Positions 1 through 64,000 are shown, counted from the stretch's first letter. The stretch is 64,000 nt of DNA from Hydrolagus affinis (GCA_012026655.1 JAAILG010001552.1:1-64000), one strand, 5' to 3'. The notes: generated from the letters alone by a model not told the origin. Made by a program: numbers and translations.

Positions 1-1687
1 GAGCGTTGTCATTTTGATCCAAGATAATCACATTCACTGCGGCGCTGCTGCTCAGTGGCGGGGACCCGGAATCCCGCGCCTGGACTTGGAGCTGAAAGTT
101 TTTGAGCTGCTCGTAATCAAAGGATCGCAGCGCGTAAACGTTCCCACTTTTGGTGTCAACACTGATATAAGAAAAGGACATCAGCTCCTGTATGTGATTC
201 TGCAGAATAGAATAGGAGACGTAAGAATTCTGGTCTGAATCAGGATCCAAAGCAGTAACTGATAGAATGGAGTCACCCGGAGCGTTATTCTCCATCACAT
301 ATGCGGTGTAGGAGGGCTGGTCAAACCGGGGCGCGTTGTCATTGATATCAGACACTGTCACGAGCAGAGTTTTATTTGACGAAAGAGGGGGAGATCCCGA
401 GTCCCAGGCTAATATGGATATATTATACGCATGAAGCTTTTCACGATCCAGTCTGTCACTTGTAACTAATTTGAACTGGTTCCCTGGCATCTTCTGCAAT
501 TTAAACGGAATATTCGTGGGAAGCTGACAGTTAACCTGTGCATTGAGTCCCGAATCCGCGTCTGTTACACTGATCACAGCGATCACAGTGCCTGGAGCAA
601 CATCTTCCTGTACGCTGCTGGACACTGAGGTGAGCTGTATCTTGGGAGCATTATCATTGACATCAATCAGTCGGAGGTGAACGCTGGAATGTCCTGCCAT
701 CGGCGGGCTGCCTTGATCCACAGCTTGTACATCGAATTCGTACACGGGTGATTTCTCAAAATCCAACACGCCTTCGACTGTAATCTCTCCCGATTTGGAA
801 TCCAAACTGAACAATTCCCGGACATGTAGCGAGGCACGGTTGCTAAAAGAATATGTCACCTCCGCGTTTGTTCCTTCGTCTGAATCCACGGCGTTAACCT
901 TGATGACAAAGGTCCCAGCTGGCGCGTTTTCTGTCAAACTCACTTTGTAAACCTCATGATCAAAGATTGGCACATTGTCGTTGATGTCCAATACCGATAT
1001 AGTGACCGAGGCTTTGCCGGTTCTTTGAGGGTTCCCCCCATCAACAGCCGTCAGCACCAGCTGAATTGTAGACTGCTCTTCCCGGTCTAAAGGCTTCTCC
1101 AGTAACAACTCGACAACCTTCATACCGCCGCTTCTCGTCCGCATTTTCAGGCCGAAGAAATCGTTCGCGCTGATCTGGTAAGTGCTCACTGTGTTGGCGC
1201 CCACGTCCGGGTCGTGCGCGCTCTCGAGAGGGAAGCGCGCTCCCGGCGCAATGTTCTCGGCGACGCGCAAGACGAACCCACCTTCTGGAAAACTAGGAGA
1301 ATTGTCATTGATGTCTAGGATCTCTACCTCTACGCGATACATTTCCAAAGGGTTTTCCATCAGGACCTCAAAGGAGATGAAACAAGTCGAGCTCTCGCCA
1401 CAAAGCCGCTCCCTGTCGATTCTTTCATTCACAAATAAAATCCCATTCTCCGGGTTTACCTCCAGGTACTGTTTTCCGTTATCGAAGACAAGGCGACATT
1501 TGCGAGCAGACAGCTCCCGTTTCTCAACTCCCAAATCCTCGGCGATGTTTCCGACCACGGAGCGAGGCTTCATTTCCTCCGGGATAGAGTAGCGAATTTG
1601 TGCAGAAACCAGGTGCGAGATACAGAGCAGAACAATAAAATGTTGGATCTTCTGAGACAATATCCAGCCTCTCCCTGGAGTCGCCAT
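1..1687 (-). CDS. Clustered protocadherin variable exon, intact as far as visible, truncated by the window edge (signal peptide, EC1-EC5)
   Basis: My translation from ATG 1687 gives MATPGRGWILSQKIQHFIVLLCISHLVSAQIRYSIPEE...IDRERLC...DINDNSPSF...LDREEQ...DVNDNAP...DQNDNA. It is open to base 1 and has cadherin PE/DRE/DxNDNxP motifs. It is probably missing from the ORF track because it has no stop inside the window. Confidence 0.95.
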   Translation of the reverse strand, partial: MATPGRGWILSQKIQHFIVLLCISHLVSAQIRYSIPEEMKPRSVVGNIAEDLGVEKRELSARKCRLVFDNGKQYLEVNPENGILFVNERIDRERLCGESSTCFISFEVLMENPLEMYRVEVEILDINDNSPSFPEGGFVLRVAENIAPGARFPLESAHDPDVGANTVSTYQISANDFFGLKMRTRSGGMKVVELLLEKPLDREEQSTIQLVLTAVDGGNPQRTGKASVTISVLDINDNVPIFDHEVYKVSLTENAPAGTFVIKVNAVDSDEGTNAEVTYSFSNRASLHVRELFSLDSKSGEITVEGVLDFEKSPVYEFDVQAVDQGSPPMAGHSSVHLRLIDVNDNAPKIQLTSVSSSVQEDVAPGTVIAVISVTDADSGLNAQVNCQLPTNIPFKLQKMPGNQFKLVTSDRLDREKLHAYNISILAWDSGSPPLSSNKTLLVTVSDINDNAPRFDQPSYTAYVMENNAPGDSILSVTALDPDSDQNSYVSYSILQNHIQELMSFSYISVDTKSGNVYALRSFDYEQLKNFQLQVQARDSGSPPLSSSAAVNVIILDQNDNA

Positions 1688-1902
1688 TAGTACTGGATTC
1701 AACCTCAACACAAATATACAGACGTCCTTTCTGTCTTACCTCAGTGCTTTAGTCCAGCAACACACTCTGTCTGAAACATATCACACTGATGGATTTAAAC
1801 TGAGTGTTAGAATTAAACGACCGTGTTTTTTCCTCTTGATCTGGGCCAGAAACTGCGAACGCAGTCACTGCTCAGCTTTCTCTTTGATTCTTTCCTGCGT
1901 CT

Positions 1903-2018
1903 GGTGAAGAGGGAGGGGTGATAGATCTCCAGGGCGCGTTTCAGCTCCTTATTGGTGGACAGCGACACAGGGAATGTCGGCCAATAACTACATTGAGCTT
2001 TCTTAAAGCGAGACTGTT
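1903..2018 (-). promoter_or_regulatory. Pcdh variable-exon promoter with CSE (CGCT box, putative CTCF site) and two CCAAT boxes
   Basis: Sense strand reads CCCTGTGTCGCTGTCCACCAAT, with CGCTG at 1964-1960, about 275 bp upstream of the ATG. The block aligns with 5583-5697 and 8333-8450. Confidence 0.85.
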
Positions 2019-2934
2019 TCCCAAAAGTCGTGGTTTCCAATGTGAGCCATGCCATTTATTGTTGAGCAACCCTCGGGCTTTAAACCATCGTTTCCTTTCT
2101 AATTATCCATTTTAACTTTAGAAAAACACACTGGCAAATAATCCTTGTGCCTAAAATATCTCAAGGTATCCTTTTTTGATTCACAACCATTATAATTGTG
2201 GATTAGGAATCGTGGAAGGGTGTTAAAGTATATTAATATATTACAAAATTGGGCGAACTGGAATGGGTTTAACTATTACGCATGGATTTGAGTTGCCTCA
2301 GTTAGGATATCTGGTCTGTAACGCATCTTATTCGCTGAAAGCTTCTTACAACTAAAAGCAAACGAGTTCCTTATTTTGATGCAGGTTTCAGCAGACATTA
2401 TCTGACAGTTTTACATTTCATCGTGCGTTTACATTCCAGTGCAAAGATTTCAGTCTGTAACATTTCAGTGGGATCCCACAAAGTTTGGAAAATGTACAAT
2501 TTTCTTCGGTAATTATATTCCAAATTCATACTTGCAAATCTGCAAATTCACGAACATATTGGCAGAAACAAAAATTATGAAAAGAAGCAGATCCAACACA
2601 ATCAAGTGTGAAAGCAAATGTAGTATCTTCTTGCAATAACTGTTGGTTTCTATGGTGCAGGCGAAGTTAGAACCATTCGTAAAAATATCCGTTTTGGACA
2701 ATCGTAGAATCCAGCCTAAGATCCAGTAAATCTACTGAAAACATCGATGTTAATGTTAATTGATTCATTGCACCGTCCAACAACACGGCGTTTAAAGATG
2801 CAGTCAATTGTGATCATGTATATTCAACTTTTAGAAATGACGTAAATATTTAGAAATTTTCACGTGAAATTTTCACTTCACATGGTCTTAGAAATAGGGT
2901 TGACCGCATAATAGATTGATTAATTAATACGCAC

Positions 2935-5353
2935 CACTTGTACGAATTGAGTCTGTGAAGGATTTGGTCAATTTGTTGTCGTTAACATTGAAGGGCAGGG
3001 TTGGATTACACGGCTGCAGAAAGAGAAATTCAGTATTGGTTGGTTCTGGAGATAAAGAAACCCTGAAGTTGTAAGCTTCGCGTTGGGAGCTTTCTTGACT
3101 CACTCCGGGGAAGTGGGGGGGTCTTCCTGGTGCCGATCTGCGATTCACAGCGTCCCGGGAAAATCTGCTCCCGAGGCACCAAGTCGTGTAGTTATGCCTT
3201 CGCGTGATATCTCTGTCTTGGTGACACTTCACGGCGACCAGAAAAATAATAGTTACGAGAAATACCAAGGAAGTGGACGCTAGAGTAATAATTAAATAAA
3301 AATTTAGGTCTGAGAAATGTTGAGGGTTTCCGGGCTGGTCACTGCGTTCAAGTGACGTTTCAGTCACATTGGGCAGGATTGCAAACAGTAAGGTGGCGGT
3401 GCATGACATGCTGGGTTGGCCGTTGTCCATCACCAGGATGATCAGACGTTGTGTAGGACCATCCCGTTCGGTGACCTTTCGCAGGGTCCTGACCTCTCCG
3501 GTGAGGCTTTCCAAGCGGAACAGACTGCGGTCGGTGGCGTCAATCAGCCGGTAGGAGAGACGGGCGTTCTGACCGGAATCTGCGTCAGCAGCCGACACCT
3601 TGGCGATCAAGTCACCCGGATGGGTTGACCGAGATGAGATTTTCACGGCGGCTGAGGCGTTCCTTGTGACAGGCGAGACAACAACCGGAGCGTTGTCATT
3701 CTGATCCAGGATAATGACATTGACCACGGCGCTGCTGCTCATTGGAGGAACTCCACCATCCTTGGCTTCGACTTTGATCTGGAAACGTTTCAGTTGTTCG
3801 TAGTCAAAGGAACGCAGTGCGTAAATAGTCCCACTTTGGGAGTTGATAGTAACATAAGGAGATGCACCTGGTATATGGCTCTCTTCCAGAACCGAATAGG
3901 AGATTTGGCCATTCTGATCCGGGTCAGGGTCTGCGGCTGTTACCGCAAATATGGAGGCGCCTGGGGCATTATTCTCCATCACATAAACATTGTAGGAGGA
4001 CTGCGTGAAGAGTGGAGCGTTGTCATTTACATCGGAAACTGACACCAAGATTGTTTTATTGGTTGAAAGGGGGGGAATGCCCGAGTCCCAAGATGAGATG
4101 GAGATGTTGAACCAGGGATCTGTTTCGTGGTCCAGCGCACCACTGGTAACCAATTGATATTTGCTCTTCGAAGATGTTTCAATTTTAAACGGGATGTTCG
4201 TAGGAACTTGGCAATGGACGTGTCCATTTTCTCCGGAATCTTGATCCTCTACACTGATCACAGCCACCACAGTTCCCAGCCCAGAATCTTCAGGGATCAC
4301 ACTCGACACGGAGGTCAATTTAATCTCGGGGGCATTGTCATTCACGTCGCTTATACCGACCAAAACCTTGGCATGACCTCCCAAGGGGTGTGGGCCATTA
4401 TCCACAGCTTGTACGTCAAGCTCGTAAATATCAGATTCCTCAAAATCCAGCAGATCTTTAACGGTAATCTCTCCGGTTTCTGGGTCGAGTTGGAATAGCT
4501 CGCTGACCCTTTGGGAAGCATGATTACTGAAGGAATATCTTACCTCCGCGTTCTGCCCTTGATCCGAATCAACCGCGTGGATTTGCATCACCCGGGTACC
4601 AACCGGTGCATTTTCCACCACGTTAGTTCTGTATATCTCCTGACCGAATATAGGGGCATTGTCATTGGCGTCCAGTACAGTGATTATAATCTGAGCTGTG
4701 CCAGATCTCGGTGGTATTCCACCATCAATGGCCGTTAGCACCAGCTGAAATTTCGACTGTTGTTCGCGGTCTAAAGGCTTCTCCAATAATAGCTCCGCAA
4801 TTTTTACGCCGTCGCTTCTGCTCTGCATTTTTAGGCCAAAGTAATCGTTGGAGCTGATTTGATAAGTATGGACGGCGTTGGTTCCCGTGTCCGGATCCTG
4901 AGCGCTCTTGAGGAGAAACCGCGCCCCCGGCGCTGTTAATTCAAAGATTTGCAGGGAAAACACACCCTTTGGAAAGCTCGGAGAATTGTCGTTTATATCT
5001 GTGATCTCCACTTCAACGCGGTATGTTTCCAAAGGATTTTGCACCACTACTTCCAAAGAAATGAAACAGGTCGGACTCTGTCCACAGAGCTGCTCCCTGT
5101 CGATTCTTTGACTGACAAATGCAATGCCATTTTCTAAATTTACCTCCAAGTAACGCTTCTCATTGTCAGAGACCAGGCGGAAGCTGCGAGCGAACAACTG
5201 CCGAACGTTCAATCCCAAATCTTCGGCGATGTTCCCAACAAAAGCTCCCCGCTCCTGTTCCTCGGGAATGGAGTAGCGAATTTGTCCGATCACCAGCTCC
5301 GGGAGCAGAAACAGGAGCGTGATAGCAGTCCCTCTGCTCAGCGCAATCGCCAT
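2935..5353 (-). CDS. Clustered protocadherin variable exon, intact (signal peptide, EC1-EC6, TM, variable cytoplasmic domain)
   Basis: ORF 2924..5398; likely start MAIALSRG at 5353; six cadherin repeats; TM FYLIITLASTSLVFLVTIIFLVAV; LSPEPTNTEFLFLQP motif. Probable phase-1 donor AGTG|GTGCGT at 2935/2934. Unspliced read-through stops at 2924. Confidence 0.96.
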
Positions 5354-5582
5354 GTTCTGGGTTCGAATGTGACGCAAGCGCATCAACATGATGCCCACAC
5401 CTTAAACGCTGTCTTTAGTATCTCATTACATATTTTATATTAACAAAAGTACATATATTTAGGCATCCACATGAGAGACAAGGAAGGACTCGCCTTAAGC
5501 GCTCTGTCTAAACATGGCTCCACAGCCCAAAGGCAGAGAGTAGACACTGTTCGCCTTCCTCTGTGGTTCTGCTCTGCCCTTT

Positions 5583-5697
5583 GTGAAGGGGAAGGGAGGG
5601 TAGATTTCTGGCAGCGTCTCTCCTCCTTATTGGCCGAGAGACACACAAAGAACTCTGACCAATAAATACTCGGAGCTTCTCTTAAAGCTAGACTGTT
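5583..5697 (-). promoter_or_regulatory. Pcdh variable-exon promoter block (CSE position reads CTCT rather than CGCT)
   Basis: Aligns with 1903-2018 (GTGAAG..GGAGGG..TAGAT..CTCCTTATTGG..ACACA..CCAATA..CTTAAAGC.AGACTGTT). Confidence 0.8.
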
Positions 5698-5705
5698 CTG
5701 CGTGT

Positions 5706-5742
5706 TTATATATATATATATATATATAGATATACATATATA
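5706..5742. repeat. (TA)n microsatellite
   Basis: Visible tatata run just upstream of the promoter block. Confidence 0.9.
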
Positions 5743-6199
5743 TGCCTAACCATATATTTATGCTGTATATTTTAACACCACAACATATAATGTTACCAAG
5801 ATATAATGCTTCTATAGTGACTTGTTATCATTCGATGCAAATAAAACGTTTCATTTAGATTTACTTTCATTCGATTGGTAGCTGCATTTTGATCGCGTTC
5901 GTGTATCAATTCACTCCCTACACATGAATTTGCCAGATATTACCTTCAGCAACAGTGACAATCAAATACAAACCTAACATTAAATCCACGCAGAATTCAT
6001 AGAATCAATTTCATTGTTGAATAATGGCGACCTACATCTGCGTGAGCAAGGAACAGAAGAAGGTACAAATATTCAGACAATTAACATTGGAGAAAACTGT
6101 CGTTCGTTAACTGGAATCCCCTCTGGCCCCCTTCAAGTATATCAGTACAGATTATCAGCCAAACTACATTTCGCAACTAATTAATTCTCCAATCTGTGA

Positions 6200-8121
6200 T
6201 TGTAACATTGGCGGTACACTTGAAGTAAAGTACGGTAGTATTGTCGTAAGGGTTCCAGGAAAAGAAATTCGCTCTTCGACGATTCTGGAGACAAGCAAAC
6301 CTTGTAGTGATAAGCTTCGGGAATTGGCACCACCTCACCTGTGTAATTTAACGCTTCCCTCTGTACGCGCTGACTACTTTAGGTGGTCCTTCGATTTGCC
6401 CCGTGCTCCACAGCAACAGCCGCTGAGTTGTCGCCTTGAAAACAAATTCCGACCTGTTGGCACTTGACGAGAAAGAGAGCGATCATCGTGAGGAGAAATA
6501 TGATTGACGTTGACCCCAAAGTGATCAAAAAAAATTCAGCTGCGAGAATCTTTGGGGATATTTAACTGAGTTACTGCTGTCAGATGATGCTTCAGTGAGA
6601 TTCGCCAAGATTGAAAGGACGATAGTGGCGATGCTAGACAGGCGGGGTTGTCCATTGTCCTTCACCGAGATGGCCAGATTGTGCTGGTGAGATCCTGGTC
6701 CGTAAATGCCTCGAACGGTCCTGATTTCTCCTGTGAACGGTTCGACCCGGAACAGGCTGGGGTCAGTGGCCTGGAGGAGCTGGTAATAAAGACGGGCGTT
6801 CTGCCCAGAATCAGCATCTGACGCCAAGACGGTGGCGATCAGGTCACCGGGGCTGGTTGCCTGGGACACTGTCGGTGACTCTTCTTGTCGATGGCGGAAC
6901 AATCACGGGAGGATTGTCACTCTCACTCTGGTACTGCTGCTCAGTGGAGAAGGAAATCCAGTATCCTGGGCTCCCAGATTGGTCTGGAAGTACTTCAGTT
7001 GCTCGTAATCAAAGGAAGTCAGGGCGTAAACATTCCCTCTTGGAGTTAATGGTGACATAAACGGACGCAGGCACAACGGTCACCTGGTCCTCGAGAATAG
7101 AATAGGAGACTTCGCCGTTCTTGTCCAAAGCAGACACGGAAAATATAGAGGCACCGGAAGTGTTATTCTCCATCGGGTACACAATGTAGGAGGATTGTGA
7201 AAACCGTGGGACGGTTATCATTTGCATCCAAAACCGTAACTCAAGACTGTTTTATTCATAGCGAGACGGGGTGTCCCCGAGTCCCGGACAACAACAGACA
7301 CATTGTACTTACAGATAGCTTGATCCAGTCTATCGCTAGTCATTAACTTGTAGCGGTTCTTCGAAGAGCGTTGGGGCCTGAATGAGATGTTACCCGGAAC
7401 AACAACAACTTGGGTTTCTATAGCGCCCTCCACGCCGAACAGCTTCTCAGAGCGCTTGTGAGTGTTGTTATTCACGTCCGTTATTTACACCCAAACCTTG
7501 GCACGTCCCATTTGTGCGGCCATATCCACAGCTTGCACTTCAAGCTTATGACTATTGGATGATTCGAAATCTAACGAGCCTCGAACTGTGACCTCTCCAA
7601 ATTTAACCCGAACAAGTCAAGAACTTTCTGGGTGCCTGACCTCGCCGTTTGAACCCTCGTCCAAATCGACAGCGTTGACTTTCACCAGCGATACACCTTT
7701 ATTTATTGAGGGTTCGAACTGATCTGATAAGTGTTGATCACCCCTGGCAGAATTAGCTCAAAGACTTGCAAGGGAAAGGCCTGGTTGGAAAAACTGGGTG
7801 AAAGAGTTTGCGAGCGTCAAGTCAGAGGAGATGAGACACCTTGCGCTTTGCCCACAGTGCTGTTCTCTGTCGACTCTCTCAACAAAACCCCATTCGCCAA
7901 ATTTACCTTCTGATACAGTATTGCCTCCATGGTCGGAGACCAGACGCAACCTGCGACCGGATAAATACCCGAAAATTCTCCCCAAAATCCTCAGTCATGT
8001 TCCAGACAAAAACTCCCAGCTCCTGTTCCTCGGGGGTGGAATGGCGAGTTTGTATGGTTACCGTCTCTGAGACTAACAGTAGAAGCACAAAAGTCGCCCG
8101 GTTGCTGAGTGCAATCGCCAT
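6200..8121 (-). pseudogene. Protocadherin variable-exon pseudogene with frameshifts, stops and internal deletions
   Basis: Fragments lie in different frames: MAIALSNRATFVLLLLVSE..STPEEQE, VERVDREQHCGQS, KVNAVDLDEGSNGEV, MENNTSGASIFSVSALD, ASDADSGQNARLYYQL...GEIRTVR and AYHYKVCLSPESSKSEFLFLEP. About 1.9 kb versus about 2.4 kb for intact exons. The low-coordinate boundary is approximate. Confidence 0.92.
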
Positions 8122-8332
8122 GTTTTGGATTCTGTTTTTTTTTCACGTTAACACATCAACATTTCCAATAATAATTCATTACTTTCCAGCCCCCTCATCT
8201 TTTTAGAATTTGCTTTCGGGTCTTCACCCAATATCTATCTGGGCTGTGCAGTAATTAGCCCTCAGCGGTCTGGCTCAACGTGGCTCCCGCAACTCCCACC
8301 AGACTCTGCTTTGTAATTCTGGCTCGCCCCTT

Positions 8333-8450
8333 TGTGAAGGGGAGGAAAGGGGGATAGATCTCTCGCAATGTTTCACCTCCTTGTTGGCACATAGCTACAC
8401 AAAGAGCCCACACCAATAGCTACACTGGGATTTTCTTAAAGCTGGAGTGT
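8333..8450 (-). promoter_or_regulatory. Degenerate Pcdh promoter block of the pseudogene
   Basis: Aligns with the other two blocks. The CGCT box reads AGCT and the proximal CCAAT reads CCAAC. Confidence 0.75.
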
Positions 8451-8809
8451 CTCAACATTTTGTTTCGCCCACAAAATACACAGTCAATCAATAAATCCAC
8501 TTCCACTATATTCTCTGAAGCGCATTGAGGCGTCTTAACGACGTGATGAGGCACTATAGCAAATGATCATTGTTATTAGCATTACATGTTGAAACTTCTT
8601 GCAAAATAAAGGTTGTTAATTGTATACAAAAATACAGTCAGATTTCACTAATAATGTAAATGCGAGCGGGGGAGGGGATCTGTCAATGTGTTCACTCATC
8701 ACATCTTTTAAAAATCTGTGTTTCATGTACAAATTTACTTGAATTAAATTCAACCTGTGTGTTATAGAACCAAAGTTACATTATCTCAACCAACATGTTT
8801 AATTAATAC

Positions 8810-9560
8810 TGACTTTGGGTTTGAGGTAAAGTTGGTGAGTTGTATGGGTTTCAGAAACCGAAACTTTTGGGTGATTCAGGAGACAAACCAATGATTCTAG
8901 ATCCTCTGATTCTAGGACGAGAGTTGTCTGACCAACTTCAGGGCATTGTAACGGTTCCCTTATCCCTTATTTGGGGGGAACTACGATTAAAATTATCCTC
9001 CGAATTCACTGCTTCACAACAGCAGATTTGCGCTTAATAACTGTTTGCCGCTATCGTCATCATATTGATCTCGAATCTCTCCAGTTCCCGGGTGCCAACA
9101 GGACAGTTTGCGCAGCTGTTGGGTTACTGAAAGAATATGTTAGCTCAGCTGTTAAACCCTGGAGGCTAATAGAAGTAAGGGCAGTGTTTTTTGATGTGGC
9201 TTTTAAAACGTTCCGAATTACGCGCATGACTCTAAGTGTGATCTCATCAGTGCGTTGCTGTGTCTCGGTTACTAATAGTTTTTTCTGCATACATTTTGAG
9301 GTCCTGCATTGAGATGATAACGACTGCTCTCAAAAGATTGCCATTTGGCACCAGTTATTTTAAACAAAAGTAGATTTCTGACCGTTCTACTAAAACAGAA
9401 TGTAGAGAGTATCTTCCCAGCTGCGTTTGTTATCATTGCTAGCCAGGAGATTGTAAATAGCTCCCACATAACTATAAGTTAATGTTGTCTAACTCCTCTC
9501 ATTCAAATTTCGGCTTCTTTCGTGCACCGAAGAACTAGCATGGGTATAGGTAGCAATTCG
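8810..9560 (-). pseudogene. Highly decayed, internally deleted protocadherin variable-exon remnant
   Basis: Minus-strand fragments: LASNDNKRSWED (cf. EC1 LVSDNEKRYLEV), AELTYSFSN...TGEIR (EC3-like, across a frameshift), CCCEAVNSEDNFNRSSP and IGLSPESPKS..FLKP (cytoplasmic motif). Boundaries are approximate. Confidence 0.6.
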
Positions 9561-9937
9561 GGTTGTGGAATGAAAACGATATTATAAAGTTAAATACATT
9601 GGAAATAACTAGAAATACTATCAAGGCGACTTTACTTCTGAGAATACAGAGCATGATATCAGATATTTATCTCATTTATCTTTGTTCCTTTTTGCCAACT
9701 AAGTATTTAGCATTTTGCATCTTTGCAGTCCTTTGAAATGCTACCCTGGACTGTAACATTGATAGTTTATATTATACTGCGTCTGTAACACCGATAGTTA
9801 CTTTATACCGTTTAGTTTAGTTTATTCTAGAAAACAGAAGAGATCATTGAAAAGGCCAATCATTGTAGGGTGTTCAGAATTATCTTCCAATTCACGCTGA
9901 GGGAGAAGTTTACACTAATCGATCGCTCCTTCTTTTA

Positions 9938-9969
9938 GCAGTAAGGTTAGTGGCCACTAGGCGGCGAAG
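9938..9969 (+). promoter_or_regulatory. Putative CTCF binding site, reverse to Pcdh transcription
   Basis: TGGCCACTAGGCGGCGAAG at 9951-9969 closely matches the CCASYAGRKGGCR core. GCAGTA at 9938 resembles the upstream module. Confidence 0.7.
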
Positions 9970-12240
9970 ACCATATATTTTTAAATGAAATCCAGGAATT
10001 CCCAGAACAGCGAGAGAAGATATCACGGATTTCAAAAGGGTTCAGCGGTTGAATTAGACAATAAACTCCCCAAACGGATGGAATTATGATTTTATCTGTT
10101 GCTTTTAAAACAGTAGCAAGCACCGCCACAGCCTGTGCCGCCTCTTCCACATCACAGCTTATTCCTCGTGGCACACTATAATAAGAATATTCCTTCCATT
10201 TTCACACAGCGCCATTCAAGACTTAAAGCGCTTCACTGGATGTACAGTAGAGGGTATTGACTGTATATTTCGTGTGATTTGTTTTCCAAAGAAATACATA
10301 AATTCAGCGGTTTAGGTCGTGGTTTAGTCGTATGTCGTATTTTGACTGTAAAATGGTTCAGGATAATTGATATTTTGTCTGATCAAGGCCGCAACTATCT
10401 TTTATCGAGGAGTTCAGCCAGACCATTTTTGACCTTTCGGTGCCTACCGATATTTCAATACATTTGCACCAGTGCAGAACTCTGTCATCAGCTGAAGGAT
10501 CTTATGCGTAATGTTACATATTTTCTTGTTCGTTGCAGATGGGAACAGATTAGCGCCTACTCTGAAAACGATGTGGTTCTCTGACCAACGTACAATTCTT
10601 AGATTAATTCTGAATGAAGAAGATCATTTAGAAATGTCGGGAACTAAACTTCACGTCTTACTGGCTGCATAAGCTGCTGCGTAAAAACATGGCGCATTTA
10701 TTGTATAGTTTTGTATGGGGGGAACTGAGAGGACAAACAGGATTCCGGCTGTAAACTAACTGTGTCCCAACAAAGTATGTATCGCTGTCGTGGTCTTTGT
10801 CATAATATATTCAGTGTTTAGAGTAAAATCAGACTACAGGTTAGCCAGATGGATGTGAAATGGAGGTAGAATATTCTTACTGTTATCCGGGATATTATTG
10901 ATACCTGATTAGAGATCTATAACTTTATTTACATAGCTTTAATGGATTCAGTATCATGACTGTGTGTTAGTCTCGTTTATCTCAAATCAACCTTTACTCA
11001 AAAAAAATTGGAAACAAAGTCTGAAACTGTAAGAATATTAATGTTTACTTTTCAATAAGAACCTGAATGATTTTATGTTCAACAAGGGCACTAAGTGGCG
11101 ATTTTATCGACCATATTGATGCAAGAAATGAGCAGTAGAATAGGAGCCAAATTGACCCAAATAATAATGCAAATAATAATAATAATTGACATCCCAGAAT
11201 ATATTGTAAAGTTGATTGACTGTGCGTGTTGTGGTAAGAAATATTTAAACGATAACAAGATTCCTCCTCGCCCTCCAAATAATTGCACTAAACACGTCGT
11301 AAGACGGAAATGTTCACATTGATTAAGAACATTTATTGAAGCAAAACCAAAGTGCATCCTACAAAATAACAATCGCCATGTTTCCATTTCATTCCAGGTT
11401 GAGCAATGGAAAACATAAAGAAGCGTACAGGTAACTTCTCACATGTTATTACAGCAAGTTCATTCCAGAAGATCAGGTCAACCTTTACATTATTCTTTTG
11501 TTCAGAGTTCAGATTTAATTTGTAGACTCAATAATTCTTCCTTTGCCTTTCCAATATTGTGTGATGCCCACACAAACACTAATAGATAGGATGATTTCTT
11601 GCAGGTATTGCCTTACATTCCATTGGCTTCAAACTATTCATTTGTAGTTGTCCTAAATGTTCCCGAATTTAAGATAATTCATGTTTACACCGGAAAACAT
11701 GGAGCACAAATTAAAACTTTCCATTCATTGTACATCAGAATAACAAAGCGGAGCTATTTCATTTAAACATTAACAAAATAACAAGGATTCAACTTTAAAT
11801 TAACAAAATAATTCCTTCAATTGGAAATCACATTGTCAGCTGGAAAATAAATTTTGTTTGTTTTTTTGTCCAGAGTAAATTATTTTATTTTGCAATATTA
11901 TGTGTATCAATTCAACCAATTCACTTCTAATAAAGTTTTAGTATAACAATCGCAAAGTAATGATCCAAATATCTTTATTGGATGGTATTCCAAACACAGG
12001 GCATTCTTGGGAAACAGTGGCAAAAATAATAGCTTCCAAATACATGCAGCTGTACTTTCATCTATCAAAGTGTTTCTTGGTAAATTGTTACATGATTTAC
12101 ATTTTAGATTTACGTAATTAGCGAAATGCAATTTAGCATACAGTATTGTTTGAAGGTATGCCTGGATTTTTTTTGAAAAAGTTGACACAAGCTATATGGA
12201 GTCTTCAAATAATTACAATAAGTATCCAACATATTCAACA

Positions 12241-12578
12241 TAATAATAATATAATAATCCTTGCATTTGATATTGCGCATTTCACATCTTATCGACATCC
12301 CAAAGCGCTTCACAGAATATCCTGTAAAGTGAATTGACTGTATATTTGTGGGCGAATCGCAGCAGCCAATTGTGCACAGCTGTGTCCCACAAACAGACGT
12401 GGATTGAAATGACCAATTTTATTACTGTGGTTTGTTTTGGATGGATTATTATTCGGTGTGTGGAGTAAGGAAACTTACTCAAGGTTTCGCCCTGACCTGG
12501 ATTTGAACAAAGATCTCCCCAGCTTGGTCTCCCCAGCTTGCAAGACAAGTGCTCTAACCACTAGACCACAGGAGCTCC
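12241..12578 (-). mobile_element. Full-length tRNA-derived SINE with L2-like tail
   Basis: A/B-box-like head, TGTTTGTGGGACAC.GCTGTGCACAATTGGCTGC body, TGTGAAGCGCTTTGGGA...TATCAAATGCAAGGATTATT tail. Many copies occur in the window. Confidence 0.9.
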
Positions 12579-12932
12579 CGACATGCCAGTGCCCCCCACC
12601 CCTACTCACCCCCTCCCCACCACCCAAAAAAAAACGCTTCACAAATGAAGCAACTCGACTTCCTAATTAATTACATTTTCCTTACAATCAGGGCATTTTC
12701 ATAATGCATGTTTGTGATCGTTGTGATCAACAAGAAGTTGAAGTCCCGTCTTCTTTTCGATTTAACTTGTATTTCTATTCTTCTGGCCTTATCCCCCCGC
12801 CCTTGCTCGAGGTTGATTTATTAGGTTCAGTAAATTAATCGATGAGTCTCTGGTGGTAAGTATGACCGGGTTTCCTCTGTACATTTGTGTTCAGCAGTTT
12901 CTCTGGAAGGAACCTTGGTCCATGTCATGGTG

Positions 12933-12982
12933 TCAGAAACTTGATTCGCCAGGTCCTAGAGATAGTGACGTGTCACTGTGGT
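12933..12982 (-). CDS. Candidate terminal constant exon (coding part) of the solo Pcdh gene
   Basis: Strong acceptor ttttctctatcatttttcttattcag|AC. The phase-1 frame reads (D)HSDTSLSLGPGESSF*. AATAAA lies at 12822-12817. Predicted from splice signals and position only. Confidence 0.45.
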
Positions 12983-14027
12983 CTGAATAAGAAAAATGAT
13001 AGAGAAAATCATTCTCGTTAGTATTGATGCATTAACTTGTCAGTAAAAAAAATTATTCTCCCAAACCAAGTGGTGGTTTTCACGTCTGTTGTACATGATA
13101 TTGTAAAAACAAAATACAATCAAAATTTCAATTTAAAATGATATCGGTAGATTGTGTAACACCATTACTCTGCCATGAGGATGCTCTCGTTATATCTATG
13201 TCATAACAATTGATTCTTGATCTTATCTTCTTTATGCTGCAGTATGAATTTATTTCGATTCATGCTATACTTACAACACCGCCCCCATTTATGGCATCAC
13301 AAGAACCAAACATGGAGCTGCATTATTTGACTCTCACTGATTGTAAAGACCACATGTGCTTCATTCCTCAAATTCAACCAGATAATTTCTTTTCTGTTCC
13401 TTGTTGAATTAATGCATCCCATGGGTTTGTTTTTCTTTTGGGAACTGTTTCCAGGGCATCACCAACACATTTGTTAATGACACTGATAAATGGTTTGGCT
13501 TTAGATCACTTTCTATCTGTTCAGTGATCAATATATTAGTTTCAAAGAGGTCTGAAATTATCTCCAGTTCTCTCCGTCTCTCGCTGCAAAGCTTTCTCTC
13601 TGAACATGTATTGACTTGGTCAGTTCTATATGCATTATTGATGCTTTCTGATCTTTTAGTCACGTTTCTCTTTTCAATACAAGTTACTGCATATTTCATA
13701 CATTCATTAAAAAAAATACCATTGGCGCCATAGCAGACGGTGTTCATCATGTTGATTTACAGGATCTAACCAACTAAACAAACAAAAGTATTCAAAGAGC
13801 ATGAAGACAATTTGAAATATTATATATTTTTTAAAATTAAAATTGCCTTAATTTTGAGTGTGAGCTGCAAAATCAATTTCTTATGATTGTGAATATGTAT
13901 AATTATCGCTAGATTGTTGTGACGCAAATATTGACACGACCAGGTTCTCACATTTTTATTGAATTTTTTTTAATGAAACCAAGGCAGGAATTCCTAAAAG
14001 AAAAAAATGAAGGTACACATTTGAGGG

Positions 14028-14046
14028 CTGCCACAAGGGGGCGCTA
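14028..14046 (+). promoter_or_regulatory. Putative CTCF binding site, reverse to Pcdh transcription
   Basis: CTGCCACAAGGGGGCGCTA, a near-consensus core, sits in very AT-rich unique DNA. Confidence 0.78.
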
Positions 14047-14948
14047 TTTTGATCTCAATCTTCTGGGTTTCTCCATGTGGTCCTGAAATGATTCAATGCA
14101 CAATCTCCGACCTCCAGTTTACAAAAGGGTTGTGTTAGCCTCCTTTTTTCTCAGGAGGCCTATTCCACAGCAGTGTAAAGCAGAGGGAAATGTATCTCTT
14201 TGACCGAGCTTTGATCTTCTTTCCCCTCCAACCACCCTCTCTCTCACTTTGTGTACACAGACACACATTGACAAGCGCTTCAAGACGTCCTCTGAAAGCC
14301 AACTTTGAGTGTTTTTTTGTTGTTGTTCAAAAAAACACAAAACGCATACCTAAATGTGACATTGTACCGATATTTTATTCAAAACAAATTGCAATTGCTG
14401 TTGCATATTCTATCACACGGTCCCAACATGATTTCCCTAAAGCAACCAACATGCATCATTCATGTTGCTGACAGGAAGGTGGCATGGTTGGATTTTCAAA
14501 CAGTTTATTTGCTCAGACAAAAAGGAGACTGCTATTTTTCACCATGGCACTCTCGATTGTGACCGATGTTTCTGCCGCAAACATCAATCAGAATTCACCT
14601 GCAATAATTTCAAACCACATAAACTCTCAGATTTCTGACACTTCAATGGAGATTAATTGTTCCCCTCTCCACACAGGTAGCAATGAATGTGGTAACACAT
14701 TTAACAACTTGAACACTTATGAGTTAATCCTAGTGACAAGTACTTGTTTCGGCTCCTTTTAACAATCTTGACTATTACTGTATAATGTTTAATTTACTTT
14801 AAAGCTATATGTAATATCAGCCAATTAAAATATAGAAAATGTCTGTGGTTTTTAATTATTGTTTTGCATAAATTCAATTAACTTTTTAAAGTGGGTTTTA
14901 GTGCCATATTAGTGTGTGTTGTTTGGTTGTGTATTCAGACATGAATTA

Positions 14949-15242
14949 GTAATAATAATCCTTCATTTGATATAGCGCTTCTCACGGCTTCTACACATCT
15001 CAAAGCGCTTCACTGTGTAAACTGGATTGACTGTATAAATGTTCACAAAGCACTGCAGCTGATTGCGCACAGCAGTGTCCCACAAACAATCATGGATTGA
15101 ATTGACCAATTTATTATTTTTTTGAGAGATTAGTATTAAGCAGGTGGTTAAGGAAATTTGCCCAAGGTTTCACCTGCCTGGAATTAAACCCAGGTCTTTC
15201 GATTGTAAGCCGAGTGCTCTAACCACTGAGATGGAGGACTCC
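14949..15242 (-). mobile_element. tRNA-derived SINE, diverged copy
   Basis: Same head, body and tail as 12241-12578. Confidence 0.85.
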
Positions 15243-17404
15243 ACCGTCCGTCTTACTTCTTCACAAAGGTTTGCCCATTTTTTTATTTCCACAATTCTAC
15301 TACCTAGTGTGAGGGACTCTCACAGTTGGTGCAAGGCGGAGAAGAAGAATATGTATAACAAGTCCTTTTGGGGAAATCGGGTTTCTTCTTTGTACATCTA
15401 ACCAAGAACCGCCCGCCTCTTCTGTGAAGTGTCTTCATGTGATGAACTTTATAAAATGAGCAAAATGCTGTTAAGTATCTCTCAGTATTTTCCCAACATT
15501 CACAGATAAATATCCTAACGCATAAGTCAAGGATAACATGCATGTAGTGCAATATGGATTCAGCTACTCAAATACTATGCAAAGTCTTTTTTTTAAGTAT
15601 CACAGGGCAATATTGCTGCAGACTGCCATTTTTCTGTTGAAACTGTTGTGCTCAATGATAAAATTCTTGCATTCAATCATCTCACTAAACTAGTACAACA
15701 ACAACTGACTGCAATGGAGTAATCTGAACCACCCTCTCCTCCCATCCTCTGAGGGTGGCAGGTTGGGCATCAAACAGTGGCGGTGTGGCTGATGTCCTAC
15801 TTGTGGTGAGCATCTCCCAATGGTATTCCTCCTAACGTGTCTCAGAGTGTGATGTGTGAAATCTGTAAACAGAGAAATGTCCATGGTGTTGCTGCAATTT
15901 AATTTTTACAATAAGTCAATCAAACAGTCAAGCATTCAAACAATCAGGCAATCAATCAATCAAGCTATGTTCAACATGGGATTTGCACCTGTTTTATGTG
16001 TTTTGAAGTTACAAGTTATGCAGTGAATCTATTGCATTGTTTCCAATGCAAAGTATTTCCTACCTACCATAAACATTTTTTCGACTCATTGAAGTATTTT
16101 TAAAATAAAGAATTCTATAGTTTGGCTCTACTTTCCTTTCTTAGCAGTGTTTTTTTTGCTCACTCTCATTTCTTGGAAAGAAAAAATATAAATTACTCAT
16201 CAACTCAAACTTGCCATTGAATTCGAGGTACGGTTTTTCAAAAACGTTTATGAATATTTGTCTCATGTGGACATCCTTTACCAGCACAAGCTGCATTCAT
16301 TTACATATGAATATAATATTCTGTTTGATCTGAGCCGTTTTGTAAATATAAATCTACATCATCGTTTGACATAATTATAAATGTTCTGTGAAGCAATACG
16401 TTTCAGAACAATGCAGCAATATAAGAGCAGTAATGATGATTACGTTCGCTCCAGTTATTAAACCAGGAATAACTGGTTTAGCACTGAAACAGTTTGTAAA
16501 GGACAAAAAAAATGTACAATGCAATAAATTCCCACTTTCAACATTTTCAATTAATTCAAAACATTACAAGAGATGAAACATTACAGCAATGAAAATGATC
16601 AGTTCTATCACCCCCATATTTAATTGAAATAGTGCACCTTATCCACCTCAATTTTAAGTGTCTGCTCATGGCTGCAGATTTTGATAGTTGAGGAAAGCAA
16701 TGGGAGAGCTGTACTCAATAATGCTTTGTTCTCGCAGAAAGAAAAATTAAAGTGGGGGAGAAAGAATTTAACTGATTAAAGATCGTACCTTAAAAAGGAA
16801 CGAGTGACACAATACAGCGCTGCCCTATCTAAGTATTAAATACCTAGGCCTAGAAACCATCTATTTGATGCCTAGAATCCAATCAAGCCAGTTGTAAGAC
16901 ACTCAAAGGGAATTTAGACAAAATTGGCCTGCCTTCAGGCTTGAAGGTCACAGCAGGAAAACATGGTATTATTTTGCAGTGTTGGAAAAAAAAACCGCAC
17001 ATTTTGTTTTTAAATCATTATATATTTGCATCTGCGTGTAAACACTAAGTGAATTATTATCGTGAGTTTTTTTTTAAAGGGAAGCAGCATGTATTTCCAA
17101 GAGTTAAAGCATATGATTGATGAACTAATGACTGTGCAGTTGAGGTAACAGGGGGACAAATATGAGAATCAAATAATCAGGCCCTTATAAACCCAGCAAT
17201 TATTGTTGAAGAGCAATAGAATTACAGATAAGCTCTATCATCCTCTGCCATCCACTTTCAACAGTTCTGTACTGCCCACTGTTGGTGAAGGTAAAGTCAA
17301 CTCATCAGGCAGTTTGAAGCTGAAATATTCGGTGCCAAGCACATTGACAAGTAGGAAATTACCCTTTTGGTGCCTGATCAGATATTGAACTAGGGAGAAA
17401 AATA

Positions 17405-17700
17405 CTGATGCATTGTGAGAGATTCCTTTGAACAAGGCACTAAACCAAAACCTATCTTTCTGTTCTTACTTCTCCCACAGAATACACAATCAATTCACTT
17501 CACAGTATATTCTGTGAAGCACTTTAAGACGTCTTAACAACATGATAAGGCGCTATATCAAATGTTGTAATCATCCAGGTGGGCATTAAAGATCCCATAG
17601 AATTATTTTGAAAAGGTGCATAGTATTGTCCATCTGACCTGGCCATAATTTATCCATCATCCAAATTTACAAAAAAAAGGATGAATTAATCACTTAGTTC
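17405..17700 (+). mobile_element. Old Deu-domain SINE-like fragment interrupted by younger insertions
   Basis: CAGGTGGGCATTAAAGATCCCATAG..TTATTTTGAA..CCTGGCCATAATTTATCC resembles the Deu-domain consensus as I recall it. It appears to resume near 18082 (ATCATCGCTGTACGTGGGA). Confidence 0.55.
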
Positions 17701-17719
17701 AATCATTTTATTTAATCAT

Positions 17720-18080
17720 GGAGCTCCTGTGGCTTAATAGTTACAGCACTTGTCTTGCAAGCTGGGGAGACCAAGCTGGGGAGACCTGGGGAGACCAAGC
17801 TGGGGAGACCTGTGTTCGAATCCAGGTATGTCAGGGCGAAGCCTTGGGCGAGTTTCCTTACTCCACATGCCTAATAATAATCCGTCCCAAAAAAACCACA
17901 ATAATAAAAACATTGAAAATTGGTCTTTTCAATCCACGACTGTTTGTGGGACACTGCTGTGTGCAATTGGCTGCCGTGAATATACAGTAATTCACTTTAG
18001 TATATTCTGTGAAGCGCTTTGGGACGTCAATAAGATGTGAAAAGTGCTATATCAAATGCAAGGGTTATTATTATTATTTA
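17720..18080 (+). mobile_element. Full-length tRNA-derived SINE with internal tandem expansion
   Basis: GGAGCTCCTGTGGCTTAATAGTTA...GTTCGAATCC head, repeated (G)CTGGGGAGACC units and an (ATT)n tail. ATCAT on both flanks is a possible TSD. Confidence 0.92.
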
Positions 18081-18934
18081 TATCATCGCTGTACGTGGGA
18101 CGTAACTGGCTCAGACAAGTTTCCTTCATATTATGCAAACAAATAAGAATTTAAACACATCAAAGTAATTAATTTGAAACTTTTGTGGCATTTCATGATA
18201 AGGCACTTCATTAAATGCAAATGTTATTTTATTATGATTATGCAAATTAATGTTTGTGCGAATTCGCAATGCTCTTTGCAGTACCAATGGTAACCAATGA
18301 GTGGCAGCATTGCCCTCTCAATCTGTATTAATGCAACAGAATATCTGGGCTGTTTCTCATTGATGGGTGATTCAAACATCCAATTTCTTGGTGTTACCTG
18401 AATTTGACCGCAGTCCCACCTGCCCATTGTCCATAACACTCTCCAATTCAGCAGAGAACCAGACACCAACTTTAATACTCTTTTTAGTTATCACTTGCTC
18501 ATCACATAATCCACACAAGTGAACAGATGTGGTGGGCAAAATCTAAAATACATGATACAGATTAATTGCATTCAAAGTCTAATTTGGGTTGGCTCCAAAT
18601 TTGGAACATCTGTGTAAACATGGCAACTCATTTGAATGCTGCAACTAGGGATGCGCAGTGCCGTTTGGAGCATTATCCCGTTGAGATGGATTCTTGGTTT
18701 ATTATTAATAAAAGCGTGCTTGTTTACTTGTATATTCATTACACTTCAAAGCAATCTGAGAAATTGCATGCCAGGTGGCCGAGTTTCCACACTTCAAACC
18801 ACTGGTTTATTTCTCTACCACATTAAAGGATAAGACCTTTCGAACATTTAACCCTTTTTCTCACCAGCATAACATCTGTGCAGATGATTCTTCTTCATTA
18901 TGGGTGCTGATAAATACTTCATACAATATATAGA

Positions 18935-19023
18935 TTGGGGCACGACATAAGCGACTGCCAGGAGGGTGGAAGGCAAACTGGATGGACCTTGGTCTCCTTT
19001 CGTCTAGCAATTCTTATGTTCCT
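18935..19023 (+). mobile_element. CR1-like LINE 3' end fragment
   Basis: GGCAAACTGGATGGACCTTGGTCT...CTAGCAATTCTTATGTTCCTA. A related copy lies on the opposite strand at about 63700-63770. Confidence 0.55.
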
Positions 19024-22000
19024 ACAAAGAGGAAGTGACTTTGCTTGCCAGTAACATTAGGGCATTTAGAATGGAGAATACAATTAAGCACACAGTACCG
19101 TCAAAGTGCACTAAGACTGTTCTATGGGGGAGAACTTGTCAACTTATGGAAGTGTCTTCATCTTCCCCCAATTGAATTGGATGAAATGTCCTGCTGTGTA
19201 TGTGTTAGGACTAGATGGAACAGTGGGCAATGACCAACTAAGCCTGAATAATTTAAGAGTTGGAGAAGCATTCGAAACAGTACACGATTTCTTAATTTGT
19301 GATGATTTCATAAAAACAAACTCACATCGCCTTTAATTCAGGTGCAGAAATAGTCTTGGAACTCCTAGAAATTAGAACGTTACACACGGGAGATTCACTT
19401 TTGCACAATGGGCAACCAATTTCGATTTGGCAATCCGTCACACTAATTCCACAGTCTCTTTCAAAGAGACAATAAAGATCGAACTAGTTGCAAATGATTA
19501 TGTCACGCCGGTTCAATAGGTGACGGATGCAGTTGAAGTGGAAACGTTTTTTTTTCTCCCAGGGAAAATAATGAAACTCTGCATTTTGTATCACCCAAGT
19601 TGTAACCCAACCTGAAATTGCTTATTTTGTTTCAGCACGGTGATCAAACTGCGAAACTGTTCCATTTCCCAGTACAGTCATCAATCATCTGAATAAGTGC
19701 AGGATTTCAGGCAGAAACCCAAAAAATTCAACTTCACAGTTCTGTGATGACTGAGCATATTGTGCATCTACTCTATAAGCTTATCTAGTATCTAAGTCAT
19801 AGTCTCAAAAGACTGAAACATATACTTAACCTGTTGTATACCATGGATGAATTATAATTCAGTTGCATTTGGGTTGGCTAAAGGAGGACTATAGTATAAC
19901 GTACATGAATAAACCATGTATAAACACAGCTTTACTGCGTGTAATCACATGTGTTTAGAGGGACTTAAAATTGGTCATAATTAACACATAATGAAAATCA
20001 TTTGTTGTTAATTATATAATTACAGTCGGGGAGGAGACAATTTGGCCTATCAAATCTATACTTGTGCTAACACCTCCACTAAATTTGACTGCTCTTTCCT
20101 TGTATATTTTACATTCTTCTCATTTTAAATGTTTACCTAACTCCCTGATAAATGTTGTGCAAGCTCAGCAGGAAATACAAGACTCTGGCCAAAAGGCTAA
20201 GCCCATCCCTGACTAATTTTGAAATTATGAAAGGAATATTAACCAGAAAATATTGTGACAATTCTGACCTGACCCATAGTTCAGAGTCTACAGGATTCTA
20301 GTTCAACATCCTTTTGATAGAATAAATAATAATAATTGAATTTTGATATAAATGCCTTTAAGATGTCTCAAATCGCTTCACACAATATAATATAAAGTCA
20401 ATTGACTGTATATTTTATGGGAAAAACTAAGCCCCAATTTATGCATGGTAAGGTCCCACAAACATTTGTGGATTGAGTGACTGTTTTTTGTACGGATTTT
20501 TACCCCCAGGAAGCGATCCGCCAATCTAACCAATACACTACAGGATTCCTAAATTACTCCATCAATAAATTACACAACGCATTCAATTTGCAGGGCAATA
20601 CATTTGCTTTCCAAAATAATAGGCTGGAAACAATATCCACAATTAATTAGTTGCTTTGTGACATTGATTCAAACTAAACATCTGAAATGCACATTAAATC
20701 ACAAGGACTAATTGTATTCATTCACAACCACTGAGACTTAACAGGTGGAAGTTAAACATAGTGAAAAGCAACAAAGAGAATGAGCACTAAGAATAATAAT
20801 AATAATAATCCTTGCATTGGATATCGCCCTTTAAAATGTTTTAGAAACGTCTCAAAGTGCTTCACAGAATAACTGTAAAGTGAATTGAGTATATTTTGTG
20901 GGAGATGCAGGGAGAGCAACTCTACTATGTTTAAGGGGGAAATCTGCTACCATAAAGATTTAAATATATACCCTCATTGATATACAGTTTCAATGGGTTT
21001 GTCTCTTAAAATCAATGCAACTTTTCATCAGTCCAACAGTTTAAGAACAATGCATCAAATCAATGGAAGTCAGAATACCATTTGGTGACTTTTTTAGTTC
21101 CATGTGATGCAGCAAAAAGATATGAACTCGAAATATATCTTTGTGAATTCAGAAACAATCTACTTTTCAACAGCTTAGGGAAGGCAATAAGACACTCGTG
21201 AAAGAGGTTATGTGGCAAGTATTGTTAGTTCAGCTGAGTAAGCATTTCAAATGGACCCAGGCCAATAATATTACAAAAGTAAGCTTTTCTTTGGTAACTT
21301 TTGTATCATTACTTCCAAGTGTAGTGACTGTGCTGTGTCAGCAAACATAGCAATCACATGGACCAACAAGGTTCCACAAACAGCCAAATTTTGCCGACAA
21401 AATCAATCAATCCATTTCACGGTATATTCTGTGAAGCACTTTGAAATGTCTCAACAAAGTAAAAAGGCACTATATCAAATGCAAGGATTATTATTATTAA
21501 GTGGATAATCAATTTATCAACCCAGGACACTGGTAACAACTCTGAAGATAAAAATACATTTTGCACCAATAATTTATAGTTGTAATAGTTGGCCTTTTAT
21601 ATCAATATTTAGTGCTTCTGAGCATTTGCAAATTTTATTTTTAATTGTGGTGTGGGGTGATATTTCAGTCATAAGTTAACTTCAAAGAAGATGAAGATTT
21701 GTGACATTTGTGACTCACAACTCCACAAACTCAAAGTTTTTTTTACTGATTAATCCAGGCACAAATCAATGGCTGAGTCCTCTGATCAATTGCATTCCAC
21801 AGCTCGGCCAGCCATGTTACCCGGCAGCACATAAAACTTTAGTGTTTGATCATCTTTATCCCCCTCCTTACTATCATGAATTCTGTTCTCTGGCAGATAA
21901 TTATCCAACTGTTTTTAAAAGGAGTTGATTGTCTTGGCATTTTATTTTTGTTAAGAGTTTATTTCACATATTTACTATTCTGTAGAAGTGTGCGTGTGTG

Positions 22001-22364
22001 TGTGTGTGGTGGGGGGGTAATCATTTAATCTTTATTTTCACTTGAGGCTTGCTAATATTTTGCTCAGATTGTCTTGTTCTCCAATATCAGTCTAGTTAAA
22101 TAACCTGCTTTCATCCACACCAGTGATTCTCCTCATTATTTTAATGACTTGGCTCTTATCCACTCTCAAGATTTCTCTCCAGAGATAAAAGTTCGGTTTC
22201 GTGCAGTTTTCCTTCATAACTTAAGAAGTCTTCATCCGATAATTATCCCCATCACCTCTTCAATTAGGCTTTTATCAATTCTATTTAAGGAAGGGTGCCC
22301 TGGACTGCACACTTTTGCACCTGTTCCTGATGTGAACATTGAGGACTGACTCAAAATCCTTGAG

Positions 22365-22597
22365 CAAGCTTCCTTATTCCACATGCCTAATACTGTAATA
22401 ATCCCTCCAAAAAAAAGTAGTAAAATTGGTCATTTCAATCCACGACTGTTTGTGGGACACTGCTGTGTGCAATTGGCTGCAGCATTTAGTGCACAAATAG
22501 ACAGTCAATTCACTTTATAGTGTATTCTGTGAAGCGCTTTGAGACAACTAGAAGAAGTGAAAAACGCTACATCAAATGCAAGGTTATTATTTTTATT
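22365..22597 (+). mobile_element. 5'-truncated copy of the tRNA-derived SINE
   Basis: Body and tail match 17720-18080. Confidence 0.85.
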
Positions 22598-24169
22598 TCC
22601 CATTGTGGTGCTGAATATATATAGGATCAGACCAAAATCTACAGTTTTGCTTGCTTATACCTAATCATGGGTTGCTTTCCAGATCAGCTGCCCTTTTCCT
22701 ACCTGTACTTTGATGTCCCAAATTCCCTCTCTTTCTTCTGAGATGCACTTAGCACGCCCTCGCATACTGCTTCACTGCCAACTTGCATCTTACATCATCC
22801 TCCCACTGTCCATTCCCTTCCTTGTGGGTTACTGTTCTGGAGTCTGATTTAGTGGGGTCTAATGTGCTTGCTGTGTGCACAGCATGTGTAAACCCAACAG
22901 TGTCAGACTCAATAGTACTGACTTTTGAGTTTGTTCTGATGAACGTTGTCTCTTAGAAAACTTGTCTTGCTCTCCCGGTCTTGTTGTCTTGGCTTTCCCC
23001 AATCTCTTCTTTTCTAAAAATGGGTGAAATTTTATTCCATTTTCTCAACTTCCTGGAATGTATCAGGGAATTTTTTATAGCAGGGATTGGGTTCTCAATG
23101 GAACAGAGCTCCACTCATCACAGATATAATTATACTGCTTACAAGTCAGTAATGGAAGGTTGAAGTTCCGTAATTTGATTCTCTGCTAAAAAGTTAATTC
23201 ATGGATCAGGAAGGTTCAGTGAGCAGAGTAGGAATATTAATTTGCCATTGCATGCCTCAATTTGAATGCTAAATATTGGCAGCAAACTTTGCGTGTCTAT
23301 GCATCCATTTGAATGCTTAATCACGGGGACATTTGGCAAAAAACCTCTGCATTAAATGCAGCGTTTATAACAACACCATAATCCATTAATACACCATAAA
23401 TAGCTCTTACTGAAAATATGCACAAATGTTTGAAGCTCAATGAATAGCAGCCATCGTCTGTGTGTGAAAGATTAGACTGTTACTGTGCAGGCACTACAGT
23501 GCACACAAAATCAGATATTTCTACTCTGCCTGGTCAATATTGAAATTCATAATTCATTCAATCAGAGATTTATTTTGACTTCATTCAAAATTCAGAATCG
23601 TAGAAATGAATGACAAGAAATTTAATAAACAAAATTCAATCCTTCAAACTGCCAGACTCAGTTGTACCAATACCCAGCCATTTCCAGACTAGTCTATTCT
23701 TTTTTCCACCAACTCTAGATTTACTATTCAGACCAGGGACACATACAGAGAAATGCTATTGGGGCAAACAGGGATCTACAGGCCTGGAATGAGGAAAGCA
23801 TTGCAGAATCAGAGTGCACCTTCTGAAGTCATTGAACAAAATCAATTGAGGTATCTGCACTGATGAGCAAAGTATTTCTGTTAAAAAAATATTATGCATC
23901 TAAATGTTCTCTGCCATTAACATAGGAATTCCATGCCGAAACAATGACAACCCATTCGGCCTATCAAGACTGTTCTAACCATTACAGTAGTTCGTAGAAG
24001 CTCTTAAACTTTCTGCTCTCATTTCCCTCTTTTATTTAGACCTTTGAATACTTTTGTTTTTTCTGATCAAAGTTGCAACCACTGATGTCTGGGGATCATA
24101 GAACACGATTGAGAAAACATGCAAACACACAGACATTCTCATGATCCTGCTTCCAAATCATGCAACAGA

Positions 24170-24313
24170 CTCAACTCCACACATATCCACCCACTCACTC
24201 ACACACATATCCACACACATATCCTCCCACTCACTCACACACAGACTCATCCCCACACATATCAACCCACTCACTCAATCACTCACACACACACACACAC
24301 AAACACACACACA
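24170..24313. repeat. CA-rich low-complexity repeat / microsatellite
   Basis: Imperfect CACACATATCC/CACTCACT units ending in (CA)n. This explains the HT-rich ORFs here. Confidence 0.9.
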
Positions 24314-24679
24314 TAATCGAACCCTTCAGTGCTGGACAATTTGCCTTTGCATTCAGAATTAGGCTCAGAACCCTGCTATGAGCAATCTATTCACAAAAAG
24401 GTTAATGCTTTCAACTGGTAGAAGAAGAATATAGATAGATGTAATGCAGCAATTGAACTTATATATCAGGGAACTTACTTCTCATACAGCAATTCATTAT
24501 AAGAGAAATGCAAATTCAGTCATAAGTGGGGAGTGAGGTACCCCCATTTAAATATACTGCTGAATATTTCTATTCATATCATTTTAAGATACCTTGCAAA
24601 CAGGAGGTCTTAATTTCATTCTCAAGCAAACACTTTGTACATAAAATTGCTCCAAAAGTGCAATCATCATGACAATTGG

Positions 24680-24765
24680 TTCTGATGAAGGGTCACACCT
24701 GAAAACGCTGCCCTGTGTTTCTCTTTCTTTTGTCGATTGACCCGCTGAGCCTTTCCAGCATTTTG
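24680..24765 (+). mobile_element. Penelope-like terminal-repeat fragment with a minimal hammerhead-like core
   Basis: CTGATGA-AGG-gtcaca-CCT-GAAA, followed by GACCCGCTGAG..TTCCAGCATTTT. Related sequence occurs at 61510-61735. Confidence 0.55.
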
Positions 24766-27222
24766 AGGCCATTATTACCTAATGAAAATGAAGGCGTGCT
24801 TAAAAAATAATGCATACTGTTGGAGATAAAGTCCTTCAAGCAGTTAATTCCCAAATTAACAAGCTCATCAAAGCGATTGAGCATATTAGCTCTAAGCTAC
24901 GAGGTGCTGACTTGCATGTAAATGAAGCTGAACGGAGAAATGACCGGAACTAGCCACCATCCTTCTTTCTCTCGCCTTCTATTAAATTGTAATGTCCTAC
25001 TCAAGCAGAGCTGTATTGTCCAGCTCTGAAATCATGCAGGGATAAACCATACTAAGTTCAAAGGGCCAATATTTCACCCATTCTGACACTTTGAGACTGT
25101 CTTTTGTATCATAATTGTGCAAAATTCTCAACCTTAATCCTAATTTTGAAAAAAAAAAAGCAGTTTCAATACTGCTGAAGATTGACTTGTAAATAAAGGC
25201 TCAATTTCTTGAACTCTGCACACCATGTTAAAGACAGTGTCTCGCAAGCTTAGAATAGCCGATATTTGAGGACACAGGCCTTCTGACTGTGGTCCTGAAC
25301 AGTTACATTTCAGCAAAAGCAAATCTTTCAGACCCTGCCTTTCACAAAACATTACTTAGGTTCAAAAAACAAACACAATATAATTCATATTTAATTGCAG
25401 AAAGAAAAGCAATAACAATATAACCTGCAGATTAATTACATCCTGAAGACATTTTGTTCAGACCAATAGATGAGATAATGGTCAGCAAACACATTAATAA
25501 ATAACTGGAAGAAATTCAGCGCACGATTCATTTTAAGTTAGACAGAATAGGAGATGATCAAGGATAAATTAAAGATATATCTAATTCACCAATGTTATTT
25601 CACAAGTAAAGTGGTCTCAGGGGCAGCTACGAGCCAAACATTAATGCAACGGCACCTAGGCAATCCATCAGTTTCTTCATTCAATCTGATTTTGGAGCCT
25701 GTAAATTGTGAGTCCTTCTAAATAACTAGAGATCTATAGCAACACGGGGACAGGAGGAAGCCATTCCACTTGTCAAACCTGTTCAGAGACAAAAATAAAT
25801 GCAAAATCACATTCTGCTGGGAGCAAAGACATAAATTGAAGTTCATTGCAGAATGTTTATAATACATTTGGAGGCCATTCAACTATTTGTACCTGTGATG
25901 GTTCTAGCTCCCCTGCTGGAGGTATCTCCTCTAAACTGGTGTTCTGGCTCACAGGACAATCCCCCACCAAATAAAACTTGGTCATTTGTTCCACGTGAGA
26001 CTTTGTTCTACACAATTTGTCCTACAAATACAGTCACTCCACTGGAAATCCTATGAAGCACTTTGAGATTCCTGCCCAAATTAAATTATTATTATCCATT
26101 TCCTTTCTGTTTATTATTATATTTTTATTATATGAAATCATTTTGTCTCAGGAATTAGTTTTTCATTTTCTTAAAACAAACTTTTTCCTGGAATATGAGC
26201 TAACATGCAAGATATAATTCTTTAGTGGAGCAAAAGGCAAAGAGACACCCCTCAAAAAAAACATAATAAAATCACAAAACTTTTAAATCCTAAAGAATAT
26301 CAGCCTAAAACTGTGGATTAAAAAAACAGTGTCTCTGTGTGCAGAAGAGTTGCAAAACAGCACATCAAATTGCCTTCTCACTTTTGAAAAACACTAGCCA
26401 GAGGAGAAGATCCACACTCAAACACAAGATAATGAGAGTACCAGGTACCATGGGGTTATCAGACAGACAGACCATGCATAGTTATAGCTTGGTCCCATGA
26501 ACAGTCAATTGGAAAATGCTCCACTGCCTCCAAGCGCATTAATGTAGCATTGTCAATTGTATGCACTGACATAATTTACACAATAATAAAAGCCTTGAGT
26601 TTCCAACACCTGTCTAATTTTCTGATGGAACTTACAACCCATCATCTGCACATCCCATAATCGTAAAATGCATCATTAGCAAAGTTAGATTTCTTTTCCC
26701 CTCTCTACAATAATTGACTAAATTGAGGTTTTTAATCTACCAGCATCAAGCGCTCCAACATAGATTTAAAAAGTCAGTAAAACGCATATAAATACTTTGC
26801 ACATTTCCTGCATACAGATAAGTTGCAATAAATCTTTCCAGCAGTCCCAAACCACTGCAGTATAAAACAACAAATATGCTTCCCAAATGGCTTGCTGGAA
26901 AATACATTACTTGGTGTTGCATTAAGCTACACAGATGAGAAAAGAAAGAATTTGGCTTAGCTTATAATGTCAAAGCATCTCAAAATACTTCGCAGTAAAT
27001 TATTGTCGAGCAAAGTGACTTTTATGCACAGAACGTCCTACAAACAGCCATGGGATGAATGTTCAAATAATCAGACAGCTAGGAGAGGCCAGCTGAAACT
27101 TTCTTCTCTTTTCAAATAAGATATTTAACGTATATAAACGTATATAAATGTATATAAACTTGTATACTGTACTTCAATTTAGGCTTTCATTTGAAAATGC
27201 CACCTCTGGTGATGCTATGAGT

Positions 27223-27739
27223 GGAGTCATGTAGCTTAGCGGTTAGACCAGTTGCTTTTTAAGCGAGAGGACCTGATTTCAATTCCCAACAGGGCAAAAA
27301 CTTAGACAAATTTTGTTACTCCCCACACTTCTGTGTATCTAGCAGTAAGTAGTAACCTGGTTGTAATTCTATTGGTAGATTGGTTTTGCCCACAAAAATA
27401 TACAATCAATTCACTTTACAGTATTTTCTGGGAGTTCTGTACCTCAATGGTTAGAGCAATCACCTTAAGCAAGAGGCCTGGGTTCAATTCCAGACAGGGT
27501 GAAAACCTTGGGCAAGTTTCCTCAGTCCACATACCTAATAATAATCCCTCAAAAAAAAAAAAAAAATTGGTAATTTCATTCCATGACTGTTTGTGGGACA
27601 CTGCTGTATGCAATTGGCTACTGCGTTTCACCCACAAATATACAGTCAATTTATTTTATAGTCTATTCTGTGAAGTGCTTTGAAACATCTAGAAGACTTG
27701 AAAAGCACTATATCAAAATACAAGGATTGCTATTATTAT
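27223..27739 (+). mobile_element. Two SINE copies head-to-tail (about 27223-27430 and 27431-27739)
   Basis: Two tRNA-like heads (GGAGTCATGTAGCTTAGCGGTTAGA; GGAGTTCTGTACCTCAATGGTTAGA). The second copy has a complete tail. Confidence 0.85.
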
Positions 27740-27888
27740 CCTTCCTCAAAAATCCACTTGCTTGGGTTTTGTAGGTAAAGATTTTTACCTCTCTTGTCTC
27801 TCAAACAGTAACCTATTCACATTCACCACTAAATATCAAACTGAAGAAGAATCGCTTATGTAAGGCACCTGACACCCATGAAACATAC

Positions 27889-27948
27889 CACACCATAAGG
27901 GTACAAATTCCATTCAGAATTACACGTACCACCTTTGGCGATGTCTGT
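27889..27948 (-). CDS. Candidate first constant exon of the solo Pcdh gene
   Basis: Acceptor atttcctattatag|ACA. The phase-0 frame is open (TDIAKGGTCNSEWNLYPYGV), matching the phase-0 donor at 41084. Candidate donors follow 27930 (GTACGT), 27894 (GTGTGG) and 27889 (GTATGT). Prediction only. Confidence 0.4.
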
Positions 27949-29002
27949 CTATAATAGGAAATCCCATTAACAGCGAGCATCACTAAAGACAAAGTATATA
28001 ACATTGAACAGAATCTTTACCTACACACCTTCGGGGTAGGAAAAAAAAATTAGCAGAAAACAGAGAAATAATATTTCAAGGTTATGTTTGGCTGCTTCTT
28101 CTTTTTCATCAAAAACTATCAAACTTACACCACCAGTTACAATTATTTGGCTAAAATGTAATCACAACTGTAATGTATCAAGCTAGGATTTTGTTACATG
28201 ATATTATTATGGCAATTTTATATACAGTACTCTCACTTTATTGCACCATAGTTCATGCATTGAAACAAGTTACAATGCTAACTTTGAGAGCAAAACTCAA
28301 TCATTTTACCTTGTGAATTGGGAATACCATTCTCTATTTGCAACCTGTAGTGCATAAATCCATTAATAATCGAGAACTGTGATACATCTATGAACTATCT
28401 TCACCTTCTGAATTCTGCCACCCATAAATCCATCGATAATCAAGCGTTAGGTGATATTTATGAACCAGCTTTGAGTTGTAAGTGGATCATTGAATAAAAG
28501 CACACAATCTGGTTTAAAATACGATTACATTTTCACATCTGAATAATCAAGTGAGCAGAGTATTGAGTTCCCAGTGTGATTTTTTTTAGGCATTTGGCTA
28601 TAGATATAATAATTATAATCTTCTCATCTTACACTAGTATGTTATGCCTTGTAAACAGCATCTAAGCAATGCCATTTTTAGCAGCAACTAGGATTCTGTA
28701 ACACACTGCAGGACAGACAAAGCACCACCTGACAACTCCAATAAAGCTAATGGACTATTCAGTACAAAACAAATGCCATAATAAGGAAAAAATCCTTCAA
28801 AATGCTAATCCCAAAATGGATCAGATCATTTAGAGCACTAATTAAACAAATTAATATTAAGCCTTGCACTGCTGACTTTGGTCTCAATAAGGATGAGTGA
28901 CACACGTCTGAGTTTTGAGTTTTCTAATCTCTCACTCACACAATGGTTTCAATGAATATTCAATAGAGATGTTCCAGCAGCAATAAATTATATGAGCAAC
29001 AG

Positions 29003-29360
29003 TATAACAACAACAAATTACAGTTATGCAGCACCTTTCACATCAGGGGACATCTCAAATAGCTGGACAGTCAAGGAGTTACACCCAAGGGAGGGTAGGT
29101 TAGAAAAGTGCCTTTAGTTACCCAACTCCCCCATCCTCCCTTGAAACCCACCCTCCTACCCCACCCTCACAACACAGAAAAGAAAAGGATAGTCTTCAGA
29201 TGTCCTTGAAGGAGGCAAGGCATTGGGTAAGGCAAATAACTGTGGGATAAAGTGCCAGAGAATGGGAGCAGAAAGGCTGAAAGTTTGATCATGGAGTGGG
29301 CTGGATTGGGAATGTGGAGCAGACCAGAGATAGGGAGGTACAAGGCTTCCATTGGGGTGT
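29003..29360 (-). mobile_element. L2 LINE 3' fragment
   Basis: Encodes TFSLSAPILWHFIP..KTILF (L2 ORF2 end) and has a (TTG)n tail. Similar to 34980-35600. Confidence 0.7.
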
Positions 29361-31659
29361 AGAATGCAGAATTTCCTAACTTGATTGCTTAATAAGGAAT
29401 CCAAATTGGGGAATGAGTGCATACAGTAGCCAATGATTTAACACATTGTTAAATCATTACACTTAGCCATCTACCTTCCACTCTGCTTTGAACGTTTCCT
29501 AGCATTAAACATGATACAAATAGAACACACTGGCAACATTAATGTTCAGTGTGGGAGGAGAATGTAATGCTTCTCTCTCAATCACAGAGAGATCATCTCT
29601 GGCCTTTATCCCAGAAAACAATGTTTTTCATTTCCTTACTTTTCAAAATCAAAAGCAACCGAATAGTTTGCAAAAGTAATTAAAACTAATTAGGCAAACT
29701 CCAGTACAGCTATGTGGCATCTCTTTCCTGTACCATCCAATTATCTTTTCAACTGGTGGGGCACTTTCTCATTAAATCTACCTCCAACACTAAATCTGAG
29801 ACACTGCAATTGTTAAAAGGAATACTTCAAGATAAGATTTCATAATGGTCTTGGATAACTTATTAAAATCATAAAACTTTTGCAAAGTTTATTTTAATAC
29901 AAATCAACTTATATAATTCTAATAAAAATCAGAGTTCTTATTTTCTTAGCTGGTCTCTTAATTGAAGCTATCGATTTTGCCAGGAACAGGAAAACAGAGT
30001 AAAATTTGGAATTGCCAATCTACCGGGCAATAATGTTCTTATAACCTTACCAACCAATGAAATTTCACCTTCAATAGGTCAGATTGCTGACATCTGAAAT
30101 ACCACTGCCTGCCAAAACATCTATTAGTCAGTGAGGGATGCTCATATTTGAACAGCATTAAAATATCACAGGAAAGATCAAAGGTAACAAGAAAGTTTGG
30201 GGCGAAGGAAGGCATTTTATACAATTTGATCTCACTCTTGCAGACAATCCACCCTCCCAGCTTCCCATTAAACATCAAGCTGTATCCTAAATTAATACAA
30301 CAGTTCTGCCTGTTGATTTTCTCGTTTGTAAAGAAATGCTTTCAAGCGACTGCTAGAAGATTGCCTTTCACATCCCAAAAGGTCAGATATTATAAATTGC
30401 ATAAAATTCTGTACATGGCATACAGAGAACTCTCAGTCTGGAGTTTGCACACACTTAAGGATGGTTGTGGATTTTCGTACATATCAGATACGTAGCTGAT
30501 CCAAAAAAAAGTGTTATCTCAGTTATGCTGTCAATCATGACTACTGAAAGAGAATGTTTGCTCAGCATAAACAAACAAATTCTCACCTTCATTTTCTGCA
30601 GTGATTTGGAGCGTGCAAACTATATTTCTGAGGTAATGGCAAGCTTGCCCTTGTAAAAATTTCAATGACTGTGTCACTTGCATGTTCATTACTCTCCTCA
30701 TAGAGAGTGCTGATATTCACACTGTAGTGCAAGTATTTGTGCACAGAAAAGACCACCACTGAACCCATCTTCAAATTAGTAAATATCTGAAACACCCCTC
30801 CCTATAATGCATTAACTGCCTCACTCCTTCAACCAAAGAAAGATAGGTAAGTATATTCTTGGAAATCATATTGAGGGATGTAATGGATAGGTGCAGCGAG
30901 AGATACATAAAAATTATTGCTTCCCATACATTGGTTTAAGTATTTGAGAGGGAGGTAGGGAAATATCAACTGTGAAGAGATGGAGCCCAGAGCCACAAAA
31001 TCTGCTTGAATCCTAGCATAGAAAACCATTTTGTCTTTCAATTTAACAGCATTCACAATTGTGGAAAATTCTTCAATGGAGCCGTAATTTGGGTGCCATT
31101 TCCTTTCAAGAACTGTGAAAAACATGTTTCTTAATAAAGAATATTTCACAATGCTGCATGACCTTACAATACAAATTAAAATACAACTTTAGATTTACAA
31201 CGCACCTTTCACATTGAGAAGATATCCTAAGATTCTGAAATCGGCCTTATATTTGAAGAACAAATGTTTCTATGTAGGCTGCAACTAGACAGAATTTCAG
31301 GCCTCACTTTTTCAAATGAGTAGAGTAAATAGGTAGAATTTTGACTATTACTCTTCAAAGCTAGAGAGTGCCTGTATGGAACTTTATAATAATTATTATT
31401 GGATTTGATATAGGGCCTTATCACATCTTTGAGATGTCTCAAAGCACTTTATAGAATGTACTTGAGGGTGAAACTTTCCCCCAGGAGACAGAGTAGGCTA
31501 TGCACAATGCCTATGAGAGGTTTACTTTTAAATGGATTGGTGGAGGGAGCAGGCTTGATGGGCCAAATGGCCTTCACTGATTTTGTTTCTCTCTTTATTT
31601 CTATGCATATAAACATTTCTGAAAAAAAGCTGGAAACTTGAGCTTTAAATTTGCGGATG

Positions 31660-31870
31660 AAAGCCGTGGGGGGAGGAAGGACAAGAACCTTACTGAAATA
31701 CTGTATATAAAATATTTAATGGTATTGATAAGGTATGACTTCAAAGTAAGCCAACAAAGTAGGACCAGAGGACATAAATGGAAATTACTGAGGAATAAAT
31801 TGAGACCAAATATCAAGAAAATTCTTTGCTACAAAAGTAATTAATGTTTGAGATAAACTAGCAAGTAAAT
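31660..31870 (+). mobile_element. CR1 LINE ORF2 C-terminal fragment
   Basis: Translation ..LTEILYIKYL..SRTRGHKWKL..LRPNIKK contains the CR1-type TRGHxxKL motif. Confidence 0.7.
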
Positions 31871-34533
31871 AACGGAGAGAAAAATATATAGGAATTATTT
31901 AAAGTATAATCAGAAAGCATAAAAAGTGAAGGTTAATACACTACAAGAATGAGCTGCAAGGCACAAAGTGGTCTTCTCATCTGTGAACTGTATTATTAGT
32001 GTCAGGTTTTAGCATTATAAGTGCTTCACATAAGTAATATAAAATTCACTCCCACAGTGATGAAAAACAGATTTATAAATACCTACAAAAAATGACTGAG
32101 GCTGATGGTGTCAGGGATCTGAATTAACATCAGCAGAGATAATTATTAGCTTAAGGGTGCTTTGCCACAATCTATGTATGTGTGTTAATGTGTTAATGTG
32201 GCTTTCTCACAGGGTCAGGCTCAGCTTTTTCCTCAAGCTTTCAGCCTTGATCATGGTTTCAACACTTGCTGTTCATATTGAACTGAAATGTGAAGAAATG
32301 AACAAAACAAAAGAAAATAATTTCAAGTAAGTAACATTTTTTTTAATGGTTAACATTTATCCCTTCACAATCCAAAGGAGCAGTCTCTCTATTAGAGGCT
32401 GCTAAGCTTTCTGAGTCTCCATTTGCTAGTTTAATTTGACCACTTGTCTGTTTTTTTTTACATTTGGGGATAGAGTTCCAGAGGTCAGGTACACAGTGGC
32501 TGAAGGTACTGGCCACCAATGGAGGGAGGAATGTGCAGTGGACAAGAGTTGGAAGAGAAGAATAGGGGAGAAAATTTGCACAGTTAGCTAGGATGCAGGA
32601 AGATCATGAAGACATATGAAGGTGATCACAAAGCTGACACACAACCCATTCACACCAGTTGGCAAGAATGGCTATCTGATTCCTGAAATACATTCATACT
32701 TGCATTTTCATTGTTTTCTTGTGAAAAACTCATTGAATTACAGCTGTGTGTGGCATTTGTACTGCTGGATTGTGGTAGCTGGTAAATAATGAGGTGTCAG
32801 ACAGATGGATTTATAGTGAGATCCAATTAACAGATTAGCATTTGCAGATAGACTGGGTGTGCATTATCTTCAAAGCTATATGCTTAAAGGAATTATCCTG
32901 ATCATTATATACCCATAAAAATGAATTTAAAATATTTTTCTTTTTCTCTATAATGCCATACATTTGATTCTGGACCCATGCTTATATACTTAGAAGGTTA
33001 AAAAAAGATAGAACAGAATATGTTAAATATAAATTTTTTCTAAACTTCCAAAAGTAAGTCTGAATTTACAATTTTTTATACAATACAGCATGATCCTAAA
33101 CTCAAGGCCACGTTGACCTTACACTCTCAGACCAGACATAATTTAGCTGCTAATGTCTACCAGGTTATTCACATTCTCTTTTTTCTCTCTTTTTTTAATC
33201 TCTGCTTCTTCATTTCAGTCACATATCAGTAGATGGTTTAGTGGAATCGAATGGAATTGAATCCATGTGTTTTTTTTGTTGTTGACCAGAATCTTGGAAT
33301 TGGCTTCTATTTCATCAGCCACCCAAGAAGAAACAGCAATTTAGATGTTTCAAACCCATCTTGATTTTTATTTACCTGGTTTTGTTTCGATCAAGAAGGC
33401 CAGCCCTACATCTGAAGTGCGAAATTAATCCCTGGGCAACACTGACAACCATATATTGTATCGTCTGCTATTTATAAATAAAAATTATTTTGAAACTTCA
33501 GTAGTGTTGAAACAGAAAAACAACATTGTGATATCAGCAATTCAGAGAAGCAGAAATCTGTTTTATCGCAATCAAATAGATTGTTTTCAAATTTAAAACA
33601 TAGGTATTTTTCAAAGTAGAAAAATAAAAACCAACACAGATTGGATACAATGGGTTATTAACCCCTTCCTTGCAAAATGACCTGTACAAGTTTTCAAAAT
33701 CCGCTCAAAGCGATTTGAAGTAAATCTCCAATAAATAGTCATGTTTGGGCTTTGGCCTCAAAGTTTCTAGGGATGAAGTTTCTGTGAAGTCCAATTCAAT
33801 TACAATCACAGGAGTCCTGCTGGACTGCCAAGAAACACAGACATAACCCATTCCCCTGCCAGAAATTACAGACGCATACTCACCTCTATATTGACAAGGG
33901 TTGGATGCAGGCAAGCTCCAGTATTGATGAGATCTGCCAACACCAATGGAGATCAAACCAGATCAAAAGTGCTCAAAAAGCAATTAAAATAAATTCAATG
34001 TGGGACACATTTTCCATCACCACTATCAAGAAAGTGATATCTCCCCTATTATCCTCACCACCCAAATAACAATCAGATGTACCGGGTCTTATTAGTTACA
34101 TTATTATGGTTCTTAGAATTTATTTCTACATTTCCAAACCACACACAACACAATGATGTGCCCATTGACAACATTAAATAAATAGATGGGGTGAGCAAAT
34201 GGGATATGTTGTCACTCCACCCGCACACGTCACCATTTCCCTTCAAAAGGGAGCCTGCACCTGTACTGGAAATGCCTGGAATGAGTCAAAGTTCATCTCT
34301 TGGAAAATTAACCCAAAGTGACAATCACATCGCTTCAGGTTTGTTATGTCGTTCAGCACTTCTCTACTGATTACCATCCTGGGTGGTTCAGTCAGTTGAA
34401 AACTTGGGACAAGACAGATCTGAGCTCACAATCCCATGTGGACTCACTCAAACCCTTTAGCTTTAGAGGTTGACAAAACAAGTGCTGTGTCCACAAATAT
34501 CCTCCTCGTAGGGATGTAGAGAGATAACAGGCA

Positions 34534-34828
34534 ATAATAATAATATTCCTTGCATTTGATATAGCATTTTCACATCTTCTAAACATTGCAAAGCGCTTCA
34601 CACAATATACTGTGAAGTGAATTGACTATATTTTGGTAGGCAAAATGCAGCAGCCAATTGCACATAGCAGTGTCCCACAAATAGTCAAGGATTGAAACAA
34701 TCCTTTTTTTTAAGAGGGATTCTTATCAGGCGTGTGGAGTAAGGAAATTTGTGAAGGTTTGCCTCAAATCGAACCCAGGTATCACGCATGCAAGTCAAGT
34801 CCACTAACCACTGAGCTACAGGACTCCT
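34534..34828 (-). mobile_element. tRNA-derived SINE
   Basis: Head GGAGTCCTGTAGCTCAGTGGTTAGT..GGTTCGATT, with the family body and tail. Confidence 0.88.
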
Positions 34829-34979
34829 GATACCAGGACTGACAAAGGCAATTATTGAAATTGTAAGACACATCCTCCAACCTGCAAATCAAATCACCTA
34901 AACTACACTGTTAAACCAAACTACAGCACTCAATAAATATGATTAGAATATTCAGAGGAACAGGAGAAGGCTACTCAAC

Positions 34980-35600
34980 AACAACAAAAATAAGAACAAC
35001 AAAATTACATTTATAGAGCGCCTTTCACATCGGGAGGACATCCCAAGCCACTGAACAGTCACGATGGGACCTGAGCAAGCGAAAGAGACAGTGCAGTGGG
35101 GAAAGACAGGACAGAGTTAGGAGGGGAGGGACAGAGTTGGGAGGGCAGCAGAAGGCACAGTCGAAGAGGAGAGTCTTGAGGCTGGCCTTGAAGGAGAGGG
35201 AGCAAGGCAAACGGAGTGTAGTTTGGAGTGCCAGAGTGTGGGAGCAGAGAGGCTGAAAGCCCATCCACCGATGATAGGGTGGGTCACGTGGGGGACATGG
35301 AGCAGGCTGGAGCCAGCTGAACGGAAGGGGCAGGGAGGATCATAGGGGGACAGCAGTTTGGAGAGGTAGGGGGGCAAAGCAGTGAATGGACTTGAAGGTG
35401 AGAACAAGGATCTTGAATTTGATCCTCTGGGGGATGGGAAGCCAATGGAGCCAGGCAAGGGTGGGAGTGATGTGGTCGCGGAGTTTGGGACGGATGAGGA
35501 AATGAGCTGCAGAGTTCTGGATGATCTGCAGCTTGCGAAGGGAAGAAACAGGAAGGCCGACGAGGAGCGAATTTCCGTAATTGAGCCTTGATATAATAAA
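34980..35600 (-). mobile_element. 5'-truncated L2 LINE (ORF2 C-terminus, 3' UTR, (TTG)n tail)
   Basis: AETLVHAFIISRLNYGNSLLVGLP..LQIIQNSAA..DHITPTLAWLHWLPIPQRIKFKILVLTFKS, then AFSLSAPTLW and SFKASLKTLLF in shifted frames. These are typical L2 motifs. Confidence 0.92.
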
Positions 35601-38600
35601 TGCGTGGACGAGGGTTTCAGCAGCCTGAAGAGGGAGGCCCATCGATCCAGTTCCGTCTAAATATCTATCTCTTTTTAACCCTCTGATCTTTTCTGTCTCT
35701 AAAACCTTCAATTCAACATATTTATGCATGAAACAAAAAAAAATTAGGCATTTTTGTCATACAAGAGATCAAGAAAGGCTGCATTACATTAAATATGGAT
35801 GGTTGATGTCATGGTAATGGATGAGATCAATTCACTGAGCAAGATTCAGCTAAGAGCTCAGCAGTATAGAGGGTTGTGGCCTCTAATCCACCCGAATCCA
35901 CCCAAATCTAACCAAGGCCTCGAGGTAATGGTGCGACCTCTCAAGGGCTCCAATGAAGTGAACATCACCATAAAAAACAAGATTGCACTCAACGATAGAC
36001 CAACTAAAGAAAGTATGGAGATCCATGTTGTACCTCAATATTAAATGGTTAACTCAGTATACAGTAGCTGTCACCAAATAAGAAAATGGCGTTGATACAG
36101 CAGCTGTGACTTAATCATCTGTTCTGGATTCAGACACATTGATATCAAAGCAACGTACACTGATTGTAACTATGTTTGGCATGAAGACAAGTTTCCATCA
36201 CCTGGGCACTGAGGACTGGCAGATTGTGTGAAACAGTTCCAATTGGGCATGAAGGATGGGCTAACAGAGCTTGCAGGTATCCTTGGCCACACAGCACCCA
36301 CTTGGAGCAGATGCAGGACTCTTGATACCAAACATAGCATAATAAAAAAGTAACTTTGAATCTCACTCTGGTCAGCAATCTGAATAGCCCAGGTCAACAA
36401 CAATAACAACTGAATTACATTTATATAGTGACTTTCACGTAGGAGGACATGTATTTGAACAAACCTCATTCAGACATCAGGACTGTTCTATATGCTTTTT
36501 TCCCCCATAAAATGTGGAGATTCTACTGACCCTTCCAACATTGTCATGCCTCGCATGTGCATCCCCAGTTGGTAGCAATTCTTCTGTTGCTTTACTAGCT
36601 AAACCAATGGAGTCCTTTACTAGTAATAGTAGTATTAATAGCACAGTTATTTGTAATGCTAGATTCCTATTGAAGGAAAGGCAGTATTGCTACATCACAA
36701 ATCACAACAGACTCAACAGGAAAACAATGGGTGAGAGTTATTGTATGGGTATTACATGGCCAACAAAAATACCCCCACATTCACTATGAATATATCAAAT
36801 ATTTTCTGTGTTTGGACCCCTAAAGGAATTTTCAGATGATACAGCACAATTGCTTCAATATGCAAGCAATAGATACTTTCTGGTGGACCACATAAGCTGT
36901 GAGTGATAAGTTCTATCAAATGTGCATAACTGGCCAGTACAAATAAACAAATGCAATTGTATTGGAGATTCCATTGATCAAGATAGATATACATCAAGTT
37001 TCTTTGCAAAGCTCCTGTATCTGACACATACTTTTAAACCTTTTCTTATTCATAGTCATGGCACCAAGCCATTCCTTCAACATTTGAGTAGATGCTGCTC
37101 TGAATGGTAAACATGCAGTACAACACCAAGAGGTTGCACAAATTAGATGGTTCGCATTAAAAAAGCTTGCTTCCCAACAGGAGATTGAGGCATAAATCAG
37201 TTCGAGAGAGCACTGAAGAATTGCTGTATGGATAATGGGAAATTGCGCACTAGACTACACACACATTCTGCAGTGATGTCTGCAGTTAAGGCGTTCATCA
37301 ATGATTTCAGACTATAGTACCTTTTGCCTTCAACAAAAAAAAGGTGCAGTCACTTAACCCAGGTATAAATGACCAGTGAAAGGTGAATGAGTCCTCTGTT
37401 GACCCTAGTATTAAACAATCACAATATATTTGGGGGCATTACAGATGCCTAGGGAAAAGAAGGCTTAACAAGAGATTTAGTTGACTTTCAAAACATCTTT
37501 TCATATCCTACATTAAGTCAAATGCAGTACTGAGAAAGAAGCTCGCCACAGTACTGGGATAATACTGTTTATCTCCACTTCTACAAAAATGGGCCAACTT
37601 TCTCAGAAGAGTGTATCATTCATATCTTGACTGTGGGTGACCACAGCAATATGTGTGGTAGCACATAAATCATCTCCCAGTGAGTAGAATAGAACATGAA
37701 CCTGAAAATTAATGATGATTTTCATCCTCACAGCTGCTGACAGAGTGATCGGTGTCACTGCGGACACCTTTATATTAGTTTCAAGTATCATGCATGCCTC
37801 TGGCAAACCAATCATGCCAAGTCTAAACCTGAACATTTACTGCTCCTCTAATGAACTTATGTATGATATTTAAAGCTTTTAATACATCTGCACAGATTGG
37901 GGTAACCTTCTGTTTGACTTGGTTTCATCAAACCAAACCGCCTTTACATCTTTGCCTCCTGCCTGTACACTAATATTTCTTGTAATTATCACTACTGACT
38001 TCATTAGTCTCTTTAGTCATTTTCCTTCTTGCCTCCAAGACTAATTTAAACCATGGCCTGGGGTGATATATGACTCCAGCTGAGTACAACACACAACAGT
38101 TCAGAATTTTCAATGTGAGTAAAGTCAAAGGAATCCCACCCCTTGCCCAACACCATCCCTCACCAATAATTGGTTGAAGTGTCATAAACATGTAACAGTT
38201 GTTGGAGTATCACATCAATCATTTCCTGGTGAGTAGAAAAGAACATGAGCCTGGAAATTAATGGTGATTTTCACAGTCTCACAGCCACAGGCAGAGTGAT
38301 GGGTGTCACTGTGAATACCTTTATATTAGTTTCCAGCATCACATATATTTGTCGTGTGAAACCATCGCTCATGACGACAATTACCCACAGATATCATCAG
38401 AGTGACAGTGGATGTCAACAGGAATGTGCACGATTGGAATAAACAATTGTAGTCCATCTGGTCCCTCCTAAAGAACAGTAATAATAACAGTAACGTGACC
38501 TCCACAGTAATATTGACACACTCGCTGCAGCATCACACTGCACTTATCAATCCTAGGTCGCGGAAAGTAAAGAATGCCTTGAATAATGTATAAACATCAA

Positions 38601-40019
38601 ATATAACATTATTAAAGAAAACCAGCAAAACCCAAAGCAACTGTGCTCATTGCCCTCGGAAACTCCATTTCCCGGAGAAGAAAAAAAGAAAGAAAATGTA
38701 ATAAAACGGCGGTGCATAAAGGCAATTCGACTGCTGCAGCACGGTGGGATTGTACCGTATAATGAAAAAAAATCGTTAGCAGACCACTGTGCAATTGCAA
38801 CAAGAGTATTGCCATATGTTGTGCCTCACAGGTTCCAAAATTACTATACCACTTGGCTAGGATGCCAATGTTTTCTCTGCAGTCTAGCTCCTACCAGCTG
38901 AGTGTTGCACTGTGAAATCACGTGGGCAGAATGGATTCACAACTCCAGGTGTGCTCATAATGAAGTTAATTGAAATGCTGATGATTTTTTTTCCTTCAGC
39001 AGAAATGCAGGTAAGGGTCTAACAGAAGCAGCAGCAAAAGAAGAAGACGGACATAGCAGGATGGTAAAAAGAAAAATTCCAACAGATAAAAAGAGATTTG
39101 CATTTTAATTTCCCCACTTCTTTTTCCGCTCGCTCCCTGTGTACACACACTCATTCATTCGCTGTCCATCATTTCAGCCTGGTGATTCGAATGAATAAAT
39201 CCTCGGCTTTCTCTAGATCGGTTTGCCTTGCAACAACAACACACGCGCAAAAAAAAAGCAATTTCATCCATCCCAGGTTCACATTTCAGTGTAACAAAAT
39301 ATGGTATATGCAAATACAGGCACCCAAAAGTATTCTAATTCAATATTCAAAGAACAAAAGTCAAGCCTCACAGAAGACTTAACGTATTTCAACCGGACGT
39401 TAAAACAAAACAGCACAAAGTCCAGTGTAATTAGTGAATAGCTACATGCTTGATTTAACAGAAGGCAGAACATTACGGTTGCAGACTTAATAGCGAGAAT
39501 AGTTGAAGGGCACAATGTTTTAATCAATAGGAAAAAAAAGGTTTTGCACCGAAAAGGGCAGTTTTTGATTTACACACTGCCGCTGGCGGACTGAGAGTGT
39601 GAGGAAACAGTATCTGACATGAATCAAAGCTGCGGTCATATTGCCTCGACTTACCCTTTACCAGTATGTGTACATCTCTGGCAGAACTGCCCTTTCCCTA
39701 AAGTTACTACATATGGATGATTTATACCTTAGCTCTGGGCAAATTGTTGAGAAATACAGTTGTTTTCTCTCCATTCTGAACATTAACTCTGCAGGACGCA
39801 AATGGTGTTTTGTGATTATTTGGAGATAGGGGAGTGGAGAGACAGAGAGAGAGAGAGAGACATATATGTTTTTGGAAGATAGTTGATTGGTGCTTACCAA
39901 ACCCCGACAGCAAAGCATGTACCATAAGATGTTAATATTGACTCTATTGTAAGGCATAGGGGTCCAGCCAGCGTGACATTAGCTGCTCACCTGTCATTTG
40001 TGGGGTTGTGATATGTGAG

Positions 40020-40172
40020 GAACGTAGGAACAGGAGTAGACCACTCAGCCCCTAGAGCCTGTTCCGCCCTTCTATTAGACCGTGACTGATGTGTATCTCA
40101 ACTCTAATCACCCGCCCTTGCCCCATATCCATTCACCTTACAGATATCTATCCAACTCAGTCTTGAAAATGG
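40020..40172 (-). mobile_element. CR1-like LINE 3' end
   Basis: TAGGAACAGGAGTAGACCACTCAGCCCCTAGAGCCTGTTCCGCC is the reverse of a typical chondrichthyan CR1 3' UTR. Similar short pieces occur near 25750, 34955 and 59175. Confidence 0.65.
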
Positions 40173-41083
40173 TTAATAGTGAATTCATTCAAGACTATCT
40201 CAAGGACGCAATGTTATTATCTGAAAGCCAGTGACCAAAATAGTTTTGCATTGCTGCTTATCAATCCCATCTCAAGCAATTCTGATGATTTCATTACAGA
40301 ACTGTTCTAACCATACGGGCTAAAACATTTTGCCTTTCAAATTATTACAGCGGTTCAAAGGGTTTCTGTACAGGACTGTTCCCTTTGATGCCGTTAATTA
40401 AATATCACTGTTTATCAGATATGCTCAGGGCTTCTTAAACTCACGTCTCTGCCAATTTAATTTACTTCAGGTAGGCTAGACACCTTTTCATTCGTGACAC
40501 AGGCTTTTTAAAAAAAAATACCATGAGAGATAGAGTTCTCGCCTGCTATGCTAAAGGTCTGCGAGTACTGTACTATATTCTGCATTGGGGAAATCTCGTA
40601 GGGAAAGCAATTTCTTCATTAATTCGGCTTTAGAACTGAATTACCCACCATGGAAATCTGAAAACCTGAGAAAAAGATAAATCACAGGTTATGAATAGTT
40701 ACTCAATGACAATACAGCGGTTTCCAGCGGATTGTTGTGGAGAAATTGCCTTGGTCTAAATCATTCCCTCCATTCAAATAGCGCCATTAAACCCAGTACT
40801 TCAGCAGGTAGCTGCTGTTTTGTGCAGAGAGTTAGTTGTGAACACAGTAGAGCAAGCTCAGTATTAATTTTAAAACAACACACACATCTGCAAAATGCCC
40901 CGTGCTGTGTAGATTCGCTAATGAGCCGTAGCACATGATACAATCCAATCCAACAACGTTTAAAATATAGAAATGTTCTGTGAAAGATTAAATTATGCCG
41001 TTAGTATCCGCCGCTAAGCCCCTGCTGTTATTGCTCGCCTGAACTAAACTAGCCAACCTCAACCACCGCACCGCAAGACTCAC

Positions 41084-43618
41084 CTCACTACATTTATTGC
41101 CCCCAATAGTTGAAGCATCCAACGTCTGGTCCCTCCAGCCAGTCGCGTATGGGTTGGATGCCTTGACGTTATTCCTAGAAGTGGAGGAACTGTAGGGTTT
41201 GAGAAACATTAAGTCTGTCTTAGCTGATTCTGGGCTCAAACACACTTTGTAGCAGTAAGTTTGATTAAGTGACCCACTGCCTCCCACCTCCATGCGGCTC
41301 GGCGGGACCTTGGCGCTGGCTGGCATCTGGAAGTTCACATGGGAGTTATTCAACACATCTCCCGAACGCTTGCGTTTGAAACAACAGCTGCTGCCTTCGC
41401 TGGAGCAACAGGCGCCGAGAGAGCAGACGCGGTGGCCATGGGCACTGTGTCTCTCCTTGTGGCACTTGACTGAAACCAAAGTGATGATGGCCACCAGGAA
41501 TATGAAGGAGACGGAGCCCAAGGAGACAATCAAATACAGGTTGAAATTGGACAGGTACTCGGTGTCTTTAGGTTTGTCGCTCAAGTCGGAGAAGACTTCT
41601 GGTACACTGTCCACTATGGACACCACGATGGTCACTGAGCTGGAGAGCGGAGGTTGTCCATGGTCCATCACCAGGATGACCACCCTTTGCTTGAGGGCAT
41701 CTTGATCCTCCAAGAGGCGCACTGTCCTGATCTCGCCGCTGAGGGGCGCCACGCTGAACAGATCCGGCTCGGCGCTTTGGAACAGCTGGTAGGAGAGCCG
41801 CCCGTTCTGCCCGGAATCCACGTCGATGGCGACCACCTTGGTGACCAGGTAGCCGGGATCTGCGGAGCGCGGGACCATCTCGGTGGCGTGGGAACCGTTC
41901 CGGGGCAACGGGGAGGTGACCTCGGGCGCGTTGTCGTTCTGATCCAAGATGATCACATTGACCGTCACGTTGCTCTGGAGAGAGGGGAAGCCGGCATCCT
42001 GGGCTTGAACTGTCACTTGGAAGTTCTTGAGTTGCTCAAAGTCAAAGGAGCGCAGCGCGTACAGGTTGCCGGTGTTCAGATTGATGGAGACATAAGTGGA
42101 GATGGGGGTGCCCCGTATCTTGCTGTCCAAAATACAGTAGGATACATAGGCATTCTGATCGATATCTGGATCGAAGGCAGAAACCGTGCAAATTGAAGCT
42201 CCCGGAGCGTTGTTCTCCGTCACATAGATGGTGTAGGAAGGGTGGGCAAAGAGAGGCGCGTTGTCGTTGACGTCCGAAACCCGCACTAAGATGGTTTGGT
42301 TGGTGGAGAGGGGTGGGGAGCCCGCGTCCGTGGCCGTGACCGTCACGTTATACTCCCGGACGCTCTCTCGGTCCAGAAAATCGTCGGTGACCAACGTGTA
42401 ATAGTTCTTGAAGGACGACTGCAGTTTGAAAGGCAGATTCTTGGCCATGTGACAGCGGGTCTTCCCGTTTTCGCCCGAATCCCGGTCGGTCACGCTGATC
42501 AGAGCGATCACCGTGCCCGGGAATGAATCCTCGCGAACCGGACTGGACAGGGAGGTCAACACGACCTCGGGCGCATTGTCATTGACATCGATGATCTCCA
42601 CCACCACAGTGCAGTGCACGGCCGCCGTGTAAGGACCTCTGTCATTGGCTTGCACGTAGATCTCATACACACTGGCTTCTTCGTAATCCACCACGCCTTT
42701 GACCCTGATCTCGCCAGTTTGTGGCTCCACACTGAACAGCTGGCGAAGCCTGCCTGGCGCATGGTGACTGAAGGAGTAGGTGATCTCTCCATGGGAGCCT
42801 TCGTCCAAATCAGTGGCGTTGAGTTTGATCACCACCGTGTTTCTGGGCGCATTTTCCACCAGGCAAACCGTGTAGACCGTCTGGTCGAAGACGGGCGCGT
42901 TGTCGTTGACATCCAGGACCGTGACAATCACCAGCGCGGTACCCGATCTCTGCGGGACGCCGCCGTCGATCGCCATCAGGATCAACTTGTGCGCCGCCTG
43001 CTGTTCCCGGTCCAGGGATCTCTCCAGCACCAACACCGGGAATCGGTTGCGTTCGCTGCGGGTCTGTACCTCCAGAGCGAAGTGCGTGTTGGAACTGAGT
43101 TGGTAGGTTTGGAGGGAATTGGCGCCCACATCTGGATCGCGCGCCTTCTCGAGGGGGAACCGGGCTCCCGGGCTGACCGACTCGGCGATCTCCAAACGGA
43201 ATTCACGCCAGGGGAAACTGGGGGAATTGTCGTTCACGTCCAGTATCTCCACCTCGACGCGGTAGAGTTCCAGAGGGTTCTCAATGACAATTTCCAGGTG
43301 TAGGAAGCAGCTCGTTCGGACCCCGCACAGCTGCTCCCTGTCTACCTTCTCGTTCACGAACAGGATCCCGTTTTCCAAATTCACCTCCAGGTACTGGGTC
43401 TTGGGACCAGGGACTATGCGGAACCGACGCGCCGATAGTTTCTTCACGTCCAGTCCCAAATCGTCCGCGATGTTCCCAACGAACGCGCCGTGTTTGAGTT
43501 CTTCGGGAATGGAATAGCGAATCTGTCCGGTGATGAAATCCCACACGCACGAGAAGACAATCAGAACGATAACTTGCCGTCTCACCCAGGTACTTTTCTG
43601 TGCATTAGACAACTCCAT
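41084..43618 (-). CDS. Solitary protocadherin variable exon (signal peptide, EC1-EC6, TM, Cys-rich cytoplasmic segment); PCDH10/alphaC2-like, probably the cluster's Pcdh-delta gene
   Basis: ORF 40988..43618 has six cadherin repeats, TM LYLIVSLGSVSFIFLVAIITLVSV and YCYKVCLSPESAKTDLMFLKP. A consensus phase-0 donor GAG|GTGAGT lies at 41084/41083 (845 codons). The subfamily name is inferred from isolation and position. Confidence 0.96.
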
Positions 43619-43686
43619 GGCTTGTAGGTAGACCTCGAACGCAATCCCAACCTAGCAAGTTCTTGTTCCATCCAGCACTCGAGCAA

Positions 43687-43752
43687 CGAGAGAGAAACAG
43701 AGAGAGAGCGAGAGCGAGAGGCAGAAAGAGAGAGAGAGAGAGAGAGAGAGAG
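43687..43752. repeat. (GA)n/(CT)n microsatellite in the probable 5' UTR
   Basis: Visible run 70-135 bp upstream of the ATG at 43618. A (TG)n run lies at about 43940-43963. Confidence 0.9.
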
Positions 43753-44049
43753 TGAGGGAGAAATAACTCAACGTGTCTCACTGAAGATTTCACTTGCAAT
43801 ATGCGTAAAGGCGCGTGTCGTGTCTCCAATTCCACACTGAAAGGCTACAGTGATGTTACTGTTGAGACTTCCCATGGCACGCACACGCCTTGCCTCTCGC
43901 ACACACACACAGCTGACTCGCAGCATAACGAGCCAGTACTGTGTATGTGTGTGTGTGTGTGTGTTTCTTTGGGAAAATCTTCCTCCTGTATAGCTAGCGC
44001 GAAGGCACGAGTGCATTTGATGCAGCAGATCCCAGCTTTATTTCAGAAC

Positions 44050-44076
44050 CCTATTGGAGGACAGCGGCAGGGCGAG
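44050..44076 (-). promoter_or_regulatory. CSE (CGCT box) plus CCAAT of the solo Pcdh promoter
   Basis: Sense CGCCCTGCCGCTGTCCTCCAATAG has the same CGCTGTCC.CCAATA arrangement as the promoter at 1950-1970. It is about 445 bp upstream of the ATG. Confidence 0.8.
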
Positions 44077-46579
44077 ATTAACCCTTCCTTGTCTGATCGA
44101 GAGAGCAATTCCTGCAAAAGACAAAACAGGAGTTTGGTCAAAAGTCCATCAAATGTAATTATTATTATTACTATTATTAGTTGTGTTCAGAAAATCGGAT
44201 TCATTGTTTTCCAATTATCAATATCATAAATGACGATGACAATAGCAAGTTTCATTGATATAGTGACCCTGACACTGGATGACACTTTATTTTGAATAAG
44301 TGTCCCTTAGAAAATCGCCTGTGAGTGAGATAATCAATAATGTACTCGAACGCTGAGACTCTGGATTGAAATTACTGCACATCATTACAGTTTCTCTCGT
44401 ACTAACTGGTTTATTTATAAACGTGTACCAAGAAGAGAGCAAAGCATCATTTTCTTTAGTTAATCTCTGAGCAAGTACAGGGCGGGTGGAGCGATTTACT
44501 GGTAAATGTAAACAAGGCAGAATGATGGACGATATGAATACACTTTTTTAAATACAAAACCACTTTCCCATGACAGACCCATATTTATTCACGTTTCAGC
44601 AAACTCAAACTGAAAATGGAAACAGAAACATATTTCGAGCTCCTGTCTACATGTCCAGAGACCTTCTATGCTGTACACAGAACTCCCCTTTTTTGTAATT
44701 TTAAGCACCCTCTATAATTTACTTGACGGTTTGATACCCACATTTCCATACAGGTCGATTTCAGCTTGGAGTAAAAAACATCGATTGCTTCAAAGATGAA
44801 GGGAAGTGTTTCTAAACTTATTGAAACCCGTGGCTATATCAGCTAACTCCCGCGGTTGGTGGTGGAGAGTGTTGTGTGTGTGTTTGGGGGGTGGGGAGAG
44901 AGAGAGAGCGCCAGGCGACATCAGAATGAATACATGCATAATTCACACATAAAGCTTGTTGCCTGTTGCTGCTAACTGTTAATAAATGCAATGATCTTGT
45001 ACATAACGTTGGCTTTACTTAACCCAATTTGACAAACCTCAGCGGTCTCCCATTTCAATAGAAGCACAAAGAATGGTGCACATTGCCTCTGATTGATAAC
45101 TTTTGCTTTGTGTTCCGGGAATCCCCAAAGGAATCCTTTGCCTGTGGCCCCCCGCGCCCCTCCCCCACCGCCTACACTCCCACTGACTCAGAATCAGTGG
45201 CTTTGCTTCATTCACCAACTGGTGTCCATTCTCTAGAGAGAGGCGTGCAGCATTTGTGCAGAAGAAGAAATCACAAAGGGACAGATTTTCAAACGGTCGC
45301 CAGTCATTGTACCAGCGCCCAGTAACAACAAGCACCAGACAATGGACTGACCCAGCGGGAGATTCAAACCCTCCCCACCAGCCACAAACTCAGCTGGGAT
45401 GTATGCTGGAGAACAACGCATGCGTTCAGATTCAATCGCCTCTCAGCAAAGCCATTCACAATTAAGGACAGAGCTATCAATGGAAAGCTATGTTGTTGTA
45501 GCTGGTTAGACTCCCGTCAGTTAGCTTCCTCCCCCCCCCCCCAACGCACATGTTGTGCTTCCCCAAGCCTTGGTCCTTGCTAATCTGAGCCTAATAATCA
45601 CATTGACTATCTTCCTTCCAGAAGTGGGGTGGGGGAGGTGAAGGGAGACTTACTGGAGCTGAACGGGTGCACAGTACATCACATGGGCATTGAATGAGGC
45701 AGAAACGTCCATGCTTTGAGTTGGATGCCTCATCCACACCGTGAAACATGTAATTTAACGGCAATTTAGGAAGCTGCCTGCTTGGAACTCAGAAAGAACA
45801 CCAAATAATGATACGTGTGTGGTTTACAATGATTTGTTTCCCATTCCCATGTCATATTAAAATCATATATACCATTCAGATGTAATTGAGGCCTAGAAAT
45901 GCAACATAGCCACAAACATATCTGTAGGTCTACAAATGTGCAATGTTTCGGTGACTTAACATAATTCCATATCTGGCACCGCAATGTATAATAACAATGA
46001 TAACAATCTTTGCATTTGACACAGCGCTTTTCATAACTTCTAGGCGTCTCAAAGCACTTCACACTATATACTGCATCTGCGAATAGGGAATACTTGAAGA
46101 TTACCAAGCACTGTAAAAATTGAGCAATATTAGGTACAGATAAGAAAAGCTTGATCAGAACATGGAACTTATTTTCAAACCAATAAGGTATTTATTCATA
46201 AAATGGTGAATGGAAAAGACTTACTCTTCACAGATTCAAGCCATTACCAACTCATTCTATCTGTTAGGGAGAAAGCTGTTCAGATATTCGCAGAAATCAT
46301 AGAAAACATTATATAGATTTTTAAACACTGTGAGGCAAAGATATTGTAACAGAAAATGTCAATTCACTACATACTGATTTGTGAAATCTTACAAATTGGC
46401 TGTCGTTGGCCTTCAAATTCAACACTTGAAATAAAGCACCAGTTAAAATTTGAGATGTTTCAATATTAAAACTGCTATATGTTTTGTTTTGCCAACAAAA
46501 TATACAGTCAATTCACTTTACAGTATATTTGTGGAGAGCATTGAGATGTCTCGAAGATGTGATGTCAATTTATTATTAA

Positions 46580-46921
46580 ATAATAATAATAATCCTTGCA
46601 TTTGATATAGCACTTTTCACACATCTTATCGACATCCCAAAGCGCTTCACAGAATATACTGTAAAGTGAATTGACTGTATATATTTGTGGATGAATCGCG
46701 GTAGCAAATTGCGCACAGCAGTGTCCCACAAACAATCGTGGATTGAAATGACCAATTTTATTATTGTGGTTTTTTTGGGGAGGGATTATTATTAGGCATG
46801 CGGAGGAAGGAAACTTGCCCAAGTTTTTGCCCTGACCTGCCTGGATTCGAACACAGGTCTCCCCAGCTTGGTCTCCCCACTTGCAAGACAAGTGCTCTAA
46901 ACACTGAGCCACAAGAGCTCC
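46580..46921 (-). mobile_element. Full-length tRNA-derived SINE
   Basis: Close match to 12241-12578, including the duplicated GGGGAGACC unit. Confidence 0.92.
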
Positions 46922-49900
46922 ATAAATACAAGTATAATCATTATCATAATACAGAAAAGCTATTTTAATTAATATATGAACTCAGAAAATAGGAAATAAT
47001 CTTAAAATTAGCAAACTCAAATGATAAAAAGGATTTCTGCCTCATAGAATAGTAGGTGTGTAGAACAGTCTCACAACAAAATCAGTTGATGCCCCTATCA
47101 TTAACCACTCTCAATGATATTAGGTCCTTCTGAAAGGAAATGGATAAGCATTTGCTTGAGAAACGTTGGAGGTTACTTGGATAATTGCAGTCTGAGATTA
47201 AAATCAGAATTTCAAGACACAATGTAATAATCCTTGAATTCAATTTAGCACCTTATCACATGGTTCCAATGGGACTCAAAGAGGGAGGTGGGAGGGGGGG
47301 TGGGGGAACAGAGAATTTTGTCTGTGAGGCATATAAATTGAGTTTGATTGTGGGGATGGAGCATTTATGTAAAAATGTTCCTTCAATGCAGTCCACAATA
47401 AAATATTTTGCAAGTTCTAGATGGAGAGGGACCGTAAAACTGACTGACCTAAACTTACTCCAAGTTTCTTAGAATTTTATTTTATGTATCTCAATTAAAA
47501 TGATGCATCAATTTATTCCTGGAATAATAGATGCCAATGCCAACAACAACAACTTGCATTATATAGCACCGCTCATGTAGGTTAGCATCCCTGGGTGCTT
47601 AAACATCACACTTTAACTCGCAGAAGAAATAATTGCAAATAAATTTAACAAAATAATAATCTTTAAATGAAAATGTGATCACTCCACATGCAGGATGCTC
47701 CACTCTTCCTGATTGAAGCACTGTGGCAATGAGTGGCAATAAAAGGATAGATTGCTCTGAAAATACTATGCGCTTAAGGCCCTGACACAATGTCTTGCTG
47801 AGATTATTTTCTCTTTACACACCTATTGTACTTCACCCATGTTCTCTCTGACCCTCACAAACACACTACTTTCCACCTCTACTTACTCACCATGAACAGA
47901 CTTATTTTCTATGAGTGAAATTGAAAAATTCTGTGATCAAACTGCAGCCATGAAGCAAATCCATGTCATAGCATATTTACATCTCCAGAGTGACACATTG
48001 CCTTGTAGAAGTGAGAAAAATCATCAGCCATTTTCAGGGAATATCTGACAATCCTTTAATATTTTTGACTTTAATGTTGGCTCAACATCCAATGGTGGTA
48101 TCATAGATACTTCAGCACTAAAATAGTCAGTTTGGCCCATTAAATCCACCTGTGTCATTGTATTTAATCCCAAACTTCTGCTTGTTCCCCCAAACCCTTC
48201 AATCTTCTTTTTCAAGTAGCGTCCCAAAGTGGCAATTCTTTTTGTGTAAGTCTAGAGTGTAAATGTCAACAGTTAATTCAACAAGATCTCAGCTAGATTC
48301 TGTCCTCTCTCCCTCTCTCTCTCTCTCTCATACACAAGCATGAGTAATTCAGCAAGACTCAATGGATTACAATCAAAAATGGAAACACAGAATGATTTTT
48401 GCCCTCTTGGGACAAATGGGCACTGAAGCCAATTGTGATGCCCTCACCAGCAATCCAGCTGAGATCAGCTAACTCAGCAAATGAATCTGGAATACTTTAG
48501 GTCTGCATGCCTATGAAAGTGCATCTATGCATGAAGACATCAGAGGGCTGCTTTTTTTTAACTTATTTTTTATTAATTTACAATAACAATAAAACAATTT
48601 ACAGTGGTCCCATGGAAAGGTGAGTTAAAAGCATATTCCTGCAAGTGCAGAGGAAATAAATAACAAACCTGAGATCAAAGGGGATCCATCAGGACATTCA
48701 AAATCATAAAGTGCAGCTAAAGTACTGTGTTTTTTCACCAAATCTAGTAGAAATGCACCAGCCTCATCATACTGTAGTGTTAGCCTATTAGCCTAGCCAG
48801 GCTCCACTGACTCACATTACCCTTGCAGATCAACTTCAACATCCTTGCCTTTACCTATTATTTTGAAAAGAATTCTAGAAACCTGGTTTCTAAATTAAGA
48901 CAGAGTACTAAAAAAAATTCCATAATTGTGCATGATTGTAGATTTTAAGACAAATTATTAAGACCAAGTATAATTTCAGGCTTTCTAATCCTCCAGCGCT
49001 ACACATATCAATAATGAATCAACACTTTTGTATTCAATGAGCTTTGCCCAGTAAGGCGAAAGTGTTATACTATACTGTAGATGCAATAATAAAAATAACT
49101 TGTGTTGGCTGTGGAAAGGAATTGAAGTTGAGTGTGCGTGTAGACTCTGCACTATTGCACACAAGAGTAAATGCAATGGACAACCTTGTCAGACTCAAAC
49201 CGTAGTCTGTTTCTCGTTTCACTTCTGAGTAGAAACACAGAGGAAACATTTCAATGGTTCTGTGCACAGCAATTAACTTAATCAAGCATTATGATACTTA
49301 TGCGAGAAGCCAACTTGAAGACAATTTTTTTTTACAAAGTGCTTCTCTTTCACTGCGTTGTCAAAGCTCATCGGGCTGGGCCAAGTACAATCGAATATCG
49401 TCATCTGTTAAACTCGGTAAGTATTCATTTGACACAATCAACATAAATGTACACGAAACGAAGATTTATACGGTCATTGCTGGGCTAGATTATGGCTGGA
49501 TGCTGACTCCAGGGCTGCCAAAGGCTGGTTTCTAGAAATACATTGAATCATCATGGCAGAGGCGGAAATTCTGCTGTCCACACTAAACTGTACTGTAATC
49601 CATGTTAATGTGCAGTGAATCATTGTGGTGACTGGATATATTCGGGGCCAGGTTTGCAATGCAATAGTGCTCACTAAATCATAGTAGACGCAGACACATC
49701 ATTTTCAGACAAATATTAATGTCATTCACCCCCGCCCCTCCCCCCACCACCCGACAAAAAAAACAAATCTGCCTATATTATTGTTGAGGAATCATTTGCT
49801 ATTGACACAATGGCTAGCTTTGTGTATCAAGGGGGGGAAAAAAATAAGCAATTACTGAGGTTCGATATGGAAACTGAACATTTTTTTGCACCATTATATA

Positions 49901-51869
49901 AATGTCAAACAATTTAAACAATGTTTTTCAAGAGTGCATTTCGCTGCTGGTTGGTGCATTTATGTGCATATTTCTTTGGGATTATCTCAAAGCTGTTCAT
50001 AATCACAATTCATGGCTGTCTGTCCATCCTTCCTTGACTGAACTCTCCCTTTATTTAAATGCTAAAAACTCAAAATATCTCCCAAACAGCAATTACCCAC
50101 ATTATACTCCAGTCTCATTTTGTTTAGCCCTTTTTTTTGGAAGAACACATTAAAAAGCAGATTAAACGGTTGCACAAATTGTCATCCATATGTTCTAACC
50201 GTCATGGGGGCTTTATTCTCTCTACCTCTCTCTCTCTCTCTCTTTCTGTCTCCTGATCTCAAAATTTCAGCTTGTTTTTCCTGATGCGTGACTTTTTGTG
50301 TTTTTTTTTATTTTGGATTCAAATCAGTCCCCCTGGGTTTTGTCATTATTGCTGGAGTCGGTGAGCGGTTGTTGCTCGGAATAATTTAGTCTAAATTTAT
50401 GTGTCAATTCACAAACGGCCAGTGTCTGTAGCAGATCATGCCTGGTTGTGTTCTGAATGAGAGACACAGAGTTAGCCAAGTCAGCCAGTTAGTGCATTGC
50501 AAATTCAGACAAATGGCACAGTAGGTTAATGCACTCTGCATGTTTTGCACTACTATATTTGGATTAATATGTTTTCCATACTGTAACGTATAAAATTACT
50601 CAATTTTCCAGTCTGATAAGTATTTTCCAGAAGAAATTATCCATAAACAGGTTACCATTGAAGTCACAAATAGGGGCTAGAACTGATTCGTGCAATGAGC
50701 TAGATATGGAGCAATGGATTTGTCTCTGGTGTGATTAGAATAATCTTCTGGCCAACAGTCTTTCCGATTGGTCATTTACCTTACTGCTCTCCCTGGGATT
50801 TTGCTGTATTTGCCTGCATATAAAATCATGCTTGAAGTTTGACAATAGTTATTACATACAGTAGATCTTTTTGAGAAATAAACTGCTATAAAAATATAAG
50901 TTCTTCCATTCAGAAATTCTCCCAAATTGCTATGCTTTCCGTTTGAAACCCCCAAAGAAAGTTTTGACAAGTTAGTTAGCCAGGGAGGAATTACTTCCAG
51001 CCTGACATTCAATATCTATGGGGGTTGGGGCGGACCATTGAATAATGATAAGATCCTCAATTTTTTTTATGAGAATCATACACATTTTAGCTCTGTAACC
51101 TATAAGAAGATTCAGCCCATGGAGTCTGTTCCACCAACAACCTTTCTGATTGGTCATTCACCTATAACTTTTCATGATAATTTGCTGTATTTACCTGCAA
51201 AAAATTAACTGCTGAAGTTCGACAATAATTATTACATACAGTAGATTACATACTAATGTATGTATGTACTGTATGTATTCGATTAGATTATGGCTGATCT
51301 ACACCTCATCTACCGAGAAATACTGAGGTCAATTTTGGCTGCGATCAAATAATGAAATCAGATAAAGCACAACATGATGAATCAAGCCAGGGACTTTCCG
51401 AGTACACAGGCAGTGTTGTTACTGAATGATACTGTTTCTGTTGTTCACATCATACAAACTGTTAGTTTCATATGTCTTGGATTGAGTTTGGTGCTAGCGG
51501 TATTCAACAGTGCCAACACCAGCTGTCAGTATACTCCATGTTATTGCAGTACACAGGCATTCATGCTGCAAGATTAATTAATCTGATTTAATTACCGCAA
51601 ATTCATCAATAAATAATTTGCAGTTGATTACTAGTGGGGTCTACGTGTTATAGCATTGGGGGTTTCACCTCTGGTTATGCTCCAGGCAAACAAGTTGACT
51701 TGATATTCAAAGAGCTTTCAAAGATTCCAACTAAATATAATATCCATCTCATTTGTATTCAGTGAAAAAAAATGCTTTTCCCAAATTCTCCAAATTCAAT
51801 ATTAATTCAGAAATGTCTCTAATAAATCATAAGATCATGATGAATTTGCACTTTAATAGTACATTTCAA

Positions 51870-52235
51870 TACAACAATAAAATACACTTGTGTAGCGCCT
51901 TTCATGTCAGGAGGACGTCCCAAGACACTGGACAGTCACTGCTTCAGACCCGAGCTGAGGACAGAGTGGGGGAGGGAAGTGGGGGATAGGAGTCTCCAAT
52001 GGGTCCATCGAAGAGGGGAGTCTTGAGGCGAGACTTGAAGGAGGCTAGGGAGGCAGCAAGGCAGAGGGACTACAGGATGGAGTTCCAGAGGTTGTGGCAA
52101 AGTGGCTAAAGGCTCATCCACCAATGGTGGGACGGGGGATGTTGAGCAGGCCAGAGCCTGCTGAATGGAGGGGACGTACAGGTTGGTAAAGGGATAGGAG
52201 GTCACGGATGTAGGGTGGGGCGAGGTTGTGGATGG
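51870..52235 (-). mobile_element. L2 LINE 3' fragment
   Basis: Aligns with 34980-35350 (GCGCCTTTCA.GTC.GGAGGAC.TCCCAAG...AGTCTTGAGGC..CTTGAAGGAG). Confidence 0.8.
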
Positions 52236-55200
52236 ATCAATTAGAATGAATTTCTCAAAGTGCTTCACGGCTATAACAATGAGAGAAAGTTTTGCCCACA
52301 ATATATACAGTCACTACATTTTATAATAGATTCTGTGAAGCACTTTGAGTTGCCTCAACAGTGTAATAAGACGCTATATCAAATGCATGGATTGTAGAAT
52401 GAATATTAAGATAGAGTTAAGGGCAACTGTTTGTTTTTGATACTTGGTGTATCCTTTGTAAATTGCATTTAGCCATTTTTTAAGTATTGTCAATTTGACC
52501 CACCCTGGTATCCAATTGTACAATCCCTCGAGACACAATTCACAGATTATACCTCACTTTCTGCTATGAGAGTCTCTATTTCGCATACTTATCTGATTAG
52601 ACTCCAGCAATTACCACAATGTATACTCTCGGGTTCCCGAGCCTTATTCCTTACCAGCCTGTGCCTAATATACTCCGGAATTCGGTAAACAGGATTCATC
52701 GCTTTCCATTCCAACAATTTATCTCTGGAATCTCCGTATGTTGGTTGGACGCATGGAATTCTCCGCTTGGATTGGACTCTTAAGAGCTCCGAGACGCCAA
52801 CCGGCGTTAAAGGCGCTGTGTAAATATAAACTGTTGTTGTAAGCGTGGTGGTGGGTTTCCGTATGTGTCAGATGCCAGTTCTTGAAAAGAACTAACTTCT
52901 GAATTAAGGATGAATTTAAGAATTTCCAAACTTCTGCTGATATAAAATGTGAAGGCAATAGTGTTAAGCCTAAAACCATAGGAAACCTGGGGATTCTGAC
53001 AGCTTTACAATCCACTGTGGCTGTGAAACTGCTCCATAAGAAATTCAATCAATGTGCAGAAAGTGATTGAGGGCTTTGTGGCTGGAGGCACTTGTTTTCA
53101 TTGCTCTATCTGGGAAATTTCAGCTGACCTATTAGATTGACCAAAGGAAGATAAGTCTTCAATTTTAACTGTAAAAGTCCACTGTAGAAATTTCTTACAT
53201 TAAGATATTTTAACCAGCTCAAGAATTCATGGGAACAGGAAAGGTCAGGGATCAGAAAGAAAATTCAGCCACTGAACTTTATGGAGCGAAATTAATGGCA
53301 TTTCTCAACATGTTCAATGTAACAGTTCCCACTTGAAACACGTTATGGAGAGATTATTTTCACCCTTTTATCTTCAGTAGATTAATTACCATTGTGATAT
53401 TTATTTGTATGATTAACGATTCTTATATTTTGCATCTGTTCTGTTTCCTGATAGATTGTTTCAAATACTGATAAAGCAGTAAAGTTTTTTTCCCCGAGAT
53501 GTTTCACAATTATTTTTTATTGATTTCCATTTATGCCCTTTGGTTCTACTTTCTTGTTTTAGTTTCAAGTAATATTCTGAATTTAGATTTGATCTGTAGA
53601 TCCATAATCTATTTTATGACACTCAGATACCATCAGTTCAATCAGCCTTACATCAATTAGATTCGGAGATAACTGCAACATTGGCAATTTGACGGAGCCT
53701 GTCTACTGCATCGAATTGATGGCAGCAAAGTACATTTCACAAGAACTAATCCCAAATAAACTTTTATTTTTCTAAGAAAAACAATCAAGTCTAAAAGTCT
53801 CAGCTAATTCATTCAAATCAACCTTGAGGTGTCTGAAGTTGCTAGAGAACTGCACACATTCTGTTAATAATATTAAAATGCAGCCAATCTTTACTGCCGG
53901 TGAACAGAAATCTGCACATACTCTTAGTTGAGCTTGTATAGAGCTCACTTCAGCCTCAGGGCTCAGCAACAAGTTGTATAAATTTGGACTCTTGCACAAA
54001 ATTGCTTCACCTCATTTCAGCAGTATAAAAAGTGCATTATATTTTACTATTCTAGCTATAATTGTTTGTATTCCATTAGGCTTTTAATTGCTTACCGCAT
54101 CACCTCGATATTGATTGAAGAAAAGGAACTGCAGTATATGTATATTTTGTTAGATTATGGAATGGAATGGGGAATTGACTACAAATACACAGAATACGAA
54201 TTAAAGCTACCGATGGGCTTTCAATTGTTGGCCAAATCCATCTTCGTCTGTTAGGACATTCCTTTGCTGGGTTGTAGGGAACGGAGGAGGAAGAACCATA
54301 TTCCCAGTGATGTGTCTAGCATTTCTAATCTCTTTGACAAGAAAAGCAGGCCAGTCAATCACCAGGACTGCCCTGGAGCATCTGTGGAGCGGCTTGACTC
54401 AGAATGCACATCACTCAGAGAGATTTCACTCAGTTTTGCTCTCCCTTCACCAGGCACGTTACATTTGGAATCAGTACAACCCCATGATCTTAAATTTGAA
54501 GATGACAGTCTTAAAGATAAAAGTACAAGACATTTGAGCTTCGACTGGAAGCATTTCTGCAGAGAGTGACATGTGAAGATGCAGAATTCTCGTCCCCAGA
54601 AAGCTGTAGAGAACACAATCAATAGGGTTGTTTGAAAGCGAAACAGATCAAAGATTTGGGTAATAGAGGTTTTAAGGGATATACTGAAAGAGCTGGCTAT
54701 TGGGATTAAAAGATCTGACAAGAATTACTGGTGAACTGGTAGAATATACTCCATGGACTGAATTGCCTTTTCCTGCTCCTGTTTTCCTAATTTCTCCGTG
54801 GTATCAGGAACTCCAGGACAAAAATAACAACAACCTACATTTGTATGGGGCCTTTCATGTCAGAAGGACACCCCAAAGCACTGGTGTGTGTAGAGTACTT
54901 GGACAAATATTTAGCTCTTTTTGTTCTGGATTGCTAACACATTTTATAGTCATTGATTCATGCTGCAATTCACTGCTGCGCCGATTGACTTATTGAACGC
55001 AAATCGCGGTGTGCATTTGAGCGAAACCCACTTCTCCCATTAACAGAAGCAAGGCGATGTTTTCAGATAATCCGCACCGTATGTTGAGGGCGCATTGCTC
55101 GGCTCCTTCTGTGAAAATATCAAACAACAGATGTGACCGTGGGCACAGATCTGTCTCCGTAGCAACTGATTGCTTTTCTAAGCGAGAAAGAGGGGAAAAC

Positions 55201-58200
55201 AAAATTCCAAACGCCAGGAAATGAGAAGGTAAGTAACCTGAATGAGGAGTTTAAACAGAGTTAAACGGGCAGGCACTAAATGGTCGCCCCAAAAAAGTGT
55301 GGCTATGTTCTTGTGAGATATATTAACACTGATTTGAGTCAGTGTTACAGAGTCACAAGGCATGTATATAAGTCAGCATGTAGAGCTCTCTCTTGCAGCA
55401 ATGGGTAATTCCTAATGGGTTAGGAATGATTTTGGAGAGAGATTGGATGGTGTTTCCTGTATTATTTTACTTCTTAGCTGAAATGGTCAAACTATACATT
55501 CGTGACTATAGTGAGAACTGTATCGTTTATTTATGTGAACCCCAAAGCTGCCTGTTCATCTGTCTTTTTGTCACGGATTACAAGGATCAACGCTGTCACA
55601 AAGCCTGGTAAAATCCAGCAGCCTTATCATTTGCTGACGCCTGCCAATTTCCCCCAGATTCGCTCACATCACATGAAAACCAATTGTCCCTGCGTTGCAC
55701 ACACTCTGTGATGTTATATTACCTTTAAGCGGGAGAGACGGTTCAGATTAATTCCCCACACAAAAATCTGGCAAGCTCTTCACGCAAACACCAGCACACT
55801 TGACAATCATTATTGTGAAGCATTTCAAGAGGTTTCAACTTGATGAAAGAACTATAAAAATGCAAGTTCTTCAGCTTCAGATGCTATAACAATGGGCATA
55901 TTTCACAACAGAATTAATTCACTCTTCGTGACTCTCAGTCACTAACAACCAATTTTTTTCTCTCACCATTTCCAAACTTTATTCACGGGCAAATAAGCAA
56001 GACAAACAGGGTGCTGATGAATGTGAAGTGCAAATTTAGGGCAGACACCAGGAATTATTTACTTACATAAAGCTGGAACTGGTTAACAAAAAACTGACTT
56101 AATGAAGCAACATCTGGATGTTACAATGGGAAGACCAAAGGGTGAGCATATTAGAAGGGAGAGAGACAAAGCGAATTCTTCATTCAAACCTCTCTTGGAA
56201 TCTAGTGGAATGGTCATTGCACAGCTATGACATCACATCTGGAATAAAATGATGAGGAGAAAGACATTTGCAGGATGGAGGTGAAGGCAATTCCTGCAAC
56301 AGCTTTGTTCATCATCAACAACAACAACTTGCATTTATACAGCACCCTTCAAGGGGGCAATGTTAGAGGGTTTGAGTGAGAGAGTTCCAAAGCTTCGGGT
56401 AGAGGCTGAAGGAGCTGCTGCCTATGGTGGAGCAGAGGGGACAAGTTCACAAATATTAACCAATGCAAGTTCTCAAATATTATTCTAAGCCTTTTGAATC
56501 ATGCAATCCTAGGGCTAAAGGCCTCTATTGTGTGTTATCATTCACAATACCAAATATTCCTCTTTTTCTCACTAGTTATAAAATACAACTATTATCTGGG
56601 ATGTTCAATGCTTGAGGGGCCAGGATAACTGTTCAGAATTGAACAGTTCATCTTCTTTCTTTACACCTATACTTGCAAATGTAAACAGGATAAATGTTTC
56701 TTTGTTTTCTTAAACTGTGCAACATTCACATGCAAATCAGACATAAAATGAATGGCTACATGATAGACTTCATGCAAACCATAATAATTCATTGGTGATT
56801 TCTTCTTTAGGCAGAGTGGCGTGTGACGGTTCCTGTATTAAACCAAACACTGTTTAAAAGCACAAACATATTTGATTGCAATATTGTATCAAACTGCTCT
56901 CCAAAGAAGGATGTAACATTTGTATTTTGTTTCTACCTGGGATTCTATAGCAAAGTAAATGTCCATGCAATTTATATGAAACAGTTCTCAATGTATTCAT
57001 CATAATGCAGAATGGATCACTGAGCCTTTGCAGATTTCTTCCAAACCTATTTTAACCAGAGGCAACTGTAAATCAATGCATTGGGAGATCACAGATGTGG
57101 CAGCTGAAAGAAGGTAGCTATGGCTATGAGTCAGTGTTGGAAGTTGGAAAGAAAAGAGCTTCTGGCTTTGTGGGCTAATGCCATACAGCTATGATTCAGA
57201 CAGTTAGAGCTGGAAGAATCAGATCTATTTACAGTGAGTTGAATCAACAAAGAGACACAGCCATTTAAATGCCTGATGAAAATCTAACTTTTCGTGTGTC
57301 AAAATATTTATTGATTTTTCTCTGATCTCCTCTCCTGCAATGGATTTTCTTTTTGAAAGGATAGTATTGGTTTCATAGTTTCTAGCATTTTCATCCCAGT
57401 AAACTTTCTGGTTAGGCAGATCGCTTTCCAGAGGTAATAATCTCTCCCTCTACAAAATGATAAAAATTTGGTCACTCTATTTGCGATTGTTTGTGGGACA
57501 CCACTGTGCGCAATTGGCTGCCACCTTTTGCCCACAAAACATAGTATACCTTTGGGATGTCTGGAAGTGTGATAAAGCACTATATCAAATGCAAGGTTTA
57601 TTATTATTCTTATTGGTAACCATTGTTCCTTAGATAGACATGAATTTCAGTTAACAAATTTGGTCATTTCCAACATCATCATCTTATAACTAAGTTTCAG
57701 TAGAAAACAAGATTGTGGCTAGCTTGTGAGGTGGTTGCCTATTGAACATTGGAATACGTCCATTTGCAGAATTGATTTGACATAACTAGTAGCTTGACAA
57801 TCTCATTTTCGTATTAATTATGTTGTGAAAAATAAGCATTGGCAGAAGTGAGGAAAGAGTGGGCTAGACATTGCAACAATTACAAGCTGTTTGAGAAGAG
57901 TAGACAGAGGTTTATGAGGGGACTGATCAGTCCTTTCCATATAAATAAATAACAATGTACAATACCAGTGTGCTATATGAGATTAATCACGGTACTCAAG
58001 GAGCCAGTGATAAGTCTAAGATGTAAAGAAAGAGGAATATGTTCACAAGAAGGGTTGACATTCATTTAAATTTATAGTGGGTTCACTTGAACTCAATGAG
58101 CAATTTAACAGGAATGCTCAGAGGAGAATACACAATGGGAAATTCAAAATATGGGGTAAGAGACACACGGCTACCTATTTTCTGTTAGAGAGTGCAGGGA

Positions 58201-59591
58201 ATTGGCTTTGGGCATGGGGGAAAGAACAGGAAGGTGGGATTGTTGGAATTTGACCTGCCATCTGAAAAACAAGCCCGGCGCTGAGAGACTGAGAGAAAAT
58301 TCAACAATTTCAGCATCAATATAAGGCTTTCCTCAGAGGACTGATGGCTAGGAGCATGCAACATTTCGTATGGTTACTCTTTCGAGAACCATGTTAAATA
58401 TGCCATTTTGAACTATTAGTTATTATTATTGCATTACAGCTTGTCACTTAATTGCATATCCAATTTGCACGGTTATTTTACCCCATTAAGTGGTGTATCC
58501 CAATACTCCGATCTCATTTATAAGCAGAACCTTGTCAACTGCACATTTTGTGTGGAATGAAAAATAGAAGATGATGGCAATCCACTAAACAGATCTATAT
58601 CAGCGCCTAAAAGAGATACAAAGACCAGAATTTCAGCTCTTATCCCGAACGTGGAACTATCGTTCAGAAACCAATCGAGCTGTCGATTCAGATTGTTTTC
58701 TCAAGGGTTATCCAGATGTTCTAGGAATTACAGTCCTTTTTATCTCGGACTATTTTCAACCACATGATTATCTTTTTGATGCTCTGAAATGGAAATGAGA
58801 AGGTAAAATTAGGTCAATATAAATAGTCACATCTTTCAAAACACAGCGGTAAAATTGGGTGAGAAAATGATGTCTAAAATTTGGCCAATTTGACCTGTGT
58901 CATACTGAATGCTGAATATTTTTAGGTAAACTATTTATATTCCACATCTGGTATGCAAACTGATCATTTTTATTATAACTAATATATGTATAGAAACAAA
59001 CATGTGTAGCAAATGTCACCATCTACATAATTCTAATCATATTATATTTATTTACATATCTTTAGTGTGAACACAACATTCAGTCTAAAGAGGTTACAGA
59101 GATTTATTTAAAGTGCAAGGTTATTTTAACTAGAGTACTTTCTGTTAAAGGCATAACTGCTCTGAAAATGATAGGAATAGAGGAACAAGAGGCGGACATT
59201 TAGCCTTGGCAGCCATTTCCACCAGTTATTGGATTATGATAGATCATTAATCACATGTCTCCACTTACTGTACAGCAACACCCCACATTTGAGGTACTGT
59301 TAGGAGGAGTTGGAGGTGGGAAACTAGCAATTTGGTCACTCAATCACTGTTTATGGGAAACTCCTGTGTGCAATTGGCTGTTGTGGTTCACCTACAAAAC
59401 ACAGTTAATTCACTTTATGGTGTATACTGTGAAGTGCTCTATCGGGTCCTCCATTAACATTCCCTGTTCTGCTGAAAACAGATCTAATTTTCAAGCTGAT
59501 TCCCATCACAACATGTAATGGAAATAGAGACATTTTTGTCATTAGTGTATCAGCAGGCAATTCCCTCTCCTTCACATTAATAGTCTAAAAA

Positions 59592-59700
59592 GTTTTCAAG
59601 AGAGTCATTTTGGGCCCTTGTAAAAAAGTAAAGGGCCCAAAAAGACACTCTTGAAAACCATGGTACTGCCACCATTACCATGGTTCTTTTTTACAAAGGG
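59592..59700. repeat. Nested inverted repeats (possible MITE remnant)
   Basis: 28-bp arms 59592-59619 / 59631-59658 with 2 mismatches; AACCATGGTA/TACCATGGTT pair; CCCTTGTAAAAAAG / CTTTTTTACAAAGGG pair. Confidence 0.8.
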
Positions 59701-60149
59701 TGGCTTAAGTTCCATACAAGGAAATTGAACCAAAATATGTTTTTTTTTATCTGCAGCCCATAATCGAATTTCTACCTCCAATATTTTGTTTGTTCAAAGT
59801 TCTCAGTTTGCAACCAGAAAAGGGTTAGATAATTCATCCAGAAAGATTTGAATTTTTGAATCTAATGTTTGTTCTCCTTCTCTTTCAACCCATCAAAGGA
59901 ACGCATGAAAATCGTGCCAGCACAAATCCCCCAAGTGTTTGCAGGCCACGTTTTCGCCTGCTCTAATTCAGAACCTATTATAAAATGTGCACAAGGATTA
60001 GCTTCGCATGAGCTTCACAACACAGTAAAGAGATGGGATCAAACAAAACTAATTACCATTGCACCCCGTGATAATTGGCTAATAGCAATTAAGTCAGTGG
60101 TGTGGTGGGCAACATAGAATTCAGATATAAACAAGATACAAACTCTATT

Positions 60150-60500
60150 TCCTGTAGCTTAAGTTTTAGAGCCTTCAACTCGCAAGCAAGATGACCTGGG
60201 TTCAATTCTTGAGCATGGCAAAACTTTGGGCAAGTTTCCCTACTGCACAGATCTGTTTACCTAGCAGTAGGTAAATTGTTTGTTGATTGGTGGATTGCAT
60301 TTCCCAGCTATATAAATCCTACATATATAAAAAAAATTTGGTCACTCAATCCATGACTGTTTGTTGGTTGCAATTGGCTGTTGTGTTTTGCCCGTAACAA
60401 ATAGTCAATTAACTTTACCGTGCAATCTTTGAAGCGCTTTGAGCTTCAAGATGTGATAAGGCGCTATATTAAATGCAAAAGGTGCAAGGGTTGTTATTAT
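60150..60500 (+). mobile_element. tRNA-derived SINE, longer-body variant
   Basis: tRNA-like head, then TGTTTACCTAGCAGTAGGTAA segment, family body and tail. Confidence 0.8.
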
Positions 60501-60977
60501 TTGTCCCCATTTGAAATTTGTGCTCTCTGTATCATTGTAACCAATCCAAAAACCTTAACCATTCAGAGGCTGATCAATTTTCATTGTTTTACCAGCAATT
60601 CCTCAGCTTGAGGTTACATTGTTCACATGGAGTATTTGACCATCTCAGTCTCAACCGCAGCAACAATAGAGTCGATGTTTATGTAGCACCTTTCACGTAA
60701 TGAGATTAATTAAGAATGAAGTGGCAGCAACGTAGCTTCTGATTTATGTCAGAAGTTCTTCGTACAAACTACAAACTGATGAGTAGCCAAGTAGAGTAAT
60801 TAGAATTTGCATGCAGCATTGTCCTGCATTGCAGGCATGAAATGAATTACCAAATTATTGTCCTGGGTTTGTTGGGCAACACAGTGTATGAAATCTTTAA
60901 TGTCCACTTTTAAAGGCAGACAGAACGTTGGATTTAACCAGTATTGCATTGGAGCATCAGCCAAGACTATATGGGTT

Positions 60978-61293
60978 ATAATAATCAATAAATAATTCTT
61001 GTATTTGATGTAGCGTTTTTCACATCTTATCGACATCTCAAAGCACTTCACAGAATATACTGTAAAGTGAATTGATTGTGTATTTGTGGGCGAAAGGCGG
61101 CAGCCAATTGCGCACAGCAGTGTCCCACAAACAGTCGTGGATTGAAATGACCGATTTTTTATTGTGGTTTTTTTGGGGATGGATTATTATTAGGCATGTG
61201 GAGTAAGGGAACTTGCCCAAGGTTTCGCCCTCATCTGCCTCGATTCGAACACTTGTAAGGCAAATGCTCTAACCACTGAGCTACAGGAGATCC
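60978..61293 (-). mobile_element. Full-length tRNA-derived SINE
   Basis: Close match to 46580-46921. Confidence 0.92.
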
Positions 61294-61509
61294 ACATGAG
61301 GTCCAGTTGTGTGGCTTGAACCCAAACCCTTCTGAACACTTTATAATATCACAGCATTCAGTCCATCAATGAATTTCTGGGTAGAAATTTCTACTTAGGT
61401 CTAGATTAATTTCATTCATGTATCATTCAATTGAGTTCTTATGAATACTACTGTGCGCAATTCCTGCCACATTTTAACCAAAATATACAGTTAATTCGGC
61501 ATATACAGC

Positions 61510-61735
61510 ATAAAACAAAAACAGAAATCGATGCGAACACTCAGCAGGTCAGGCAGCATCTATGGAGAAAGGAAAGTGAGTCAACATTTCGGGTCCATGA
61601 CTCTGTCAAATGTGGTGCTTTTAAAAACCTCTCCCTCCCAACATGCCCCAGTTCTGAGGAAGGATCTGACGTGCTGAGAGTTCCCAGCATTTCTGTTTTG
61701 TTTCAGACTTCCAGCATCTGCAGTACTTTGTGTTT
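61510..61735. mobile_element. Inverted pair of Penelope-like terminal-repeat fragments
   Basis: AAAACAAAAACAGAAAT..ACTCAGCAGGTCAG at left is complementary to CTGACGTGCTGAG..ATTTCTGTTTTGTTT at right. Related to 24680-24765. Confidence 0.55.
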
Positions 61736-62311
61736 TGTCACTTTACAGCATAATCCTGTGAAGTGCTTTAAGATGTCTCAACAACCAGATAAGGTGCTAT
61801 ATCAAGGATTATTATATTGTATTATATTATATTATCAATTCAGACCCAGGTGGAATATTAACCCCATCATTCTGTAAAGAGTTTTGGATTATTTATTTTT
61901 GTGAAAGGCAGTAGATAAATATAAATTATTTTTCTACACTGACAATCAAACAAGAATTTTGCCTCCACTGCTCCCTGAAGATATTGCGTCAAACATCCCT
62001 CGCTGCTTAGGAAACGATTGGTTTGATTACTCTCAAGTCTTCCAGCACATCTCCATGGTGTGCTTTACCCTGTATGCAAAATTATCATAATTTAATTGCT
62101 TTTAAAGTCATTTGTCTTGTAATTTCTGTGAATTTTTTTTGAAGGTTTGCCTTCTTCTGACAATGGTCTTTACTGGTTGATCCTCTTCTCCCAATGATAT
62201 TGTTCTGACCCTACTTGTCTGCCCATTCATTGAGTGCTCTCACTATAATTTCGCATCATCAGTGTCTGCATTGCTTGCTCTCCTCTGAAAACCCTTCACA
62301 ACTTATGATTT

Positions 62312-62675
62312 GGAGTCCTGTAGTGTGTTGGTTAGAGCACTCGCCTCACAAGCAAGAAGACCCTGGTTCAATTCCCAGGTGAGGCAAAACCTTAGGCAAG
62401 TTTCCGTATTCCATAAGCATTTGCTTACCCAGCAGTAACCAAGAACCCGGTTGTTCATCGATTGGGGTATCGGTAATAATTGCTGCAAAAATAAATAATA
62501 ATAATAATAATTTGGTCACTCAAGGCACGAATGTTTGAGAAACACTGCTTGTGTGCAATTGTCTGCCATGTTTTGCACACAACATGTGCAGTAAATTGAC
62601 TTACAATATATTCTGTAAACTGCCTTGAAACGTCTCGAAAACATAATAAGGTGCTACATCAAATGCAAGGATTTT
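62312..62675 (+). mobile_element. tRNA-derived SINE, longer-body variant
   Basis: GGAGTCCTGTAGTGTGTTGGTTAGAGC..GGTTCAATTCCC head, TTACCCAGCAGTAA segment and family tail. Confidence 0.85.
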
Positions 62676-64000
62676 TTAAAATTATATTTTTGTTCCAGAT
62701 GGTGTTAGGAACAAAGCTAGACTCCAATTCACATTGCCCTCAGCCCATGTTTAAACCTCACATTTGCTTAAGCATTGTTGCCAAAATCACCGTAATTTGG
62801 CATAAACAACATGCACCTCCACTATAGCACATTCTGTAGCGGGCACTTAAAATGCAAATTTACATTATGAACCTGCATCAAAGCATCCCAAAGGTATTTG
62901 AAGATTTTAGAGGAAAGCTACAGTGCTTTTGCAAGAAGCTAATAAGCAACAACTTCCCTTCCTGAAAGCTGTGTCATTGCATCTCAACTCAATATGCTTT
63001 CACCAAGAGATGAAACCTCTCCATTGCTCTCTGGCCCACGGGATCACAATTGCGAGAGAGACTCAAGCAATCACTTTCCTTTCTTTCCACAACTATATGC
63101 CAGTGTACAGAAACCTCTGTTAAGAATTGAATCACCACCATCACATGTTTGGGTGACCCTGTCATGTTTCCATGGATACTTCAGGGGTTACCAGCAAAGA
63201 TCACAGCTCTTTTCTAATTGCAGCCAATTCTAATCCCCCCTCCCTTTGAATTCACCCAATGTATGTAATACCTGGTCCTCTCAATCTATGTGCAACAACC
63301 AAGCTTAAAGGAAAAAAATGTTTTAGATTATTTATTGAAACCCAGTTGAAGGACTATGAAGGTCTTATAACACAGACAATCTCTGGGGGAGGAAACAAAA
63401 ATATTCTCACAGGCAACAGATCAGAATAACCAATATCTTCTTGGTATTGAAAGCTATCTCTACTCATATAAAAACTAGGAATAAACTTTCATATTTTAAA
63501 AACATCATATTTTAAGCACTGCATTTTTCAAAAATATTCAGTCTCCCACAAACTCAGTTCCAACCACCAGCAGTGTTGCAGTAAGATTAAACGTTTTAAA
63601 AATATGTTTTTCTTTCTAACTGATCCCCAGCACCAGTATCAATCAGCACATTTTCCTACAGAGACTAACTGTCCACATCCTTGCTCCAAATTGGGTAGAG
63701 CATAAGAACATTAAGATTTGCTAGGCAAAAAAAGACCAAGGTCTAAGCAGTTTGCCTTCCATCCTAGCAGTTACATGCACATGCCAGATCCCAAACTACA
63801 TACTGTATTAATGCTTTCTGTGTATTTTTCTTGGATGTTTTATTCCCTTTTCTATCATTCTCCCCATTTCTTTTTGAGGAATAATAAATAGCATTTACAG
63901 CATAGGGGAGCAGTCTGAGCTCGTGTTGTAAGGTTTCCAGTCAAAGGTCCGAATCCTCCGAGTATATTGTCATTCGCTTCCCAGGCAGATGGCCGAGATC

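Follow-up and report, generated by a model that had tools for sequence, protein, structure and literature searches.

The 3' end of the protocadherin (Pcdh) gene epsilon1 in the chimaera Hydrolagus affinis carries two CTCF core motifs in tandem, which form a genuine, non-chance pair and are predicted to be bound by CTCF. We see about an even chance that this pair would stop cohesin coming from the delta/epsilon1 side, loop to forward sites behind delta and separate epsilon1 from the array of the other epsilon genes. The sequence evidence suggests that the published epsilon subcluster falls into two units, of which one is a conserved gene of delta-like type and the other an expanded array, and the boundary predicted here would separate them.

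The window, i.e. the whole stretch of DNA that was analysed, covers all but the last part of a contig of 65,259 bp, starting from its first base, and the assembly is fragmented and amounts to 1.11 Gb. The protocadherin genes clustered in it are encoded by the minus strand, and their closest proteins are those of the elephant shark Callorhinchus milii. Both motifs are found on the plus strand, reverse to the gene direction, at a motif-to-motif distance of 4077 bp, and both are located in unique DNA outside repeats; a SINE-like high-copy repeat (12231..12587) is situated between them. According to an inexact version of the CTCF core count matrix JASPAR MA0139.1, which makes all bit scores given here approximate, the motif at 14028..14046 reaches 24.9 bits (p=1.5e-9), the top score in approximately 264 kb of scanned cluster DNA, and the motif at 9951..9969 reaches 18.1 bits (p=3.9e-7) with a single mismatch at a strongly conserved position. 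An earlier sequence-only reading of this DNA had pointed to two strong CTCF-like motifs approximately 4 kb apart on the plus strand and had put forward a PWM scan as a check; place and strand of both motifs agree with our scan, in which the pair provides the two best CTCF matches, rank 1 and 2 across the whole window.

The pair clearly exceeds the background. In 200 local dinucleotide shuffles, the mean number of sites with at least 18 bits was 0.06 versus the two observed; a site of at least 20 bits appeared in 1.5% of the shuffles, and none of them contained two sites of at least 18 bits. When the columns of the matrix were shuffled instead, two of 20 such matrices matched the window with at least 18 bits. 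As genomic control, we scanned 598.8 kb of the same genome, sampled as 60 pieces of 10 kb each on 30 contigs other than this one. The scan yielded 33 sites of at least 12 bits, 10 of at least 15, 2 of at least 18 and 0 of at least 20 bits, and among those with 15 bits or more not a single pair on one strand within 4.5 kb of each other. The expected number of pairs with at least 18 bits per 64 kb is 0.0015, or 0.019 at the upper limit of the rate. Two further contigs (C2377 and C5155), whose tails we take to resemble motifs of non-clustered Pcdh, served as extra controls and gave best scores of 12.1 and 10.2 bits, respectively. An origin of the 9951 site as relic of a decayed exon was rejected, since no profile match overlaps 9951. 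Moreover, the flanks of the 9951, the 14028 and a strong mu-intron site displayed no homology to each other beyond one 11-bp match (E=0.07).

The AGCAG at 9937..9941 (plus strand), 12 bp before the 9951 core, resembles the CTCF upstream module. Of 16 public sequencing runs listed, three of which carry organism labels, none contained half of the sequence words of this DNA. Relatives were compared over 9000-13800, with the contig of one of them, organism A, spanning 9000-12266 and showing 91 differences in 3267 bases (approximately 2.8% divergence). Among the difference rows listed (40 of 216), no change of organism A falls into 9939-9982, and the 9951 core is unchanged in this one close relative, which is uninformative because 19 bp would remain unchanged by chance with a probability of approximately 0.6. 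G9938 is replaced by A in organism A as well as in a second relative, organism B; hence, the upstream-like AGCAG is not conserved. The start of the interval in the sequence-only reading, 9938, had been set by this non-conserved AGCAG.

The gene that is closed by the pair, the "solo" gene of the sequence-only reading, is on protein identity orthologous to Pcdh epsilon1 of the elephant shark. Its variable exon (41084..43618, minus strand, 845 codons, donor GAG/GTGAGT) shares 94.5% of 848 aligned positions with ABV59319, which was deposited as 'protocadherin epsilon1'. An assignment to delta or alpha was rejected, given 94.5% identity to epsilon1 versus 61-64% to two delta-like proteins, and delta is further ruled out by its location on another contig. 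There the delta tail was placed by the genome search, and among the matches listed no delta-type constant exon was found in the window. The candidate terminal exon at 12982, said to be flanked by the motifs, is upheld by several features: its coding part (12956..12982, minus strand, TTVTRHYL followed by stop) lies between the motifs, possesses the acceptor TTTTTCTTATTCAG, continues the reading frame of the donor at 41084, and matches the tail TTLTRHYL of C. milii XP_042196038 in 7 of 8 residues. The first AATAAA after this exon occurs at 12822. An alternative short terminal exon (15842..15862, minus strand, ISHITL followed by stop) is located outside the pair; its counterpart is ISHITI, with which C. 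milii XP_007900211 ends. Both terminal exons encode tails of 6-8 residues and not constant regions. The GenBank entry of epsilon1 reads through the donor as a single exon, and two RefSeq models contain short distal terminal exons. In a single-cell RNA run of one relative (27% read, tissue unknown, without positive control), reads were found on repeats only and none on the 12982 exon, a result that speaks neither for nor against this exon.

Because the solo gene is epsilon1 and is followed by epsilon2 and epsilon3, the pair sits inside the named epsilon subcluster. The epsilon2 orthologue (2924..5353, minus strand, 83% to ABV59320) has a degenerate promoter CSE, and the epsilon3 orthologue (1..1687, minus strand, 86% to ABV59321), which runs off the window, has a CSE with the CGCT box at 1964 and the upstream module present; each is the top match among 10 references. 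In addition, an epsilon pseudogene with frameshifts and deletions (6244..8121, minus strand) and the decayed remains of a variable exon of epsilon type (8823..9160, minus strand; nhmmer E 1e-11 and 1e-8) were detected. In C. milii, the epsilon names reach at least epsilon17. A quick tree with 48 ectodomain rows, in which "delta-like" for six bony-vertebrate proteins is our own label, divides these genes. Epsilon1 and six elasmobranch orthologues form a slow clade with one orthologue cluster per elasmobranch sampled, and this clade groups with the delta of this genome (SH-aLRT 98) together with the six bony-vertebrate delta-like proteins and the gene that comes first behind the constant exons of mu. 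Epsilon2-17 represent a clade of their own in the same tree (SH-aLRT 99). On this phylogeny, epsilon1 is a separate, unexpanded delta-like lineage apart from the array, and the position of the pair coincides with the border of the two lineages. The claim of a one-gene subcluster thus has some justification by descent, but not by name, as epsilon1 is one of at least 17 epsilon genes; conserved constant exons of its own, which would define such a subcluster, were not found for epsilon1 among the matches listed.

The surroundings of epsilon1 provide possible partners for the pair. The delta gene is found on contig C11015 with its exon from approximately 8570 and the last constant exon at 17914-18168. 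The ends of this contig and of the window contig share an overlap of 171 identical bases, correctly oriented for a join, in a region that resembles LINE sequence, and a join of the two contigs is likely given this 171-bp end overlap and the known delta-epsilon order. In window-equivalent positions, forward motifs in unique sequence occur upstream of delta at 86.9 kb (18.9 bits), behind its last constant exon at approximately 69.2 kb (18.5 bits) and approximately 66.7 kb (15.1 bits), the latter two being 2.5 kb apart, and behind its last exon at 66.0 kb (11.9 bits). Weaker forward CTCF-like motifs are located on the minus strand in unique intron DNA (17270..17288, 14.1 bits) and inside the epsilon1 exon (42989..43007, 13.3 bits); the latter may be a chance match in GC-rich coding DNA. 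Further reverse motifs comprise four of 12.1-13.1 bits in or near delta and one of 12.2 bits in the epsilon1 exon. Motifs at 35142, 35621 and 57516 were set aside, as they are part of repeats with 13, 2 and 120 copies in 600 kb, respectively. The interval of 80 kb that extends from delta up to the array, a comparison picked after the data had been seen, contains 6 sites of at least 15 bits (5 outside repeats) versus 1.3 expected (P=0.003 and 0.012). Approximately 264 kb of cluster DNA on 10 contigs contain 5 sites of at least 18 bits versus 0.9 expected (P=0.002).

If CTCF binds both motifs, the tandem reverse pair at the 3' end of epsilon1 would act as a loop-extrusion barrier against the epsilon2-17 array. 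Cohesin would form loops of 53-59 kb from the forward pair behind delta to the reverse pair, which would hold epsilon1 alone, and a longer loop of approximately 73-77 kb could connect the reverse pair with the forward site upstream of delta. Since the sites switch from reverse to forward at 9.9 kb, enhancers on the side of delta and epsilon1 would be kept off the CSE-bearing array promoters. With the contig join assumed, the strong motifs above background have convergent partners on one side and divergent sites on the other, as would be expected for a boundary.

Among the alternatives, it appears unlikely that these are real but ordinary CTCF sites, which would serve general chromatin organisation or represent lineage-specific gains and would play no special role for epsilon1. 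Control DNA does contain a site of at least 15 bits every 60 kb (10 in 598.8 kb), and lone strong sites occur elsewhere in the cluster, such as the single reverse intronic site of 19.2 bits in the mu constant region. However, no control stretch displayed a same-strand pair or a site of 20 bits or more, and the pair falls on the lineage border, which argues against ordinary sites. In the 9.6 kb that separate the last constant exon of mu from the gene behind it, no site of at least 9 bits was found, and the other delta-like gene, which is located there, is not followed by a reverse pair either; hence, the pattern is not repeated there, which counts against the barrier model. Contigs C84795 and C43944, a weak lead for the 3' end of nu with doubtful cluster membership, contained nothing above 10.9 bits.

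The sequence-only reading had proposed another function, namely that the pair flanks an HS5-1-like enhancer, which loops over 30-34 kb to the promoter CSE of the solo gene at 44062. This model, which we regard as unlikely, depends on the promoter elements and their direction. We fetched 24 distinct CGCTG-N4-CCAAT elements from cluster loci, which do not cover every promoter and some of which may be alleles, and took CGCT as 3' end of the CTCF core to define the register. The motif TG[CT]A[GA] is present 12-13 bp before the core register in 23/23 array CSEs, compared to a chance of 1.2% per site, and because of this upstream module the array CSEs are read as forward. The forward register also scores above the reverse one in 22/23 of them, with the caveat that paralogues are not independent. 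A spacing of 12 bp between module and core is likewise reported for an IL3 insulator oligonucleotide (PMC12885311). However, the array CSEs themselves reach only low core scores, with a mean of -2.8 bits, which makes the use of CTCF at array promoters uncertain; in mammals, CTCF has been described to bind a stretch upstream of the CSE (PMC3333863). The pair being reverse and the array CSEs forward, it is indeed directed away from the array promoters, as the sequence-only reading had stated.

The situation is different for epsilon1, for which that reading had also assumed a CSE opposite to the pair on the minus strand; the assumption applies to the array CSEs (module in 23/23), but the epsilon1 CSE, as a CTCF site, shows no preferred direction. 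A CGCTG-N4-CCAAT element read from 44066 exists there as a remnant with CGCTG box and CCAAT (44053..44066, minus strand), which would be in favour of the enhancer loop. But it is the one CSE in 24 without the TGCAG-type upstream module, and its core scores -15.7 bits in the CGCT register, with best values of -5.4 forward and -4.1 reverse, i.e. without preferred direction. Hence, the postulated convergence with 44062 is doubtful: the epsilon1 CSE is likely a minor loop anchor or none, and the forward sites behind delta would be the better convergent partners. The element of delta is degenerate as well (-24.1 bits). Mammalian alpha-c2, beta1, gamma-c4 and gamma-c5 are described as lacking a CSE (PMC7811963), so that it need not surprise if a gene of delta-like type has a weak anchor, and the same source reports that mammalian alpha-c1 anchors by a single CSE, which would again suit the enhancer loop. 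Further points in its favour are the forward motif of 13.3 bits within the epsilon1 exon and the CpG content of 9.0-11.5 kb, which is retained like in unmethylated regulatory DNA (o/e 0.72-0.89 in 5/5 bins versus a median of 0.30). This CpG richness is, however, continuous with the array and the decayed copies. Moreover, the spacing of 4.1 kb differs from approximately 0.7 kb in HS5-1, the sites are separated by a terminal exon and a SINE, and no NRSE with up to 3 mismatches was found between them in a scan that is blind to the non-canonical type. HS5-1 is reported to contain such a non-canonical NRSE, and elephant shark NRSEs listed in the supplements of the same paper may bear on this interval (PMC2926608). 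Altogether, the loop logic of the sequence-only reading survives as far as the reverse tandem pair closing the epsilon1 unit is concerned, whereas its proposed anchor at 44062 turned out to be the weakest CSE found.

It is quite improbable, in our view, that epsilon1 represents another unit of delta-like type, from which the constant exons and the CTCF-type anchor at the promoter were lost, and which would now stand alone in a nested CTCF loop between the forward pair behind delta and the reverse pair before epsilon2, outside stochastic promoter choice. Finally, chance matches that are not bound by CTCF are very improbable, because the mismatch of 9951 and the 2 of 20 column-shuffled matrices, which would speak for them, are opposed by the p value of 14028 and the complete lack of two such sites in any of the 200 shuffles.

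The predicted boundary at the epsilon1 end can be compared with several known systems. In mammalian Pcdh-alpha, HS5-1a and HS5-1b are described as reverse sites that flank the enhancer approximately 30 kb behind the alpha constant exons, approximately 700 bp apart, a spacing that resembles the CSE-eCBS distance (PMC7811963). HS5-1b is reported to determine the loop direction (PMC6881428) and, in the mouse, to insulate Pcdh-beta (PMC7087399). The chimaera locus shares with HS5-1 the two tandem reverse CTCF motifs, here as motifs only, and an array behind the pair without constant tail and with forward CSEs, like Pcdh-beta after HS5-1b. The predicted shielding of the array promoters would correspond to that of Pcdh-beta by HS5-1b. 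In contrast to HS5-1, the chimaera motifs are 4.1 kb apart, the pair lies between epsilon1 and epsilon2 and straddles the terminal exon rather than following the last constant exon at a distance of 30 kb, and it closes one delta-like gene with a doubtful promoter anchor and not a multi-promoter subcluster. The idea of an HS5-1-like boundary thus holds for the tandem reverse pair, but not for spacing (4077 bp versus approximately 700 bp) and position; by analogy, the pair would function as HS5-1b does, without being a member of the HS5-1 type. Reverse sites at kilobase spacing are also known from the tandem reverse CBS array in the super-enhancer for Pcdh beta/gamma (HS5-1bL, HS18-22), which, unlike the chimaera pair, ends the whole cluster at its 3' side.

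The elephant shark clustered Pcdh locus reportedly comprises delta, epsilon, mu and nu, as described by Yu et al. in 2008. It shows the same gene order, with one-to-one orthologues of epsilon1, 2 and 3 (95, 83 and 86%), but epsilon1 was deposited as a single exon, whereas the chimaera gene has short distal terminal exons. Epsilon has been reported without orthologue in bony vertebrates (PMC2764143), and in skate the TAD borders are described to follow the CTCF orientation code (PMC10115646). In the open-access literature searched, we found no CTCF map of a cartilaginous-fish Pcdh cluster and no study of CTCF at one. The mechanism of CTCF-directed Pcdh promoter choice was worked out in mammals; the locus offers named coordinates for the question of its age. 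The mechanism as such would be none other than the known one. If the same boundary exists in sharks and rays and behind the delta of bony vertebrates, the partition of the Pcdh cluster into a fixed and a stochastic part by CTCF would predate the split of jawed vertebrates. In general, the arrangement resembles CTCF insulated neighbourhoods and sub-TAD boundaries, with convergent pairs around a gene and a switch from reverse to forward at the border, here as a prediction. The chimaera pair plausibly represents a boundary of known kind; the identity of its gene has been corrected, and its likely loop partner is a different one from that first proposed.

The drop in CpG content lies between the two CTCF motifs (9951-9969 and 14028-14046, plus strand) of the predicted boundary between epsilon1 and epsilon2, with observed/expected values of mostly 0.7-0.96 over the array (window 1-11500) and of about 0.3 in the epsilon1 intron (window 15000-40500). 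Two tiny terminal exons of epsilon1, each matching a different C. milii RefSeq model, were located on the minus strand at 15842-15862 and 12956-12982, i.e. 25-28 kb downstream, whereas epsilon1 has been deposited in the database as a single exon; the elasmobranch models have different short tails. The epsilon1 intron also contains an NRSE-like match (25299, minus strand), with two mismatches to the motif as printed in PMC2926608, which may be due to chance.

The first gene past the mu constant exons (G000:C1296:55257-57788, L020), at which a search for the CSE gave no match, was also placed in the delta/epsilon1 clade by the quick tree. Hence, judged from the sequences, two subclusters seem to start with a delta-like gene. 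The CSE of the chimaera array promoters is a 45-bp module, for example at window 1951-1995 (minus strand) and further at loci L016, L022-L050, L070 and L077, in which an upstream TG[CT]A[GA] motif is followed by a GTCGCTG box flanked by ATTGG and CCAAT boxes in facing orientation. In its middle part the CSE is a poor match to the CTCF core, scoring -2.8 bits on average with the approximate core matrix. CTCF may read the element via its end modules; alternatively, the reader may chiefly be a CCAAT factor.

Elsewhere in the cluster, one strong reverse CTCF motif (G000:C1296:38343, L018; 19.2 bits) is situated in unique DNA within the final intron of the mu constant region and could serve as an anchor for the array promoters of epsilon and mu. 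Moreover, forward CTCF-like motifs of 16.0 and 13.3 bits (G000:C31987:3681 and 6916, L076) occupy the matching position inside two epsilon variable exons and resemble exonic CBS; the remaining exons scanned contained none at 10 bits or more.

A nu constant exon (G000:C15154:7703-8017, L064) codes for a long (A/V)QRD tetrapeptide repeat, exceeding in length that of the ray query protein. Finally, the intact chimaera epsilon2 gene, directly behind the predicted boundary, carries a degenerate CSE (window 5635-5680, minus strand) without the CGCT box, comparable to mammalian beta1, which has no CSE.
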